IMG/VR virus record: IMGVR_UViG_3300037048_000031
Location: 1 to 58,011 of that record
DNA from: a virus
Taxonomy: Duplodnaviria; Caudoviricetes
Reading direction: 5' to 3' (one strand)
Length of the DNA: 58,011 nt
Positions 1-58,011 of this stretch are shown in pieces. The number at the start of each line of letters is the position of its first letter. Position 1 is the first letter of the stretch. The translations under genes were made by a program, and so were the position numbers. Under the pieces are notes generated by a model, which saw only the letters and a list, made by a program, of their open reading frames with translations, made no database searches and was not told the DNA's origin.

Positions 1-127
1 GGCCGATGAATCCTGAATGGGTGAGATCGGTAAGAGATCAATGTGAGCAGGCAGGAGTGCCGTTCTTTTTTAAGAGTTGGGGGAAACATACCCCTGAATT
101 AAAAACAAGGCTCGGCCATGCTTATGA
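1..127. repeat. Terminal direct repeat, copy 1 (identical to 57885..58011); circular-assembly overlap
   Basis: ggccgatgaatcctg...catgcttatga occurs at both ends. The DUF5131 reading frame runs in frame across the junction. Confidence 0.97.
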
Positions 128-230
128 CGCCCTTATCGGGGGGATGCCCGGAGGATTTGAAATAAGAAACAATAAACGGCTTTTGGATGGCAGAACCCAT
201 GACGATTTACCTTGGCACAAAACAACGTGA
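1..230 (+). CDS. C-terminal part of the DUF5131 (phage Gp37/Gp68-like) protein that starts at 57245 and spans the origin
   Basis: RPMNPEWVRSVRDQCEQAGVPFFFKSWG...LLDGRTHDDLP is the typical C-terminus of this family. Confidence 0.9.
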   Translation, partial: PMNPEWVRSVRDQCEQAGVPFFFKSWGKHTPELKTRLGHAYDALIGGMPGGFEIRNNKRLLDGRTHDDLPWHKTT

Positions 231-252
231 GGGGTAAAGAGGGTTTAATGTA

Positions 253-507
253 ATGGAAATATCCCGACCTGACATAGCCGCTATTGCGGAAATAGTTTCC
301 CGCGAGGTCCAGGGAAATCTTGCGGCCCTATCCGCCGGAAGATGGCTTACCCTTCCGGAAGCTATGAAGTATGCCAAGGTTAAATCCCCGAACACTATCC
401 GCAAATGGATCGCGGAGGGCTATATTTACGCATCCAAACGTACAGGCCAATGGATAGTTGACAAGGAAAGCATCGACGATTGGTTTTTAAGCGAAAAGGA
501 CTCTTGA
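253..507 (+). CDS. xis: Excisionase / HTH_17 DNA-binding protein
   Basis: WLTLPEAMKYAKVKSPNTIRKWIAEG...GQWIV winged-HTH pattern, immediately upstream of the integrase. Confidence 0.8.
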   Translation: MEISRPDIAAIAEIVSREVQGNLAALSAGRWLTLPEAMKYAKVKSPNTIRKWIAEGYIYASKRTGQWIVDKESIDDWFLSEKDS

Positions 508-508
508 T

Positions 509-1558
509 ATGCAGCCTCTTCTTCGGTATAAACAACGCATGGCATTTTTATATAAGCGACTGAGCAATAATAGATACTATGCCCAATGGCAGGAGGGCGG
601 GAAAACCAGGCGGCACTCACTCGGCACCGGAGACGAAAGGATCGCCAAAACAAGATTCAATAATTTTAATCGGAGCTTGATTGCCGGCAAGATAAAACCT
701 ATTGCAGAGGGTGTCGTTCTCTCGCTGTCAGAATATTCCAAAGAGTTTATGCTGCACATCGAGGCCACAACATCTGACTCGACATATATATTATATGATA
801 TAGCCTTGAGAAAGGCCCTGTCCTCCTGGGGAGATATCCCTCTTCCGCATATCTCCTTGCGCCACATTGACCGCCTGATCGACGATATGCGCCACACCGG
901 GCTATCCACGCCCACCATAAACAAAAACCTTCGCCATATTAAAGCAGCCCTGAAAAAAGCCTACGAATGGGAATACCTCAAAAACCCTGTAAGATTTCCC
1001 AGGATGCTCAAAGAGACGGAACGATTACGGTTTTTATCTGTGGAACAGTTGAGGGCTTTAATGGGGAAGATCGACGATCTTGAATTCGCTGATTTTTGCC
1101 TCCTGTCCTGCTACACGGCACTGAGGTCCGGAGAGCTCATAAGATTACAATGGTTCGACATCGATAACCCCGACGGATATGTACGCATATCCCAGGAGCA
1201 GAAAAATAAGACGGAAGCCAGGATTCCAATCAACGAGAACGCGAGGGCGATTCTGGACCGCTGCAGGGAAAGGGGTGGTAAAAAGGTGTTTCGTTTCGCC
1301 TGCCGTACATGGATAAGCCAGAAGTTTAAGATATATGCCGTACTCGCCGGTTTATCCGATGCCAGATTCCATGATTTACGGCATACATTCGGGGCAACCC
1401 TCACAATGGCCGGCGGAGACTTAAGGGCGATTCAGGGATTAATGCGACATAGATCGATAACAAGCACCATGATCTACGCAAAAGTGTCTCCGGAACACTT
1501 AAAAGAGGTATCCGGAAGACTGAATTTCGGGCCGCTGCCGGTTGGAAAAAAGGGTTGA
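509..1558 (+). CDS. int: Tyrosine integrase
   Basis: Catalytic motifs TALRSGEL, FHDLRHTF, LMRHRSITSTMIY. SD AGGA precedes the ATG at 509. Confidence 0.95.
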   Translation: MQPLLRYKQRMAFLYKRLSNNRYYAQWQEGGKTRRHSLGTGDERIAKTRFNNFNRSLIAGKIKPIAEGVVLSLSEYSKEFMLHIEATTSDSTYILYDIALRKALSSWGDIPLPHISLRHIDRLIDDMRHTGLSTPTINKNLRHIKAALKKAYEWEYLKNPVRFPRMLKETERLRFLSVEQLRALMGKIDDLEFADFCLLSCYTALRSGELIRLQWFDIDNPDGYVRISQEQKNKTEARIPINENARAILDRCRERGGKKVFRFACRTWISQKFKIYAVLAGLSDARFHDLRHTFGATLTMAGGDLRAIQGLMRHRSITSTMIYAKVSPEHLKEVSGRLNFGPLPVGKKG

Positions 1559-1567
1559 TAAGTGCGT

Positions 1568-1790
1568 AAAATCAGACCAAAATCCGAGCACCGTATTACA
1601 ACTTATTGAAATCACACGCCAACGAAAAGTATTTTAAGTCCCTTGCGTCTACCTATTCCGCCACCCAGGCTAGAGTGCTAAATCACTATGTTTTTACGGG
1701 CTTTTTGCTCGTACCGCCATAAGCGTCAAACCATCAAAACCAGTCAAAAACAGTCAAACAAACGTACAAAATCAGGCCAAAATCAGTACA
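1568..1790. other. attP region: tRNA-derived core flanked by putative arm-type integrase-binding repeats
   Basis: AAAATCAGACCAAAATC at 1568 and AAAATCAGGCCAAAATC at 1768; CAGTCAAA at 1741 and 1751. The region is non-coding and lies directly downstream of int. Confidence 0.75.
1631..1670 (-). tRNA. 5' half of a tRNA-Leu(UAA) gene (att core; not a complete tRNA)
   Basis: Minus strand reads GCCTGGGTGGCGGAATAGGTAGACGCAAGGGACTTAAAAT: acceptor 5' strand, D-arm, anticodon 5' strand and loop CT-TAA-AA. No T-arm or 3' half follows. Confidence 0.88.
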
Positions 1791-1830
1791 GTTTTACTAT
1801 CCCGTCTTTTAGAAAAAGGCAATATAAAAT

Positions 1831-4800
1831 TTATTCAGTAGCCGCCTTTCTCGCCCTTGGGTCTCTATATGTATCAACATAATGCCTCTTATACCACTCG
1901 CTTGCTATAAGAAGGGTCTGTTTCTGTTCAGGCGTTAACGTCTCTCTGAACTTTCTACGGTCCCGTCCTCCCAAAGACGCCAGCGGATCAGCACGTTTAA
2001 TGCTCGTCCTGATATTTTTCCACTTTCCGCCAGCTTCCTCATATTTTTTGAGGTATCTCTGGGCCGCGTCAAAGTCTCCATATTTCAAGGCTTGTTTATA
2101 ATAATATAGATTGTTGGCCCTGCCGGTCGGCATAGTTACCGGCTTTTCTTTACCGTTTTTCTCCAACCAATCAAAGACGTCTTTACGGATTGTATAATAT
2201 GCCTGCTCCCCTGGGTCCGCTTCATATAATAGCATTCCCTCGATGTCTCTTAATAGTTGGCTTTCCCATGAACCGCCTTTTCTTGGTTTGCCTGCGGCCA
2301 TATTGTAAAGTTTATCGAGAGAGAATGTCCTCAAAATGTGCTCTGTGGTATCTCTTATCGGCCGAGGATGCAGCGGATCGGGATAGAACCCCTGCCCGGA
2401 TAATGTTTCAAACAACAATTTTGCCTCTGGCCTAAGCCCTTGAAATAATTTCAATAGCCATCCAAAGCCAACATCCTTTGTCAGTTCGCCAGAACCCTTT
2501 TCACCTTTATAGACTTCCTTTATCTGTTCTACCGGGTTACTCATGCCAAACCAGGCAAGCGCGTCCGAAAGTGCGCCCTGGAATCTAATCGTAACAATCG
2601 ATCCATCTTTTCGGCGATAAAGGATTAAATGAAGCTGTTCCCTGCCCGATCTTTGGAGCTCTCTTTCTTCTTTCGGGAACATGGCCGCGTTCCACATCAT
2701 AACCATGCCCATAAGCGCAGAGGCTTTAAGCGCCAACTTCGTTCCCTTCCATGCAAACGCTGTTGCTGCGCCGCCATATTTCCACTTTTTATCGCTGCCC
2801 TCATGCTTCATATTTTTGAGCAATCTGACATACCTGGGAGCGTTTATTTCAGCCCATGAAAAGAACGGGATCAATCTTTTGCGAACCCATTGACCGGCAT
2901 GGCTTATATTCCCATAGTCCCCAACAAGTTCCCTCGCCAGTTTCGCGGCCTTTTCGCTCTTGTCCTCTATTGGATCAACTTCGGTCTTCCTCGAGGCGCC
3001 GTAAACCAACTCACCCTTGTTCAATTTGTCCAGAAAATACCTGTATGCAGCCAATCGGAGGATATTTTCTCGAAGAGTTGAGAGCTGCTTATTCATATTA
3101 TACCATCTGGTCAGGGCGTTTTTCGATTTACCGTCAAAGAAATCAACAAGACCCTTGATGGATTCAACCCCGCTTAATTCAGGTATATCTATATTAGTCA
3201 TACCGGAACCTATAACGCCGAGCTTATTCATTTCAGACAGATCATCCAGGAGGGAAGAAGCAGCTTTGCCCCTCGATGCCGCAACCAGATCTTTAAAAGC
3301 GGGCCTGAAATAGTTCCAAACTATTTTCGGATCATAAGCAAGGCAGATGTCAAGATCGCCACTCATATTATTAAGATTATATTTGATAACTCTATATGGA
3401 TTCATAAGCACCCATTGTTTCCACACGGAAAGCATATCTGCCGAGATCCGTTCCGGGAGCGATCCCTCTATCGCCGGCCTGAAATCGTTGAGTGTTTTTG
3501 ATATGCCTTTCTTTACAATCCATATTTCGTCATAACCGCGAACCAGCTCGCGTTTGATAACGTCGTTTAAATCCTTTTTCCCTGAAACAACCATGGAAAG
3601 AGCTTGATCCGTCATAGTGTTTGCAAAAAAGAAAGCGCTCCTCGCCTCTGGTTTATGGGCTTCGTATCCTTCTGGAATTAAATCGTTATAAGTAACCCAA
3701 TCTTTCCCGACAACCTGTTTGATAAAGGCGTTTCTATCGACAATCGCTTTAAATATTGAAGCCGCCGGTCCCGATCCTGGGCCTCCGTGAGTCACAAGAT
3801 AGTTTAAAAGGGCGAACATTCTCGGATGGCTTTCGGGATTAAATTCCACTCCGTCCTGTTTTGATGCTTTACGGATCTCTGCCTGGTCCGCTATATGCTC
3901 AATAACGTCGTCAAACGACGAGGGGGCTTCGAGCGTTCCAGCAGCGACCATTTTACCGAGCTTGCTGTATCCTATGGCTATTTGTTGCTTGTACGGCGCC
4001 AGGGGATCTTCGAGGGGGTTAGTCATGGCCTTTTTGTAAAAGGTCTTCATGTTCTGATCTTTGGCCTGGGCTTCGAGCTCCGGCTTGATGTCTGCGGCGT
4101 CCTTGATCCTTTTGAGGGTTTTTACCGTCTCTATTTGTGTCAATGCCTGGGATATAACCTCGAATTCAGACTCAACGTATTCGGTGTTATAGTCGAGAGT
4201 TGATCCGACACGGCCTATCTGCCAGCCCTTCCGGTGGGTGCGGACATCCTTAGAAGCTATCCCCCAATTCGGATTTTCCTTGTAATTCATGTAATCCAAA
4301 ACTTGATGATGGAAATAAGACGCTGGATCTTTAGCTTTTTCCCCGTCAAGGAGATCGTGCTCGACAAGTTGATCCGTGAGAGACTTCATAAAAGAGTTCC
4401 GTTTTGCAAGAGCCTCTTTTATCGCCGGGTTATTATCGGCCAGATCTTTAAAGTTGTCCCTATCCTGCTGGACTTCTTCTTTGTTTTTATAACCAAAGGG
4501 TAGTTCCTGATCTTCTTCAATTTGAAGAGGCCCGCTGTCTAAGTCCCTCAACATATCAGGCAAAATGATATTCATGGTGAAAACGTGGCGGTCCCCAGGG
4601 GAGAGTTTTCCAACAAACTCTTCAAGTCTCCGGATCGTTTCATGCTTCGACCATCCCGGTACATCCTGGAATCTTCGGAAGATATCAATAACCTCACCAT
4701 CTGTTTTTGGGTCCAGGTGCGGGAAGTGTCGCGTAAAACTCTCCCATCCTGTAACAAGGGCGTCTTTGGTTTTGTCGGTTAATGAGGCGTATTTAATCCC

Positions 4801-7800
4801 CTTCGATTCTTCTAACCGTTTGTTGACTTCCGGGAATAGAGATCCAGGGGTTTCTTTGTTGCGTATGGAATATCGTTCGCCCTCTGCCTTCCTCATAGCG
4901 TCCAGTCTCTCGCCGTTACGCTCAAGAAGGGCCACTCGGTCAAGGACTTTCTGATCCCATATAACGTAGTTGTAAGTAATGCTTTTTCTTGAAAACTTCT
5001 CGGCTTCCGCCCTTGATTCAAATTTGAGCATCTTGCCGGTTGTATTATCCTGAACCCACAACTCCCCGTTAAGCTCATGGATTTTTAGCGGTACACGATC
5101 CCTGCTCATTTGGTCGAGATACTTGTTGCCGGGAATCCCTGCACGAGCAAGAAATTCAGAAACATTTTTATACGAGCCAAGCGTTTTTGAAAGAGAGGCG
5201 TATATTTTTTGCCCCGTTTCATTGCCGATAAGCCCGTGAATTTTACCCATTCCTGAATCTGACCAAATATCAGGGAGGTTCTCTTTCCGCATTTGAGTTA
5301 ATATTTTGACCCATATTTTTTTATCAGCGGGTTTATCCCAATCCAACAGCTTCGGGATTACGTCGTCGGGAATGTCGAGCTTGTAAAGAGAGGCCGCCTC
5401 TTTCCTTGTGAAAAAATCTTCTGGGAAGGTGACTCTTTTAGCATCAGAAACATCTATATCTTCCACTTTAGAATATCCGCCTAAAGTGTTTTGAAGTTCT
5501 GCTGCGTAGTCTTCCTCGGATGGAGTATTGTATGCAATATCTTTTATAGCCAACATAAATTCACGAGCTTGTTCCGGACTTATTTGCTTAAAAGATTTCC
5601 AACTATCCAATACTTCCTGGTTATATTCACGCTCTATTTTTTTATTAATACCGTCATGCGCCAGCCTTTCCCTATATTCCTTTCCGGTTCCTTCGGCCTC
5701 TGCACTATACCATCCCCACCCATAAGCCGCCGCCCCTTCGCCCGTTCCTGTTTTGTCGAGTCTCGGCCTGCCATGCGGAAAGCCTTTTTCGGGAGGCCAT
5801 ACATGAGGCGTTCCATGATACGTAACCATATATGTTTCGTTTTCTGGCGGGCCTCTTGCCTTTCTCGCCTCTTTTCCTGTCTGGCTTACCCTATCTATTG
5901 TTATCGGCGCAACCGTCTCGCCCTTTTTCAATCCGTCAGCCAGCTTTATCCCATACCGCGAATCAACGCCACTCTCCAAATCGGCGGCGAATTCTTCCAG
6001 CACATGCTTTGTCGAAAGCAAACGGGAGGGCGTACCAAAGTAGTACCAGCTTAATTTGTGCCGATACTTCCGGAAAGCCTCGGATTGCGTGTCTATTTTT
6101 TCCTGAGTTGTTTCGTTGCCCCTGGCGTGGCTGATTTCATGCAGTACGACATGCTTCAAGGTATCGCTGCCTTTCTCGCGCATCATATTCAGGAAAACGC
6201 GCCCGTCCCTGATAACCGCGTTTATGGTGTCGCTGGTATCTTTGACAGGAACAAGGTCAAGTCCATGCCCTTCTGAAATATCGCGCAATTCGGCAAATTC
6301 GGGGTCAGAATATCCTTCCGGATAGTGAGTTAGCCCCTGCCCTTTTTCACAGGCTTCTCGGAACGCGCTCGGTGCCTGAGGGTTTTTTGCAGAGACTTGT
6401 CTTTGGGCGTCCACTTGTCTCGCGTGTTCTTCTCGAACTTCGGGTAATACGCTTCCCCGTTCTCCGTTTTTATTCTCACCAACGGCTCTTCGTCCTTCAT
6501 TTGTTTTCCCTCCCTGTCCTTTAATAGAAAAAAACTCCATTTTGCCACCGGATGCGGTCTTCCTTAATACGATATCATCAAAACGATCCCCGGTTTTATC
6601 TACTGCCGTTATAAGGCCGAGCGAGGAACTATTCTGAAATCCGACAAGGTTTCGCAAGTCACTTTCAGAAAGGGTTTTATTTTTATCATACACAATAAAA
6701 CCGGCGGCGTTTCTTCTCTCCGCTTCTTTGAGCACGTCAAGATGTGACGGTTTTAATTTTGAGTAATCCGATATCTTTATTACGGCCAACGGATTGTTTT
6801 GGCCATTAATGAGAATGATGCCGCCGTCGGGAAGATGCTTGTCTCCGAATTCGGACAGCTTGATCTGATCTGTTATGCCAATAAGCCCTTCGGGGTGCTG
6901 ATCGAACTTTCTTCCAAGCACGTCAAACGAATGTACGGCCTTTCCCTTGGCGGGCATAACTCTGTCTGGTGTTCCAACTGACGAATAGTTTGCCGGAGTG
7001 ATAGCTATTACCGGCTGCACTCTTATTCCGGACTTGTCAAGCAGGCGGCCAATATTACTCCCGGCGGTTATGTCTTCGGGTGTCAACGTAGCTTTCCCGG
7101 AAGGATGGTTGTGTATCAGCCATGCGTTTTTGGCTCCCGGGACGTTTAATATCTGGCCTGATAAGATAGCTGGATATATTTGAGATACGCCCGTTCCACC
7201 GATGGAGTGCTGATTAATGGCAAGGATTTTGCCGGAATTATCTGTAACAAGCGAAATGAGGGTTTCTTGCGCGTCTGAACCTATATTGTCGCGGGCAATA
7301 ACGGCGGCGTCTTCAACGCTATTTATTGAGCTTCTTGAGGACTTCCATGTTCCGATAGGCTTGGAGCTGACTTCGGGGATCGTTCCGGAATCAGGTGTGT
7401 AGCTGGTTCGTCGTAGGTTCCGTCCACCGTCGGGTATCTCCCGTCCGCGTAATACGTCAACACCGGGCGATGCGTTGTCAGGCCGCAATTTTGGACCGGG
7501 TATTGTCGCACCGAACAGACTTCCTTGTTTTTCTTTTCGCTTTGGTTTTTCATCACCGAACAAGCTCCCCTGTTGTTCATTAATATAATCCTTCCCAGGT
7601 GTGCTTGTCAAGACTCCTTTTTCTGACATGGTGTAAGTCGGTAATTCGGTCTTGTTTTCGTATCCCGCCGTCGGCTCAGAAATGGAATCCGGTATGTTCT
7701 CTTTTAATTTAGTCGGTATGGTCATATTCACAATCGGGCGGTTTTTCGTAATGGCCGCGAGCGTGTCTATCCCGTTTTCAGTTGTCGGAATGAAATACCG

Positions 7801-10800
7801 GGTTTCATATTGTATGCGTTCCTGGAAAACTCCATGCTTGTCCAGCTCGGAAGTGTGTCGATAATCAGGACCGACGATCTCTATTCTGTTTTCTCCTGAT
7901 ACCCTTCTCCTAACAATCTTCCATCCGTTTGAAAGTTTTACCTGTACTCCATGGCCTAAAATCTGGCTGAAAACTTCTTCCGGAGATCTGTTTTGTTCGC
8001 TCGCAGATACGCCTAAATTTTCAAGAGTTTCTTTGAGAAATTCGGCAGGGATGTATCTCCCGATCATTCGCTCGCCATCGTCTGTCTGCAGGCGCATGAT
8101 CCTGCCGTATCCTTTGAGCCTATCCCATATTGGTAAAATTGTGCCCGTTATAATGTTTTCCCGGTATGTTATGGTTTTCGGGAGCGCTGCAAGCTCTCTG
8201 TCCCATAGGTCTTCGGCTTGCTCTCTTGTGAGATTGATATATCTTTCCGGATCTATAAGTTTATCCAGTTCAACATTATGGAACGTCCCGCCCGGCCCCC
8301 TTAACTGGTGGTAGCTCATAATCGCGCCGGTGTTAGGGTTTGTCTTGCTGCGCGATGCGCTGGCGCCCCAAATCTGGCCGCTTTTAATGTTTTGGTAGAA
8401 ACCCCAACCGCTGTAACTTATGCGAGCTTCATCAAAAGACAAAAGCCGGGCATCCTGGGTTACATCCAGCTCAACATAATTTGTTTTAGCTCCTGACTTA
8501 TCGACATAAACCGGCTTCTCGCTAACCTTTTTAATTCCCTTTGCTTTGAGAGTTTCGAGTCCGACGTCAAGATCCCCCCTTTCAAGCGCGGATCTGACGT
8601 TGGCATCCAGGCGAGCCGAAAAGTCTTCGAAGACCTCTGCTTGCTTATCGAGATTCATAGCAAGAAGACGGTTTAAAAACTGTGTGACAACCGGCATAGC
8701 GGTTTGATTCAATGCGCCCGTCTTCTTATCGACCAGGTTTTTAAGACCGGTTTGCTGCATGAATTCGCTCATTGTCATGCTGCTGCGCCCTCTGAATATA
8801 TCAAAGATCATGCTATTGAGGGCATCCTGGGCGTATTCGCTTTCAAGGTTGTCCCTCGCGGTAAAGAATCCGCCTGATCCTGTTTGCCTCTGTCCCTTGG
8901 TTAGTGCTCCTAACTGATCGAGGCGCCGGGCTATTGAGGATATGAATCTTTTCTGCCCTATAATATCAGTAGTGACAAGCACGTATTCGGGAGCCTGTTT
9001 CTGGCTCGATCTGTGGGTACGCCCGAATCCCTGAATTGCCCTGTCAGCTCTCCATCCTGCCTGTAATAGATAATGGCGCCTTAATCTTTGGTTCTTTGCT
9101 GCCAAGTCTGCGTGATAGGAGCGGCCGGTACCTCCTGCATAAGAGAATATAAGGATAGGTTTTTTGTCGTTCATAAAGGCGTCAGCGTCGCTCATGGTTT
9201 TTGATTTCGATCTGCGCTCGATAACTTTTACCTTGTTACCCTGGGCGTCTTTTCCATAAACAACTCTGCGGGTCCTGCCTGTTATTTCCGCAACCTTATC
9301 CGTTCCAAAATGGTCAAGAAGGATCTCCATAGGCCCGTCAATCCCTCTTATGCTTCCGAGCTTATCAAGCAATTCCTCTCTTTTCGCTACTGCATCTGCG
9401 TTTTCAACCGGGTTTCCAGCGCTATCGAGGACAGCGACATAGATAATATTCCCGTCGTCGTCTAACGATTCTTCGTATTGTGCAACCGGAAAACTGTTTC
9501 TGACATAATCCATTATCATTTCTTTAGGTGTCAGATCGAGATCTTCGAGGCAATCCTCTTCTTCCAGTTTTGCAAGCGCTCTTCCGGTCGCTGCCTCGTT
9601 TGTATTTACAATTTGTATAACAACCGCATGGCCATTTTTTAAATCCTTTTCAATAGAATTGACCACGGCGGGGGTTTGCATCGATGTAATTACCTGATTA
9701 AAGAATCGCTGTGATGATCCCCAAAATTGAGCGAGCGCTGCACCTTTGCTTTTCCCGTTTTTATCCCCGTTGGTTATTGCCAGGGCTGCTTCTACGTCTG
9801 CAAGGACCATCTGCCAGGCCCCGGCAAATTCGTCGTATTTTTCCCGTTGTTGAGGGGAAAGAAGGTGTTGAAGCGATTCGTATTTAACATCTTCATAAGA
9901 AAGGGAACGAGACAGGTATTGTCCCATGGCTTTCATATCTCTGGCGACAAGCTCCATGGCGGCGAGCCCACCAGATGATATCTGATTCACAAAGTCCCCC
10001 TTATTGGCAAACGGCGTTCCTTCACCCCATAGGCCGAGGCGATCCGCATAAGCCAGGTTCATAACTTCCGTTGCGCCGGTTGCAGATACATAAACAACCC
10101 TTGCGTTAGGTAGTTGGCGCTGCAGCTCGACGCCGGAAAGCGCTGTTTTAGACGGCTTCGACGTTCCTCTTTTGCCTCTAACCGCGAGAGCGTTACCCAT
10201 GTTGTGAGATTCATCGAACACGATAACCCCGTCGTAATCCTTCCCGAACCAATCAACAAGCTGTTTCAATCGGGAGTGTTCGGACGATACGCCCCTTCGT
10301 TTTTCGTCGGGGGTCTTCTGGCCCTCTGATTTCAATAGGGGATATCCAACAAAATAGACGCCCTTTTGTTTCTCCGGTATTTTGTTTGATACCTTTGTCT
10401 TGCTCAGATCTATTATTAGTTCGGGCTTCCATCCAATACCTTTTACATCTCTCTTGGCGTCTTCTATTAAAGGTGAGTTCTGTGATATCCAGATCGCTTT
10501 ATGCCGGCCCTGGTTCCAGTTATCAAGCAGGATGCCGCCGATTTCGCGGCCTTTCCCTACTCCGGTCCCGTCGCCTATAAAATAACCGCGCCGTGATCCG
10601 TTTTCGAGTGTTTGAGAATGGGCTTGACCGGCGTAAACGATTGACTCTAATTGAGCTGCGCTTAGCTTGCCGGTGTCAATGATGTCCTGGGCTATGCGAG
10701 GGGTATATTTAGGATCGGGAGGCTCAACGGCTGACATGGCCGCTGATTCGACAAGTTTACCCGGATGGATTTTGGCGCCCGCTATCTTTACCTTTTGAGG

Positions 10801-13800
10801 TACATAGGGCTCATAAACAGAATCGGTGAGTTCGTCTTCGTGCTGGACCCGATCAGTTTTTTCAAGGCTTAACTTGTTATCGGTTCCGCTTTCAGTCCCA
10901 GGGATGGAGCCAGTAGTTCCGTCAGCCTGTCCAATATCGACCAGGCCAGATCCTTCGGTTTTTTGTGGTTTTCGAGTAGATCCAAGGTTTCCTCCGGGTC
11001 GTTCGGGTTTGGTGATTCCAGGCGTTGCATTACCAGGGCCGGCGATTGCTGCATTAGGATCGGTATCGAGTCTCGCACCCGGTAATCCACCTTGAGGCCG
11101 TTCTCCGCTCCCCATAAGGCCAGTTGCAGGCAATACAGATCCGACGGGTCTGGCGCCTCCCCCGCTTCCTTGAGAAATTCCCTTGATGTCTTGTTGAGAG
11201 GTAAGCTGTTTTCCTTTAATTCTTTCATCGCGCACCCCCTTTAGAAGATCGATGGCGTCTTCCACCTTCTCAACGTATCCGGTGATGGTGGGTTTTGTTT
11301 CAGACGGAGAGATTTTATCGAACACAAGAAGTTGATTGCCGAAAGTCGTTCCATACTTCTGATATTCTTTTCCGGAGATCCCTATGTCTGCTCTTAAAGT
11401 ATAGTCATTACCTAACGATGTCAACCACTTTTTAAATGCCTGGGTCTCGGTTATCCCTTTGCCCAGGATAACGACAGATCTTCCTTCCGGCTCAAGCCTC
11501 TTTAACGCCTGTTCAACATGCTTAAATCCTTCCGTCGATGATGTTTTTTCTAACCGGCCTGCGGTTGCGCTGAACGGCGGATTCATAACAATAACTGACG
11601 GTTTTATGACTTTAGGCAGGACGTTGTTGAGTTGTTCGCCGTTTTCACCGAGCACCAAGTCAAAGCCCATTTGCAAAAGAAGATCCCTGCGCCGGGGCGA
11701 TAGTTCATTTACAACAACCTTGGCTCCGGCGAGTTTTCCGAATACAGCGAGGCCGCCTATTCCTGCAGACGGTTCAAGGTACAATTCCCCGTTCTGAATA
11801 TTGGCTACCCAATTAGCAAGATAGCTGATTGTCGGCGGAGTTGAAAACTGTTGAAACTGATCCATTTCCGCTGTGCGTTTCGTTTGCGTCGGTATCTTTT
11901 CTATTACCTGTAATCTTAAATCCCTTAAGTTCCCCTTCGCCCATTGTGCGTCCTCGGTTGGATCGAAGAACGAATAGGATTTTTCCCGCGAGACCTGAAC
12001 TTTCTTTTCGGCTATGAACTTATTAATCCCAAGCTCCATGGCGTCATAAGCATCTTTCGAAGTGTATTTGCCCTCCGCCTGTGTCCCAAAGAACGCCTCA
12101 TCGGCCCATCCAAAGAGGGTATTTGTATCTAAAGGAGCCTTGCTGCTTTCAAGAAATGCGGCAACCTTGCCGGCAATCTTATTGTTTGCTATCTGTTTGA
12201 GTGCTTGAAGTTGATCTGTTACAACCGGCCTGTCATTCTGATAAAAATGAATGATGTACGGTTTTGCCTTTTCCATGGGAACGCCGCGAGATTCCATTTT
12301 CTGAATGATATCTTTGATCCATTCCTTTACCTCGCGCCCACTTGGCAAGAATTGATTGTATGATTCAAGGAAGAGAGGCTTGACGGCTTTATATACGTTC
12401 GGATCAATTAATGACGGCTTATACTCTGCCTCTGGCTCTTTGATGGTTTTGAATATATCAGCCAGGGCATCATAGGTCTTTTCGGAACTATCCCCGGCTA
12501 TCTCGGTCTTTGCTTCATCAAACAGATCGCTTAACTCTGAATCCGTGAGGGCTTCGCCTACTTTTTTGGCGGGAGTTGCTTCGGGCGGCTTTGCTTCAAC
12601 TTCCTTTTTTAATAGATCAGCGGATACGGTGTTATTCCCTGCGTCGGTCGATACGAGCACAAGTCCCTGATCCCGATAGTCCTGTCCTATCGAGCCGGTT
12701 TGTCTTTTTGCTACTTTGCCGGTATGGATTTCGCCCTTGCTGTCAGTCCATGAAACTTTATCGCCAGGAGTGAATGATTTTGCGAGAGCAACGGCATCTT
12801 TTCTTTCCTCCGGGGTTTTTTCGGCAAACTTTTCCATTGTCGGCTTTGCCGGCTGGCTTTCAGGCTTGGCAGTACCCTCCCCGGCCTTAATCTCCGGTTT
12901 GGCGTCATCTGGTGAAGCCGCCTTGGGAACGCTTGGGGCTGTAGGGGTTGCTGGAACATCAGGGGTATAAACCGGCTTTCCCAATTCTTTTTTATCAAGA
13001 TAGGAATAGTCTGTTCCGGTAAGCTCTGATACTTCTCTTTTAGAATACGGGCCTCGATACCCAACGGCATCCGATGGGTATGTGAATATCGGCCTATCGT
13101 CGGCGTTTATGTACCATTTTGCTTTTTCGGCCTCGGCTTTCGGTGCTGGCTTCCCAAACAGATCCGGTTCAACTACGGTTTCTTCGGCTGGTTTAACAAC
13201 TTCGGGTCCACTATCCTTAGAAACTCCCCCGCTACCTGATTCCAATCGTCCTGCGATAACGTCTGGAATTGCGGCTCGGAGTTCGGTATAGAAGTTTTGT
13301 TTGATTTCGTTTCTGGTTCCTGTGGATTTTGCATTTGCTAATTCCTCCGCATATTTATTTAAGAGGTCGTTTATAATTCCTTTTATGGATGCGAATCTTG
13401 CAAGGGCCTCGGATGCTGTCTTTGCATCTTCGGCTATTTTCTTGCTCCTGTCAACATCAACGGTGCTTCCCTCTTCGGTAAGCCTTTGAGCTTTTGAAGA
13501 CTTACTTACCAGCCCGAATAGGCTCTTGTCCTCGGCTATTTGTTTCGCCGCGTATTCGCGGAGTTCGGTTCTTTCTACGATAATCGGGGTCTCGGTGACT
13601 TCATCGCCAAACAGGATCTTCTGAACATGGACTATTTTAGGTATGCCGTTTATTTCATTGGTATATTCCTCGACAAAACGATCCGTTATCCGTCTGCCCT
13701 TTGTCTTTTCCCTTAAAAGTGATTTTACAGTAAGCCATTGGGTGTCTTCGCTCTCAATCGAATTGCCAATAATTACGCCCCATTCTTCCGGGATCTCGCC

Positions 13801-16113
13801 GTTTTGAATCGCGGTTATAATTCCTCTGTCAAGTTTAGACAAGGCAAAACCCTTTTGGGCGAGCGAGCGCTTTAACGATATGCCGTATTCCTCTTCAAGC
13901 TGCTTCCCTGTCTTCCCGGATTCCCTTAAGGCGATAGCTGCATCAACCGGCTCTCCGTGTCCTTCTGCTATATTGATTAATGCGCCTATCATTTTGGCGT
14001 TTTTTGCGTCGGGCGCGTTGATATATTTGATATCGAGGTTTTTGACTCCGAGCGCTGCGGCTCTTTCGTACCTGTGATGTCCATTAATAATATATGTTTT
14101 CCCATCTGCAGGGTCTTTCCAGGCAGCAACAACTCCGGCCAGATCCGGATTCCATACCTTAATATGTTTTAGGGATGAATCAACTCCGCCTTGTCCGAGA
14201 TTCCGGCGCCATTGAAATTTTTCAGGCGCTACGGTTAGGGATTCAATCGGAACAGAAAGCACTTGACCCTGGGCCTGTTTTGGTGGCTCGAAAGAGGCGG
14301 TCGAGTCTGGCGAAGTCTCAGGGGCAAGCGGTTTCTCCGGGGCTTTAATTTCCGGCCATGTCTCAATGTCTGAATAGTCCTGCTTGTGAAGTTTAACAGC
14401 GTCTTCCGGGGTTAATTCGCCGGATGCAATGGCCTGTTTAACGAATTCCCTATGAGCTGAACCGGCAGCTATTGTAAATTGTCCTTCCGTTCCAAACGGC
14501 GATCCGTCCGGGAGAAACTTATTTCCTAACTTGTTTTTGGCGTTCTGGATGAATTCATCCCGGCCCATCAAGTGTCTTTCTTTTTCAGGAATGGCGGGCT
14601 CTTCCGGAGTTTCCGGTTTGACCTCAACGGGAGGAACTATCGGCTTGGCTGCCTTTGCATCGATTATTATCTTATTGAGTTCATCTTCAAGGTGCGGGAA
14701 CTGTGAAACAATCGTATTTTTACCAGAAATAAGAGTCTGGATATCCGCACCGGTCTCGGCCTGTTCCTTAAAAGCGTCGTATATTTGCTTGGTCTGGGCC
14801 TTGGGATCGGCCGCAGCGGCGGTTTCAGGAACGGTTTCTACAGCGGGAGCGAATTCTTTCTCTAATATAGCCGCTATTTCAGGCTCGGTATATAACTGGT
14901 TTGTTTCAGGGTTAAGCTCTCTCTTTAGTATCTCCGCTCTCTTTATCGCCTGATTGCTTCTGAGCCCAGGACCGATTGAGGGTTTTGGTACGAGAGGCTT
15001 TTCAACGGGCCATTTTATTCCGTTTGCTTTGGCAAATGCGGCCGCCGCCCCTTCCGGTTGCTTATTAAATACCTGGTCAATGGTGAATCCTTTTTTAATC
15101 AGGTCGTCGGGAGAAAAACCCTTATCCAGCAAATCATCTACCGGATATCCCCTTGCTATCATGTCGTCCAGATTTTGAACCACAAGGCCGCGCTCTTTGA
15201 CGGTAAGACGCCTGAACCAATTCGAATCAACCATCTTCTGTAAGGCTATGCCGGTAGCTCCCAGGGCGCCCTCTAACCCTGCAAAGAACAGGGCGTCGTC
15301 TTTCATGGCTTCCGGTGTGCCTTGTGTTGTTCCGCCGTATATTGTGCCTGCGGCTCCGCCCCTCAATGCGTGTGCGGCTATTTGTTCGACCGCTGATCCG
15401 GAGCTTAAAACAAGGTCGGTTGGCAGGCCCATAGCTGCCATTATTTCGTTTGCTGCCCTGAAAGCGAGCCTGATCGGTACGGTGGCGCCGGTCAGTTGCG
15501 CCGCTGTGCCAATAATCGCGGGTCCGGCACCCGGTATGTTTTTACCTGACGCTTTTAACGCCTCGTCAATAGGCGAAATATAATCTTTTCCCATAAAGGT
15601 CTTTGTATAGACGTTACCGACACTCGTTTCCAATGCTCTTGGAATTACGCCTCTTGTAAATGCGGCGAGCGCATAAGCAGGGAGAGACATCATTAACAAG
15701 CCCCTCTTATTGCCTGTCTCGAAGTTTTCTTCGGACGTTGGAACTTCTTTGCCGGTCAAGGTGGATATCGGGCGCCCGGCTGGTTGCCACCTTGGTTTAT
15801 TGGCGTCAGCGATTTCCTTCATTTTTCCGCTTAATCCGGCGGACTCCTGGATCGCGGCCTCGGCGCCCATGTCATAATCGATAGGCTGCCTCTGCACAAA
15901 CAGCTTCCCACCCTTCCCGGTTAAGTCGTATCCGCCTTTTGGGGTTACAACTTCGGGCTCCTTCGTGACAACTTCCGGTAAATCTTGAAGGTATTCGTTT
16001 TGCTCCGGATCGGTAGCGTCGGGAATATCCTGCAGATATTCATTTTCTTCGGGATTAGTGTAATCAGGTTTCTTTTTAGAAGAGAATAGCCCGGTCAAAA
16101 AATCGATAAGCAT
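1831..16113 (-). CDS. 4760-aa large polyvalent protein, probably an ejected internal virion protein: ParB-like, adenine MTase, Strawberry-notch SF2 helicase (DarB-like pairing), JAB/MPN, zincin peptidase, ART-like, helical C-terminus
   Basis: IINGHHRY (~14080); STPP, LEPSAGIG and NPPF (11570-11850); GDGTGVGKG, VFDESH and QGFGRTHRS; HNHPSG (~7100); HEISH (6127-6141); YHGT...GTGEG...YGWGWY (5700-5820). It is the last gene of the virion operon. Confidence 0.9.
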   Translation of the reverse strand: MLIDFLTGLFSSKKKPDYTNPEENEYLQDIPDATDPEQNEYLQDLPEVVTKEPEVVTPKGGYDLTGKGGKLFVQRQPIDYDMGAEAAIQESAGLSGKMKEIADANKPRWQPAGRPISTLTGKEVPTSEENFETGNKRGLLMMSLPAYALAAFTRGVIPRALETSVGNVYTKTFMGKDYISPIDEALKASGKNIPGAGPAIIGTAAQLTGATVPIRLAFRAANEIMAAMGLPTDLVLSSGSAVEQIAAHALRGGAAGTIYGGTTQGTPEAMKDDALFFAGLEGALGATGIALQKMVDSNWFRRLTVKERGLVVQNLDDMIARGYPVDDLLDKGFSPDDLIKKGFTIDQVFNKQPEGAAAAFAKANGIKWPVEKPLVPKPSIGPGLRSNQAIKRAEILKRELNPETNQLYTEPEIAAILEKEFAPAVETVPETAAAADPKAQTKQIYDAFKEQAETGADIQTLISGKNTIVSQFPHLEDELNKIIIDAKAAKPIVPPVEVKPETPEEPAIPEKERHLMGRDEFIQNAKNKLGNKFLPDGSPFGTEGQFTIAAGSAHREFVKQAIASGELTPEDAVKLHKQDYSDIETWPEIKAPEKPLAPETSPDSTASFEPPKQAQGQVLSVPIESLTVAPEKFQWRRNLGQGGVDSSLKHIKVWNPDLAGVVAAWKDPADGKTYIINGHHRYERAAALGVKNLDIKYINAPDAKNAKMIGALINIAEGHGEPVDAAIALRESGKTGKQLEEEYGISLKRSLAQKGFALSKLDRGIITAIQNGEIPEEWGVIIGNSIESEDTQWLTVKSLLREKTKGRRITDRFVEEYTNEINGIPKIVHVQKILFGDEVTETPIIVERTELREYAAKQIAEDKSLFGLVSKSSKAQRLTEEGSTVDVDRSKKIAEDAKTASEALARFASIKGIINDLLNKYAEELANAKSTGTRNEIKQNFYTELRAAIPDVIAGRLESGSGGVSKDSGPEVVKPAEETVVEPDLFGKPAPKAEAEKAKWYINADDRPIFTYPSDAVGYRGPYSKREVSELTGTDYSYLDKKELGKPVYTPDVPATPTAPSVPKAASPDDAKPEIKAGEGTAKPESQPAKPTMEKFAEKTPEERKDAVALAKSFTPGDKVSWTDSKGEIHTGKVAKRQTGSIGQDYRDQGLVLVSTDAGNNTVSADLLKKEVEAKPPEATPAKKVGEALTDSELSDLFDEAKTEIAGDSSEKTYDALADIFKTIKEPEAEYKPSLIDPNVYKAVKPLFLESYNQFLPSGREVKEWIKDIIQKMESRGVPMEKAKPYIIHFYQNDRPVVTDQLQALKQIANNKIAGKVAAFLESSKAPLDTNTLFGWADEAFFGTQAEGKYTSKDAYDAMELGINKFIAEKKVQVSREKSYSFFDPTEDAQWAKGNLRDLRLQVIEKIPTQTKRTAEMDQFQQFSTPPTISYLANWVANIQNGELYLEPSAGIGGLAVFGKLAGAKVVVNELSPRRRDLLLQMGFDLVLGENGEQLNNVLPKVIKPSVIVMNPPFSATAGRLEKTSSTEGFKHVEQALKRLEPEGRSVVILGKGITETQAFKKWLTSLGNDYTLRADIGISGKEYQKYGTTFGNQLLVFDKISPSETKPTITGYVEKVEDAIDLLKGVRDERIKGKQLTSQQDIKGISQGSGGGARPVGSVLPATGLMGSGERPQGGLPGARLDTDPNAAIAGPGNATPGITKPERPGGNLGSTRKPQKTEGSGLVDIGQADGTTGSIPGTESGTDNKLSLEKTDRVQHEDELTDSVYEPYVPQKVKIAGAKIHPGKLVESAAMSAVEPPDPKYTPRIAQDIIDTGKLSAAQLESIVYAGQAHSQTLENGSRRGYFIGDGTGVGKGREIGGILLDNWNQGRHKAIWISQNSPLIEDAKRDVKGIGWKPELIIDLSKTKVSNKIPEKQKGVYFVGYPLLKSEGQKTPDEKRRGVSSEHSRLKQLVDWFGKDYDGVIVFDESHNMGNALAVRGKRGTSKPSKTALSGVELQRQLPNARVVYVSATGATEVMNLAYADRLGLWGEGTPFANKGDFVNQISSGGLAAMELVARDMKAMGQYLSRSLSYEDVKYESLQHLLSPQQREKYDEFAGAWQMVLADVEAALAITNGDKNGKSKGAALAQFWGSSQRFFNQVITSMQTPAVVNSIEKDLKNGHAVVIQIVNTNEAATGRALAKLEEEDCLEDLDLTPKEMIMDYVRNSFPVAQYEESLDDDGNIIYVAVLDSAGNPVENADAVAKREELLDKLGSIRGIDGPMEILLDHFGTDKVAEITGRTRRVVYGKDAQGNKVKVIERRSKSKTMSDADAFMNDKKPILIFSYAGGTGRSYHADLAAKNQRLRRHYLLQAGWRADRAIQGFGRTHRSSQKQAPEYVLVTTDIIGQKRFISSIARRLDQLGALTKGQRQTGSGGFFTARDNLESEYAQDALNSMIFDIFRGRSSMTMSEFMQQTGLKNLVDKKTGALNQTAMPVVTQFLNRLLAMNLDKQAEVFEDFSARLDANVRSALERGDLDVGLETLKAKGIKKVSEKPVYVDKSGAKTNYVELDVTQDARLLSFDEARISYSGWGFYQNIKSGQIWGASASRSKTNPNTGAIMSYHQLRGPGGTFHNVELDKLIDPERYINLTREQAEDLWDRELAALPKTITYRENIITGTILPIWDRLKGYGRIMRLQTDDGERMIGRYIPAEFLKETLENLGVSASEQNRSPEEVFSQILGHGVQVKLSNGWKIVRRRVSGENRIEIVGPDYRHTSELDKHGVFQERIQYETRYFIPTTENGIDTLAAITKNRPIVNMTIPTKLKENIPDSISEPTAGYENKTELPTYTMSEKGVLTSTPGKDYINEQQGSLFGDEKPKRKEKQGSLFGATIPGPKLRPDNASPGVDVLRGREIPDGGRNLRRTSYTPDSGTIPEVSSKPIGTWKSSRSSINSVEDAAVIARDNIGSDAQETLISLVTDNSGKILAINQHSIGGTGVSQIYPAILSGQILNVPGAKNAWLIHNHPSGKATLTPEDITAGSNIGRLLDKSGIRVQPVIAITPANYSSVGTPDRVMPAKGKAVHSFDVLGRKFDQHPEGLIGITDQIKLSEFGDKHLPDGGIILINGQNNPLAVIKISDYSKLKPSHLDVLKEAERRNAAGFIVYDKNKTLSESDLRNLVGFQNSSSLGLITAVDKTGDRFDDIVLRKTASGGKMEFFSIKGQGGKTNEGRRAVGENKNGERGSVLPEVREEHARQVDAQRQVSAKNPQAPSAFREACEKGQGLTHYPEGYSDPEFAELRDISEGHGLDLVPVKDTSDTINAVIRDGRVFLNMMREKGSDTLKHVVLHEISHARGNETTQEKIDTQSEAFRKYRHKLSWYYFGTPSRLLSTKHVLEEFAADLESGVDSRYGIKLADGLKKGETVAPITIDRVSQTGKEARKARGPPENETYMVTYHGTPHVWPPEKGFPHGRPRLDKTGTGEGAAAYGWGWYSAEAEGTGKEYRERLAHDGINKKIEREYNQEVLDSWKSFKQISPEQAREFMLAIKDIAYNTPSEEDYAAELQNTLGGYSKVEDIDVSDAKRVTFPEDFFTRKEAASLYKLDIPDDVIPKLLDWDKPADKKIWVKILTQMRKENLPDIWSDSGMGKIHGLIGNETGQKIYASLSKTLGSYKNVSEFLARAGIPGNKYLDQMSRDRVPLKIHELNGELWVQDNTTGKMLKFESRAEAEKFSRKSITYNYVIWDQKVLDRVALLERNGERLDAMRKAEGERYSIRNKETPGSLFPEVNKRLEESKGIKYASLTDKTKDALVTGWESFTRHFPHLDPKTDGEVIDIFRRFQDVPGWSKHETIRRLEEFVGKLSPGDRHVFTMNIILPDMLRDLDSGPLQIEEDQELPFGYKNKEEVQQDRDNFKDLADNNPAIKEALAKRNSFMKSLTDQLVEHDLLDGEKAKDPASYFHHQVLDYMNYKENPNWGIASKDVRTHRKGWQIGRVGSTLDYNTEYVESEFEVISQALTQIETVKTLKRIKDAADIKPELEAQAKDQNMKTFYKKAMTNPLEDPLAPYKQQIAIGYSKLGKMVAAGTLEAPSSFDDVIEHIADQAEIRKASKQDGVEFNPESHPRMFALLNYLVTHGGPGSGPAASIFKAIVDRNAFIKQVVGKDWVTYNDLIPEGYEAHKPEARSAFFFANTMTDQALSMVVSGKKDLNDVIKRELVRGYDEIWIVKKGISKTLNDFRPAIEGSLPERISADMLSVWKQWVLMNPYRVIKYNLNNMSGDLDICLAYDPKIVWNYFRPAFKDLVAASRGKAASSLLDDLSEMNKLGVIGSGMTNIDIPELSGVESIKGLVDFFDGKSKNALTRWYNMNKQLSTLRENILRLAAYRYFLDKLNKGELVYGASRKTEVDPIEDKSEKAAKLARELVGDYGNISHAGQWVRKRLIPFFSWAEINAPRYVRLLKNMKHEGSDKKWKYGGAATAFAWKGTKLALKASALMGMVMMWNAAMFPKEERELQRSGREQLHLILYRRKDGSIVTIRFQGALSDALAWFGMSNPVEQIKEVYKGEKGSGELTKDVGFGWLLKLFQGLRPEAKLLFETLSGQGFYPDPLHPRPIRDTTEHILRTFSLDKLYNMAAGKPRKGGSWESQLLRDIEGMLLYEADPGEQAYYTIRKDVFDWLEKNGKEKPVTMPTGRANNLYYYKQALKYGDFDAAQRYLKKYEEAGGKWKNIRTSIKRADPLASLGGRDRRKFRETLTPEQKQTLLIASEWYKRHYVDTYRDPRARKAATE
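6330..6500 (-). CDS. Putative nested 56-aa protein in the +1 frame of the giant gene
   Basis: GGAGGG-aaaacaa-ATG start; MKDEEPLVRIKTENGEAYYPKFEKNTRDKWTPK...; lies in the linker before the HExxH domain. Confidence 0.55.
   Translation of the reverse strand: MKDEEPLVRIKTENGEAYYPKFEKNTRDKWTPKDKSLQKTLRHRARSEKPVKKGRG
7323..7553 (-). CDS. Putative nested 76-aa protein in the +1 frame of the giant gene, just before the JAB domain
   Basis: AGGGGAG precedes GTG/ATG (7556/7553); directly downstream of an internal promoter-like sequence. Confidence 0.45.
   Translation of the reverse strand: MKNQSEKKNKEVCSVRQYPVQNCGLTTHRPVLTYYADGRYPTVDGTYDEPATHLIPERSPKSAPSLSEHGSPQEAQ
7582..7611 (-). promoter_or_regulatory. 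Internal sigma70-type promoter within the giant gene
   Basis: TTGACA (7611-7606), 18-nt spacer, TATATT (7587-7582). Confidence 0.6.
10869..11228 (-). CDS. Putative nested 119-aa helical protein in the +1 frame, between the MTase and helicase domains
   Basis: AGGGGGT-gcgcg-ATG start. The nested frame has globular amphipathic composition while the host frame is G/P/S/R-rich and low-complexity. Confidence 0.7.
   Translation of the reverse strand: MKELKENSLPLNKTSREFLKEAGEAPDPSDLYCLQLALWGAENGLKVDYRVRDSIPILMQQSPALVMQRLESPNPNDPEETLDLLENHKKPKDLAWSILDRLTELLAPSLGLKAEPITS
13173..13334 (-). CDS. Putative nested 53-aa protein in the +1 frame after the ParB-like module (below the ORF-track cutoff)
   Basis: GGAGG-aattagcaa-ATG start; MQNPQEPETKSNKTSIPNSEPQFQTLSQDDWNQVAGEFLRIVDPKLLNQPKKP*. 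Confidence 0.55.
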   Translation of the reverse strand: MQNPQEPETKSNKTSIPNSEPQFQTLSQDDWNQVAGEFLRIVDPKLLNQPKKP

Positions 16114-16131
16114 GTCAACTCCATTGAAACA

Positions 16132-17439
16132 TTAATAAGGTTGGCCTGTTATTTGCTGATATTTCTTTTTGATATTACCGGCTTGATCCGGTCTTATCTT
16201 TATTGCGGCGTCAGCCTTCGCTCTTTCTGCAGCTACATCCACTTTTCCAGCCGGCTCCTTTCCTTTTGCTGTTTTTGTGACAACACCACTCGACGGCGCG
16301 GAAGATTTTTCGGGCATCGTTTCGTAATATGCTCCGGCTTCGTCAGCGGCCTTTTGAGCCTCTTCAGCGGTCCCCCCGCTTCTAACCATAGCTCCATATA
16401 CCCCGCCCACAAATTTAGTTTTTGACAGCTTCCCAGGTTCAAGAATCGACATAGCTTCCGCGTCTGTCATTCCCCTGGCTACAAGAAACTCAAAATTCTT
16501 TTGAAGAGCCGTTTTCTTTTCAGCTCCGCCGATCTTTCCCTTAGCCTTTCCAGCATCAACAATACCCCGCCAATTTTTAGCCGCAACTTCTGGGGCTGTT
16601 CCTTTTGCTGTCTCTGCCTTAATAAAGGTCTTTTCTGCGTCCAGGTCGCCGGCCGGTTTAGAGTTTTTATATATCTCTGATACTTTGCCGTCCTTGGGGT
16701 TAATCATGACAAGGCTATCGCCCTCTTTCATTTGTTTAACCTGGTCTGTGTCTTTGAGTAGTTGGACGGGCAAAACCTGGCCGGTCCTGGAGTTGACCTT
16801 CAGGGCTGTGTTACCGTCTTTTGATATCGTCACCTTCCATTCGCTTTTAAGGCTCTTCAAGTCGATCCCGCCGAATTCCTTTTTCAGATACGAGTTATTC
16901 CAGACCTTTTCCGCTGCTTCGGGATCGAGGGTGGCTAACTTCTCAACATTGGACATGTACTTTAATTTCAATTCCTCGGCGCTTTTATAGTCACCGTGTT
17001 TGATATACGCTCCGATAATCTTATTGTGCATATCCGCGTTGATTTCAAGGCGCTTATTGTTATTATTGGCAGAAGGAAGTGCCGCTGCTTTCTCGGTAAC
17101 CCCTGCTGCAGCTTGAAGGTTTGAGGCTGGTTGCTCAGGCGTTACACCGGCCATTTTTACAGCTTCGGGAGATGCGCCCTGGACGGCTATAGGCTCTCCT
17201 TGTTTCGGATCGCGCTGTCCTGCCGGCGGACTCTCTTTGTCATATTCAGCGAGTTTTGATTCGGCCTCTTTGTAAATATCGCCTATCTCCTTTTCGAGAG
17301 CGTCCTTCTTTTTCCTTTCTTCCTGCTGAACGCGATCGGCTTTTATTGTCCTCCCCATGGCGAGTCCGGATTTTATTGCGCCCGTCATATCAGGCGTGTC
17401 TGGTGTCGGATAAATATAATGCGGCGCTTGAAATGGCAT
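16132..17439 (-). CDS. Putative internal virion / DNA ejection protein
   Basis: GGAGG SD before MPFQAPH (17439); helical, Ala/Lys/Glu-rich; positioned before the giant gene. Confidence 0.6.
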   Translation of the reverse strand: MPFQAPHYIYPTPDTPDMTGAIKSGLAMGRTIKADRVQQEERKKKDALEKEIGDIYKEAESKLAEYDKESPPAGQRDPKQGEPIAVQGASPEAVKMAGVTPEQPASNLQAAAGVTEKAAALPSANNNNKRLEINADMHNKIIGAYIKHGDYKSAEELKLKYMSNVEKLATLDPEAAEKVWNNSYLKKEFGGIDLKSLKSEWKVTISKDGNTALKVNSRTGQVLPVQLLKDTDQVKQMKEGDSLVMINPKDGKVSEIYKNSKPAGDLDAEKTFIKAETAKGTAPEVAAKNWRGIVDAGKAKGKIGGAEKKTALQKNFEFLVARGMTDAEAMSILEPGKLSKTKFVGGVYGAMVRSGGTAEEAQKAADEAGAYYETMPEKSSAPSSGVVTKTAKGKEPAGKVDVAAERAKADAAIKIRPDQAGNIKKKYQQITGQPY

Positions 17440-17440
17440 A

Positions 17441-18307
17441 CTATTTTCCTCCTTTTTCCGACCAATCCTTTTCCGCGTCACATTGAGACCCCGGAAAATC
17501 ATTCGGCCTTATTGTTTTTACGAGATATTCCCACACATTATTAACTGTCATCATTTTTTTAGGGCATAAAACACTTTGGGGGTTTTCGGGGCGCATACAC
17601 TCGGTACAGGCTGGCCGACGATCCGGGTTATAGGTGCTGTCTATCTTCCCCGTTTTCGGATCAATCTTAGGAACAAGCTCCCCGTCTTTTACATCATAGA
17701 CGTCCGTATTGATCGGGATTCCATTGTCTATGATGTACTGATAAACATCCTGGCCGGTCCAGTTATGAAGCGGAAACACTACGTCGGCACTCCCGATATT
17801 CTGTTTATTCACCCATCTTAAACCGCATGGCCGGCCTCCGGAGTGGGGCTTTGATTCAACAGTTCTAAATCCTTCAAGGGCTACATCCCAAATATAATCG
17901 CCAGACCCCTTGGGTTGAAGATACACATCATTGAGACCGCAAAGATATTCACCCTCTATGTATTCATCCGGAGCGTAAAGCAGGGCGCATAAGATCAATG
18001 CGCCGTATCCTATGCCGTATTCCCTGACAACCTCAAAGGTGTCATTCCGGTAAAAGATGCTTGTGGACCTCGCCGGATAATCCCGGCAAACCACATTCCA
18101 CATATCAATAATTTTGTTGGCGTATCTGTATTTCCTGGGAAAATGCGGATCTCGATGAAACATCACATCCCACTTATAGCCCATGGCCCGGCATAGGTGT
18201 AAAACGGTGATGGAGTCCTTTCCGAAACCCGTATAGATTATTGGGTTTTTATAGTTCTTGTCCGTCATGCTGATAATTTCTTTCGCTGATTCGATCTTGT
18301 CCTTCAT
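17441..18307 (-). CDS. PAPS-reductase-like / PP-loop adenine nucleotide alpha-hydrolase protein with C-terminal Cys cluster
   Basis: IIYTGFGKDSITVLHL (SGGKDS-type PP-loop), FPLHNWTGQDVYQYI, CTEC...C. Likely start MKDKIES at 18307. Confidence 0.75.
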   Translation of the reverse strand: MKDKIESAKEIISMTDKNYKNPIIYTGFGKDSITVLHLCRAMGYKWDVMFHRDPHFPRKYRYANKIIDMWNVVCRDYPARSTSIFYRNDTFEVVREYGIGYGALILCALLYAPDEYIEGEYLCGLNDVYLQPKGSGDYIWDVALEGFRTVESKPHSGGRPCGLRWVNKQNIGSADVVFPLHNWTGQDVYQYIIDNGIPINTDVYDVKDGELVPKIDPKTGKIDSTYNPDRRPACTECMRPENPQSVLCPKKMMTVNNVWEYLVKTIRPNDFPGSQCDAEKDWSEKGGK

Positions 18308-18332
18308 ATATTTAAACCTTTCCTTTATAGTA

Positions 18333-19379
18333 TTAAGCCGCTGCCGCTGCCGCTGCCGCCATACCAGCCGAAGTATTTGAACTCTGTTGGTTCTGTTGAG
18401 TTGTCCATTTTTGCATGGCAAGATTTTGAGTGTTGGCCCGTTCAGACGCATACTTGCTTGACAGACTGAGGGAATTGTCAAACGCATTTCCACCCCCCAG
18501 AGAACTCACATAGCCTTGCATCCTGGAAAGCTCAGATGTCTTCTGGTTCAAGGTGTTGTTTTTTATATCAGCCGCAAGCCCGATGGTTCCAGAAATTCCT
18601 GAAAGCATATTGCTTTTCAAGTTTTCCTGGTTCGTCCTTGACGCGAGAATCCCCTCGCCGGAAGTTATCTGCCCCCTTCTGGCTTCCTCTCTCAGCAGTT
18701 CGGCTTTTTGTTTGAGGCTCACCATGGCTTTCTGGCCCGGAGTTGTCAGCATCCAATTCGGCCCAAGTTTGCGGGATAGCATTTCGGTTGCCTGTTTCTC
18801 TTCGCTTGCAAGCTCCTCTTCGAGTGCGGGACTGATCGGGATCTTGCCCTCAATGGCGTCTTTCTGGCGCTGACGGGAAATCTTTGTCAATTCATAGTCC
18901 GCCTTTTCGCTTTCGCTCATTTGGTCAATCATTTGCTGTTCGGTTAATTTTTCCCCTGTGGGAGAAAAGCCGGCCATGGCAAGCTGCTTGTTCAATAAAA
19001 TATCTTGCGGGGTAGGCGGTTCGGGCTCTTTTACTATCTTCTGGATTTTGCCGTTTATGTCTCGCTTGTAGCCCATTGCTTCAAGCTGAAAAGGCTCGAA
19101 TTCCTCTTGAAGTTTCTGCTGCTTTTTTTGGTTCTCGATTTGTATTTGCAAGAGGTCGATTTGCTGTTGGTCAAGCTTTTGTTCTGCCGGAGTCTTGCCT
19201 GGGGCGTCCGGAGCCTCCGGCGTTCGCACACCACTCAAATTAAGCGGATCGAAAAAGGTAGAGCCAATGGTTTTGGTACTGCCTCCGCAAAATGCTATTT
19301 GTCCGGAATATTCAAAGCTATCTTCATCGATGACCTCGCCTGTATCGATGCTGAATACAATCTTCTTGTAAATTTTCAT
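18333..19379 (-). CDS. Putative ejection/pilot protein
   Basis: N-terminal MKIYKKIVFSIDTGEVIDEDSFEYSGQIAFCGG leader, Gln-rich coiled coil, Gly/Ala C-terminus. Confidence 0.6.
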   Translation of the reverse strand: MKIYKKIVFSIDTGEVIDEDSFEYSGQIAFCGGSTKTIGSTFFDPLNLSGVRTPEAPDAPGKTPAEQKLDQQQIDLLQIQIENQKKQQKLQEEFEPFQLEAMGYKRDINGKIQKIVKEPEPPTPQDILLNKQLAMAGFSPTGEKLTEQQMIDQMSESEKADYELTKISRQRQKDAIEGKIPISPALEEELASEEKQATEMLSRKLGPNWMLTTPGQKAMVSLKQKAELLREEARRGQITSGEGILASRTNQENLKSNMLSGISGTIGLAADIKNNTLNQKTSELSRMQGYVSSLGGGNAFDNSLSLSSKYASERANTQNLAMQKWTTQQNQQSSNTSAGMAAAAAAAA

Positions 19380-19383
19380 ATAC

Positions 19384-19773
19384 CTACCTCCTGCAAGTGA
19401 CGTAAAATATTTTTATATTATTTTGTATCGCATAGGGTTCAAGGCGCTTATCTCGCGCGACCCACTTAACAAAGCTCTCAAAAAACTTTTCTTTGCCGAC
19501 CAGGGCGATAAATGACGCAAACCCCAGGGATACTATTATATTTCTAAAGACACGATAAAGCGCAATCGCATTGCTAAGGCTCCGGTGTTCCTTAAATATA
19601 AGAAAATGAACAAGAAAAGGATGGCCATTCTCAAACCTGAAAGAGAAAAAGCCTATTGGCAGAACGTAACAGATATCCTCTTCGAAACTCATTTGGCTTT
19701 CCTCGTATCCTTCGTCTTGAAGAGCCCGAAAGAGTTTATAATAAAGGTGTTTTCTGTATAGCTCTGCTCGCAT
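19384..19773 (-). CDS. Hypothetical protein, possibly GNAT-like
   Basis: GFFSF...FLVHFLIFKEHRS pattern. Its position before the ejection genes resembles GNAT-like genes of podoviruses. Confidence 0.45.
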   Translation of the reverse strand: MRAELYRKHLYYKLFRALQDEGYEESQMSFEEDICYVLPIGFFSFRFENGHPFLVHFLIFKEHRSLSNAIALYRVFRNIIVSLGFASFIALVGKEKFFESFVKWVARDKRLEPYAIQNNIKIFYVTCRR

Positions 19774-19776
19774 TAA

Positions 19777-20328
19777 TTATAAATCCTCCGGCAACCATCG
19801 GCCCGTAACCAGGTATCCCTGCATATTGTTTTCGGGCATAGCTTGATGCTGTTTCTGGTATTCGTTTACGTCTGTTGGATTCGGGAATACCAGGTTATAA
19901 TCCGGGTCTTCGTCTTTAATGAACTTTATTTTATCAGAGCATATATCGGCCTTTGGGTCTTGAAGCCATTTCCAGCCTAACCATTGCCCTAGGATGGCAA
20001 GCGGATCATATCTTCGCTTCCACCAATGATATTTCAGTTCGGTATTTATTTTTTCCAGAATCCTCGCTTTCGCTTCGAGCGTCCACCTGGTATCTGTAAC
20101 AAATTTGACTATATGCAATCCTTGAAGATAGGTATCGAGAGAAACGATTTTAAAAATAAGATCCTGGCTAGCTATGGTGTTTTCATCTATAAGCCAGCAA
20201 AAATGGTTATACGTTCCCTTGGTAACGCTGGAACTCTCTGCCCCTATAAAACTCCGCATGTGTCTCGTAAGGACCATTTGCGGAAAACCATACTGTTTGA
20301 TTATTTTTATCAGGCCGTCCTTTGTCAT
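19777..20328 (-). CDS. Permuted papain-like (YiiX/YaeF-type NlpC/P60) amidase
   Basis: YNHFCW (His), then RYD, then ICSD (Cys): the permuted catalytic order. Confidence 0.65.
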   Translation of the reverse strand: MTKDGLIKIIKQYGFPQMVLTRHMRSFIGAESSSVTKGTYNHFCWLIDENTIASQDLIFKIVSLDTYLQGLHIVKFVTDTRWTLEAKARILEKINTELKYHWWKRRYDPLAILGQWLGWKWLQDPKADICSDKIKFIKDEDPDYNLVFPNPTDVNEYQKQHQAMPENNMQGYLVTGRWLPEDL

Positions 20329-20340
20329 TGTCGAGCCCCC

Positions 20341-20697
20341 CTACCCCTTTGTTTTTATTTCCCCCGCCTCTGTTAGTTTTCCCTCTTCGATAAGGGCATT
20401 AATGGCCAGCTCCCTGATTTTTTGAGTGATTAAAGCCTCTCTTTCCAGCGCCTCCTTTTCTTCTTCCGACAACTCCTCCTTCTCGTCTGCTGGTTCTGGT
20501 ATTACGACACAAGACCAGTTATTATTGTCAAACATCACGATCTCGTTTTCGTTTGGAATGGGGGGCTTCTCGGTGGCAGTATTGGCAGGGATCAAATATA
20601 CATTTTCCCCCTGCTTTTTGCTTTCCAGCGGATCAAGCCTTGCGTCAGATTCACCGGCATATTCTTTCGTTATTGGATCATAATGATAAATTTTCAT
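20341..20697 (-). CDS. Tail fibre assembly-like protein
   Basis: IYHYDPITKEYAGES.ARLDPLE...LIPANTATEKPP; directly follows the tail fibre gene. Confidence 0.75.
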   Translation of the reverse strand: MKIYHYDPITKEYAGESDARLDPLESKKQGENVYLIPANTATEKPPIPNENEIVMFDNNNWSCVVIPEPADEKEELSEEEKEALEREALITQKIRELAINALIEEGKLTEAGEIKTKG

Positions 20698-20704
20698 GTT
20701 CCTC

Positions 20705-21643
20705 CTAATACTTTATGCAGTACATAACATTGATGTTTATCGGCCTCGTTTCGTTACCGCCTGTCGAATCCGTATTTTTGTCATTACCGGAATTATCTGC
20801 GCCAGCCGTATTTCTTGTTGACCCACCAGCCGAAACTCCGCTTGCGGTATTATGCAAATGCGATTTAAGTTCATCGGCTTGTTTTGTTCCAACATAATCT
20901 CCGTCCCGAGCGTCGCCCCGATCTGTCCTTGTGGCTTTATCGGGATCGGTAGTTTGTCCATGCGCCCATCCACGATGGAACCTTCCTCTATAGTCAGGTA
21001 AATTAAAATGAGTGCCGTCAACATTTCCATAGACAACCCCCAATATAGCGAATAGCCCTGAGTATGTAGTTCTGTCCAAAGAAGAACCATCACACTCAAG
21101 GTATCCAGAAGGCGGCGTTCCTGTCGGCCAGGTTATAATTGTGCCTATCGGAACAGTATCCCCAATTATCCCCAAAACTTCCGCCGCTGTGAGGGCTGTT
21201 ATATTCCCCCCCGTTTTTCTGCCGACAATCCTTTGCTCGGCAACCGTCAGCGCCGCCGGAGTGTCGTCTGTGTCGGCCGCCAAGATCGTATTTGCATCAA
21301 ACAAGGCTTTAGCAACCCCTGTTGTGGGAGTTAAATATCCTGCTGCGGCAGCGGCAACGGCCGCCAGCGTAACATCCGGATCGACATACCAATTTGCTTC
21401 TCCGGTTATTTGCGCGAGTAAATATCGTATTCTCTGCAATTCGCCTTCAAGGCTTGTCGGAAGGGACGCAACACCTCCTGGGTATGGATCTGCGGTTGTT
21501 TGCATAGCTGCAGCATTAGTCGAGGCGTCGTCAACTCCTGCAGGCGTCAAATTCGTGAGGATATTATTAAACTCTGCGTTTAAATCGGCAAACGTCAGAA
21601 CTTCGGCCACCCACGTTTTTATTCTGCTAAAATTAGCGCCCAC
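20705..21643 (-). CDS. Tail fibre protein with phage tail collar domain
   Basis: PIGTIITW...PSGYLECDG...YSGLFAILG...FNLPDYRGRF...ETRPINI.VMYCIKY. Confidence 0.9.
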   Translation of the reverse strand: MGANFSRIKTWVAEVLTFADLNAEFNNILTNLTPAGVDDASTNAAAMQTTADPYPGGVASLPTSLEGELQRIRYLLAQITGEANWYVDPDVTLAAVAAAAAGYLTPTTGVAKALFDANTILAADTDDTPAALTVAEQRIVGRKTGGNITALTAAEVLGIIGDTVPIGTIITWPTGTPPSGYLECDGSSLDRTTYSGLFAILGVVYGNVDGTHFNLPDYRGRFHRGWAHGQTTDPDKATRTDRGDARDGDYVGTKQADELKSHLHNTASGVSAGGSTRNTAGADNSGNDKNTDSTGGNETRPININVMYCIKY

Positions 21644-21644
21644 C

Positions 21645-22202
21645 TTAACCTCCTAAGTTTATTATAATTTTTCTACAATGGTTAATAAAATCGTCGACAC
21701 TCAAATGCCTCTTCATCCAATTACACATTACGCAACATGCCACAATATTTTGCATTTCATACCCCTGACTATTGTTTATTCTGTCGATTCCGTGTGTGGT
21801 GTTTTCCCCTCCGCAATAATGACAATTAGTATCCCAAAAGGACATATATTCTTGGAATGAAATAGCAAATGCAATACTGCGTTTCTTGGCTCCTCTTTTA
21901 TATTCCGCATATCTTCCTGCAGGAGTCTTATGGTTTTGCAGAATGATAATCTTATTTTTGTGGTAATATGCTCGTTTTTTCTGTTTAAGGGTTTCTCCGG
22001 ACTTTTCCGCATATTTTCTATAGCTTTCCCTTTTCTTCTCTGGCGGATAATATTCCTTTAGTTTTTCCCTGTTGTTATTGCGCCAATTCTGATGATATTC
22101 TATCGCATATTCTTTTGTGTGTGATAGTCCATTTACCCATCCAGGATGATTCTCTCCACAAACAAACCTTCCCGATACATCTCGTCCCGGCTCTGCTCCC
22201 AT
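21645..22202 (-). CDS. Free-standing HNH (His-Cys) homing-type endonuclease
   Basis: CHYCG...GIDRINNSQGYEMQNIVACCVMCNWMK; basic N-terminal region; AT-rich insert among tail genes. Confidence 0.85.
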   Translation of the reverse strand: MGAEPGRDVSGRFVCGENHPGWVNGLSHTKEYAIEYHQNWRNNNREKLKEYYPPEKKRESYRKYAEKSGETLKQKKRAYYHKNKIIILQNHKTPAGRYAEYKRGAKKRSIAFAISFQEYMSFWDTNCHYCGGENTTHGIDRINNSQGYEMQNIVACCVMCNWMKRHLSVDDFINHCRKIIINLGG

Positions 22203-22215
22203 ATTGGTTTTCTCC

Positions 22216-23778
22216 TTACTGTTTTGCCCCCATAGGCTTAAAATCGGTTGTATATTCGCTTATAAAGAAATCCTGATCTGCGCCGGAGTTAAACATTTCG
22301 TATTGTATTCGCTTCCCAACTTTCCCGATTTTGATTTTTCCTTCTTGTATTTTTTCTCCGCCAAGAATATCCGTATCGAGAACAAACTCGTCAAGAGGCT
22401 TCGTTCCGCTTTGCAACATAGGAAAAGAGGCATAAACCTTATTCTTACCGTCAATTTCTGAATATATCGATAGGTCATGCGCGCCTCTCGGCTCTATCGT
22501 TATGCGGGCATTGTTAATGTGCTTATCGCTTCGCGGATCATCAAAGGCATCATACGCCGCCGTAAAGCCACCATAATATGCCAGGCCGTTGTCGCTCCTG
22601 TTGGCCTGGTCCAGTTTCCATATTTCCCCTGAATAATCTCCCGTATATATGCTAAACGATCCGTTTGTATTATTGCGGACCGCCGCGCTTGAAAAAGCCT
22701 CATACCCGGAAGGATTCACAAGGTTGTTGTGTACGATCCAGGCCTCATCTACGGGGCGATCAATATAATAAAGAATGGCCGTATCGTTTGTCGTTTTGTT
22801 AAAACTTGTCATAAAAAAGACGCAAGCCCGGATGTTAGGGTAATAAACAGAATGGAAATTATTTATATATGCCAGGTTTATGTTATCTTTTATGTACTGA
22901 TGTATCATGTTGTTTTGTATGAGAGATGCTGCTTTATAATCGCCATACTCGGCGGCGGCTTGAACGCTGTATATGTCTCCGTCGTCAACCATGCAGATTA
23001 TATCCCCGGTTGGTATCTTTATCTTCAATCTCCAATGGGCGACGCCGCCACTCCATTGAGCCGGAGAGAAGCCCCAATTTGCCGTACTTAAATCCGAATC
23101 GTCCAGCCGGTACGCTTTCTTTTTACCAAAAACTATAAGCTCAGATCCGAGTTCGTCCATCCCGACCAGGCCGTAACCATCCCCTGTTTCCATATAAAAG
23201 GATTCAGCGCTTGTGACAAAAAGCTCCATATCACCGGCGGCGTTATAGCTTTTTGACAGATAGAGCGTTGTATTATTAATCGCGGCCATCCTGTTTGAGG
23301 CGCCTCGAGCATGAAGCATAATTTGAAATGGCGGACTTGCGGCCCAATCTGCAGCCGGTTCTGAAACCTCCGCGGTGTTGCCTGCCCCGGTCCACACATG
23401 GGGTTCGTTAACTCCGTCCGCAATGAACAGCTTGTCTTCTCCAAAAGCGAAAGAATAGGGGAATGTAGTCCCAAGGCCCGTAGATATTTTATCGGCATCA
23501 TTTTTATAGATATCGCCATCATCTGTCGCGACGACGATATATTGAGTCAGATTGCTGAAAGTGCAATCGCATATTCCAAGGATCTTTGGGGTTCCGGCAA
23601 AGGCCGAACTATAAACGTGAGCTGTGCCGCCGCGTTTCCTTCTGCCGCCTTTTTCAAAAATAATGTTGGCCGTCGGATGCACCATGGCGTTTGGCGGAAG
23701 ATTTTGAGTCATGCTATTCCAGCCCACCAATCCGCCGCCCGCGCAACTTACTATCCGATGTGATCCATTGTATGCCAT
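22216..23778 (-). CDS. Tail nozzle / packaged-DNA stabilization protein
   Basis: 520 aa beta-propeller-like sequence located after the adaptor genes. Confidence 0.65.
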   Translation of the reverse strand: MAYNGSHRIVSCAGGGLVGWNSMTQNLPPNAMVHPTANIIFEKGGRRKRGGTAHVYSSAFAGTPKILGICDCTFSNLTQYIVVATDDGDIYKNDADKISTGLGTTFPYSFAFGEDKLFIADGVNEPHVWTGAGNTAEVSEPAADWAASPPFQIMLHARGASNRMAAINNTTLYLSKSYNAAGDMELFVTSAESFYMETGDGYGLVGMDELGSELIVFGKKKAYRLDDSDLSTANWGFSPAQWSGGVAHWRLKIKIPTGDIICMVDDGDIYSVQAAAEYGDYKAASLIQNNMIHQYIKDNINLAYINNFHSVYYPNIRACVFFMTSFNKTTNDTAILYYIDRPVDEAWIVHNNLVNPSGYEAFSSAAVRNNTNGSFSIYTGDYSGEIWKLDQANRSDNGLAYYGGFTAAYDAFDDPRSDKHINNARITIEPRGAHDLSIYSEIDGKNKVYASFPMLQSGTKPLDEFVLDTDILGGEKIQEGKIKIGKVGKRIQYEMFNSGADQDFFISEYTTDFKPMGAKQ

Positions 23779-23781
23779 TTA

Positions 23782-24675
23782 TTATTTGCCTCCGGATATA
23801 GCGCTTTTAAGCCCCTCTTTATCAACTCCGTCCAGATCGTTTGCCATCATAGCAATCAGCATGGATTGATATACCCCGTTCTGCTCCTGATATCGGTCGT
23901 CGTCTTCTCCGAGCTTCCAAACATATACCCCCTGTTCGAACACTCCGGCCCAACGTCTTAATATTGTCGAATAAAAAGCGGACGTGATATCAATCAGCAT
24001 TAAATCGGCGTAATACCTTCGCTGTAATCCTCCAACCGCGTCGGGGACCGGATATAAGGCCAATTCTCCGACCGTTGTATTCGGTATGTGGATGAATCGC
24101 TTCGGGGTTCCGGCAATTCCAGGATGCTGATATCGATCATAAAGAGCGATTGACATCATATCTCTCAAGGGAACGATGCTATTAACTACGATGTATCCGT
24201 CTCCCGTCACCGGCAAAGTATCATAAGCCGCTGCCATGGTTGCCCGTTTCGTTGTAATATTATAATCGTCGATAACCTGGGACTGATCGACGCCCGTTCC
24301 GGATGTAATAAGTAGTTTTTTCCCCTCTGCCTGTGCCTTTGTAACGTCCTCCGCAGCAGCAAGATCAACAACGCTGGTGCTCGTCACGGTTGCCAATACC
24401 CCCGAATGATCTCCGCTCATGTATCCTACGGAATAATTAGAATCAAAATCAGCGGGGTTCGCATAATGAGAGACACCGATAACCGTAATGTCGTACACGG
24501 TTCTTAAAAGAGGGCGCCAGGTGCGTCCGACATTCATAATATCTCGTTTAACCTTTTCAAGACCATAATCCTCTGCCCTGGTAATCTCGTCAGTTTCAGG
24601 GGATGCGCCATTGAGAAACCGAGTTAAGGCCTCGGTTGCTATCGTCGTTTTGGTTGGAGCTGTTGGAGCTGCCAT
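23782..24675 (-). CDS. Head-tail adaptor-like protein with an inserted beta domain
   Basis: GTPKRF...LALYPVPD adaptor motif; central insertion of about 75 aa. Confidence 0.65.
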   Translation of the reverse strand: MAAPTAPTKTTIATEALTRFLNGASPETDEITRAEDYGLEKVKRDIMNVGRTWRPLLRTVYDITVIGVSHYANPADFDSNYSVGYMSGDHSGVLATVTSTSVVDLAAAEDVTKAQAEGKKLLITSGTGVDQSQVIDDYNITTKRATMAAAYDTLPVTGDGYIVVNSIVPLRDMMSIALYDRYQHPGIAGTPKRFIHIPNTTVGELALYPVPDAVGGLQRRYYADLMLIDITSAFYSTILRRWAGVFEQGVYVWKLGEDDDRYQEQNGVYQSMLIAMMANDLDGVDKEGLKSAISGGK

Positions 24676-24686
24676 TAATAACCCCC

Positions 24687-25550
24687 TTAATATAAATCGT
24701 AATTGATGCCGCCGGGCATTTTTACAGGAGCTTTCCCGCTTCGTTTTGATGTTATCAGGGACACGGATTCATTTAGAAATTCATGAAGAGCTGCATCGGT
24801 GGAAGCAACGCCCGCGATAAGGACCTTTGACAGATATTCAGATATTGCATCGTCAAACTGCTCATTCCATGGAACATAATCGTTCATGGTCGAAAGAGCA
24901 GGGGGTTTTTTCCAGTAGTCGCCCTTGATCGTTATGTCGGTACTTGTTCCAGGGTACACATAGATCCGGTTGTTTTTGAGCTTGTAATAACTTGGGGTTC
25001 CCGCAGATGTGTAAGCAAGCGCGGTCAGTTGATTCGGCAGGGGCTTTAGGGTCCAGACATAGCCATCGATATATGGCTCCTCTCCGACAAATCCCCAGAA
25101 ATCATCGGGCAAAAAGCCGAAATCAGCGATAGAGGTTATTGTAACATCCGATCCCTCCGCCGCAGTGGTTAATCTTGACTCTCTATCATCGAGGGCTATT
25201 GTTCCAGCGATCACCGACGTAATCCTGTGCGGTCCTGCGTTTAAAGCGCTGTCCGTTTCGATAGGCATGTCGGCCTGAAATCCTGCTGTCACAAACCCGC
25301 TGGCTGAATCGACTATGGTATCGCCGCTTTCGTTTCCACCGCTCGAAAAACCTATTGTTGCAGCCGCGTAATCTATAGACGCAAATATCGGGACCGACAG
25401 CTCACCGAGCAGGAGATCCGATTCAAGAATATACAGCTTTTTGGCAATCGTTTTAATCGCTCGATTAAGCGCGGGAAATAATCCCGGCAACCTCTCGGCC
25501 GGAATCTGGTCTTGTATTTCTTCTATGAGATCCGAAACCATTATTGCCAT
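24687..25550 (-). CDS. Second head-tail adaptor-like protein with an inserted beta domain
   Basis: LPDDF...GTPSYY...IYVYP...YWKKPPAL...PWNEQFDDAI. Confidence 0.65.
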   Translation of the reverse strand: MAIMVSDLIEEIQDQIPAERLPGLFPALNRAIKTIAKKLYILESDLLLGELSVPIFASIDYAAATIGFSSGGNESGDTIVDSASGFVTAGFQADMPIETDSALNAGPHRITSVIAGTIALDDRESRLTTAAEGSDVTITSIADFGFLPDDFWGFVGEEPYIDGYVWTLKPLPNQLTALAYTSAGTPSYYKLKNNRIYVYPGTSTDITIKGDYWKKPPALSTMNDYVPWNEQFDDAISEYLSKVLIAGVASTDAALHEFLNESVSLITSKRSGKAPVKMPGGINYDLY

Positions 25551-25596
25551 GAATTATTCTCCTTACATTTTAAATCGGTTAGAAATAAGTCTTGAG

Positions 25597-25905
25597 TCAT
25601 AGCTTCTCCTGATTTTCCTTTATCTCCTGCTTATCAATCGCAATCTCTTTTCGGTCAACGGCTATTTCCTGTCGGGCAATATCCCTCCTGCGTTCCTCTT
25701 GACCGTCCCACTTTGAAGCTCCGGGGAAACCGCCTATCCAGCCCCTTAACAATCCGGTAATGGTATTTGTCCGTTCATCAGGATGCCATACAGCAATACA
25801 TTTCAGGATAGTAACGAGGAAACTCAGGATAAGACCTATGGTAATCGTATAGACGGAGATTAAATAAGTCCACCAATCGTTTGACCATTTGAGAAGATTA
25901 TCCAT
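25597..25905 (-). CDS. Membrane protein, putative holin or other lysis protein
   Basis: One hydrophobic segment and a charged C-terminus; next to the endolysin. Confidence 0.5.
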   Translation of the reverse strand: MDNLLKWSNDWWTYLISVYTITIGLILSFLVTILKCIAVWHPDERTNTITGLLRGWIGGFPGASKWDGQEERRRDIARQEIAVDRKEIAIDKQEIKENQEKL

Positions 25906-25908
25906 AAG

Positions 25909-26004
25909 TCACCTATCGGAATCATAATTATTTTTACTCGCAACTTTACACATGCACAAAATGAAGACGTAAACTACAATTAAGAGGAATATTAGGTGTA
26001 GCAT
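25909..26004 (-). CDS. 31-aa membrane peptide (not in the ORF track)
   Basis: AAGGAG SD; MLHLIFLLIVVYVFILCMCKVASKNNYDSDR*. Confidence 0.45.
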   Translation of the reverse strand: MLHLIFLLIVVYVFILCMCKVASKNNYDSDR

Positions 26005-26044
26005 GGGATTCTCCTTTACCATTTTGCCAGCGTCGGCAATATGG

Positions 26045-26494
26045 TCAATAGCCTGTTTCTTTCAGCTTTTCGATTGACTGAATATCTCTGTAAATGGATT
26101 TAAATAATCTCAAAACCCTGAACACATGCCCTTTGACATAAATATCTTTTGAATGTTCCATGTACCTGACCGCCCGAAGCAAGAGAAACTCCTGCCAGTT
26201 TTCGGGGTTCTGATTCAGTATTTCTTTGTTCCCGCCTTTTTGCGGATTTACAGCTCCGTCAAACAAACAGATGTCCATCGGATACGGAACATCGTTGCAC
26301 CCGGCTGGCTCCCAATATTTCCGGTAGTAAATATTCTTTGCCTGTTCAAGCGTCAGATTCTTGACATCAACTTCGGGGTTATATTTCTGACAAATTCCGT
26401 ACCGGGTATAGCCTCCGGGATCTTGTGGGTCGTCAGAGTCTTTGCCTTCAAGACCGATTATCAGGATGAAGCCTTTTGCGTAGGATAGCCTCAT
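26045..26494 (-). CDS. Endolysin, glycoside hydrolase family 108
   Basis: LEG...DPQDPGGYTRYGI...LTLEQAKNIYYRKYW...FDGAVN. Confidence 0.88.
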   Translation of the reverse strand: MRLSYAKGFILIIGLEGKDSDDPQDPGGYTRYGICQKYNPEVDVKNLTLEQAKNIYYRKYWEPAGCNDVPYPMDICLFDGAVNPQKGGNKEILNQNPENWQEFLLLRAVRYMEHSKDIYVKGHVFRVLRLFKSIYRDIQSIEKLKETGY

Positions 26495-26860
26495 TTAGCA
26501 CTCCCCTTTTGTGTATCTATTTATGCAGCCGGAAAGCCGTTCAAAGCAGTCTGTCAATCCATCAATCGTTTTACGCATAGAACCGCGCCGCTCATCCGAA
26601 AGATTCTCAGCCGCTTTTTGTGCAATAGAAATGTTCTTTTCCAAATTCTCATGGCAGTTTTTTGTCTTATCAACACACTCTGTAATAGTTCTGTACGTTC
26701 CCGGCAAAGCCTTTAACTCGCTGAAAATAATCTGATGATCTTGCCTGTTAGCATTGCAATACTCTCCTTGTTTTTTCCTAATGTCCGAAAGCAAGAAGCC
26801 ATTCAGGCCAAATAAAGCTCCTAAGAATACGCCTAAAATACTTATCCAGAGTGTGTCCAT
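26495..26860 (-). CDS. Membrane-anchored coiled-coil protein in the lysis cluster
   Basis: N-terminal transmembrane segment; adjacent to the endolysin. Confidence 0.55.
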   Translation of the reverse strand: MDTLWISILGVFLGALFGLNGFLLSDIRKKQGEYCNANRQDHQIIFSELKALPGTYRTITECVDKTKNCHENLEKNISIAQKAAENLSDERRGSMRKTIDGLTDCFERLSGCINRYTKGEC

Positions 26861-26890
26861 GAGTCAGCATCCTCTCAGTTAGTTAGATTG

Positions 26891-29002
26891 TTATTGTCCT
26901 GTCATTCCTCCAGATTGGTATATTACAGACATGCAGCCGGATTGATATACTGCGGATGATTTTGCGTTGTTATTTTGAGTAGAACTATTCGTAACTGCCC
27001 CACTTGATATTGTTTCTAAATCATTGCCAGCCGAATCCTCTATGCCATTTCCGGGCTGAGTGTAACCCATCGTCAAAGTTTCTGAATCAAGAATGGTTCT
27101 GCTGATCGTGTAAACCAAAGAGGCAGTCCCTGTACCGGAGGCATAAGTAAGCGTTGCCGCTCCACCTGATGGAGTGATTGTAAATCCTGTGTTTATTGTA
27201 GTTACAACATTCTCACCAAACACCATTGTAAAAGTTGTTCCATTTGTGTCTACCGTTGCAGATGAAAGAGTCGGGGCTGTAATGTCCCCTGCTGCTTCAT
27301 CTCTCAACGGATGAGGGTATTTGTAAGGAGTATAATAGGCAGTTTCAGACCAAGTATCTGTGGCCGTGCATTTATAGAGTGACCCCGAAATAGGCGTTGC
27401 AGGGGTTTGACCGACCATGTTTGTTAAATCTGAGCATGATTGATTAGTAGCCCAATACCCTTGTCCGGTTGTACAAGTAGCCGGTATCGCCGCAAGCGGT
27501 CCACATCTTACACCATCATCGTCCATGCTGTAGTAATCTCTGTTCTGCTTAATATGGGCTAAATTACCATTAATCACTCTTTCATCAGTCAATGCACCAC
27601 TATAATCTTTTCTGTTCTGCCAGAAATATGATGGTAATGAAGTTTGGACAGGGCCGGGAAGGGTAGCATAAGTTGTCCAGTGCGATTCGTCAATACCCCT
27701 GCCTATTTGGTCACGGCAAGGATAACCATCGGAGATTGTATAAGTATCACCAAAATCCCAATTTTGTCCCTCTGCTAATGAACAAGTGATGGTGGTTCCA
27801 TCATTGCCTGTCGTAATACAAGACCACCCTTTTCCTGCTGTAGTATTTGTGATGGTAGCCCCGACTCTTATTGATGAAGCGGGAGTGAAAATATCAGGCA
27901 CCCAACTTTTGGAACTATCTATAAGCGTTGCACTATCATCTGCCCCTGTGTGGGTGTCCGAACCGGTAAGGACATCCCCATAGTAATCTGCGTTATCTAT
28001 AGGGAGATTCCCGTCCCACCCAGAAGAACCGTTACAAGCTCCTACCGTTGGTTTTGTGACTGTTGACCTGTCGTTTTTTAGTTGGATGTAATATGCAAAA
28101 TCAGAGTCCATGCTGTTGAAAAAAGCTACGCTAACGCCTGCCCCCATAAATATAGGAGTAACTCCAGAATAACTACCATAATTAAATCTATTCCCGTAAA
28201 TCTCCCACATTCTTGTTGTGCGTTCAGGATTTTGAAGGCTGTGTGACATAGTTCCTGTGCTATCCAAAGTATTATATCGGAGGACATACCCACCTGCCCT
28301 ATTAGAATCAGCAGCCATCATTGTTGTCGTTGTTAGGTCATTTATGTAATGATTATCCTCAATATATACATGGTCTATTGTGCCAAGCCCGGGGTCGGCA
28401 TACCAAGTTCCAGATTCAAGTGTAAATGTCCTTGGAGCAGTTGAAACAACATACCCACGCTTAAATGTGTTGTTGTCTATAAGCCCAGTTGGAACGACTC
28501 CTTCCGCAGTACTTGTAGCTTGGATATGTTGTGTGCCGGTATTCGTTGCATGGTCTGATTCAAAATAGTTATTGTCAATTCGCCATCCTGTTCCTTTCGC
28601 AGAAATAGACCTATATGCTGGTGGAGTACCACCGGTAGTAAAAAACTTAAATCCGCTTATTCTTGCGCCTGGAGATTCAAGTGTCCCCCTGTAGTCTTCA
28701 ATTGTAATTACATAATCACCGCTAACAGTAACAGTTAAATTTGCACTCCCTGGCCCAATAAGATTGATCGGCTTATTACCAGGGATGACTACAGCACCAG
28801 CCCCCCACGTAGCCGCACCATCACCAGCTATGACATTTATCGTATCACCTGCACTTGCAGCCGTTATGCACTCATTAACATCGGCAGATTCATTGCCATC
28901 CGTTGTCCATACGCCTCCGCCATTATCGGTACAAGCCGCATAAGCGTTTGCCGCAAAGAGAAGGATAATCAGCACAATATATATTCGTTTTAAAATCCCC
29001 AT
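26891..29002 (-). CDS. 703-aa signal-peptide protein with a beta-helix (pectin-lyase-like) region and a C-terminal Ig-like domain
   Basis: MGILKRIYIVLIILLFAANAYA signal; IDNN/IEDN/LRYN/IYGN repeats; YTPYKYPHPL; DITAPTLSSA...DSAGNDL. Confidence 0.7.
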   Translation of the reverse strand: MGILKRIYIVLIILLFAANAYAACTDNGGGVWTTDGNESADVNECITAASAGDTINVIAGDGAATWGAGAVVIPGNKPINLIGPGSANLTVTVSGDYVITIEDYRGTLESPGARISGFKFFTTGGTPPAYRSISAKGTGWRIDNNYFESDHATNTGTQHIQATSTAEGVVPTGLIDNNTFKRGYVVSTAPRTFTLESGTWYADPGLGTIDHVYIEDNHYINDLTTTTMMAADSNRAGGYVLRYNTLDSTGTMSHSLQNPERTTRMWEIYGNRFNYGSYSGVTPIFMGAGVSVAFFNSMDSDFAYYIQLKNDRSTVTKPTVGACNGSSGWDGNLPIDNADYYGDVLTGSDTHTGADDSATLIDSSKSWVPDIFTPASSIRVGATITNTTAGKGWSCITTGNDGTTITCSLAEGQNWDFGDTYTISDGYPCRDQIGRGIDESHWTTYATLPGPVQTSLPSYFWQNRKDYSGALTDERVINGNLAHIKQNRDYYSMDDDGVRCGPLAAIPATCTTGQGYWATNQSCSDLTNMVGQTPATPISGSLYKCTATDTWSETAYYTPYKYPHPLRDEAAGDITAPTLSSATVDTNGTTFTMVFGENVVTTINTGFTITPSGGAATLTYASGTGTASLVYTISRTILDSETLTMGYTQPGNGIEDSAGNDLETISSGAVTNSSTQNNNAKSSAVYQSGCMSVIYQSGGMTGQ

Positions 29003-29919
29003 GCTCCACCACCTCCGCCAGAAGCCGCTGCACCTTGCGTATAAACACCAGCATCTTTTTTTACAAAGTAAGTTCCTGTAGCCACCTTAGCTGCCGTATT
29101 GGCTCCGGTAATGGCCGTTCCGCCCACATCGCTTCCCAGCCCTGCGGAATAATATACATCTCCGTACCTGATATATTTTGTATTATTGGCAGGAGTGTAT
29201 GTAATTCTTCCACTTGCGCCTGCCGCAGTAGCAGTATTCACAATATTGCCAGTGATTGTAACTGCGCCAGTCCCAAGGGCTCTTATGCCATCTGAACCAG
29301 CAGTTGAACCGCCAGTGACCGTACCTGTAACACTGGCCGTTCCTACGCTAATAGAATAAAGTCCATAAGAAGCAGCTCCAGTCACATTATTAAGTAAAGC
29401 TGTTCCAGACGAACCTTGATAAACTCCAGCCGCATTTGAAACACTACTGCCGCCTGTGGCTGTGCCAGACAACGAAATAGCATTTCCATTTCCACAGTTA
29501 ATTCCATAAGTGTTTGCTCCAGAACCGCCTGTCGAATTTCCAACAACAGTTACATTCCCTGTGCTATTTACCGGCACTAAGCACGCTGACCCCCCGGCAA
29601 CAATATTCGCTGTGATTGTAACCGGCGTTGAGATTACCGTGTTGAAAGTTCCGGTTGCGGTTCCTGGTGCTGGCCCCGCCTCTGTCGATATTTTAGCCGC
29701 TGAAAAACTGGTGTTGATTGTCACCGTGAAAGAGTTAGCATAAAGGTCATGCGTTCCAGCAAGAGCCGTTGCTCCGGTTACACCAGACCCGCCAGTAGGA
29801 GCATCAAACCACACATCATCTGCATTGATATTTCCAGATTTTTGAGCATAATAACTGGCCGCAAAAGCCGGACTCGCCAGCATCAAAACTATTAAGATTG
29901 AAAGCAGTATTCTTTTCAT
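28990..29919 (-). CDS. Signal-peptide Gly/Thr-rich beta-solenoid protein
   Basis: MKRILLSILIVLMLASPAFA signal; repeated G-x-x-TGG...YG motifs. Confidence 0.65.
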   Translation of the reverse strand: MKRILLSILIVLMLASPAFAASYYAQKSGNINADDVWFDAPTGGSGVTGATALAGTHDLYANSFTVTINTSFSAAKISTEAGPAPGTATGTFNTVISTPVTITANIVAGGSACLVPVNSTGNVTVVGNSTGGSGANTYGINCGNGNAISLSGTATGGSSVSNAAGVYQGSSGTALLNNVTGAASYGLYSISVGTASVTGTVTGGSTAGSDGIRALGTGAVTITGNIVNTATAAGASGRITYTPANNTKYIRYGDVYYSAGLGSDVGGTAITGANTAAKVATGTYFVKKDAGVYTQGAAASGGGGGAWGF

Positions 29920-29928
29920 ATTACCTCC

Positions 29929-30819
29929 TTAAGGTGCAACCGCTGTCCATGTGCCGGAAATTGACCCGCATACCCAAGAATAAGAAGCCGCCCCTGTCTG
30001 GAAAGTAGCGCAGGACATCCGAGAGCCCACTTCCTGATTGTTACACTTTATTCCAGCTCTGCCAGCCGTGAGCGTTCCGCTTATATCTGTGTATATCGTT
30101 TCTGCTCCGTTGCCATCGAATATCCAGTCTTGAGCCACTTTGGTTCCCACAATCGCAACGAAGGTTAGTCCTTCTGCTGCTGCTGGAAGCGTGAGAGTAG
30201 CGGCTGCGGCCTGTCCGTAGTTATTTACAAAACCCCTGCTTAATTGTGCGGCTGTCAGATTGTCTGTAGATGGTTCAACTGATTCGTTAAAAGTTATGGG
30301 GGTAAGGGCAATGGATTCTATCAGCCACACCCCGTCTTCATCTATAATCCCGATATAATTCGCACCGTCATAAATCACCCAGTAGTTAGCTGTTCCGGCG
30401 TAGTTAATCGGGTCCCATCCGAGATCCTCGTTGTCGGCATAGTACCAAGTACCGGCTACGGGTGAGGCAGGGGCCTCGGTTAAGGGTGTGAAAGCCATTG
30501 ATGGAAGTGTGTGTGTACCTGTGAAGGTCTCATTGGCTGTGGTTGCATAAAGACCATCAAAGTAAGTTTTCAGAAACGCTTTAACCGAAGTCCAAGTAGT
30601 ACGAATCAGATTAAAGGAATCCGCTGAATCCTGCCCGGTTACTTCGTCTGCATTGACCAGGTTAGCTTTTTCGGTTGCAGCGTGGTTTATGGCGGAGACT
30701 GCCGACTCGGTGACAGTGCCACCCTCCTTGACCCCATTAATTATAGTCTCGCTGTTTGCAGAAGGAGCCGTTATAAGGCAAGCCAGCCCAATTAAAACAA
30801 TAATGAATGTCTTTTTCAT
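29929..30819 (-). CDS. Signal-peptide fibre-like protein
   Basis: MKKTFIIVLIGLACLITAPSANS signal; C-terminal TLTLPAAAEGLTF fibre-like motif. Confidence 0.6.
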   Translation of the reverse strand: MKKTFIIVLIGLACLITAPSANSETIINGVKEGGTVTESAVSAINHAATEKANLVNADEVTGQDSADSFNLIRTTWTSVKAFLKTYFDGLYATTANETFTGTHTLPSMAFTPLTEAPASPVAGTWYYADNEDLGWDPINYAGTANYWVIYDGANYIGIIDEDGVWLIESIALTPITFNESVEPSTDNLTAAQLSRGFVNNYGQAAAATLTLPAAAEGLTFVAIVGTKVAQDWIFDGNGAETIYTDISGTLTAGRAGIKCNNQEVGSRMSCATFQTGAASYSWVCGSISGTWTAVAP

Positions 30820-30831
30820 AGTCGTTTTCCC

Positions 30832-31176
30832 CTAAAAAGTTTTATAGACTATTTCAAGTCCATAGGTCTTGGTGCCGGCATTGGCCCAGGCGATATCGAG
30901 TTCATCATCCTCTGAAAACAGCATCGGAGTATCCGGGCTCCATGTAAGATCGGTTACGGCCGTCATGTCTTGCGTGAGCAAATTATGGTCATAAGCAGCA
31001 CCGACGCCGTTATCAATTATGGCCGTCAAATTGCCAGCTCCACCAGCGGCGGAAAGATGTACCCGGATACTTTCAAGCTCCCATGGACGCCCAGGGGCTA
31101 TTGTCTTGGCGATAGCTGCCGCGCCGGTTGCCCTGTCGATATTATATATTGATTCTGTTGTTCTGATTTGAGTCAT
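30832..31176 (-). CDS. Small virion structural protein
   Basis: Strong GGAGG SD; beta-rich; within the head module. Confidence 0.55.
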   Translation of the reverse strand: MTQIRTTESIYNIDRATGAAAIAKTIAPGRPWELESIRVHLSAAGGAGNLTAIIDNGVGAAYDHNLLTQDMTAVTDLTWSPDTPMLFSEDDELDIAWANAGTKTYGLEIVYKTF

Positions 31177-31191
31177 GGCAATATTACCTCC

Positions 31192-32697
31192 TTATGTGCC
31201 AATCAATATCATGCGGACCGAAGAGAGCCCTGAAAGATCTATGCCGTCCGCGACTTCCAGCGGTTGAAGATTCTGAATATCTGACACAACCCCCCATATT
31301 CCCGCCCCTGTTCCGGTAAGGTCTGACTTAAGACCGATTACAGTTCCTGCAGCCGGGGCTCCCGCGCCTCTTGTCCCGGGGTTGTACCAATCAATAACCG
31401 CTTCGCCCGCAGCCGGAGTACCAGCGTAATTGATTAGAACCTGAGTTGTTCCGCCATTGACCGGTAATTGTCCGGTATAACCCCATATGAGGATAGGATA
31501 ATCGAATGTATTCGTGTAAGGATCTCCGCCGGCCTTTGTTGCTGCCTCATTATCGAACACCCTGTCCGCAAGAAAACCGGATGCAGGCTTTTTGATATAG
31601 GTGAACTTCGCGACCTTTGCGTTTTCGTCGGCATGAGTGGCCTTGATGTTGGTTAATGTCTGGTTCATGTAAATTGCCACTTCTCCGGAAGCAGCGGTAT
31701 CGTCTTCATCGATAATCACTAGGGCTTTTGCTGTCGCCGAAGTCCTATCCGCATACATAACGGCAACGGCCGCATTAGCAAGAGAAGAGGTTGCTCCGCT
31801 TGCAAGAGTTACTGATTCATCCTGTACCAGGTTTTCCCATACTTCTTTCCATGCCTGGGTAACATAAGTTACATAAACCGGCTCTGTGATGTCATAGATT
31901 TTAATATCGTCGAGAACGAAACGCCCTGTATCGGAAGGTGCCAGCGAAAGGCCGTCTGTCGTCGTGGCGGTAATTTCCCAGGTATATGTGCCTGTCGTGT
32001 CTGCTGTGGTAGCCGCGCCAGCGGTGCCTCCGAGTGTCGGAGTGATGGTTCCGATAACCTCTGCCTCTGCTCCCTGTTTGGCCAGAGAGAGGCTTAATCT
32101 GTACGTTCTCCCAATAACAGCGGCAAAGTTGTCATGCGTAAGCGCATTTACTCCGCCCGCGTCTTTTTCGAGGTTGTTTGTGCCGTAGGTCCAGGGCGTT
32201 GCGTTAAACGTCCAGTTTGTTGTTCCGCCGGTAAACGCCCCGTCTCCTGCTAATCGATCATAGTCCTTGACTCGGATCTGCGTCCTGCTCCCTTCTTCCA
32301 TCTGTGAGACAAGGCAACATTCATCATCGGAGAGAGACGCGATTGCTATTCCTGTAGATCTGAATTTCTTGTTGTTTTCCGACCGCGCGATATTCATAAT
32401 GAACGCCGCCGGGTATCTCAATGCCACCACGTCGCTTGACGGCGTGAGCTTTTCCTCTTTAACAATCGGGGGAGCGGGGGCAAAGACCCTGATTTTGTTA
32501 TTTGTATAATCGTACTGCAAAGAATAGCCCTTAGCGGCTTCTAAAATAACCGCCTCGACCGCATGAATCCCGAAAAGCTGATCTGTATTTACACTTTCCC
32601 CGCCGAAAGGGTAGGAGCTGTCAAGCGCGATATCCGCAATAACAAGGGCCTTGTCCCCTACGACGGAGAAAGTTTTAGAGTTTACTGTAAGCGCCAT
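31192..32697 (-). CDS. Capsid decoration-like protein with a large internal insertion
   Basis: N-terminal DSSYPFGGE...YDYTNNKIRVF and C-terminal EVADGIDLS.L..VRMILIG flank about 400 aa of inserted domains. Confidence 0.55.
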   Translation of the reverse strand: MALTVNSKTFSVVGDKALVIADIALDSSYPFGGESVNTDQLFGIHAVEAVILEAAKGYSLQYDYTNNKIRVFAPAPPIVKEEKLTPSSDVVALRYPAAFIMNIARSENNKKFRSTGIAIASLSDDECCLVSQMEEGSRTQIRVKDYDRLAGDGAFTGGTTNWTFNATPWTYGTNNLEKDAGGVNALTHDNFAAVIGRTYRLSLSLAKQGAEAEVIGTITPTLGGTAGAATTADTTGTYTWEITATTTDGLSLAPSDTGRFVLDDIKIYDITEPVYVTYVTQAWKEVWENLVQDESVTLASGATSSLANAAVAVMYADRTSATAKALVIIDEDDTAASGEVAIYMNQTLTNIKATHADENAKVAKFTYIKKPASGFLADRVFDNEAATKAGGDPYTNTFDYPILIWGYTGQLPVNGGTTQVLINYAGTPAAGEAVIDWYNPGTRGAGAPAAGTVIGLKSDLTGTGAGIWGVVSDIQNLQPLEVADGIDLSGLSSVRMILIGT

Positions 32698-32730
32698 CTT
32701 ACACCGCCTTTTTTTAGTTATGCGTTTTGG

Positions 32731-32994
32731 TTATGCGCCAAAAGCCATCCAATAGCCGTCGGTATCCGATGTAACTATGATCGTTACCGCCGATCCGTCG
32801 CATGGAAGGGTTTCGTCAACGGTCGGGGCGTCTGCAACGATTGCGCCGCCCTTTGCGGTCAACGAAATATGTTCACAATGATGAAGCCCGGTATTGATAT
32901 TCCCTCCCGTCTCGCCGCCACCGTCCCAGGTGCCATAGGTAACTCGCTTGTCACCGAATACGGTTTCGCCTGTCTTGGTTGCTGAAAATGCCAT
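32731..32994 (-). CDS. Small virion/decoration protein
   Basis: VFGDKRVTYG resembles the N-terminus of the 501-aa protein; strong SD. Confidence 0.55.
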   Translation of the reverse strand: MAFSATKTGETVFGDKRVTYGTWDGGGETGGNINTGLHHCEHISLTAKGGAIVADAPTVDETLPCDGSAVTIIVTSDTDGYWMAFGA

Positions 32995-33054
32995 GATTAT
33001 ATCCTCCGTAGGTAGGCAGGGGCTTCCCCCTGCCCTTTATGTGTTGACTGTTGG

Positions 33055-33780
33055 TTAATAACGACCCAGGAATATCGGGTTGTATTTTGCCGTTACGTTC
33101 GCAAAGCCTATCGTGTTACCGATGAACGGCGAGGTGTAGCCGGCCGATGTTTCAAGCGCTCCCGCCGTTGCTGACAGGTTGATGTTAGATCCCAGAGCAG
33201 TGTTGGCCTGGTTAAGCACGCAACCGACGCCGCCAGTTTGAAGCCAGCAATAATACAGGGTTGTTACGGCAATCACAGCTATACCGGCGAAGCCGTTTGC
33301 AAGCGCCGTTGTGTTGGAAACCACGCTCCACGGGTTCGGAATAAGCGCGAAAGAATCCGTCGCTATAACCGCCGCCCTGACAGGTTCCGCAAGATTCAGA
33401 GATACAGCTTCAGACCCGGCGGCGCTTACTCCGTGAGACGAGATCATCATCTGCTGGCCAACTGCTGCCGCTGCGCCGTCATATATCTGCAAATATCCGT
33501 CATCATACTGATTTGCTGTGAGGGCTGTTGCTCCGATAAGGACATTGACCGACATATCGCCGACCGCCATAGTGTAGCCTGTATTCGCCTGTTTGATATG
33601 GTTTGCAATCGCTGGTGCCATAATACAGGCTTTGCCTGCGGCCAGTGCTCCGCTCGCTCTTGCATACCGGAAAGATCTGCCGTCTGCCGTAAATCTCAAC
33701 GCCCCAAGAGTTTCCTTCTTGGTTGCTGATTGTTCGTAAAGGCCCTGATTCCAGCCCTGTGTTTTAAAAGGATTAGCCAT
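33055..33780 (-). CDS. Capsid cement/decoration protein
   Basis: Follows the MCP; LGALRFTADGRSFRYARA...YCWLQTGG. Confidence 0.6.
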   Translation of the reverse strand: MANPFKTQGWNQGLYEQSATKKETLGALRFTADGRSFRYARASGALAAGKACIMAPAIANHIKQANTGYTMAVGDMSVNVLIGATALTANQYDDGYLQIYDGAAAAVGQQMMISSHGVSAAGSEAVSLNLAEPVRAAVIATDSFALIPNPWSVVSNTTALANGFAGIAVIAVTTLYYCWLQTGGVGCVLNQANTALGSNINLSATAGALETSAGYTSPFIGNTIGFANVTAKYNPIFLGRY

Positions 33781-33858
33781 TGTCTTTTTCTCCTATGTTA
33801 AGGTTTAGCCAGGGAGTTGCCCCGGCTATAAGTGTATAAAATTAAAAACGAAAGCCGT

Positions 33859-34833
33859 TTAGCTCAAATTGCTATGGGACTTGTGAGCCTTTCTGTTTGA
33901 GCAGATCAGGTTCCCATCGAAAAAGATCTTGAGCGTTTTTGCCGGTGTACCGGAAGGAAGCAGATCCCCCCAGGGTGTTCTTGCAAAATATCCCTGTTCG
34001 TGGATAGCCCAACCAATGTACTGGCTATTCAGGACAAAGAGATATCCTGACGGGCAATAATCGTCTGCAGCGATCAGCATTTCCTCGAATACAAGGTGCG
34101 TGAATCCGGCTTTTACTGAGGTGTCCTTGGTAAATCTCTGCTGGACCTGTAAGATGCCAGAAACGATATTGAACAGCGCCTCGGTTGTGAGGCCGATATC
34201 GGGTTTTCCTCCGGGGCCGTCGCTGATCTTTGCGCCGGATCGTAGGGTCCGGATAACCGATAGCGCTATCGCCTCGGTCGTGGTTGTGTTTTCTGCCGAC
34301 CAGGGCTTTGTCCCGTCTGCAGCAACAAGGTCGTTCTCGGCTATTCCGCCGTATGCTGTGGCCGCTGCCCCATAACAGAGGGACCTCAAGCCGGTAATTT
34401 CGAGGGCGCCGTCGCCTGCGGCCGAATAGATCTGCTGTGCGATTTTCTTCCGGGCGGTTTTCTGTGCTCCTTCGAGTTTCGCCTGGACTAACTGAACCTC
34501 GGCATAGGCCCCGGCGTTTTCCAGTTCGTCAAGCCTGTGGACGGTTGCATTGCCGTAAACATGCTTCCATTGAAAAAACGCGGAGTTGAGAGATTCTTTG
34601 TCGTCGGAAGAAAGGGTTGATGCCTTTGAATAGAACCCGCCTTCCTGCCCGTCGTAAGACAGGTTTACGCGGATCTTCTTCCCGCCGTTCGGTCTTTCCC
34701 ATAGACCTTTTTTGTTGTTCATGAACAGGTCCATGAAAAAGCTGTCGTTAAAATAAATGTCGATCGCTTTCCGATTGTCAGCAATAAAGTAATCAGCGGT
34801 TATTGCTTCCATTTCTGTATAAGTAAGTGCCAT
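33859..34833 (-). CDS. Major capsid protein (HK97-fold)
   Basis: 324 aa after the scaffold; GGKKI, ITGL, DDYCPSGYLFVLN, GNLICSNR...H pattern of P22/SU10-like MCPs. Confidence 0.85.
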   Translation of the reverse strand: MALTYTEMEAITADYFIADNRKAIDIYFNDSFFMDLFMNNKKGLWERPNGGKKIRVNLSYDGQEGGFYSKASTLSSDDKESLNSAFFQWKHVYGNATVHRLDELENAGAYAEVQLVQAKLEGAQKTARKKIAQQIYSAAGDGALEITGLRSLCYGAAATAYGGIAENDLVAADGTKPWSAENTTTTEAIALSVIRTLRSGAKISDGPGGKPDIGLTTEALFNIVSGILQVQQRFTKDTSVKAGFTHLVFEEMLIAADDYCPSGYLFVLNSQYIGWAIHEQGYFARTPWGDLLPSGTPAKTLKIFFDGNLICSNRKAHKSHSNLS

Positions 34834-34866
34834 TTCAAGATCTCCTTTTTGGAATCATGGAGGCCG

Positions 34867-35772
34867 TTACTGCGGATTTTGGCGCATCTGGCTTAACTTG
34901 TTTGCCATAATCCGCGTAAACCCCCCGAATTGTTTTGTGTTTTGTAATGAAGCGTCCGGAGTGATCCCAGGAGCAACACCGGGTCCATCGGTTAAAACCG
35001 TGGCGTTCCGCTTTGCCTGGAAGTTTTTAGTTACCCGCGCTTCGGTTTCTTTAATTGCCTTTGCGACGGCATCATCCACGGCCGCCTTTACCCTTGTCGC
35101 TTCCGTCAGCTCTTTATGGGCAGAAATCGCGTTGTGGCCTGGGTGAGCTTTCATGTATGTTTCCAGCTCTCCGGAATCCCACATCTTTTTGAAATCCGGG
35201 TTTGCCTTTTCATAATCGCTGAAAGTTTTGTCCATTCCCTCAACGGTTGCCTTTTTTATGGCTTCCTGCTCCAAGAGTTGTTTGCTCTCATAATGAAATT
35301 GAGCAAATCTGTTGGCCTCATAGCCAACCGGATCTTCCTCCATCCATTCCCTTAACTCTTCCGGTGACATCTTGGTAATGTCCTTGAACGGGAGTTCGGT
35401 GGCTGGCTTCTCGGCTTCGGCTTTCGCGGGAGCTGCCGGCATAGTCGTAAGCGCTTCAAGTTTCGCTTCCGCCCTTATCCTGGCCTCTCGCTCTTGGTCT
35501 CGTTCGCCGATAATTTCTTTAAAGCGGGGGATCTTATCGTACCTTTCGGTATCGTCTCCGCCTTGTTCGGGGTCGTTCGCCCCGACCGGTTTTGCGTCCG
35601 CTGCTGGCTTAACTGGTGATTGATCTACTGTTGATACAATCGCTGCGTTTGCATCCGGACTTGACATCAACGAAACCGGAATAGACGATATTCCGGCCCT
35701 GTCCGCGTCCACTATGGGAGCAGTTTCAGGGGTTCCTTTAGCGTCGTCTGTTTTCGTTTCTTCTGGTAACAT
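34867..35772 (-). CDS. Capsid scaffolding protein
   Basis: Acidic and Pro-rich N-terminus, PRFKEIIGER coiled coil; immediately upstream of the MCP. Confidence 0.75.
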   Translation of the reverse strand: MLPEETKTDDAKGTPETAPIVDADRAGISSIPVSLMSSPDANAAIVSTVDQSPVKPAADAKPVGANDPEQGGDDTERYDKIPRFKEIIGERDQEREARIRAEAKLEALTTMPAAPAKAEAEKPATELPFKDITKMSPEELREWMEEDPVGYEANRFAQFHYESKQLLEQEAIKKATVEGMDKTFSDYEKANPDFKKMWDSGELETYMKAHPGHNAISAHKELTEATRVKAAVDDAVAKAIKETEARVTKNFQAKRNATVLTDGPGVAPGITPDASLQNTKQFGGFTRIMANKLSQMRQNPQ

Positions 35773-35798
35773 TTGTTTTTTCTCCTTTATTGGTTGAA

Positions 35799-35850
35799 TA
35801 AAAAAAGGCCCGGTTAAATCAGATGTTTATTTTCTGACTCAACGGGGCCT
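35799..35850 (-). terminator. Long hairpin with U-tract upstream of the scaffold gene
   Basis: Minus strand AAGGCCCCGTTGAGTCAGA...TCTGATTTAACCGGGCCTTTTTTT. Confidence 0.6.
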
Positions 35851-35917
35851 TGGTGTGTGGCGCGGTTGACTTGCCTTCCTATGCGTCTTTCGAGGGATAG
35901 GGGCAGTTATTTATGGG

Positions 35918-36010
35918 CTATTTTTGTTCCACCAATTCCTCCAACAACCTTACAATCATTTTAAAGCCCCTTATCAACACTCTGCATATTTGTTTTGCGT
36001 CTTCACTCAT
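35918..36010 (-). CDS. 30-aa peptide (not in the ORF track)
   Basis: MSEDAKQICRVLIRGFKMIVRLLEELVEQK*; TAATG overlap with the upstream stop codon. Confidence 0.45.
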   Translation of the reverse strand: MSEDAKQICRVLIRGFKMIVRLLEELVEQK

Positions 36011-36420
36011 TATCTGATTTCTATCGCCTCTCGCTCTCGGTGCTTTTTATACAGATCATTAGTGATTGCTTTGGAATCAGGCCCCTCTGGCCTCCGGTAT
36101 CTTGGCGGGGCTCCGCCCTCATTCTCTGCATATCTGAGCCCCTCTGCCTTAAGGTATCTCTTAAGGTTTGATCTGGTCGGATTCTTTGCCAGATCTCTTG
36201 CGTGCGGTCTTGGATCTCTGGCGGCTGACTCTTTATCGAGCAAGGCTTCCGCTGATTGTCTGACATGAAGGGCGTCCTCATTTGCTATATTAACCCCGCC
36301 CATGCTTATGATCCTCTTCGAGTTCTTTCCGCATGTCGGGCAGCTCGTCCAGGTGTCATTTATTCGTTCTATCGACTCGAAGACTCCGCATTTTTTACAT
36401 TCGTAATCATAAATAGGCAT
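36010..36420 (-). CDS. FmdB-family zinc-ribbon protein
   Basis: MPIYDYECKKCG...CPTCG...RIIS. Confidence 0.85.
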   Translation of the reverse strand: MPIYDYECKKCGVFESIERINDTWTSCPTCGKNSKRIISMGGVNIANEDALHVRQSAEALLDKESAARDPRPHARDLAKNPTRSNLKRYLKAEGLRYAENEGGAPPRYRRPEGPDSKAITNDLYKKHREREAIEIR

Positions 36421-36615
36421 TTACTGTGCCTCTCCCATGGCGTTAAGTGCTTTGAGGGCTTCTACCAGGTGCATCTTTGCCGTGTCGATCGGGCTCCCCT
36501 CTGGCGGAGCTTCCTGGGCCGGTGCTGCTGCCTGTACTGGCGGTCCACCTCTCATTGCTGAAAGTTTTGCCTGCATAGCGCTTGTCGCGCCCGGATTCTG
36601 TGTCGGTATTGCCAT
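36421..36615 (-). CDS. Hypothetical protein
   Basis: GGAG SD; tight gene packing. Confidence 0.6.
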   Translation of the reverse strand: MAIPTQNPGATSAMQAKLSAMRGGPPVQAAAPAQEAPPEGSPIDTAKMHLVEALKALNAMGEAQ

Positions 36616-36632
36616 TTTAATCTCCTTTTACA

Positions 36633-38870
36633 TTACAGCTTGTTATCGCTTTTGGTTCCCCGATCTACGAAACCGGGATCATTGGTTAATTTGCTGACTA
36701 TATCCGCACCTGTCTTGACGTCTTCCCTTTTGTGGCTCTTGATATCGCTCTCCATCTTCGAAACAGACTCGGCCCTCTTAATCCTCATTTGCTGTTCGTC
36801 AAAATCAACACCGGCGAGCGCGACCTCCTGTTTTACGGCTTCTGTTTGGATCTGTGCCGTCGTGAGGGCTGCTTCTGCTTCGAGCTTTTTAACCTCGGCC
36901 CGCGCCTTGGTTGTTTCAACGTCTTCGGGTTTTTCCTGTGGTTCGCCCTGCATTTTCTCCTGCATGAATTCGGTCATAAACTGTTCGAATGATGGGAACT
37001 GGCCTTTTTCGATAGCTGCCTGCAGCTTCTTAGGATCTATCTCGATGATATTCTTGATATATTCCATGATGTGAGGCGGTATTCCGGCTTGTTCCATCTG
37101 GTTTATAACGCTCCCAAGAGGACCGGCGTTCATTCTTTTGAGGACTTCCGCCCTATTGCCCCAATCCAGCTTTTCAAGAAGTTCCTGCCGGTCAATGGCA
37201 TTTCCCTTAAATAGCTCGAGGGCTTCTTCGCGCTGCTGCACTCTCGAAATAGGTAGGGTTGATCCGGAAACAACCGTAAGTTTCGCCGGTGTTATCAGTC
37301 TGGTTCCGACTATTGACTTGGATGTTTGCTCTCCGTCCTTCTCGGCATAAGATATCCAGCGCTCTTCCGTATAAAAGTTATGGAGATGGGATATATACAT
37401 CCGGCCTCTTTCCCTGATAAGCCTCCCGTATGACCGGATTTTCCCTCTCATTGTTGTTGCTGCTCGTTCAAGAAGGGCCGCGATCGCTTTATAAGCTATG
37501 ACGTTGTTTCCCACCTGGGCCTGGTCCAGATCGAACGTGCCTGCTATCAGGAAGAATAGATCCTTGAATAAGGTTATTGATTTCTCGATATCAATACTCG
37601 ATGGAGGCAATTCCAGATATCTGATCCCGGCGCCGGTCTCCGCTGTTGTCGGTCTGATTATGCCCGGATAATTAGTGAATTCGTTATTCTCAACTCCCGA
37701 ATTCTTCGGATTTATTATCTTTCTCCTGGCCGACTTATCCTTTTCCAGCACCATTTGAGACAGGCTTTTATTGAGCTCCATATTCAGGGCTTCGAGCTGT
37801 TCAAGGTCGCTTATTCCCCAGGCGCTCGCCGTATCCTTTACCGAGTTGGCGCCGTAAAACGGAAACTTATCATAAAGATATGTCTGCCTGGCTTCATCCT
37901 CGCCTATGGATGAATTTATGTTCGGGTTATCCTTGTCTTCCAGGACGACGCCGCCAGAACAAGCGAGGACATATCGAATCCCACCGGTATATTTCATTTT
38001 TTCAATCAGGTATTCGTTTCCTATTCCGTCGGTCTGGGTTTTGTCGTCCTTTACCATGGTGTTATCCCTTACCCACATTTCACACACGACGGTTTCCTCG
38101 TCGTCAAGAGACTCGCCCCCTGATATAAAGTTCGAGATACTTTTTACGATAGTCTGTATAGTGACAAGCATGTTATTCGTTTTCTTGTCGCCCTGGGCGT
38201 TGATATCCCGCCTGTCGTCGTTGAGATCCTTTAAAACTTCCTTGTCGGGTTTTATCTTATTGGCCAGCTTGGGGTATTTCGCCCGCATCCTTCGAACGCT
38301 TTTAGGATAAAAGTGGACTACGGCCTCGCTCGATTGTAACTCGCTGATATCTTTCAGGGCTACCGGATACCAACCAAAATAGAACGGATCGACTATAACG
38401 GTTTGAGCATCCCCCAGGCCCCCTTCAAGATCCTCGTTAAAGACAACCTTCTCAATACATACGCCGTATGTCTCACCATTTAGAACCGAGCTTTCGAGTT
38501 TATCCTGCTGTTCCTGGTCCAGCCACCAATGTTCGGCGGATCGCTGCAGATCGAGGCAAACATCCTTCTGGTCCTCTTCGACTTTACCAACCGAGGCCAC
38601 GTTAAAGGTCGGGTTGTTATCGGTGAGGGTGTTCGTTGTCCTTTGGATATGCGTAAAGGTTATATTGGCGCTCACCAGGGGAAGGCTCGCCGACGTTTTA
38701 GTTTTCCAATGTTTATTCCGACGTAACTTATAATTCCTGTTCCATTTCTCATGGAGGCCGAGACGCACCTTGTCGTTAAGGATCACCGCAAGGAGTTGGA
38801 AAACCTTTTTGCCGACGTTCTTATCCCCTTCGGGCGGCAAGAGTTCATAGCTTTGATTCTTATCAGGCAT
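36633..38870 (-). CDS. Portal protein
   Basis: 745 aa between TerL and the scaffold; VDPFYF, WGISDLEQL; helical C-terminal barrel. Confidence 0.88.
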   Translation of the reverse strand: MPDKNQSYELLPPEGDKNVGKKVFQLLAVILNDKVRLGLHEKWNRNYKLRRNKHWKTKTSASLPLVSANITFTHIQRTTNTLTDNNPTFNVASVGKVEEDQKDVCLDLQRSAEHWWLDQEQQDKLESSVLNGETYGVCIEKVVFNEDLEGGLGDAQTVIVDPFYFGWYPVALKDISELQSSEAVVHFYPKSVRRMRAKYPKLANKIKPDKEVLKDLNDDRRDINAQGDKKTNNMLVTIQTIVKSISNFISGGESLDDEETVVCEMWVRDNTMVKDDKTQTDGIGNEYLIEKMKYTGGIRYVLACSGGVVLEDKDNPNINSSIGEDEARQTYLYDKFPFYGANSVKDTASAWGISDLEQLEALNMELNKSLSQMVLEKDKSARRKIINPKNSGVENNEFTNYPGIIRPTTAETGAGIRYLELPPSSIDIEKSITLFKDLFFLIAGTFDLDQAQVGNNVIAYKAIAALLERAATTMRGKIRSYGRLIRERGRMYISHLHNFYTEERWISYAEKDGEQTSKSIVGTRLITPAKLTVVSGSTLPISRVQQREEALELFKGNAIDRQELLEKLDWGNRAEVLKRMNAGPLGSVINQMEQAGIPPHIMEYIKNIIEIDPKKLQAAIEKGQFPSFEQFMTEFMQEKMQGEPQEKPEDVETTKARAEVKKLEAEAALTTAQIQTEAVKQEVALAGVDFDEQQMRIKRAESVSKMESDIKSHKREDVKTGADIVSKLTNDPGFVDRGTKSDNKL

Positions 38871-39358
38871 TATTCTTTATCCTTATGTGAATTCCTATGA
38901 GACAAATACCCTCGCTGCTGGAAACTTCTCCCGCAAACGTCACATTTGATCAGATCTTGGGCGTTTGGTTTCTTTTCGGGCGCCTTGTTTTCGTTCAGTT
39001 CGGCCCGCACAATCGATGCAGCCTGTTCGTCTGTCGGCACAATCGTCCTGTCAATAACTGATTCGCGGTCGATTTCTGGTCTTTTGTCAACAAATTCGCC
39101 GGGTACGCCATTTTTTGACACTCTGTAAGGCCCTGTAGTTGTCGATATTACCTCTTGGCTTATGAATGGTCGATGCGTTCTGCCGTGTGGACACCTGAAA
39201 TCCTCCCATGAGAGGATAGGGTCGAACGGGACCGGAATCCCGTGTTCCGGGTCGGGCGATTGGAACATAGCGCCTGTCATTGGAAACGAGAGGGCTTCCT
39301 CGGTTGTTTTAGAGATAATCTCGTCGCATAGTTCGCATTTGACTATTAGTTCACTCAT
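38870..39358 (-). CDS. Hypothetical zinc-finger protein
   Basis: CELC...CPHG..H and a C-terminal C2H2 motif CDVC...H...H. Confidence 0.65.
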   Translation of the reverse strand: MSELIVKCELCDEIISKTTEEALSFPMTGAMFQSPDPEHGIPVPFDPILSWEDFRCPHGRTHRPFISQEVISTTTGPYRVSKNGVPGEFVDKRPEIDRESVIDRTIVPTDEQAASIVRAELNENKAPEKKPNAQDLIKCDVCGRSFQQRGYLSHRNSHKDKE

Positions 39359-39582
39359 TTTGTAGCCTCAACGGTTTGAATGATTTCTTCTTCCCCGCCA
39401 TACATGGCATCATAATACAAATCCTGATCGGCTTCCGCAGGTTTCTCCGGAAAGACTCTCGGTAACGCGGGGCCGCGCGCTTTATCCTGGGTGATCCTTC
39501 CAAGATAAAAACCGAGACATACGCAAGCGATATTAAGTAAGGCCAGGGCAAAATACATTTTATTAATATCCATCGACATCAC
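39355..39582 (-). CDS. Small membrane protein
   Basis: One transmembrane segment; overlaps both neighbours. Confidence 0.5.
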   Translation of the reverse strand: MMSMDINKMYFALALLNIACVCLGFYLGRITQDKARGPALPRVFPEKPAEADQDLYYDAMYGGEEEIIQTVEATK

Positions 39583-42500
39583 TATACGTCGTTCCGACGT
39601 CCTCTTTATTTGCTTCGTGCATCCAAAACTGTTCGTCTATTATTTTTTCAGCTATTGCTTCCGCCGCGTATCCTTCCCGAATCGGTTTCTCGATCATGGC
39701 TATATGGGCCTGGGCGGATGTCATCATCTTTTCAGGAATTCTCAATTTGAGAGGTCTCGCCATAACTACGTGACACGATTCATCATAAATGTGGTCTTCT
39801 TGATCGGTATTAGCTGACAATATCCCATTAGCATAAAAGAGGTGCGCCTGCTCAACCGTCAGATAATAGACCGGCTTCTTTTCTGAGAACCCAACCACAC
39901 TTATAACTGCAAGTTCTGACTTCTTTGGTGCTATGTTTTTTTGCCCTGAATGATTTTCCGCATACCGGGCATTGTTTGTTTGTCCCTGAGTGGGCTTCTT
40001 GGCATGTTCCGGAACAGTGTTCTTTTGTTGGATGCCGGGTTGTAAAAGATTTGCCACAATTAGCGCACGCAAGTTCTCGAATGGGAGAGTTTGCGCGGCA
40101 CTTCTCAATGTTGCCCCGAAGAATCCTTTTCCCCACCCTGCTATTTCTCCAATTTTTAAGAGACTTGTTGAGATCCCCACCGGCTCCAATTCTTTCTTTG
40201 TGGTGTTGTCTCGCATGGCTTCCCGCAAAAACGAGTTCCAGATTTTCAATGCTGTTGTTGCTGGCATCGTGGTCTTTGTGGTGGATATGGCATCCTTCTG
40301 GAATGACTCCGTTAATAGTAATCCAAACTGCTCGGTGGAGTAATGTTGTCCCAAATGTATCGGAATGGCTTGGATGACATTCGAAATATCTTCTACCGTC
40401 ACGCTTCGTAAACTTGATTCCTCCGAAAACAATTTGTTGATTTGGCATAAGGCGTCTCCTTCCTGTAAAAGTGTTTGGCCTGATGATACCAGACACAGAG
40501 GAAGAAGTCCACAATTATTTACAAATATTTTATGGTCTTGGGTTGCTTCGAGGGTTGCCCCGTTCGACATGGTTATTTTGATGGTTTCGTCCTGTCCTGC
40601 CAGGCCAGCTTTTAATATTTTTCTCGGCCCTATAGGGGTATTAACAAAATCGCCCGCCCTTAGTTGTTCGATTGCAGCCAATCCGGTTGGAGTCGATATG
40701 AGCGTTCCGGCAACAAAACAATCGATATCCTCCATATTGTCCTCGTCCATGGAAAGCGCCGGTATTAAATCAATAAAGTGCCTGCAAGTTCTATAAACTT
40801 GGAGCATGGGCCTGTCGATCTGCTTTCCGCTTTCATCCCTCGGAACATACATGCGCTCTCTAAACTGCTGTATTTTCTGAGTCCGCGCCGGATCGCCCCT
40901 TGTTAGGAAGATTCTTTTTTCCGCAAAAGTTTCAGCGGTGCTCGGTCCCTGGCCTCCGCCCTTATAATCCGGTTTCTTGGACCAGCAATCAGGGCCAGCC
41001 AAGCGGATTAGCTTGTCATTTCCCCATATTCCCGCGTCTTTTTCGCGCTTTATGATCCCGTCGGCCACTTCTGAATCTGTTAAACGCAAGCCTTCGTCCG
41101 GCGTTCCAGTTGATCCGTACCATTCGAGAAAACGATATACGCGCCCCTCGCCATCTACCCACCACCAACCTATTGAAAACGGTTTTCCGTATCCCCAATC
41201 GAAGGTCATATACATATACGCATGTTTCTCTATGGGGATCGGATCGATGATATGCGCCTCTGTTAAGAGGAATGCCTGCCCGATGTATGTATCCCAGTCT
41301 CCGGCCAGCCAAGCGGCTCGTAAAGCGGGGTCTTTGATCGATTTGAGCTTGTTTACATAGGACGGATCTGACTCGCATAGGATTTTGTTGTCGTCGAGGA
41401 AGGAAGGGATGTAAATCTTGGTTTGCCCATCGGCGTCCGTGATAACGGATTCCGGTTTAACCCCGAATGAGGCGCCGAGCTGGAAATAGTTTTTAACTTG
41501 GTTGTGTCCTGGGCCTCCCGGGTTTCCAGTTCCGAACATCCTGCAGGGTACTCCATGGGCGGATCTGTTCGAGCCTTTCAGCTTATCAACCATGGAATAG
41601 AAAAATGGGAAGGTCGTAACCTCGTCAATTCCAATTTCGGTGTATTGTTGCCCTACATGATCATCAACCATCTTTAGGGTTGAAATTGCAGGCATAATCA
41701 CCTGGGCTCCGTTCTTAAACCTCACGTAATTGGTCTGCTGATCACCGCCGATTCTTATAGCAGGGAGCCCATCTGCTACCATGCCGTCAATCCGGCGTCT
41801 CATTTCCGCGAATTCTTTATATTTCCTGCGGACTATGATCCCGTTCCAATTCGGTCCCCATTTTTCCGCACCGCGCAGCTGCCGGCCCCACAAACAATCT
41901 GAATTATGGGTTGGTATCATAGATTTGCCACACAAATACATGCGCGATGGTGAGTCAACTTGAATACATTTGAGCGGTACTCGCTCTATTGGTTTTACTG
42001 AAAGAATATATCTCTTCTCATGGGTCCCACGGAAACCACCGCGTTTTTGTCGAATCAATTTTCTTGGTAGCCTGAACGCAGGCAGGTCTGTCATAAACTT
42101 AAGACGATACTTTAACCCGCAATCCTTCCCATGTATTTTTGCCGTTCCAGTTCTCATCTGGCATTTAATACCGAGCGAACTTATTAGCTCAAAAACTCCG
42201 TCAATCAAGGACTTTCTTGTTAATTGTATTTCACATTGGCCGCGCAAGTCGCAATGGCCATCCGTATCCATAAGCCCCTGCAAAAGAGACAGCCTTTGCT
42301 CTTTGCTTGCTCTAAGATAAGATATTGGAATGTGTTTATTTTTTAGAACTCCGAGCGTTCGCAACTGCGTTATCAAACCCAATACGCATCTTGATTTAGG
42401 ATCACTGTGCTGCGACACAGAATATCCACCATTAACTATCTGAACAAAAATATCCTCATCAATACCTGTTACACAGCCACTTGCAGCAGTACCATCACCA

Positions 42501-43126
42501 AGCCATACACCAAAAACATAAGGGTCTATCGGCAACGTTTGTTCCGGTAATTCAAGAGCCTTTGAAACCTGAATAGAATGATTGATTTCTTTTCTGTGTT
42601 TGGCAATATCTCTTACGTAAAGAGTGTCCAATATTTCTTTAGTGGTTTTAATGCTGCTGGTCGGAATATTTTTTACTTTGGTAGGATTTAATTTATTGCG
42701 TGCAACAAGGCTTTTGGTAAACGCCTCGCTTTTGGTTCCCTTAACGTTGCTTTTTCTATTCACCCTTCGAGTTGCTCTCCACTCAGGAGTTTCGCGAAGC
42801 CGCCGCGCCCTTTCCTTGTAATTTGATGTTACCCATTGATGTCTGGCGCCTGCAATAATTTCCGATCCGTCGGAGAATATCATTTTATAGGTGTCCTCAA
42901 ACTGAACAGGGGAAACGCCAACAACACGACACGGCAAACCTTCACCCGATAACACCTCGTCTCCAATCTGAAGATCCGCCATCGTTTCCCACCCATATGG
43001 TGTGGGTATTGGAGTATCAATACTTAGGAGTTTCCCGCCGCCCCGAGACCCACCGAACAGCGTAAAATCAGCCGGGCATATCGCCGCTCTCGCTTGTGGG
43101 CCTGGTTGTGGAGACCAGAAAGACAT
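39563..43126 (-). CDS. terL: Terminase large subunit with two inteins
   Basis: GGSRGGGK|S Walker A, IGIDE Walker B, GNPGGPGH, FDWG and EDHIYDE nuclease motifs. Confidence 0.95.
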   Translation of the reverse strand: MSFWSPQPGPQARAAICPADFTLFGGSRGGGKLLSIDTPIPTPYGWETMADLQIGDEVLSGEGLPCRVVGVSPVQFEDTYKMIFSDGSEIIAGARHQWVTSNYKERARRLRETPEWRATRRVNRKSNVKGTKSEAFTKSLVARNKLNPTKVKNIPTSSIKTTKEILDTLYVRDIAKHRKEINHSIQVSKALELPEQTLPIDPYVFGVWLGDGTAASGCVTGIDEDIFVQIVNGGYSVSQHSDPKSRCVLGLITQLRTLGVLKNKHIPISYLRASKEQRLSLLQGLMDTDGHCDLRGQCEIQLTRKSLIDGVFELISSLGIKCQMRTGTAKIHGKDCGLKYRLKFMTDLPAFRLPRKLIRQKRGGFRGTHEKRYILSVKPIERVPLKCIQVDSPSRMYLCGKSMIPTHNSDCLWGRQLRGAEKWGPNWNGIIVRRKYKEFAEMRRRIDGMVADGLPAIRIGGDQQTNYVRFKNGAQVIMPAISTLKMVDDHVGQQYTEIGIDEVTTFPFFYSMVDKLKGSNRSAHGVPCRMFGTGNPGGPGHNQVKNYFQLGASFGVKPESVITDADGQTKIYIPSFLDDNKILCESDPSYVNKLKSIKDPALRAAWLAGDWDTYIGQAFLLTEAHIIDPIPIEKHAYMYMTFDWGYGKPFSIGWWWVDGEGRVYRFLEWYGSTGTPDEGLRLTDSEVADGIIKREKDAGIWGNDKLIRLAGPDCWSKKPDYKGGGQGPSTAETFAEKRIFLTRGDPARTQKIQQFRERMYVPRDESGKQIDRPMLQVYRTCRHFIDLIPALSMDEDNMEDIDCFVAGTLISTPTGLAAIEQLRAGDFVNTPIGPRKILKAGLAGQDETIKITMSNGATLEATQDHKIFVNNCGLLPLCLVSSGQTLLQEGDALCQINKLFSEESSLRSVTVEDISNVIQAIPIHLGQHYSTEQFGLLLTESFQKDAISTTKTTMPATTALKIWNSFLREAMRDNTTKKELEPVGISTSLLKIGEIAGWGKGFFGATLRSAAQTLPFENLRALIVANLLQPGIQQKNTVPEHAKKPTQGQTNNARYAENHSGQKNIAPKKSELAVISVVGFSEKKPVYYLTVEQAHLFYANGILSANTDQEDHIYDESCHVVMARPLKLRIPEKMMTSAQAHIAMIEKPIREGYAAEAIAEKIIDEQFWMHEANKEDVGTTYSDVDGY
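39809..40720 (-). mobile_element. Intein 2 (304 aa) in the TerL nuclease domain; no in-frame endonuclease
   Basis: DID|CFVAGTLIST, TQDHKIF (block B), VYYLTVEQAHLFYANGILSAN|T. Confidence 0.92.
39852..40448 (-). CDS. HNH endonuclease with Cys-rich zinc-binding repeats, encoded in an alternate frame inside intein 2
   Basis: AGGAG-acgcctt-ATG start; LHRAVW...IPEGCHIHHKDHDASNNSIENL...H; CANC...CSGTC and CPVC...CSYKC. Confidence 0.9.
   Translation of the reverse strand: MPNQQIVFGGIKFTKRDGRRYFECHPSHSDTFGTTLLHRAVWITINGVIPEGCHIHHKDHDASNNSIENLELVFAGSHARQHHKERIGAGGDLNKSLKNWRNSRVGKRILRGNIEKCRANSPIRELACANCGKSFTTRHPTKEHCSGTCQEAHSGTNKQCPVCGKSFRAKKHSTKEVRTCSYKCGWVLRKEAGLLSDG
41903..43030 (-). mobile_element. 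Intein 1 (376 aa), class 3 type, with LAGLIDADG endonuclease, inserted in the Walker A motif
   Basis: GGGK|LLSIDTPIPTP, HQW, VWLGDG, GLMDTDG, LKCIQVD, THN|S. Confidence 0.93.
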
Positions 43127-43866
43127 TATTTACCGTCCTTTTTCATTTTCTTAACGAGATCTTCGTATTCCTCCATAGTGCTTGGCTCCGGGGGAAAGTA
43201 TGTCATTTTGTGCGTAACCTCGACCTTTTGAGGATCATCGGCACCTGGCTTTACCCGATCCAGAATACCCTTAAGCGCTGAAACCTTATCATGCAGCTTG
43301 AAGGATATTGTTGATGTGGTGAATTCGTCTCCGTTTTTACCCTGGGTTGTCCTACATACCTCTTTAACCTCGGAAACAGCGCTGACCTGTTCCTCTGTTA
43401 ATTCCCCGGAATCTTTAAGGGTAACATACCCTGGCCCCCATTTAGCAAAATCACTCATTCTTGAAAAGCCAACATGTGCCAGCTCCTTAATCACCTCGTC
43501 CTGGTTTATGCGTAACCTCTTGGATATTTCGACTTTTCCGGCATTGACGGCTGCCGTGATGTCTGGTCTTGTCAATAAAGCGCTTGCTTGTTTACGCGCG
43601 TTCGCTTCTTTGTATCCCGCGCGTGTTGCGGCTTTTTGCCCGTTTAAATCAATCAAATATTCATCAACAAATCGAGCGTGTTGCGGCTTTAGTGTCTTTA
43701 AAAGGTCGTCATAGGTGGAGATTGGTGGGGTGTTTTGCGGGTTTTTGGGAACATTTTCGGCGCTTTCAGGAACACCCGGGGCCTTTTCTGGAACTTCCTG
43801 GCTACATTTCCGGCTCTGTCCCTGCTTTCCGCTTTTTCTTTTCGGTTTTTTCGGTAATGGTTTCAG
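43126..43866 (-). CDS. terS: Terminase small subunit (start uncertain; frame is open upstream of 43656, with a candidate CTG at 43866)
   Basis: LKPQHARFVDEYLIDLNGQKAATRAGY...A..LL and KLHDKVSAL motifs. Confidence 0.85.
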   Translation of the reverse strand: MKPLPKKPKRKSGKQGQSRKCSQEVPEKAPGVPESAENVPKNPQNTPPISTYDDLLKTLKPQHARFVDEYLIDLNGQKAATRAGYKEANARKQASALLTRPDITAAVNAGKVEISKRLRINQDEVIKELAHVGFSRMSDFAKWGPGYVTLKDSGELTEEQVSAVSEVKEVCRTTQGKNGDEFTTSTISFKLHDKVSALKGILDRVKPGADDPQKVEVTHKMTYFPPEPSTMEEYEDLVKKMKKDGK

Positions 43867-44101
43867 AGTTTTGTCCTTCGTTTTTATTTATGTCCGTATA
43901 TGGCGCGATAGTAAGACTCACCACCGCCCTGCGCCTGCTTAACTCTGTTGCTAATGCGTAATCATTTGCTCTCCCCTCGTATAAATCGATTGAAAATCTT
44001 GCCCCGCCCATAGCCAGGGTCTTAAAGCCTGAACACTGGCCTATGATCTTAATTTCTTCGGGGTTGCCTGGGTCTTTTTCCATCCGGATTTTCTTTACCA
44101 T
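43802..44101 (-). CDS. Hypothetical protein, probably the first gene of the late operon
   Basis: 99-aa ORF directly downstream of the repeat-containing promoter. Confidence 0.65.
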   Translation of the reverse strand: MVKKIRMEKDPGNPEEIKIIGQCSGFKTLAMGGARFSIDLYEGRANDYALATELSRRRAVVSLTIAPYTDINKNEGQNSETITEKTEKKKRKAGTEPEM

Positions 44102-44176
44102 GGTTTTTTAATAAAAATTGCGTTTGACACTCCTTGACACTCCTTGACACCTGAGAGCATAAGAAAACGCTTGACA
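44102..44176 (-). promoter_or_regulatory. Putative activator-dependent late promoter with phased direct repeats
   Basis: TTGACAC at 44124, 44134 and 44144 (10-bp period) plus TTGACA at 44171. Minus-strand TATTAA at 44113-44108 lies 6 nt before the ATG. Confidence 0.6.
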
Positions 44177-44178
44177 GG

Positions 44179-44373
44179 TTATTTTTTATTATGCTGCGGA
44201 CCGGATTTTTTCTTCAACTGATCTCTAAGCCATTCGGCTATCAATGTTTCGCATGTTGTTGGCTTTGTGGCTATGTATTTCAAAGGAAAATCGTCCTCTT
44301 TCACCAGGCGCAAGATCGTTCCGCGCGAGAATCCTGTATAATTAACTATGTTTTTCCAGCCGGTTAAAAGCAA
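44179..44373 (-). CDS. AlpA/Xis-like HTH regulator (putative late-gene activator)
   Basis: LTGWKNIVNYTGFSRGTILRL....FP...IAEWL. Confidence 0.75.
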   Translation of the reverse strand: MLLTGWKNIVNYTGFSRGTILRLVKEDDFPLKYIATKPTTCETLIAEWLRDQLKKKSGPQHNKK

Positions 44374-44682
44374 TTAGATTATCCTGCTGGCGGGAACCTC
44401 TTCCTGCCCGTCTATGGTTGTCGTATCCGGCCCCATGGGCTCAAAACACTTGGCGCAATACGCACAGGGTTTATTGGCGATCAGGTCTTGCCCTGTTGGA
44501 GACACTATCGCCGATACCGAAAACAACGTAACTCCGCCGGGCAAAAACACCTTTCCGCCGCATTTACATCGGATTTGTTTCGCATGTGTTAAGTCAACCT
44601 CGATGGTTTGTCCCCGCCCTGGTTGTTGTGGTGGTAACGCTCCTATTTTCCTTAATTCCTCTCGTCTTCTTGCCTCTCCCAT
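44374..44682 (-). CDS. Zinc-ribbon hypothetical protein
   Basis: CKCG...CAKC; MGEARRR start with a strong SD. Confidence 0.7.
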   Translation of the reverse strand: MGEARRREELRKIGALPPQQPGRGQTIEVDLTHAKQIRCKCGGKVFLPGGVTLFSVSAIVSPTGQDLIANKPCAYCAKCFEPMGPDTTTIDGQEEVPASRII

Positions 44683-44718
44683 TAGTGAATCTCCTTTGCG
44701 TTCTTGTTTATATTTTTA

Positions 44719-44994
44719 TTAATTCCACCTCGGTCCATGTTTCCCTGAATGACATTCCCAACACTCAATTTTACAGTTTTCCGCTGTATCCGATCCGCCA
44801 GATCCCTTTGACTTATTATGAGATAAATGGGCGCACTTGAATTGATCCCATTTTCCACCTATGGACCACGGAAGGGGTTTGCCGCATGTCTCGCAACTTT
44901 CACCAGCTCGGCCCAGGTACAGCTTTCTTTTAAGCTGTTGGAGCTTATGGGGGGATAATCTGATCGCTATTATCTTTGGGTCTGGGTTAAACAT
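44719..44994 (-). CDS. Small HNH endonuclease
   Basis: CETCG...HLSHNKSKGSGGSDTAENCKIECWECHSGKH. Confidence 0.85.
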   Translation of the reverse strand: MFNPDPKIIAIRLSPHKLQQLKRKLYLGRAGESCETCGKPLPWSIGGKWDQFKCAHLSHNKSKGSGGSDTAENCKIECWECHSGKHGPRWN

Positions 44995-45095
44995 AGTCAT
45001 TCCCCTCTTTGGTTTGGCCGGGGAAACCGTCACGAAACCCCGGCCCTTGATTTACCTGTTCACCGATCTCCTTTCTGTTTATTTAACTCCGGCAC

Positions 45096-45302
45096 TTAAC
45101 TTCTCGCTATTCCTGCATTTGCCCAGAATACGGCCTCTTCAAGTTTGGTCATTGCAAGGGCCTTCTCTCTTGAGTCCGGTACGTTGTCGTCTATAAGATG
45201 GGCAACGTGTTTGGCGGCAAATCGAATTTCATGGTATATTCCCTGCTGTCCTTCCTTTGGCGCATGATACGTAAAGTTGTTTTCGATTATTGCCTTGTCC
45301 AT
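45096..45302 (-). CDS. Acb2/Tad1-like helical-hairpin protein (putative immune-signal sponge)
   Basis: FTYHAPK...Y..IR...PDSREKALAMTKLEEAVFWANAGIAR; strong AGGAGG SD. Confidence 0.7.
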   Translation of the reverse strand: MDKAIIENNFTYHAPKEGQQGIYHEIRFAAKHVAHLIDDNVPDSREKALAMTKLEEAVFWANAGIARS

Positions 45303-45321
45303 GACAAACCTCCTTTGTTTT

Positions 45322-45861
45322 TTATTGTAAACTCCCCGTCATTGTTTTTAAAACCTCGCCCCTGCCCTCGATCATATTTAAAACCTTTCCGGCCTCCTGT
45401 TTATCCGGCAGCATCAACCGATCCTCTTTTGCGAGTTCAATCAGATATGCCTCTTTGAGATCCCGGATAAACCATTGCAGTTTTGATTCTTCCACACCGC
45501 AGCACATATTTTGCCAACCACCGAACCGGATATTGATTGCATTAACCATCGGGATGCTTAGTTTCGGTTTTCCGTCGGCGCCCAGGTCCCGGATCTGCTT
45601 AACGACATTGTTGGCTTCGATCTCTGCTGCCTGGTCCGGATCTCCCTCGATGAATTCTTTAAACTCTGCGAAATTCGGCATGCGCCCGAATAGATCCATT
45701 TTTGTGTCAATAATTTTATACGCTGCTTTTCTGACCTGATCGACTGTGATTTTTTTAGAATCAAACATTCTCGACATAATATCCACATATCCGCCCGATA
45801 TCGGCACGTTAAAATTATCCCCGATTCTTTGTAAAATATTTGACAGTTCAACTTTATCCAT
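45322..45861 (-). CDS. Putative helicase loader/inhibitor (lambda P-position protein)
   Basis: GRMPNFAEF...FGGWQNMC; overlaps the initiator gene. Confidence 0.55.
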   Translation of the reverse strand: MDKVELSNILQRIGDNFNVPISGGYVDIMSRMFDSKKITVDQVRKAAYKIIDTKMDLFGRMPNFAEFKEFIEGDPDQAAEIEANNVVKQIRDLGADGKPKLSIPMVNAINIRFGGWQNMCCGVEESKLQWFIRDLKEAYLIELAKEDRLMLPDKQEAGKVLNMIEGRGEVLKTMTGSLQ

Positions 45862-46663
45862 TTCCGGCCTCCCGTTTTTCTATAAAGTTTTGCAACACCA
45901 TGGCGTTTCTCAAACTTTGTTCTTCCGCTTTATTTGGCTTTACACCTGGATGGTCCCTTCGGTTAATACCTTGTTTATTTTCGTCTTTAAACCAGACCTG
46001 AATAAACTTCTGCTTCCAGTTTTTAATTTTTTTACCTCTTGAATCATGCCAGTCTGCAACATGATACGATTCCCACGCCTGTTTTGCTGTTGATTCTTTG
46101 TATCCCTTATCGGTAAAATAACTTATAGCTTCTTCCAAAGTTGGAGGAATGAACTCTATATCTTCTTTCCTTTCCTTTCCTTTCCTTTCCTTTCCTTTCC
46201 TTTGTGGTTTATCACCGCCGGAAACTACGCTTCCTTGTGTGTTTCCTCCGCCGGAAACTGGCAAACCTCCGCCGGAAACGTACTTTTCACGAATTTCAGC
46301 AATGGTAATTATGCGGTTTAATCTCTTACGATAGGCGTCAGAAAGGCTGGTTAAAAGGTCTTGAGAAACAATAACTCCGCCGGAAACCCACAATTCTTTA
46401 TCAATTTTGCCGGTAACTGCCATCATGTCGAGCATATCGGCGCCAGAAACCTCATCAACCTTGCATTTTGAAAAGAAATAAAGCCTGTCTTCCGGGGCTT
46501 TAATACAGAAATGGTGGTCCGCCTGTAATGTTAAAAATCTCATTACATTTGTAAAAAATCCGGTTCCTTTGCACTGATACTTGTTTTCAAGTATGAATAG
46601 CGTCCTGCCATCTCTGGCATAAAACGGAAAATAATCTGCGTCATGCCTCTCTGGCCTTGCCAT
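45854..46663 (-). CDS. Phage replication initiator (O-like)
   Basis: MARP...ADYFPF N-terminus, iteron-coded VSGG repeats, FIPPTLEE...W...KNWK C-terminal domain. Confidence 0.8.
   Translation of the reverse strand: MARPERHDADYFPFYARDGRTLFILENKYQCKGTGFFTNVMRFLTLQADHHFCIKAPEDRLYFFSKCKVDEVSGADMLDMMAVTGKIDKELWVSGGVIVSQDLLTSLSDAYRKRLNRIITIAEIREKYVSGGGLPVSGGGNTQGSVVSGGDKPQRKGKERKGKERKEDIEFIPPTLEEAISYFTDKGYKESTAKQAWESYHVADWHDSRGKKIKNWKQKFIQVWFKDENKQGINRRDHPGVKPNKAEEQSLRNAMVLQNFIEKREAGNG
46166..46387. repeat. Putative replication origin: iterons plus a TTTCC tract
   Basis: CCGCCGGAAAC at 46215, 46248, 46269 and 46377; (TTTCC)n at about 46166-46200. Confidence 0.7.
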
Positions 46664-46786
46664 TTGGCGATACCTCCGTGTATCCTCCGAGATTAGTTCT
46701 CCGGGGAAGCCGGCTCGGAGTGCCGGTTTTCGGTTATAAGCCTATCCCCGGAAAGGGTTGATTTAGAATTATAATTAAAATAATTA

Positions 46787-47017
46787 TCAAACATTTTTAT
46801 CGTTTGAAGTCTCAATAATGTCGCTGTAGATTGTTTGCCAGAATCCGGGACGCGCCTTAATGATGCGGCTGAAGCAATAATATTTTAACGCTCTTGTGAC
46901 GAGTTGGGATCTGTTGATATCCTCGACCCTGCAAACATGATCCGCTATCTCGGTCAGCCATTGTTCAAGCGTAACCGACACCGGTAATTTTTCTTCACTT
47001 AATTTTGGAAGACTCAT
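46787..47017 (-). CDS. Ribbon-helix-helix regulator (cII position)
   Basis: VSVTLEQWL...INRSQLVTRAL. Confidence 0.7.
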   Translation of the reverse strand: MSLPKLSEEKLPVSVTLEQWLTEIADHVCRVEDINRSQLVTRALKYYCFSRIIKARPGFWQTIYSDIIETSNDKNV

Positions 47018-47058
47018 GAGAATTAATCCAATTGATAAGTTTCTTTGTTGTTCGGCAA

Positions 47059-47262
47059 CTAGTTTTGTGGTAGCGTCTCGCCTGGATATAACAGCTCCAT
47101 CCGCGAAACATCGCCCTGCGTCTCTATTTCGATTTTTAATGCGAGCTCCGGACCGGGCCGGCGCAACCCGCAGGACAGTAGGTTGACATAGTTTTTCGTA
47201 GTGCCGATTTTCGCGGCAAATGCCGCACGATCCTTTTTTTTGAGGTATTGTTTTAGCTTCAT
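47059..47262 (-). CDS. cro: Cro-like HTH repressor
   Basis: MKLKQYL...AFAAKIGTTKNYVNLL..G.RRPGPELALKIE..T.G.VS..EL; divergent from cI. Confidence 0.85.
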   Translation of the reverse strand: MKLKQYLKKKDRAAFAAKIGTTKNYVNLLSCGLRRPGPELALKIEIETQGDVSRMELLYPGETLPQN

Positions 47263-47336
47263 GTGTCGATAAATAATCTTATTGATTATTGATGTCAAGA
47301 AAAATTTTCACCATTTTGATTATGCGGGGAAATTAT
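47263..47336. promoter_or_regulatory. OR-like operator/promoter region
   Basis: TAATC-N5-GATTA at 47274-47288, a degenerate copy at 47308-47322, and minus-strand TTGACA at 47298-47293. Confidence 0.75.
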
Positions 47337-47990
47337 ATGATTGATGTTAATTTAAACGACATTAAGCGGAAAAACCTGATGCGTTTAATGGAGGAACGCA
47401 ACCTTCGCCCCATCGATCTCGCACGCCTTATTGACCGCGACCAGGTGTATGTTTCAATGATTTTAAACGATAAAGAAACCGGGGCTCGGCGAAATATCGG
47501 AAACAAAATATTGAAAATTATCTGCGAGAAACTTAATGTTGATGAGAGCGAGATGTATAAATTCTCGTCTGTTCAGTTGCCGGAAAAATATTCAGGGCCG
47601 CTTCCGGTGATATCGTGGGTTAGCGCGGGGCTGTTTGCAGAGGCTTCCGACGAATGGCCTCCGGGCGTTTCCGGCGAGGGAGACCCAGTTCACTCATACA
47701 AAAAAACAGGGCCAAACGCATTTGGGCTGCGCGTTGAGGGCGACAGCATGTATCCGCGATATCTTCCCGGCGACATTATTGTGGTTGACCCCGAAATAGC
47801 CTGTGACAACGGTTGCCCGTGTGTGGCGGTATTAAACGGCGAGGCAACATTTAAATTTTATTACGATACAAAAGATGCTATTATATTGCGACCGATGAAC
47901 AATAAATATCCCGAAATAGTTATTCGTAAAGACAGCCCGGTTGACTTCCGCGTAGTTGGAAAGGTTGTTGATGTTGTTGTAAAAATTTAA
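47337..47990 (+). CDS. cI: CI-like repressor with S24 autopeptidase domain
   Basis: N-terminal HTH, VSAG cleavage site, VEGDSMYP (Ser), ATFK (Lys). Confidence 0.93.
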   Translation: MIDVNLNDIKRKNLMRLMEERNLRPIDLARLIDRDQVYVSMILNDKETGARRNIGNKILKIICEKLNVDESEMYKFSSVQLPEKYSGPLPVISWVSAGLFAEASDEWPPGVSGEGDPVHSYKKTGPNAFGLRVEGDSMYPRYLPGDIIVVDPEIACDNGCPCVAVLNGEATFKFYYDTKDAIILRPMNNKYPEIVIRKDSPVDFRVVGKVVDVVVKI

Positions 47991-48024
47991 ACAAAACAGA
48001 GCATGCCATGGAAGGGTTTTTGAA

Positions 48025-48345
48025 ATGAAAATTAAAATTCTTGTTTCAATGATTTTTGCCTTTATGCTGTTTTCATGTGCCCGAGACCCCTACAGGGGGA
48101 TCACGCCATTTGGCCCCGATACATATACATCAAGCGCAACCCCCAAATTCAGAACGGCCCTCCTGAACAGAGCAAATGAGTTTTGTAAATCAAAAAACCA
48201 GGTAATTATGCCAATAAATGAAGCTACAACAGGCCGGGGCTATTACGTTATAGTGTTTCGCTGTCTAAGCCCTGATGATCCCGATTATGCAAGAAAAGAC
48301 TGGGAGCAAAGCCCGAATGTGGTAATCGAAGACAAGAGAAAATAG
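48025..48345 (+). CDS. Lipoprotein co-transcribed with cI (possible superinfection exclusion)
   Basis: Lipobox LFSC after a hydrophobic signal. Confidence 0.75.
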   Translation: MKIKILVSMIFAFMLFSCARDPYRGITPFGPDTYTSSATPKFRTALLNRANEFCKSKNQVIMPINEATTGRGYYVIVFRCLSPDDPDYARKDWEQSPNVVIEDKRK

Positions 48346-48371
48346 ACCCGATAATTCAGAACATCCCCAAG

Positions 48372-48410
48372 GCCGTTGCAACCTCCTGATTGCAGCGGCT
48401 TTTCTTTTTT
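48372..48410 (+). terminator. Rho-independent terminator
   Basis: GCCGTTGCAA-loop-TTGCAGCGGC followed by a T-rich tract. Confidence 0.8.
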
Positions 48411-48435
48411 CATCTCCCCAACAATCTCAACATCA

Positions 48436-48545
48436 TAATCGTTTTTATTATTAATGCCTTATCTCTTTGCAGAACCCCCCTCGCAAAAAATATTACAAAT
48501 TGATTATTATTTTTCTTGACATCATTAATCTTATTGATTAATTAA
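48436..48545 (+). promoter_or_regulatory. OL-like operators and early promoter
   Basis: TAATC-N5-GATTA at 48526-48540, variants at 48436 and 48492, TTGACA at 48516. Confidence 0.75.
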
Positions 48546-48592
48546 TGACACAAAGCCAAAAAACAAAACCACAAAACGGGAAGGAGGCTTAG

Positions 48593-48790
48593 ATGGCAAA
48601 GAAATTTGAGGCATTCGTTTTGGTCTTTCTGGTTTTTATAACTGGCATCATGGCCGGATACGCCTGGCGAATGGTGCACGAACTCAGAAAGCCCGCGGAC
48701 ACATCTTATCAGCAAATGACGGAGCAGGAGCAGAAGGCTTTTGTTCAGCTTTTGAAGAAACACAAACTGATTGCGAGGGCCGAAAAATGA
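48593..48790 (+). CDS. Small membrane protein, first early gene
   Basis: AGGAGG SD; one transmembrane segment. Confidence 0.65.
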   Translation: MAKKFEAFVLVFLVFITGIMAGYAWRMVHELRKPADTSYQQMTEQEQKAFVQLLKKHKLIARAEK

Positions 48791-48981
48791 AATGGACGGT
48801 TTTTCTTGAGAGCTTGGCGATCCTATTGATGGTCGGAGTAGCGATAAAAATATTGAGAGGTCTAATATGAAGCGATTACCCATAACTGCAAGTCTGGCAT
48901 TAATTTTATGGACATGGATTTTTCTGGCGGTTTACGGCGCTTTCCAAATTTATCTGCACCATATTGCGGGGAGGTTTTAAG

Positions 48982-49305
48982 ATGACACAGCAAGAATTAT
49001 TCCGTTCAGCAGCAAAAAAACTATATATCGACCCGCCATACAGCATGCCGCGTCCATCCCCGGACAAGCTCTTTTCTCCGGGAACACAATCCTACCAATT
49101 ATATGAAAGGCTCCTGCAAGGCGAAGTTACCAATTCCGAAATAGTCCGGCAGATGGGGATATTTAATAGTACGGGGCGCATAAGCGATATTCGGGCAAAA
49201 CTGAAACCCTATTTGATGGATATCGAGGCCAGCAGAATTAATAAGGGATTGTTTAAATACACGCTGAAAGGTCAACCAGCTAATTTTGAAAGGATTGAAA
49301 AATGA
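48982..49305 (+). CDS. Winged-helix DNA-binding protein
   Basis: LYERLLQGEVTNSEI...TGRISDIRAKL; GGAGG SD. Confidence 0.65.
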   Translation: MTQQELFRSAAKKLYIDPPYSMPRPSPDKLFSPGTQSYQLYERLLQGEVTNSEIVRQMGIFNSTGRISDIRAKLKPYLMDIEASRINKGLFKYTLKGQPANFERIEK

Positions 49306-49481
49306 AAGCAGAAGTCAAATTCGATGAATACAAAGGCAAGGCAACTATTTCCATTCCATGTGGAGAAAATTCAAGAACAGGTGAAGTGTATTATTTCAGT
49401 TTCGGCCTGGCAAAAGCGAAGGCAATAATCGAGAACATGGACGAGATTGAAAATTTTATTATTGATAATGAGAAGAAATAA
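49302..49481 (+). CDS. 59-aa hypothetical protein (not in the ORF track)
   Basis: MKAEVKFDEYKGKATISIP...FSFGLAKAKAIIENMDEIENF; ATGA overlap with the upstream gene. Confidence 0.65.
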   Translation: MKAEVKFDEYKGKATISIPCGENSRTGEVYYFSFGLAKAKAIIENMDEIENFIIDNEKK

Positions 49482-49497
49482 CAACAGGGGGTGCATC

Positions 49498-50565
49498 ATG
49501 GCTGAAAAAGAACCTAAAGAGGGAATTTTTTACGAATTAGAAGTAGCGAAAAAAGAGGGCGCAAACCTTTTAATGCCGTCAACTCACATTGCCGGCCTTT
49601 CGGAGTTTCATGCGCCGGTTGTAGAAAAAGTTGTTTTGAGCGCAGACCCGAAAGACGGCGATGTCTATCCGCATAGCTCAGAAGACGACGAAAACAAGCA
49701 AAAATTCAGGCTGACAAAACAGGCGCTGATGAAGTTGAGCGTATGCGCTGGAATCATCTGGTCGGTCGGTGAAACCAAAAGGCTGGACAACAGGTCGGAT
49801 CGTAACTATTGCGCGTTTGCAGCAGTAGGTGGAATTAAAAAAGCTGACGGCCAGCCTGTGTTTTTCAGGGCTGAATACGACATTGATTTTGAAGTTGTAG
49901 AAGAAGAGCTTCGGGAATCCTACGAGGCCAAAGCCAAAAAGTACAAAAAGGATGCAACCGCAAAAGAAAAGGCTGATTATGTCGAATTCTGCGTAAAACG
50001 CGACATGCTTCAAAAGAGAAAGCATAAACTGAAACTGGCAGAAGCCGGGGCCATGAACAGGGTTGTCAGGGAAATATTAGGACTGAAAAACGCATATACG
50101 AAAGCCGAACTTGAAAAGCCCTTTGTTATGGTCAGGATTGTTTTTCGGCCGGATTACAATGATAAAGAGGTTAAAAAGCAGTTGATAGCTGCTCACATCC
50201 AGAGCATGACAGGGATTTACGGTAAGCAGGTAATGGATGCCGCGATTCAGGAATCAGAGCCTATTGATATCACGCCTGAGCCAAACGGGGATGAACTGCC
50301 GGAGAAAGAACTTGAACCCGAAAAAGAGGAAGCCGTCCCATCAGCAGAAGAACGCCAGATCGTTGACTTCCAAAACGGAGACGTTCACGAACAAGCTAAG
50401 TCGCTCACAATTCTTGCGGATCGCAAAGGCTACGATCTTCCGGCTTTCCTGCAAAGATCAAAAATTAAAATCATAGCCGAATTAACTCCCGGCCAGAGAG
50501 TGAACCTTTTCAAGAACCTTTTAAACTTACAGGATAAAGCCAAAGACGACGATATCCCCTTCTAA
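49498..50565 (+). CDS. Hypothetical recombination-module protein (possible ssDNA-annealing protein)
   Basis: Precedes sbcDC; acidic C-terminal DDDIPF tail resembling SSB. Confidence 0.55.
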   Translation: MAEKEPKEGIFYELEVAKKEGANLLMPSTHIAGLSEFHAPVVEKVVLSADPKDGDVYPHSSEDDENKQKFRLTKQALMKLSVCAGIIWSVGETKRLDNRSDRNYCAFAAVGGIKKADGQPVFFRAEYDIDFEVVEEELRESYEAKAKKYKKDATAKEKADYVEFCVKRDMLQKRKHKLKLAEAGAMNRVVREILGLKNAYTKAELEKPFVMVRIVFRPDYNDKEVKKQLIAAHIQSMTGIYGKQVMDAAIQESEPIDITPEPNGDELPEKELEPEKEEAVPSAEERQIVDFQNGDVHEQAKSLTILADRKGYDLPAFLQRSKIKIIAELTPGQRVNLFKNLLNLQDKAKDDDIPF

Positions 50566-50586
50566 ATTGCTGAAAGGATTATACCC

Positions 50587-51762
50587 ATGAAAATATTACA
50601 TACAGGTGATTGGCACCTAAGAGACAAAGATATCGAAGAGGCTGAAAAATGCCTTAACTTCCTGATTGAAACCGCGCGATCAGAGAAAGTTGATCTTATT
50701 ATTAACGCCGGGGACACCTTTGATTCGCAGGAAATTAAGCTGGATTCAAAGGCTGCAAGGCTGGCCATTCGAGTTGTTTCTGAACTGGCCGATATCGCGC
50801 CGGTTGCTATTATAATCGGGACACCAAGTCATGATGGTAAATCGCCGGAGATTCTACAATTCGCAAAAGGTAGGTTTCCAGTCTATGTCGCTTCAATGCC
50901 GGAGCAAATTCATTTGTTTGGCGATAAGTTTTATAAAGCCAGCTCTCCCAAAGCCGATGCAATTATCACGCTGATACCGCAGCCGACGAAACAGTTTTTC
51001 CAGACAGCTTTAGGTATTGCAGAAAGCGATCAGGAAATAGGAAATGCAATGTCGGGGCTGTTTTCTGGATTCGGGGTTCAGGCAGAGGGTTTTGATTGCC
51101 CGCATATCCTAATAGGGCATTTTAACGTGTCGGGCGCGGTTCTCTCAAATAATCAGGTACGCACGGGCATGGATATTGAAATCTCCGTTGAGCAGATTGA
51201 TTTTGCACGTCCGGATCTGGTTTGTCTCGGCCATATCCATAAAAGTCAGAAGCTCGGAAAGCATACCTATTACAGCGGATCTCTTTATCATCAAAATTGG
51301 GGGGAGCTTGAGGCTAAGGGATTTTTCGTTCATGAGGTTGACGCTGTCTCCGGGCACTCCTCAAGATTTATTGAAACTCCCGCAAAGAAAATGACGAGGT
51401 TCAGTCACGACTTTACCGAAGGTGGCGGGCCGATAGATTTTTCCATTGGAGATATTAACGGCTCATTTATCAGGCTGGATTGCAAGGTCTGGCAGGATGA
51501 AGCCGGGGCCATAGACAAGGACGCAATCACTCAGGAGCTGCTCGCGGCCGGCGCCCTCGACGTCGATATCCGTATTGTGAGAATTCCTCGCCAGAACGTC
51601 AGATCGGAAGCGGTACTCAAATCAGAAACACTCAGAGACAAGATTCAGAAAATGGCAGAACTCAAAGAAGAAGAGGTGGAATGGTCTATTCTGATGAAGG
51701 CAGAACTTCTTGAAGACACGTTATCAGATGATCTGATTCAGGCGGTAGGAGGTGCAGCATGA
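50587..51762 (+). CDS. sbcD: SbcD/Mre11-family nuclease
   Basis: HTGDWH, AGDTFD, GTPSHD, GHF, LGHIH, YSGS. Confidence 0.92.
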   Translation: MKILHTGDWHLRDKDIEEAEKCLNFLIETARSEKVDLIINAGDTFDSQEIKLDSKAARLAIRVVSELADIAPVAIIIGTPSHDGKSPEILQFAKGRFPVYVASMPEQIHLFGDKFYKASSPKADAIITLIPQPTKQFFQTALGIAESDQEIGNAMSGLFSGFGVQAEGFDCPHILIGHFNVSGAVLSNNQVRTGMDIEISVEQIDFARPDLVCLGHIHKSQKLGKHTYYSGSLYHQNWGELEAKGFFVHEVDAVSGHSSRFIETPAKKMTRFSHDFTEGGGPIDFSIGDINGSFIRLDCKVWQDEAGAIDKDAITQELLAAGALDVDIRIVRIPRQNVRSEAVLKSETLRDKIQKMAELKEEEVEWSILMKAELLEDTLSDDLIQAVGGAA

Positions 51763-54248
51763 TAATTGAAAAACTACGATTAAAAGGCATGACAGGCATA
51801 AAGAAGGGCCTTGGTCTTGATGAAATAGAAATAGACTTCAACAATATATCCGGACTGGTGGCCCTGGATGGTGTAAACGGATCGGGCAAGAGCACCTGTA
51901 TCGAGTTGCTCTCACCTTTTAATCAGTTAGCGTCCAGGGAAGGGGCCTTATTCCGGCATTGCTACCTTCGAGATTCGGAACGTGAACTCTCTTTTACCTA
52001 TCAGGGACATCATTACAAAACCCTATTAAAAATAGACTGCGATTCCGAAAAGTCCGAGGGCTATATCTGGGTTGATGATGCTCCTGTAGTAAATGGCAAA
52101 ATCTCAGCATACGCAAAATACATGAAAGACCTCTTCGGATCTCCGGAGCTTTTTTATAATTCAGTGTTCTGTAGTCAGAACGCAAAAAAGTTATCCGACA
52201 TGACAACTGGAAAATTAAAGGAATTATTCTCCGAATTTCTCAGACTTGACCGTCTTGTCGAATACGAAAACACAGCAAAACAATGCGCGAATGTAATTAA
52301 TGGGAAAGCAGGTCAGGTTGATATCCGGATCGCGGCGCTGAAAGAAAAGCTCTCGGGAATTGACCAGGCCCGGGCAGATATCGAAGCGCATGAGCAAGGG
52401 CATATTTCTCTTGTTGCTGATCTTGATTGTAAAAAAGCCGAACTGTCAGACTACCGGAAAGCGGTTGAAGGTCTCAAGGAAAAGCTGGTTAAGAATACAA
52501 TTATTTTACAACGGAAGGCAGATATCGCGGAAAATATTGGCAAGCTGCAGAAAGAGTTAGATGCAGAGAAATCAGGGGCAGAAACAGAAATTGAAGCCTT
52601 AAAAGTGAAATATCGTGAGGTTTCTGCAGAACTGGCAAAATTCGAGGCCGTGATATCGCTTGAGACCGCAATTCGGGAGGCGGGTAATACAGAAGCAAGG
52701 CTCGAAAAACAGTTAATAGAAATGAACGCGGAGACCGAGCAGCTTACTGAAGAAATTTCAAAAAGTCTGGCTGAAATTCACAGGCTTGAATCCGAATTGC
52801 TGATTAAAAGACAGTCGGTAAGGGATCTGGATAATGACCCAAAACTCACCGAGCTAACCCGGTTAATTCTTCAAACTCAAAACGACATTGACAGCAAGTT
52901 GATATCTCTTCGAGGTCTGGATAATGACCGGAAATTAATCGATCTGGAACATAAAATTAAACAGCACAAGGAAAGCATTAAAAAACTGGCATTCAGAGAT
53001 CCCGGATGTCCTGAAGGTGAAAATTCCTGTCTGTATATTAAAGATGCCCTCGCTGCCCGTGATGCGCTTCCCGCAGCCGAGGTCGAATATGGGGAAAGAA
53101 AAGCCGAGATCGAAAAGGAACGGTCAGACATACAAGTCGAAATTGATATTTTAAAGGGCAAAAACAAACTGAATGAACGTGATGCAGATGCCAGGCTGCA
53201 AGAAAACATTACCAAACAAGCAGCGTTATCGGGCGGGGCCACAACAATAGAGACGTTAATAAAAGCCGTAAAACATTTCCACCTTCAATATTCTGACCAA
53301 CTAAAAACCACGAAAGAAAACATTCAGACCTATCAAAAGAAGCTGGTCGAAGTCAAAGCCCTTTCGGAACGCAAAGCAGAACTGGAAATAGCAATTACCC
53401 GGAAAGCAGATATCACAGCCAAACTAGAGGAAATAACCGCAGCAGGGAAAACGCTCCGGGCCTCATGGACAGAGAAAGAACAGGCCAAATTGCAGCAGAT
53501 TCAGGAGCTTGTTATTAAACAGTCCGAAATTGACAAGGACATTAATCACGGGGCCGAAACCGAACTCGCAATAACAAAACAAAATATCGATGATGCTGAA
53601 AAACAAATACCATTAATTGAAAAAAAGATTGCCGAAGTCCGGGACCTGATATCGAAAGCCAACCATGATTTATCAAGTATGCTCGATGCCGAAAAAGAAC
53701 TCAATTCTATTCAGGCAGAAAAAACCGAGCTTTTAAAGAACGCTTCCGAATGGACTTACCTTAAAACAGCATGTTCAAAGAACGGATTACAGGCGCTCGA
53801 AATAGACGGAGCTGCACCCCTGATCACATCATTTGCAAACGATCTACTGTCTCAGGCATTCGGGCCTTTGTTCTCTGTTAAGTTCAGAACCCTCGATGAT
53901 GAAGGCAAAGAATGTCTCGACATAGTGACAATAGCGGACGATGGAACCGAGGTTTTGCTCGAAAACCTTTCCGGTGGCCAGAGGGTATGGATCTTAATGG
54001 CGCTCAGGTTGGCCATGACGTTATTAAGTCAGGAGAAATCAGGGCGTGTATATGAATCCGCATTTGCCGATGAAATGGACGGTCCCTTAGATCCCGATAA
54101 TTCGATAAACTTCGTTAAGATGTATCAGGCTTTTATGCAGATAGGGAAATTCAAAACCCTGTATTTTATATCACATAAGCCATCCTGCAGGAACCTTGCA
54201 GATCATATTCTAAAGTTTGAGGCAGGGGAAAATCCGACATGGGCATGA
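51759..54248 (+). CDS. sbcC: SbcC/Rad50-family SMC ATPase
   Basis: GVNGSGKS, long coiled coil, LSGGQ, ADEMDGPLD, ISH. Confidence 0.93.
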   Translation: MIIEKLRLKGMTGIKKGLGLDEIEIDFNNISGLVALDGVNGSGKSTCIELLSPFNQLASREGALFRHCYLRDSERELSFTYQGHHYKTLLKIDCDSEKSEGYIWVDDAPVVNGKISAYAKYMKDLFGSPELFYNSVFCSQNAKKLSDMTTGKLKELFSEFLRLDRLVEYENTAKQCANVINGKAGQVDIRIAALKEKLSGIDQARADIEAHEQGHISLVADLDCKKAELSDYRKAVEGLKEKLVKNTIILQRKADIAENIGKLQKELDAEKSGAETEIEALKVKYREVSAELAKFEAVISLETAIREAGNTEARLEKQLIEMNAETEQLTEEISKSLAEIHRLESELLIKRQSVRDLDNDPKLTELTRLILQTQNDIDSKLISLRGLDNDRKLIDLEHKIKQHKESIKKLAFRDPGCPEGENSCLYIKDALAARDALPAAEVEYGERKAEIEKERSDIQVEIDILKGKNKLNERDADARLQENITKQAALSGGATTIETLIKAVKHFHLQYSDQLKTTKENIQTYQKKLVEVKALSERKAELEIAITRKADITAKLEEITAAGKTLRASWTEKEQAKLQQIQELVIKQSEIDKDINHGAETELAITKQNIDDAEKQIPLIEKKIAEVRDLISKANHDLSSMLDAEKELNSIQAEKTELLKNASEWTYLKTACSKNGLQALEIDGAAPLITSFANDLLSQAFGPLFSVKFRTLDDEGKECLDIVTIADDGTEVLLENLSGGQRVWILMALRLAMTLLSQEKSGRVYESAFADEMDGPLDPDNSINFVKMYQAFMQIGKFKTLYFISHKPSCRNLADHILKFEAGENPTWA

Positions 54249-54418
54249 TAAAAATACCGGAATGGATAATTGTAAAATACAATGTAAAGCCGCAGATTTT
54301 TTATTGTTCAAAATGCGGCCTGAGCAGGGAGCTTCATTTGCCCGCCCCGATAGATGATTTTGTTAAACAGGCCGAGGCTTTTGCCAAATCTCACAAATAT
54401 TGTAAGGAAAAGAAATGA
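54245..54418 (+). CDS. 57-aa zinc-finger protein (not in the ORF track)
   Basis: CSKC...HKYC; ATGA overlaps at both ends. Confidence 0.6.
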   Translation: MIKIPEWIIVKYNVKPQIFYCSKCGLSRELHLPAPIDDFVKQAEAFAKSHKYCKEKK

Positions 54419-54828
54419 ACCCTGTCTTCACCGGGATAGTAACAAAGAACGAGCTTAAATTCGATAAGCCACATAAATTCATAGTCCATAAGGCCAAGTT
54501 TGAAGGAAAGCCTTTTGAACTAATTTTAAGACAGCCGAAATCAAAGCGTTCCTTACAGCAGAATGCCGCGTACTGGGGAATAGTAATTGAGATTTTAAGC
54601 AATCACACAGGATTCGACAAAGACTCAATGCACGACGCTTTAAAGGTTAAGTTCGCAAGCAAGATCGATCCTGATACCGGGCTGACAATTACCGAGAGCA
54701 CAGCCAAGATGGATACAAAACGGTTTATTGAATACTACGAACAGATTCAACGGTGGGCTGCGGAGTTTTTAGGCTGTTATATTCCGAACCCTAACGAGAT
54801 TGATTATCAGGATGGGGATTTTAGATAA
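54415..54828 (+). CDS. NinB/YbcN-like protein
   Basis: KRSLQQNAAYWG...H..LK...STAKM...F..Y...I...A.....IP.P. Confidence 0.75.
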   Translation: MNPVFTGIVTKNELKFDKPHKFIVHKAKFEGKPFELILRQPKSKRSLQQNAAYWGIVIEILSNHTGFDKDSMHDALKVKFASKIDPDTGLTITESTAKMDTKRFIEYYEQIQRWAAEFLGCYIPNPNEIDYQDGDFR

Positions 54829-54841
54829 TGGGAGGATAAAT

Positions 54842-55036
54842 ATGGACTTAAACGAAATGGAACGTGCCGTAAATGAGGCAAATGCAACATTGAGGAAGGC
54901 CGATATTCTTGCAGGGAAGATGCTAAACATAGTTTGTGGAAGGATCAGAAAAGCCAGCGTATCCGACTGGACTTTATGCGAAATCAAAAGGGAACTCAAA
55001 AAATTCAACATGCACACAAAAACGTGGGAGGATTAA
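54842..55036 (+). CDS. Hypothetical protein
   Basis: GGAGG SD. Confidence 0.6.
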   Translation: MDLNEMERAVNEANATLRKADILAGKMLNIVCGRIRKASVSDWTLCEIKRELKKFNMHTKTWED

Positions 55037-56689
55037 ATGTGCATGCGCAAACACCAGGTCGATATGACCAGAATAATAGAGCAGATAATATCAGGATCAC
55101 CGATAAAAGATATTATTTGCAAGATCGCGACCGGAGGAGGCAAATCGACAATTCCAATTATTGCTGGCCGTTTAATCAAAGCCGGTCTTGCAGATGCTAT
55201 TTGCTGGATATGTCCCCGAACATCGTTACAAAATCAAGCGGAGTGCAACTTTATAGATAGGTTTTTCCGGAAACTCCTCAATCATAACTTAATTATCCGG
55301 GCATCGACAAACGATATTAATCCATGCAGGGGTACAAATGGTTTTGTAACAACATACCAGGCAATAGGTCTTGATAGGTACCAGACTGTATTAAACGATT
55401 TTCAGCACAAAAGATATATTCTGGTTCTCGACGAATACCATCATGCCGAGGAAGAAGACGGATCGTGGACAAAAGCGCTTATGCCTTTATATGAGCAGGC
55501 AAAGTACAGGGTGTTAATGACAGGAACTCTTTCAAGGGGGGACGGCAAGAAAATAGCCTTCACGCCATATTGTCTTGGCGAATCCGGGATAGTCCCCTCT
55601 CTCGAGGGTGACGAAACAACCGCTGTTATCGAATACTCGCGCCGGGATGCCCTCGCAGAAAAAGCGATTCTTCCCCTCGAATTCATTTTTGCAGAAGGTC
55701 GCGCTCAATGGGAAAAGAAATCAGGCCGAGTAATGGATGTTAAATTATCGACTGTACGCGATCAGACAGCACGACACGCATTATATACCGCTTTACATAC
55801 TGAGTATGCCACAGAACTTTTAACGCTGGCTGTCAATCACTGGCAGGCTCACAGGCGCGAAAAAAACAGGCTCGCAAAGCTCCTGGTGGTGTCGGCAGGA
55901 ATCAAATCAGCGAAACAATATACCGGTCTCCTGAAATCCATGGGCCTGAAAGTCGATATTGCGACAAGTGACGATTCTCCTGCATGTCATAAAGCGATTA
56001 AGGCGTATAAAAACAACAAGCTCGACGCTCTTGTAAGTGTGAATGTGTGCTATGAAGGCTTAGATGTACCGGCAATTTCACATATTTGCTGCCTAACTAA
56101 CATTAGAAGCCGACAATGGATAGAGCAAATGGCCGGCAGAGCTGTGAGAATAGATCCCAACGGCGGACCGTATGAGCAGCAGAAAGGATATATCTTTGCG
56201 CCGAAGGACGAAATGTTTGTTGAAATCAAAGAGCAGATCGAGGCAGAGCAGACGCCTTTTTTGAAAGTAGTCAGTAACGGAGAGGGTAAAAAGACCGGGA
56301 ACAAGCTCGTACTTGAAATGCAGGAACAAGGTCCGCCGGGTGGGATAACCCCGTTATCATCGACACTGATAGGCGCCCAGGTTGATCCTTTATTCCCGAA
56401 TTTTGTTGAGGAAAAAACAAGCTCAGAAATAGAGGCGGAGATCCGGGCGCAGATCGAAAGCCATATCAGAACATTCAGTTTTCAGAATCGACATAATCCG
56501 AAGAAAATCAACGCTGAGGTTTACGCCTTTTTTGCAGGGAAGAAGCGCGAGAACATGACTATTCCAGAGCTTGAAAACTGTCTGTCTTACATCAAAACAG
56601 CATATCCTCTGAATTTTATCAGGGGAACAGGAAGGCCCCGGGTATCGACAAAAGCGGTGCCTATTAATGTAACTTGGAAGGTGGCATAA
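55037..56689 (+). CDS. Superfamily II (ResIII-type DExH) helicase
   Basis: ATGGGKS, LDEYHH, MTGT, EGLDVP, QMAGRAVR. Confidence 0.9.
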   Translation: MCMRKHQVDMTRIIEQIISGSPIKDIICKIATGGGKSTIPIIAGRLIKAGLADAICWICPRTSLQNQAECNFIDRFFRKLLNHNLIIRASTNDINPCRGTNGFVTTYQAIGLDRYQTVLNDFQHKRYILVLDEYHHAEEEDGSWTKALMPLYEQAKYRVLMTGTLSRGDGKKIAFTPYCLGESGIVPSLEGDETTAVIEYSRRDALAEKAILPLEFIFAEGRAQWEKKSGRVMDVKLSTVRDQTARHALYTALHTEYATELLTLAVNHWQAHRREKNRLAKLLVVSAGIKSAKQYTGLLKSMGLKVDIATSDDSPACHKAIKAYKNNKLDALVSVNVCYEGLDVPAISHICCLTNIRSRQWIEQMAGRAVRIDPNGGPYEQQKGYIFAPKDEMFVEIKEQIEAEQTPFLKVVSNGEGKKTGNKLVLEMQEQGPPGGITPLSSTLIGAQVDPLFPNFVEEKTSSEIEAEIRAQIESHIRTFSFQNRHNPKKINAEVYAFFAGKKRENMTIPELENCLSYIKTAYPLNFIRGTGRPRVSTKAVPINVTWKVA

Positions 56690-56783
56690 AACCCCACTGG
56701 CCCCGACAACGGGTTGGGGAACCCACAGCACGGCCAGAACGCCCCGGATACGGTCGGGAGTCCGGGAACTCGAAAGGAAAATT

Positions 56784-57248
56784 ATGGATCTCAGATTTAT
56801 AATCCCAGGAACAATCAGAATCAAAAAGAATTCCCGCCGCATCTTTGGCGGAGGTCGCAAAAAGATTAATTTGCCAGGTGAGGCTTATATGGAATGGCAG
56901 AATAAAGCACGATTTCATTTTTTAAAGATAGGCGGTTTACGCTTTAAGCCGTTTGCGGATCTCTGTCATGTTCAGGTATTGGTCTTTTATGAATCACACG
57001 AACCCGATCTATCGGGATGTCTTGAATCAGTAGGTGATTGTTTCCAGAAGATGATCTGGAAGGACGACAAACAGATAGTCTCTTGGGACGGCAGCAGAAA
57101 ATATCACGACAAAGATAATCCGAGAACCGAAATCACGGTTACTTGGGATGATGGTGTCGAGGATAAGCCCATGAGCCAGGACGAATGCCACCGGATCGCG
57201 GGGCTGATCGGGAAGGGTGTAAAACAGGATAAGGAGGTAAAAGCATGA
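56784..57248 (+). CDS. rusA: RusA-like Holliday junction resolvase
   Basis: IPG...KKNS...DL......GD......WKDDKQI...DKDNPRTEI. Confidence 0.75.
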   Translation: MDLRFIIPGTIRIKKNSRRIFGGGRKKINLPGEAYMEWQNKARFHFLKIGGLRFKPFADLCHVQVLVFYESHEPDLSGCLESVGDCFQKMIWKDDKQIVSWDGSRKYHDKDNPRTEITVTWDDGVEDKPMSQDECHRIAGLIGKGVKQDKEVKA

Positions 57249-58011
57249 TTGATATTTCAAAAGGAAGGTATTGGGGCTTGCCTTGGAGTCTTGTCGATGG
57301 TTGCACGCCATGCTCTCCGGGATGTGATCATTGCTGGTCGGCGGCTATAGCTAAGCGTTTTTATTATAAGAATCTCATTTTTGCTCACCAGGAATTAGTT
57401 GATGTCAGGGGTAAATTTACTGGACTTATCCACACGCGCCCGGAACGCCTGAACATCCCCTTGAAGCGCAAGAAGCCGACCGTGTATGCGATTTGGAATG
57501 ATTTATTTCACGAAGGCGTAACGGATAGATTTATTGATGGAGCGTGGTCGTTAATCAGCAAAACCCCGCAGCATACGTTTTTAATACTTACAAAAAGACC
57601 CGAAAGAATGGCTGATTTTGTGTCAGAAGTGGGCGTGTTCAATTATGATATTTTGCCGAACCTGTTTCTCGGTCTCACCGTCTGCAACCAGCAGGAGGCA
57701 GATGAAAAGATACCTGTTTTTCTGCGAGTACCGGGCAAGAAGTTTCTGAGCATAGAACCAATGTTGTCAGAGATTAAATTGGGTGGATTTGATGGTAAAA
57801 CATACAGACCGTGGTTCGACCATGTTGCACAGCCGAAAATGATTGATGCCGTAATTCTTGGCGGTGAAACCGGCCCCGGAGCAAGGCCGATGAATCCTGA
57901 ATGGGTGAGATCGGTAAGAGATCAATGTGAGCAGGCAGGAGTGCCGTTCTTTTTTAAGAGTTGGGGGAAACATACCCCTGAATTAAAAACAAGGCTCGGC
58001 CATGCTTATGA
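57245..58011 (+). CDS. DUF5131 (Gp37/Gp68-like) protein, N-terminal part; continues across the origin to 230 (about 289 aa in total)
   Basis: GCTPCSPGCDHCW, NDLFHE, HTFLILTKRPERM, GGETGPGARP. GGAGG SD and ATGA overlap. Missing from the ORF track because the stop is beyond the window end. Confidence 0.9.
   Translation, partial: MIDISKGRYWGLPWSLVDGCTPCSPGCDHCWSAAIAKRFYYKNLIFAHQELVDVRGKFTGLIHTRPERLNIPLKRKKPTVYAIWNDLFHEGVTDRFIDGAWSLISKTPQHTFLILTKRPERMADFVSEVGVFNYDILPNLFLGLTVCNQQEADEKIPVFLRVPGKKFLSIEPMLSEIKLGGFDGKTYRPWFDHVAQPKMIDAVILGGETGPGARPMNPEWVRSVRDQCEQAGVPFFFKSWGKHTPELKTRLGHAY
57885..58011. repeat. Terminal direct repeat, copy 2
   Basis: Identical to 1..127. Confidence 0.97.

What the first reader, a model, noticed from the sequence alone, without database searches (positions are those of the whole stretch)
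39809..40720. Intein whose homing endonuclease is a separate gene in another reading frame
Seen: intein 2 has intact splicing blocks, but its ~200-aa middle has no recognisable domain. The same DNA read in the -1 frame (40448-39852) encodes a complete HNH nuclease with two Cys4-type repeats, its own AGGAG SD 7 nt before the ATG, and a stop within block F. Both frames stay open for about 600 nt. Established: intein endonucleases are normally in-frame domains. Inference: a free-standing HNH gene invaded a mini-intein in a stop-free frame, giving a composite element whose nuclease is expressed independently of splicing and is invisible to standard annotation.
Basis: partly seen in the sequence, partly recalled or inferred. 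Interest (0 to 1): 0.88.

Follow-up and report, generated by a model that had tools for sequence, protein, structure and literature searches.

The report
Intein hiding an out-of-frame HNH nuclease gene
The second intein in this phage's terminase gene carries a complete HNH nuclease gene in a shifted reading frame; the layout is real and shared by many other phages, but this kind of element has been described before.

Summary
Intein 2 of terL (39809-40720, minus strand) is a complete mini-intein. Its roughly 177-residue middle has no confident fold. The same DNA read in the terL+2 (-1) frame (40448-39852) encodes a 198-aa HNH_3 nuclease with two Cys4 ribbons, an ATG start and an AGGAG 7 nt upstream.

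It is not an assembly error. An independent metagenome carries the same letters. The same layout occurs in 82 of 95 related loci: 75 in the window's frame offset, 7 in the other offset and none in frame.

Substitution patterns and dN/dS show purifying selection on the HNH frame (dN/dS 0.08-0.27). The terL-frame linker is only kept free of stops: 0 stops in 82 of 82 overlapped loci, against 2-14 in 18 split or free-standing relatives.

One pair of relatives has a 98.5% identical intein in 84% identical flanks, which indicates recent transfer.

What my searches did not find in print is this nuclease family, its wide spread and its stability. Expression, splicing and cleavage remain untested.

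The parts
39563..43126 (-). terL (large terminase subunit) gene, 1187 aa precursor with two inteins. The extein family is Terminase_6N-type.
   Evidence: ORF list. Pfam Hint_2, Hom_end and Intein_splicing hits. An intein-free relative, L104, matches Terminase_6N at E=7.7e-7.
39809..40720 (-). Intein 2, 304 aa in the terL frame. It has Cys1, TQDH (block B), a terminal Asn and Thr at +1. It sits between ...MEDID and TDQEDHIYDE...
   Evidence: Translation and coordinates. C1, T60, H63 and N304 are conserved in 10 relatives. The intein-less allele L104 reads EDVD|TDMEDHVYDE uninterrupted.
40451..40720 (-). N-terminal HINT half (intein residues 1-90)
   Evidence: AlphaFold2 block pLDDT is 69-90. 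Together with the C half it aligns to the gp41-1 mini-intein 6riz_A at Z 20.9, rmsd 1.5 A, 124 residues.
39920..40450 (-). terL-frame read-through linker (intein residues 91-267). It has no fold and no residue-level conservation, and is only kept free of stop codons.
   Evidence: pLDDT below 50 for 91-140 and 143-267. Pairwise identity in the host frame is 0.186, against 0.175 in the non-coding third frame and 0.334 in the HNH frame. There are 0 stops here and in 82 of 82 overlapped relatives.
39809..39919 (-). C-terminal HINT half (intein residues 268-304, blocks F and G). Its first ~22 codons (39852-39919) are also read in the HNH frame, so this stretch is truly dual-coding.
   Evidence: pLDDT about 80-86. 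In this stretch the terL-frame strand (consensus PVxISAVG; window AVISVVG) and the HNH-frame motif TCSYKCGW share the same bases.
39852..40448 (-). HNH endonuclease gene in the terL+2 (-1) frame: 198 aa plus stop, ATG start.
   Evidence: Translation. HNH_3 at E=1.9e-13. phrog_15471 at E=1.3e-19 over its full length. AlphaFold2 mean pLDDT 87.2. Best solved match is I-HmuI 1u3e at Z 7.7, rmsd 2.6 A, 76 residues, with profile E=0.003.
40456..40460 (-). Shine-Dalgarno-like AGGAG, 7 nt before the HNH ATG. It lies in the codons for the ...QEGD... end of the N-terminal HINT half.
   Evidence: Sequence. A 5-mer SD core lies within -18..-4 of the start in 30 of 80 overlapped loci, against 6.8% of control positions.
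40203..40292 (-). HNH catalytic core (HNH residues 53-82: CHIHHKD...N...HARQHH).
   Evidence: H56, H57, N69, H78 and H82 are invariant in 10 of 10 aligned relatives.
40002..40067 (-). First Cys4 zinc-ribbon repeat (C128, C131, C145, C149).
   Evidence: All four Cys are invariant. The model shows beta hairpins at 124-137.
39897..39971 (-). Second Cys4 zinc-ribbon repeat (C160, C163, C180, C184).
   Evidence: All four Cys are invariant. There are weak structural matches to the YacG zinc finger.

Best explanation
Intein 2 is a composite mobile element. A contiguous mini-intein (two HINT halves) splices itself out of the terminase. A separate gene for an I-HmuI-like HNH_3 nuclease with two zinc ribbons lies at the usual endonuclease-insertion point, in the terL+2 frame.

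Ribosomes reading terL pass through the nuclease gene in the other frame. They make a roughly 177-residue structureless linker that leaves with the intein when it splices. The nuclease is made separately by internal initiation at its own SD-ATG on the terL message.

The nuclease most likely cuts or nicks intein-less terL alleles near ...EDxD|TDxEDH... during co-infection, so that repair copies the whole element in (homing).

Shown here: the two-frame anatomy, its wide conservation, purifying selection on the nuclease frame, stop-avoidance only in the host frame, a HINT fold for the two halves, and recent transfer in relatives. Inferred: translation start, splicing, target site and homing.
For: Anatomy and domain matches.

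Not an artefact: run X5, from a different study, has four contig pieces covering 39500-40562 and 40632-40821 with 0 differences and 0 gaps. Runs X1 and X3, which may be the source of this record, are identical.

Conservation:
- 4 of 5 isolate phages with a hit inside terL have both frames open at the same offset.
- 9 of 9 close IMG/VR loci do as well.
- Across all 95 loci (window, 14 and 80 more): 75 overlapped in the window's offset, 7 overlapped in the other offset, 7 with a split host gene, 6 free-standing and 0 in frame.
- The architecture is constant in 14 loci. The HNH start lies 251-278 nt after intein codon 1, and the stop 1-82 nt before the intein end.

Selection:
- In the flanks, differences peak at terL codon position 3. 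In the overlap they peak at terL position 2, which is HNH position 3. For L010/L011 the rates at positions 1, 2 and 3 are .168/.463/.221, against .199/.094/.500 upstream. For window/L006 they are .228/.391/.315 against .330/.254/.568.
- dN/dS in the HNH frame is 0.27, 0.08, 0.18 and 0.09 in the 4 pairs where dS was defined. In the host frame it is 0.80-1.51 in five class-A pairs and 2.09 in the class-B pair.
- Host-frame stops number 0 in 82 of 82 overlapped loci, against 2-14 in 18 split or free relatives.
- P(0 stops) for the window is 0.0004.

Folds: HNH frame pLDDT 87.2; linker below 50. The HINT halves match the gp41-1 intein at Z 20.9. The HNH matches the I-HmuI homing endonuclease at Z 7.7.

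Start: 67 ATG, 11 GTG and 2 TTG in 80 loci. The last upstream stop in the HNH frame lies a median of 6.5 codons before the start.

Mobility: the L013/L014 intein is 98.5% identical while the 600 nt of upstream extein is 84.2% identical, with the jump at the intein borders. Intein-less alleles exist in the window's own terL family, L101-L104.
Against: - There is no direct evidence that the HNH is translated. The only RNA data are three 151-nt contigs from one metatranscriptome library, which may contain DNA.
- An SD core is present in only 30 of 80 loci.
- The homing signature comes from relatives, not from the window. Between window and L006 the intein is only slightly more similar than the extein (about 31% against 38% differing sites, from the rates).
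- Free-standing relatives sit directly beside terS or terL. That would also fit a role in packaging rather than homing.
- The penultimate intein residue is Ala rather than the usual His, so splicing efficiency is unknown.
- dS was saturated in 2 of 6 pairs, and NG86 is not designed for overlapping genes.
Confidence: 0.8

Rival explanations
1. Relic. The HNH gene was functional in ancestors but is no longer expressed or active in this phage. The element is now inherited vertically as a splicing-only intein with a long linker.
For: No expression data exist. Window and L006 share the intein at the same site with similar divergence in intein and extein, which fits vertical descent. An SD is absent in many relatives.
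Against: The ORF is intact, with every invariant catalytic and zinc-binding residue. dN/dS in the HNH frame is 0.27 since the split from L006. A dead ORF in this frame would be expected to gain stops, as the third frame shows with 11 stops.
Confidence: 0.09
2. The nuclease is not a homing enzyme but a terminase helper. On this view it resembles the HNH proteins that some phages need for genome cutting during packaging (recalled from the literature, not checked here), and is kept inside terL for co-expression.
For: Free-standing relatives lie next to terS, terL or portal genes in 5 of 5 isolate records inspected: BP10, CL2, PAE1, EauM-23 and Shemara.
Against: Presence is sporadic within one terL family; L101-L104 lack the intein. 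A near-identical intein sits in diverged flanks in L013/L014, and also in the split pair L045/L047. The best solved relative is the homing endonuclease I-HmuI. Gene gaps next to conserved genes are also typical sites for free-standing homing genes (established knowledge).
Confidence: 0.07
3. Programmed -1 ribosomal frameshifting from the terL frame produces an N-extein / N-HINT / HNH fusion protein, instead of independent initiation.
For: The HNH frame is the -1 frame of terL. One ENA protein, P0003 (428 aa), is such a fusion in a single ORF.
Against: The window has no in-frame X XXY YYZ heptamer between the last HNH-frame stop (40514) and the ATG. In 80 loci an HNH-frame stop lies a median of 6.5 codons (minimum 0) before a start codon, which is ATG in 67 of 80. 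Homology begins at the Met. The 7 class-B loci use the +1 frame instead.
Confidence: 0.03
4. Assembly artefact. Two compensating indel errors hide an ordinary in-frame HNH intein.
For: None was found. It was a reasonable prior for a metagenome contig.
Against: An independent run has identical letters with no gaps. The terL frame would be open over 597 nt only with P about 0.0004. The same layout occurs in 82 of 95 loci from many assemblies and four isolate genomes.
Confidence: 0.01

Closest known systems
Actinobacteriophage 'non-canonical' inteins with an endonuclease VII-like homing endonuclease in reading frame 3 (Gosselin, Arsenault, Gogarten, bioRxiv 10.1101/2025.01.02.630785; I read the abstract, sections 8 and 15, and passages)
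   Same: The endonuclease ORF lies in the intein's endonuclease region on the same strand, in frame 3 (+2) relative to the intein. Many are in terL. The in-frame middle has no recognisable structure. The authors propose an origin by invasion of a free-standing gene.
   Different: Their nuclease is labelled endonuclease VII-like (InterPro IPR004211), matched to 1E7D over residues 1-67. Here it is Pfam HNH_3, I-HmuI-like, with two Cys4 ribbons. Their survey covers PhagesDB actinophages only and calls the layout rare. Here it is found in 82 loci from isolates of Proteobacteria, Firmicutes and one actinobacterium and from metagenomes. No PhagesDB-type phage appeared in the 60 listed rows of 455 tblastn records, but the other 395 rows and their supplementary tables were not seen.
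Cyanobacterial dnaX intein with an out-of-frame (+2 ORF) LAGLIDADG endonuclease (Phillips, DeSimone, Gogarten, bioRxiv 10.64898/2026.09.14.751524; abstract and sections 14 and 17 read). That paper credits Gorbalenya 1998, which I did not read.
   Same: The endonuclease overlaps in a shifted frame. dN/dS is low in the endonuclease frame and high in the host frame over the overlap. Distribution is sporadic, and secondary invasion of a mini-intein is proposed.
   Different: The endonuclease family is LAGLIDADG, the host is a cellular dnaX gene, and it is confined to one phylum.
Fractured genes: split inteins with a free-standing homing endonuclease gene between the halves (Dassa et al. 2009, PMC2677866; passages read)
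   Same: A free-standing endonuclease gene sits at the endonuclease-insertion point of an intein. Its 3' end overlaps the coding sequence for the C-terminal intein part. Seven relatives here (L005, L034, L040, L041, L045, L047, L090) have exactly this split layout.
   Different: In the window the host frame is not broken, so the intein is contiguous and cis-splicing. The nucleases in Dassa et al. are GIY-YIG and Vsr-like, not HNH.
ShiLan-type out-of-frame HNH insertion in phage DNA methylase (Arsenault et al. 2025, PMC11855218; abstract and section 4 read)
   Same: A hidden HNH gene lies in a shifted frame inside a host gene whose own frame stays open.
   Different: That element has no splicing domains, so the insert stays in the host protein. 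Here HINT halves flank the insert and should remove it.
I-HmuI, intron-encoded HNH homing (nicking) endonuclease of Bacillus phage SPO1, PDB 1U3E
   Same: It is the best solved relative by profile (E=0.003), by Foldseek (probability 0.95) and by VIA-align (Z 7.7, rmsd 2.6 A, 76 residues; next hit Z 4.4).
   Different: The match covers only residues 6-87. The C-terminal half here is two zinc ribbons rather than I-HmuI's helical DNA-binding modules. I-HmuI is carried by an intron, not an intein.
[quoted passage not shown]
   Same: They combine a HINT domain with HNH_3. P0006 is in a terL at a comparable C-terminal site and has a Cys-rich tail.
   Different: The nuclease is fused in frame between the HINT halves. 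They are only distant relatives (E 3e-8 and 4e-7, 26-30% of the query covered).

Membership tests
Intein (HINT domain, class 1) | N-terminal Cys or Ser nucleophile | tested here: met
   Cys1, invariant in 10 of 10 relatives.
Intein (HINT domain, class 1) | Block B Thr-x-x-His | tested here: met
   TQDH is present. H63 is invariant and T60 nearly invariant.
Intein (HINT domain, class 1) | C-terminal Asn followed by Cys, Ser or Thr | tested here: met
   ...SAN|T. N304 is invariant. The penultimate residue is Ala rather than His.
Intein (HINT domain, class 1) | HINT fold | tested here: met
   The model aligns with the gp41-1 intein 6riz_A at Z 20.9, rmsd 1.5 A, 124 of 127 residues, and 31 chains score Z of 8 or more. 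Pfam Hint_2 scores 32.2 against a cut-off of 28.4. Intein_splicing scores 27.6, below its cut-off of 35.8.
Intein (HINT domain, class 1) | In-frame insertion at a conserved host site, with intein-less alleles in existence | tested here: met
   L104 reads EDVD|TDMEDHVYDE without an insert, and L101-L103 also lack it.
Intein (HINT domain, class 1) | Protein splicing activity | not testable with these tools
   It is inferred from terL being essential and from the host frame being kept open in 82 of 82 loci.
HNH (His-Me finger) endonuclease, HNH_3 / I-HmuI-like | Profile match above the curated threshold | tested here: met
   HNH_3 scores 50.3 bits against a cut-off of 24.8, E=1.9e-13. phrog_15471 matches at E=1.3e-19.
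HNH (His-Me finger) endonuclease, HNH_3 / I-HmuI-like | Conserved catalytic His, Asn and metal-binding His | tested here: met
   H56, H57, N69, H78 and H82 are invariant in 10 of 10. Assigning them to catalytic roles is by analogy (recalled).
HNH (His-Me finger) endonuclease, HNH_3 / I-HmuI-like | Beta-beta-alpha metal fold | tested here: met
   1u3e_M at Z 7.7, rmsd 2.6 A, 76 residues, well above the next hit at Z 4.4. Model pLDDT is 87.2.
Homing endonuclease (functional class) | Site-specific cleavage of the element-free allele, and copying of the element into it | not testable with these tools
   The evidence is indirect only: the L013/L014 intein is 98.5% identical while the flanks are 84.2% identical, and presence is sporadic.
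[quoted passage not shown] | Endonuclease ORF inside the intein's endonuclease region, in a frame other than the intein's | tested here: met
   The offset is +2.
[quoted passage not shown] | Host frame stays open so that the intein is contiguous | tested here: met
   There are 0 stops over 597 nt, with P(0)=0.0004.
[quoted passage not shown] | Selection acts on the endonuclease frame, not on the host-frame linker | tested here: met
Fractured gene / split intein with a free-standing endonuclease gene | Host gene broken into two ORFs around the endonuclease gene | tested here: not met
   The window's terL is one ORF. The feature is met in 7 of 95 related loci.
Canonical bifunctional intein (in-frame endonuclease domain) | Endonuclease domain in the same frame as the splicing domain | tested here: not met
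   The HNH is only readable in the +2 frame. None of the 95 related loci is in frame.

The most novel reading that the evidence does not exclude
Out-of-frame encoding is not a rare, passing accident. It is the dominant and long-lived architecture of a large, phage-wide family of terL inteins.

The HNH_3/zinc-ribbon gene persists as an overlapping gene through deep divergence; mean pairwise identity of the HNH protein is 33%. It has moved from one shifted frame to the other without settling in frame. It also moves repeatedly between three states: overlapped in a contiguous intein, between split intein halves, and free-standing beside terminase genes.

This would imply selection against fusing this elongated nuclease into the HINT loop, or selection for expression uncoupled from terL. 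It would also mean that many 'mini-inteins with an unknown linker' in phage databases hide active homing genes.
Probability: 0.55. Interest if true: 0.7.

Novelty: new member of a known kind. Interest (0 to 1): 0.55.

Why it matters
The finding shows that a whole family of homing nucleases is missed by ordinary annotation. Four of four isolate records with this layout list only terL.

One protein tree holds contiguous-overlapped, split and free-standing forms side by side. That is the set of intermediates long proposed for how inteins acquire nucleases and how split inteins arise.

The family is also a large natural example of an overlapping gene in which one frame is under ordinary protein-level selection and the other is constrained only to avoid stop codons.

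In practice, intein surveys should scan linkers in all frames. The compact HINT halves, which tolerate a 177-residue unstructured insert, may be useful in protein engineering.

Tried and rejected
- RBS-sequestering hairpin. In the window the SD is predicted to pair with CUUCUUCCU about 30 nt upstream. The fold is no better than shuffles (z -0.81; 41 of 200 shuffles fold as well). Across 81 loci the unpaired probability of -16..+3 is 0.446, against 0.452 in 485 control windows (p=0.64). No family-wide signal, so dropped.
- Internal promoter. One sigma-70-like match (40511..40483, minus) lies just upstream of the HNH start, but the region has 4 matches against 7.3 expected. This is not evidence.
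- Intron or other RNA element. There are 0 Rfam matches at E of 1 or below in 39300-43300. The open host frame also argues against an intron.
- Programmed frameshift. No slippery heptamer was found.
- Prokaryote genomes. The genome-contig scan with the HNH alignment matched 135 pattern stretches, none confirmed. No prophage copies were found at that sensitivity.
- DNA similarity of the whole terL to the 50,697 phage records: no match.
- Foldseek against the PDB gave no match at E of 0.001 or below. The top hit, 1u3e, had E=0.018. VIA-align was then used.
- Transcription. Run X6, a metatranscriptome, gave three 151-nt contigs (40176-40326, 40379-40529, 40758-40908). That is too little, and DNA carry-over is possible. 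The parts without cover say nothing.
- Tree. The careful search did not finish in the time allowed, so only the quick tree (SH-aLRT support) was used. Its deep branches are weak. I use it only for two points: that the 7 class-B sequences group together (support 91), and that split and free forms are scattered.
- Link to the published endonuclease VII-like class. I could not fetch the named actinophages or see the preprint's supplements, so whether the two classes are homologous is untested.
Full report
**What is there**

The window is a complete 58-kb IMG/VR virus record with terminal repeats. Its large terminase gene terL is on the minus strand at 39563..43126 and encodes a 1187-aa precursor. 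The precursor has two inteins: intein 1 at 41903..43030 and intein 2 at 39809..40720.

Intein 2 is 304 aa and has the expected splicing residues: Cys1, TQDH in block B, and a C-terminal Asn followed by Thr. In the terL frame, Pfam finds only HINT and intein-splicing matches at its two ends and nothing in the middle.

Reading the same DNA from the ATG at 40448 to the stop at 39852-39854 gives a 198-aa protein. It matches Pfam HNH_3 at E=1.9e-13 and phrog_15471 'HNH endonuclease' over its full length. AGGAG lies 7 nt before the ATG, and the stop falls in the block F codons.

**Chance and artefact**

If the HNH protein is re-coded with the window's own codon usage (taken from 25 ORFs of at least 200 aa), the terL frame gets a mean of 6.08 stops and is stop-free in 0.04% of 20,000 trials. 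The third frame has 11 stops.

Logan contigs of two groundwater runs, which may be the source of the record, are identical. A coal-metagenome run from another study covers 39500-40562 and 40632-40821 in four pieces with no differences and no gaps, including both ends of the HNH ORF. Compensating assembly frameshifts are therefore excluded.

**Related sequences**

A tblastn search with the HNH protein hit 42 phage records. Five hits lying under annotated terL genes were inspected. In 5 of 5 the hit is offset by 2 from the terL frame. In 4 of 5 (Tetrasphaera TJE1, Acinetobacter Highwayman, Clostridium phiCDHM19, Rhodobacteraceae LS06-2018-MD07) the annotated terL reads straight through, and no HNH gene is annotated. 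In the fifth, Vibrio phage 1.245.O, the terL frame stops and a separate 'hint domain protein' follows.

Nine of 9 close IMG/VR relatives (33-66% HNH identity) have the same two-frame layout. A profile scan then found 189 confirmed relatives in IMG/VR, and the best 80 were fetched. I located the HINT halves with HMMs built from the first 14 loci and checked two outliers by eye. The 95 loci, window included, divide as follows:

| Layout | Loci |
|---|---|
| HNH in host frame +2, both frames open (as in the window; class A) | 75 |
| HNH in host frame +1, both frames open (class B) | 7 |
| HINT halves present but host frame broken (split) | 7 |
| Free-standing, no HINT found | 6 |
| In frame | 0 |

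The architecture is constant in the 14 loci measured. The HNH start lies 251-278 nt after the first intein codon, and the stop 1-82 nt (mostly 43 or 55) before the intein end.

Judged by eye from the flanks printed, there are at least three insertion points within about ten residues around a conserved ...DH..D... motif near the terL C-terminus. That suggests the element has moved between neighbouring sites and between terL families.

**Which frame is selected**

In three pairs of relatives, differences in the flanking terL sequence peak at terL codon position 3, as expected for a coding gene. In the overlap of the two informative pairs (L010/L011 and window/L006) they peak at terL position 2, which is HNH position 3; L013/L014 has only 11 differences there.

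NG86 dN/dS over the overlap, for the pairs where dS was defined:

| Pair | HNH frame | Host frame |
|---|---|---|
| Window / L006 | 0.27 | 0.80 |
| L010 / L011 | 0.08 | 1.21 |
| L048 / L073 | 0.18 | 0.98 |
| L060 / L063 (class B) | 0.09 | 2.09 |

In two further pairs dS in the HNH frame was saturated.

Over 73 class-A loci, aligned-codon identity is 0.334 in the HNH frame, 0.186 in the host frame and 0.175 in the non-coding third frame. The linker therefore has no conservation of its own.

H56, H57, N69, H78, H82 and all eight Cys are invariant in 10 aligned HNH proteins.

Host-frame stops number 0 in 75 of 75 class-A loci and 7 of 7 class-B loci. They number 2-14 in the 18 split or free-standing relatives, which serve as natural controls for the same protein family without the constraint.

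At the 3' end about 22 codons are truly dual-coding. The HNH motif TCSYKCGW and the HINT strand (consensus PVxISAVG; window AVISVVG) share the same bases, and both are conserved.

**Structures**

The AlphaFold2 model of the HNH frame has mean pLDDT 87.2. Its best solved match is the HNH homing endonuclease I-HmuI (1u3e). The match has profile E=0.003 and Foldseek probability 0.95. VIA-align gives Z 7.7, rmsd 2.6 A over 76 residues, with the next hit at Z 4.4.

In the terL-frame intein model, block-mean pLDDT is 69-90 for residues 1-90 and roughly 80-86 for residues 268-304. It is below 50 for residues 91-140 and 143-267. With the low-confidence stretch trimmed, the two ends superpose on mini-inteins, for example gp41-1 at Z 20.9, rmsd 1.5 A, 124 of 127 residues.

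**Expression signals**

In the 80 overlapped loci first classified, the start is ATG in 67, GTG in 11 and TTG in 2. A stop in the HNH frame lies a median of 6.5 codons upstream of it. A 5-mer SD core lies within -18..-4 of the start in 30 of 80 loci, against 6.8% of control positions.

The window has no slippery heptamer. A predicted SD-sequestering hairpin is neither significant nor shared across the family. Independent internal initiation is therefore the best-supported route, but it remains an inference.

**Mobility**

L013 and L014 have inteins that are 98.5% identical over 957 nt, inside terL genes whose upstream 600 nt are 84.2% identical. Identity jumps at the intein borders. The split pair L045/L047 shows the same pattern, 99.7% against 88.2%.

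In the window's own terL family, L101-L104 lack both inteins, and L104 carries the uninterrupted site EDVD|TDMEDHVYDE. The closest relative, L006, has intein 2 but not intein 1.

Free-standing relatives of the HNH lie beside terS, terL or portal genes in five isolates.

On a quick tree the seven class-B sequences form one group nested among class A, and split and free forms are scattered. The careful tree search was not finished.

**Comparison with what is known**

The concept is in print.

[quoted passage not shown] These include an endonuclease VII-like gene in frame 3, many in terL, and the authors propose the same invasion model.
- A 2026 preprint shows frame-specific selection for an out-of-frame LAGLIDADG gene in the cyanobacterial dnaX intein. 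It credits the first notice to Gorbalenya 1998, which I did not read.
- Dassa et al. 2009 described the split version with other nuclease families.
- Arsenault et al. 2025 described a hidden HNH in a methylase gene with no intein.

My five literature searches found no report of this HNH_3/zinc-ribbon family in that role, of its spread beyond actinophages, or of the absence of in-frame members among close relatives.

In-frame HNH_3 inteins do exist as distant relatives, for example P0006 in a Terminase_6N terL and P0007 in a ribonucleotide reductase.

**Verdict**

It is a new member of a known but little-documented kind. The added value is the evidence that the layout is widespread, old and under selection. 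Expression, splicing and target cleavage remain to be shown.

Noticed in passing
window 41903..43030 (-): Intein 1 of the same terL sits in the P-loop (GGGK|LLSID...PTHN|SDC). It begins with Leu rather than a nucleophile, and has Trp in a block-B-like ARHQW, Cys in PLKCIQVD and Thr in PTHN. That resembles class 3 inteins (the WCT motif is recalled, not tested). It also has LAGLIDADG/Hom_end Pfam hits. It is absent from the closest relative L006 and from L101-L104.
   Followed up: partly
L005 (Vibrio phage 1.245.O) 248-3976; also L034, L040, L041, L045, L047, L090: In these relatives the terL frame is broken by 6-14 stops inside the HNH region, and the C-terminal HINT part restarts as its own ORF (for example MVRVKSVSFAG... 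in L090). That is a split intein with the HNH gene between the halves, the 'fractured gene' layout, here with an HNH nuclease.
   Followed up: partly
L043, L060, L063, L077, L088, L094, L095: A second overlapped class has the HNH in the host +1 frame instead of +2. There are 0 stops in the host frame and 10-19 in the other. On the quick tree they form a single group.
   Followed up: partly
L013 3060-4016 against L014 3603-4559; L045 against L047: The inteins are near-identical (98.5% and 99.7%) inside terL genes that are only 84-88% identical. This is a signature of recent transfer between phages.
   Followed up: yes
L096-L100 (phages BP10, CL2, PAE1, EauM-23, Shemara): Free-standing relatives of the HNH, annotated as HNH endonuclease, sit directly beside terS, terL or portal genes.
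   Followed up: partly
protein P0003 (one ENA contig): A 428-aa ORF joins the terL C-terminal part, the N-terminal HINT half and the HNH in a single frame, and ends after the zinc ribbon. It could be a one-indel variant, a broken gene or a sequencing error.
   Followed up: no
window 38870..39358 (-): A 162-aa ORF directly upstream of the portal gene (between it and the small ORFs downstream of terL) ends in a C2H2-like CDVCGRSFQQRGYLSHRNSH.
   Followed up: no
window 40483..40511 (-) and 40456..40505 (-): A sigma-70-like hexamer pair and a hairpin that would pair the HNH SD both lie just upstream of the HNH start. Neither exceeds chance.
   Followed up: yes
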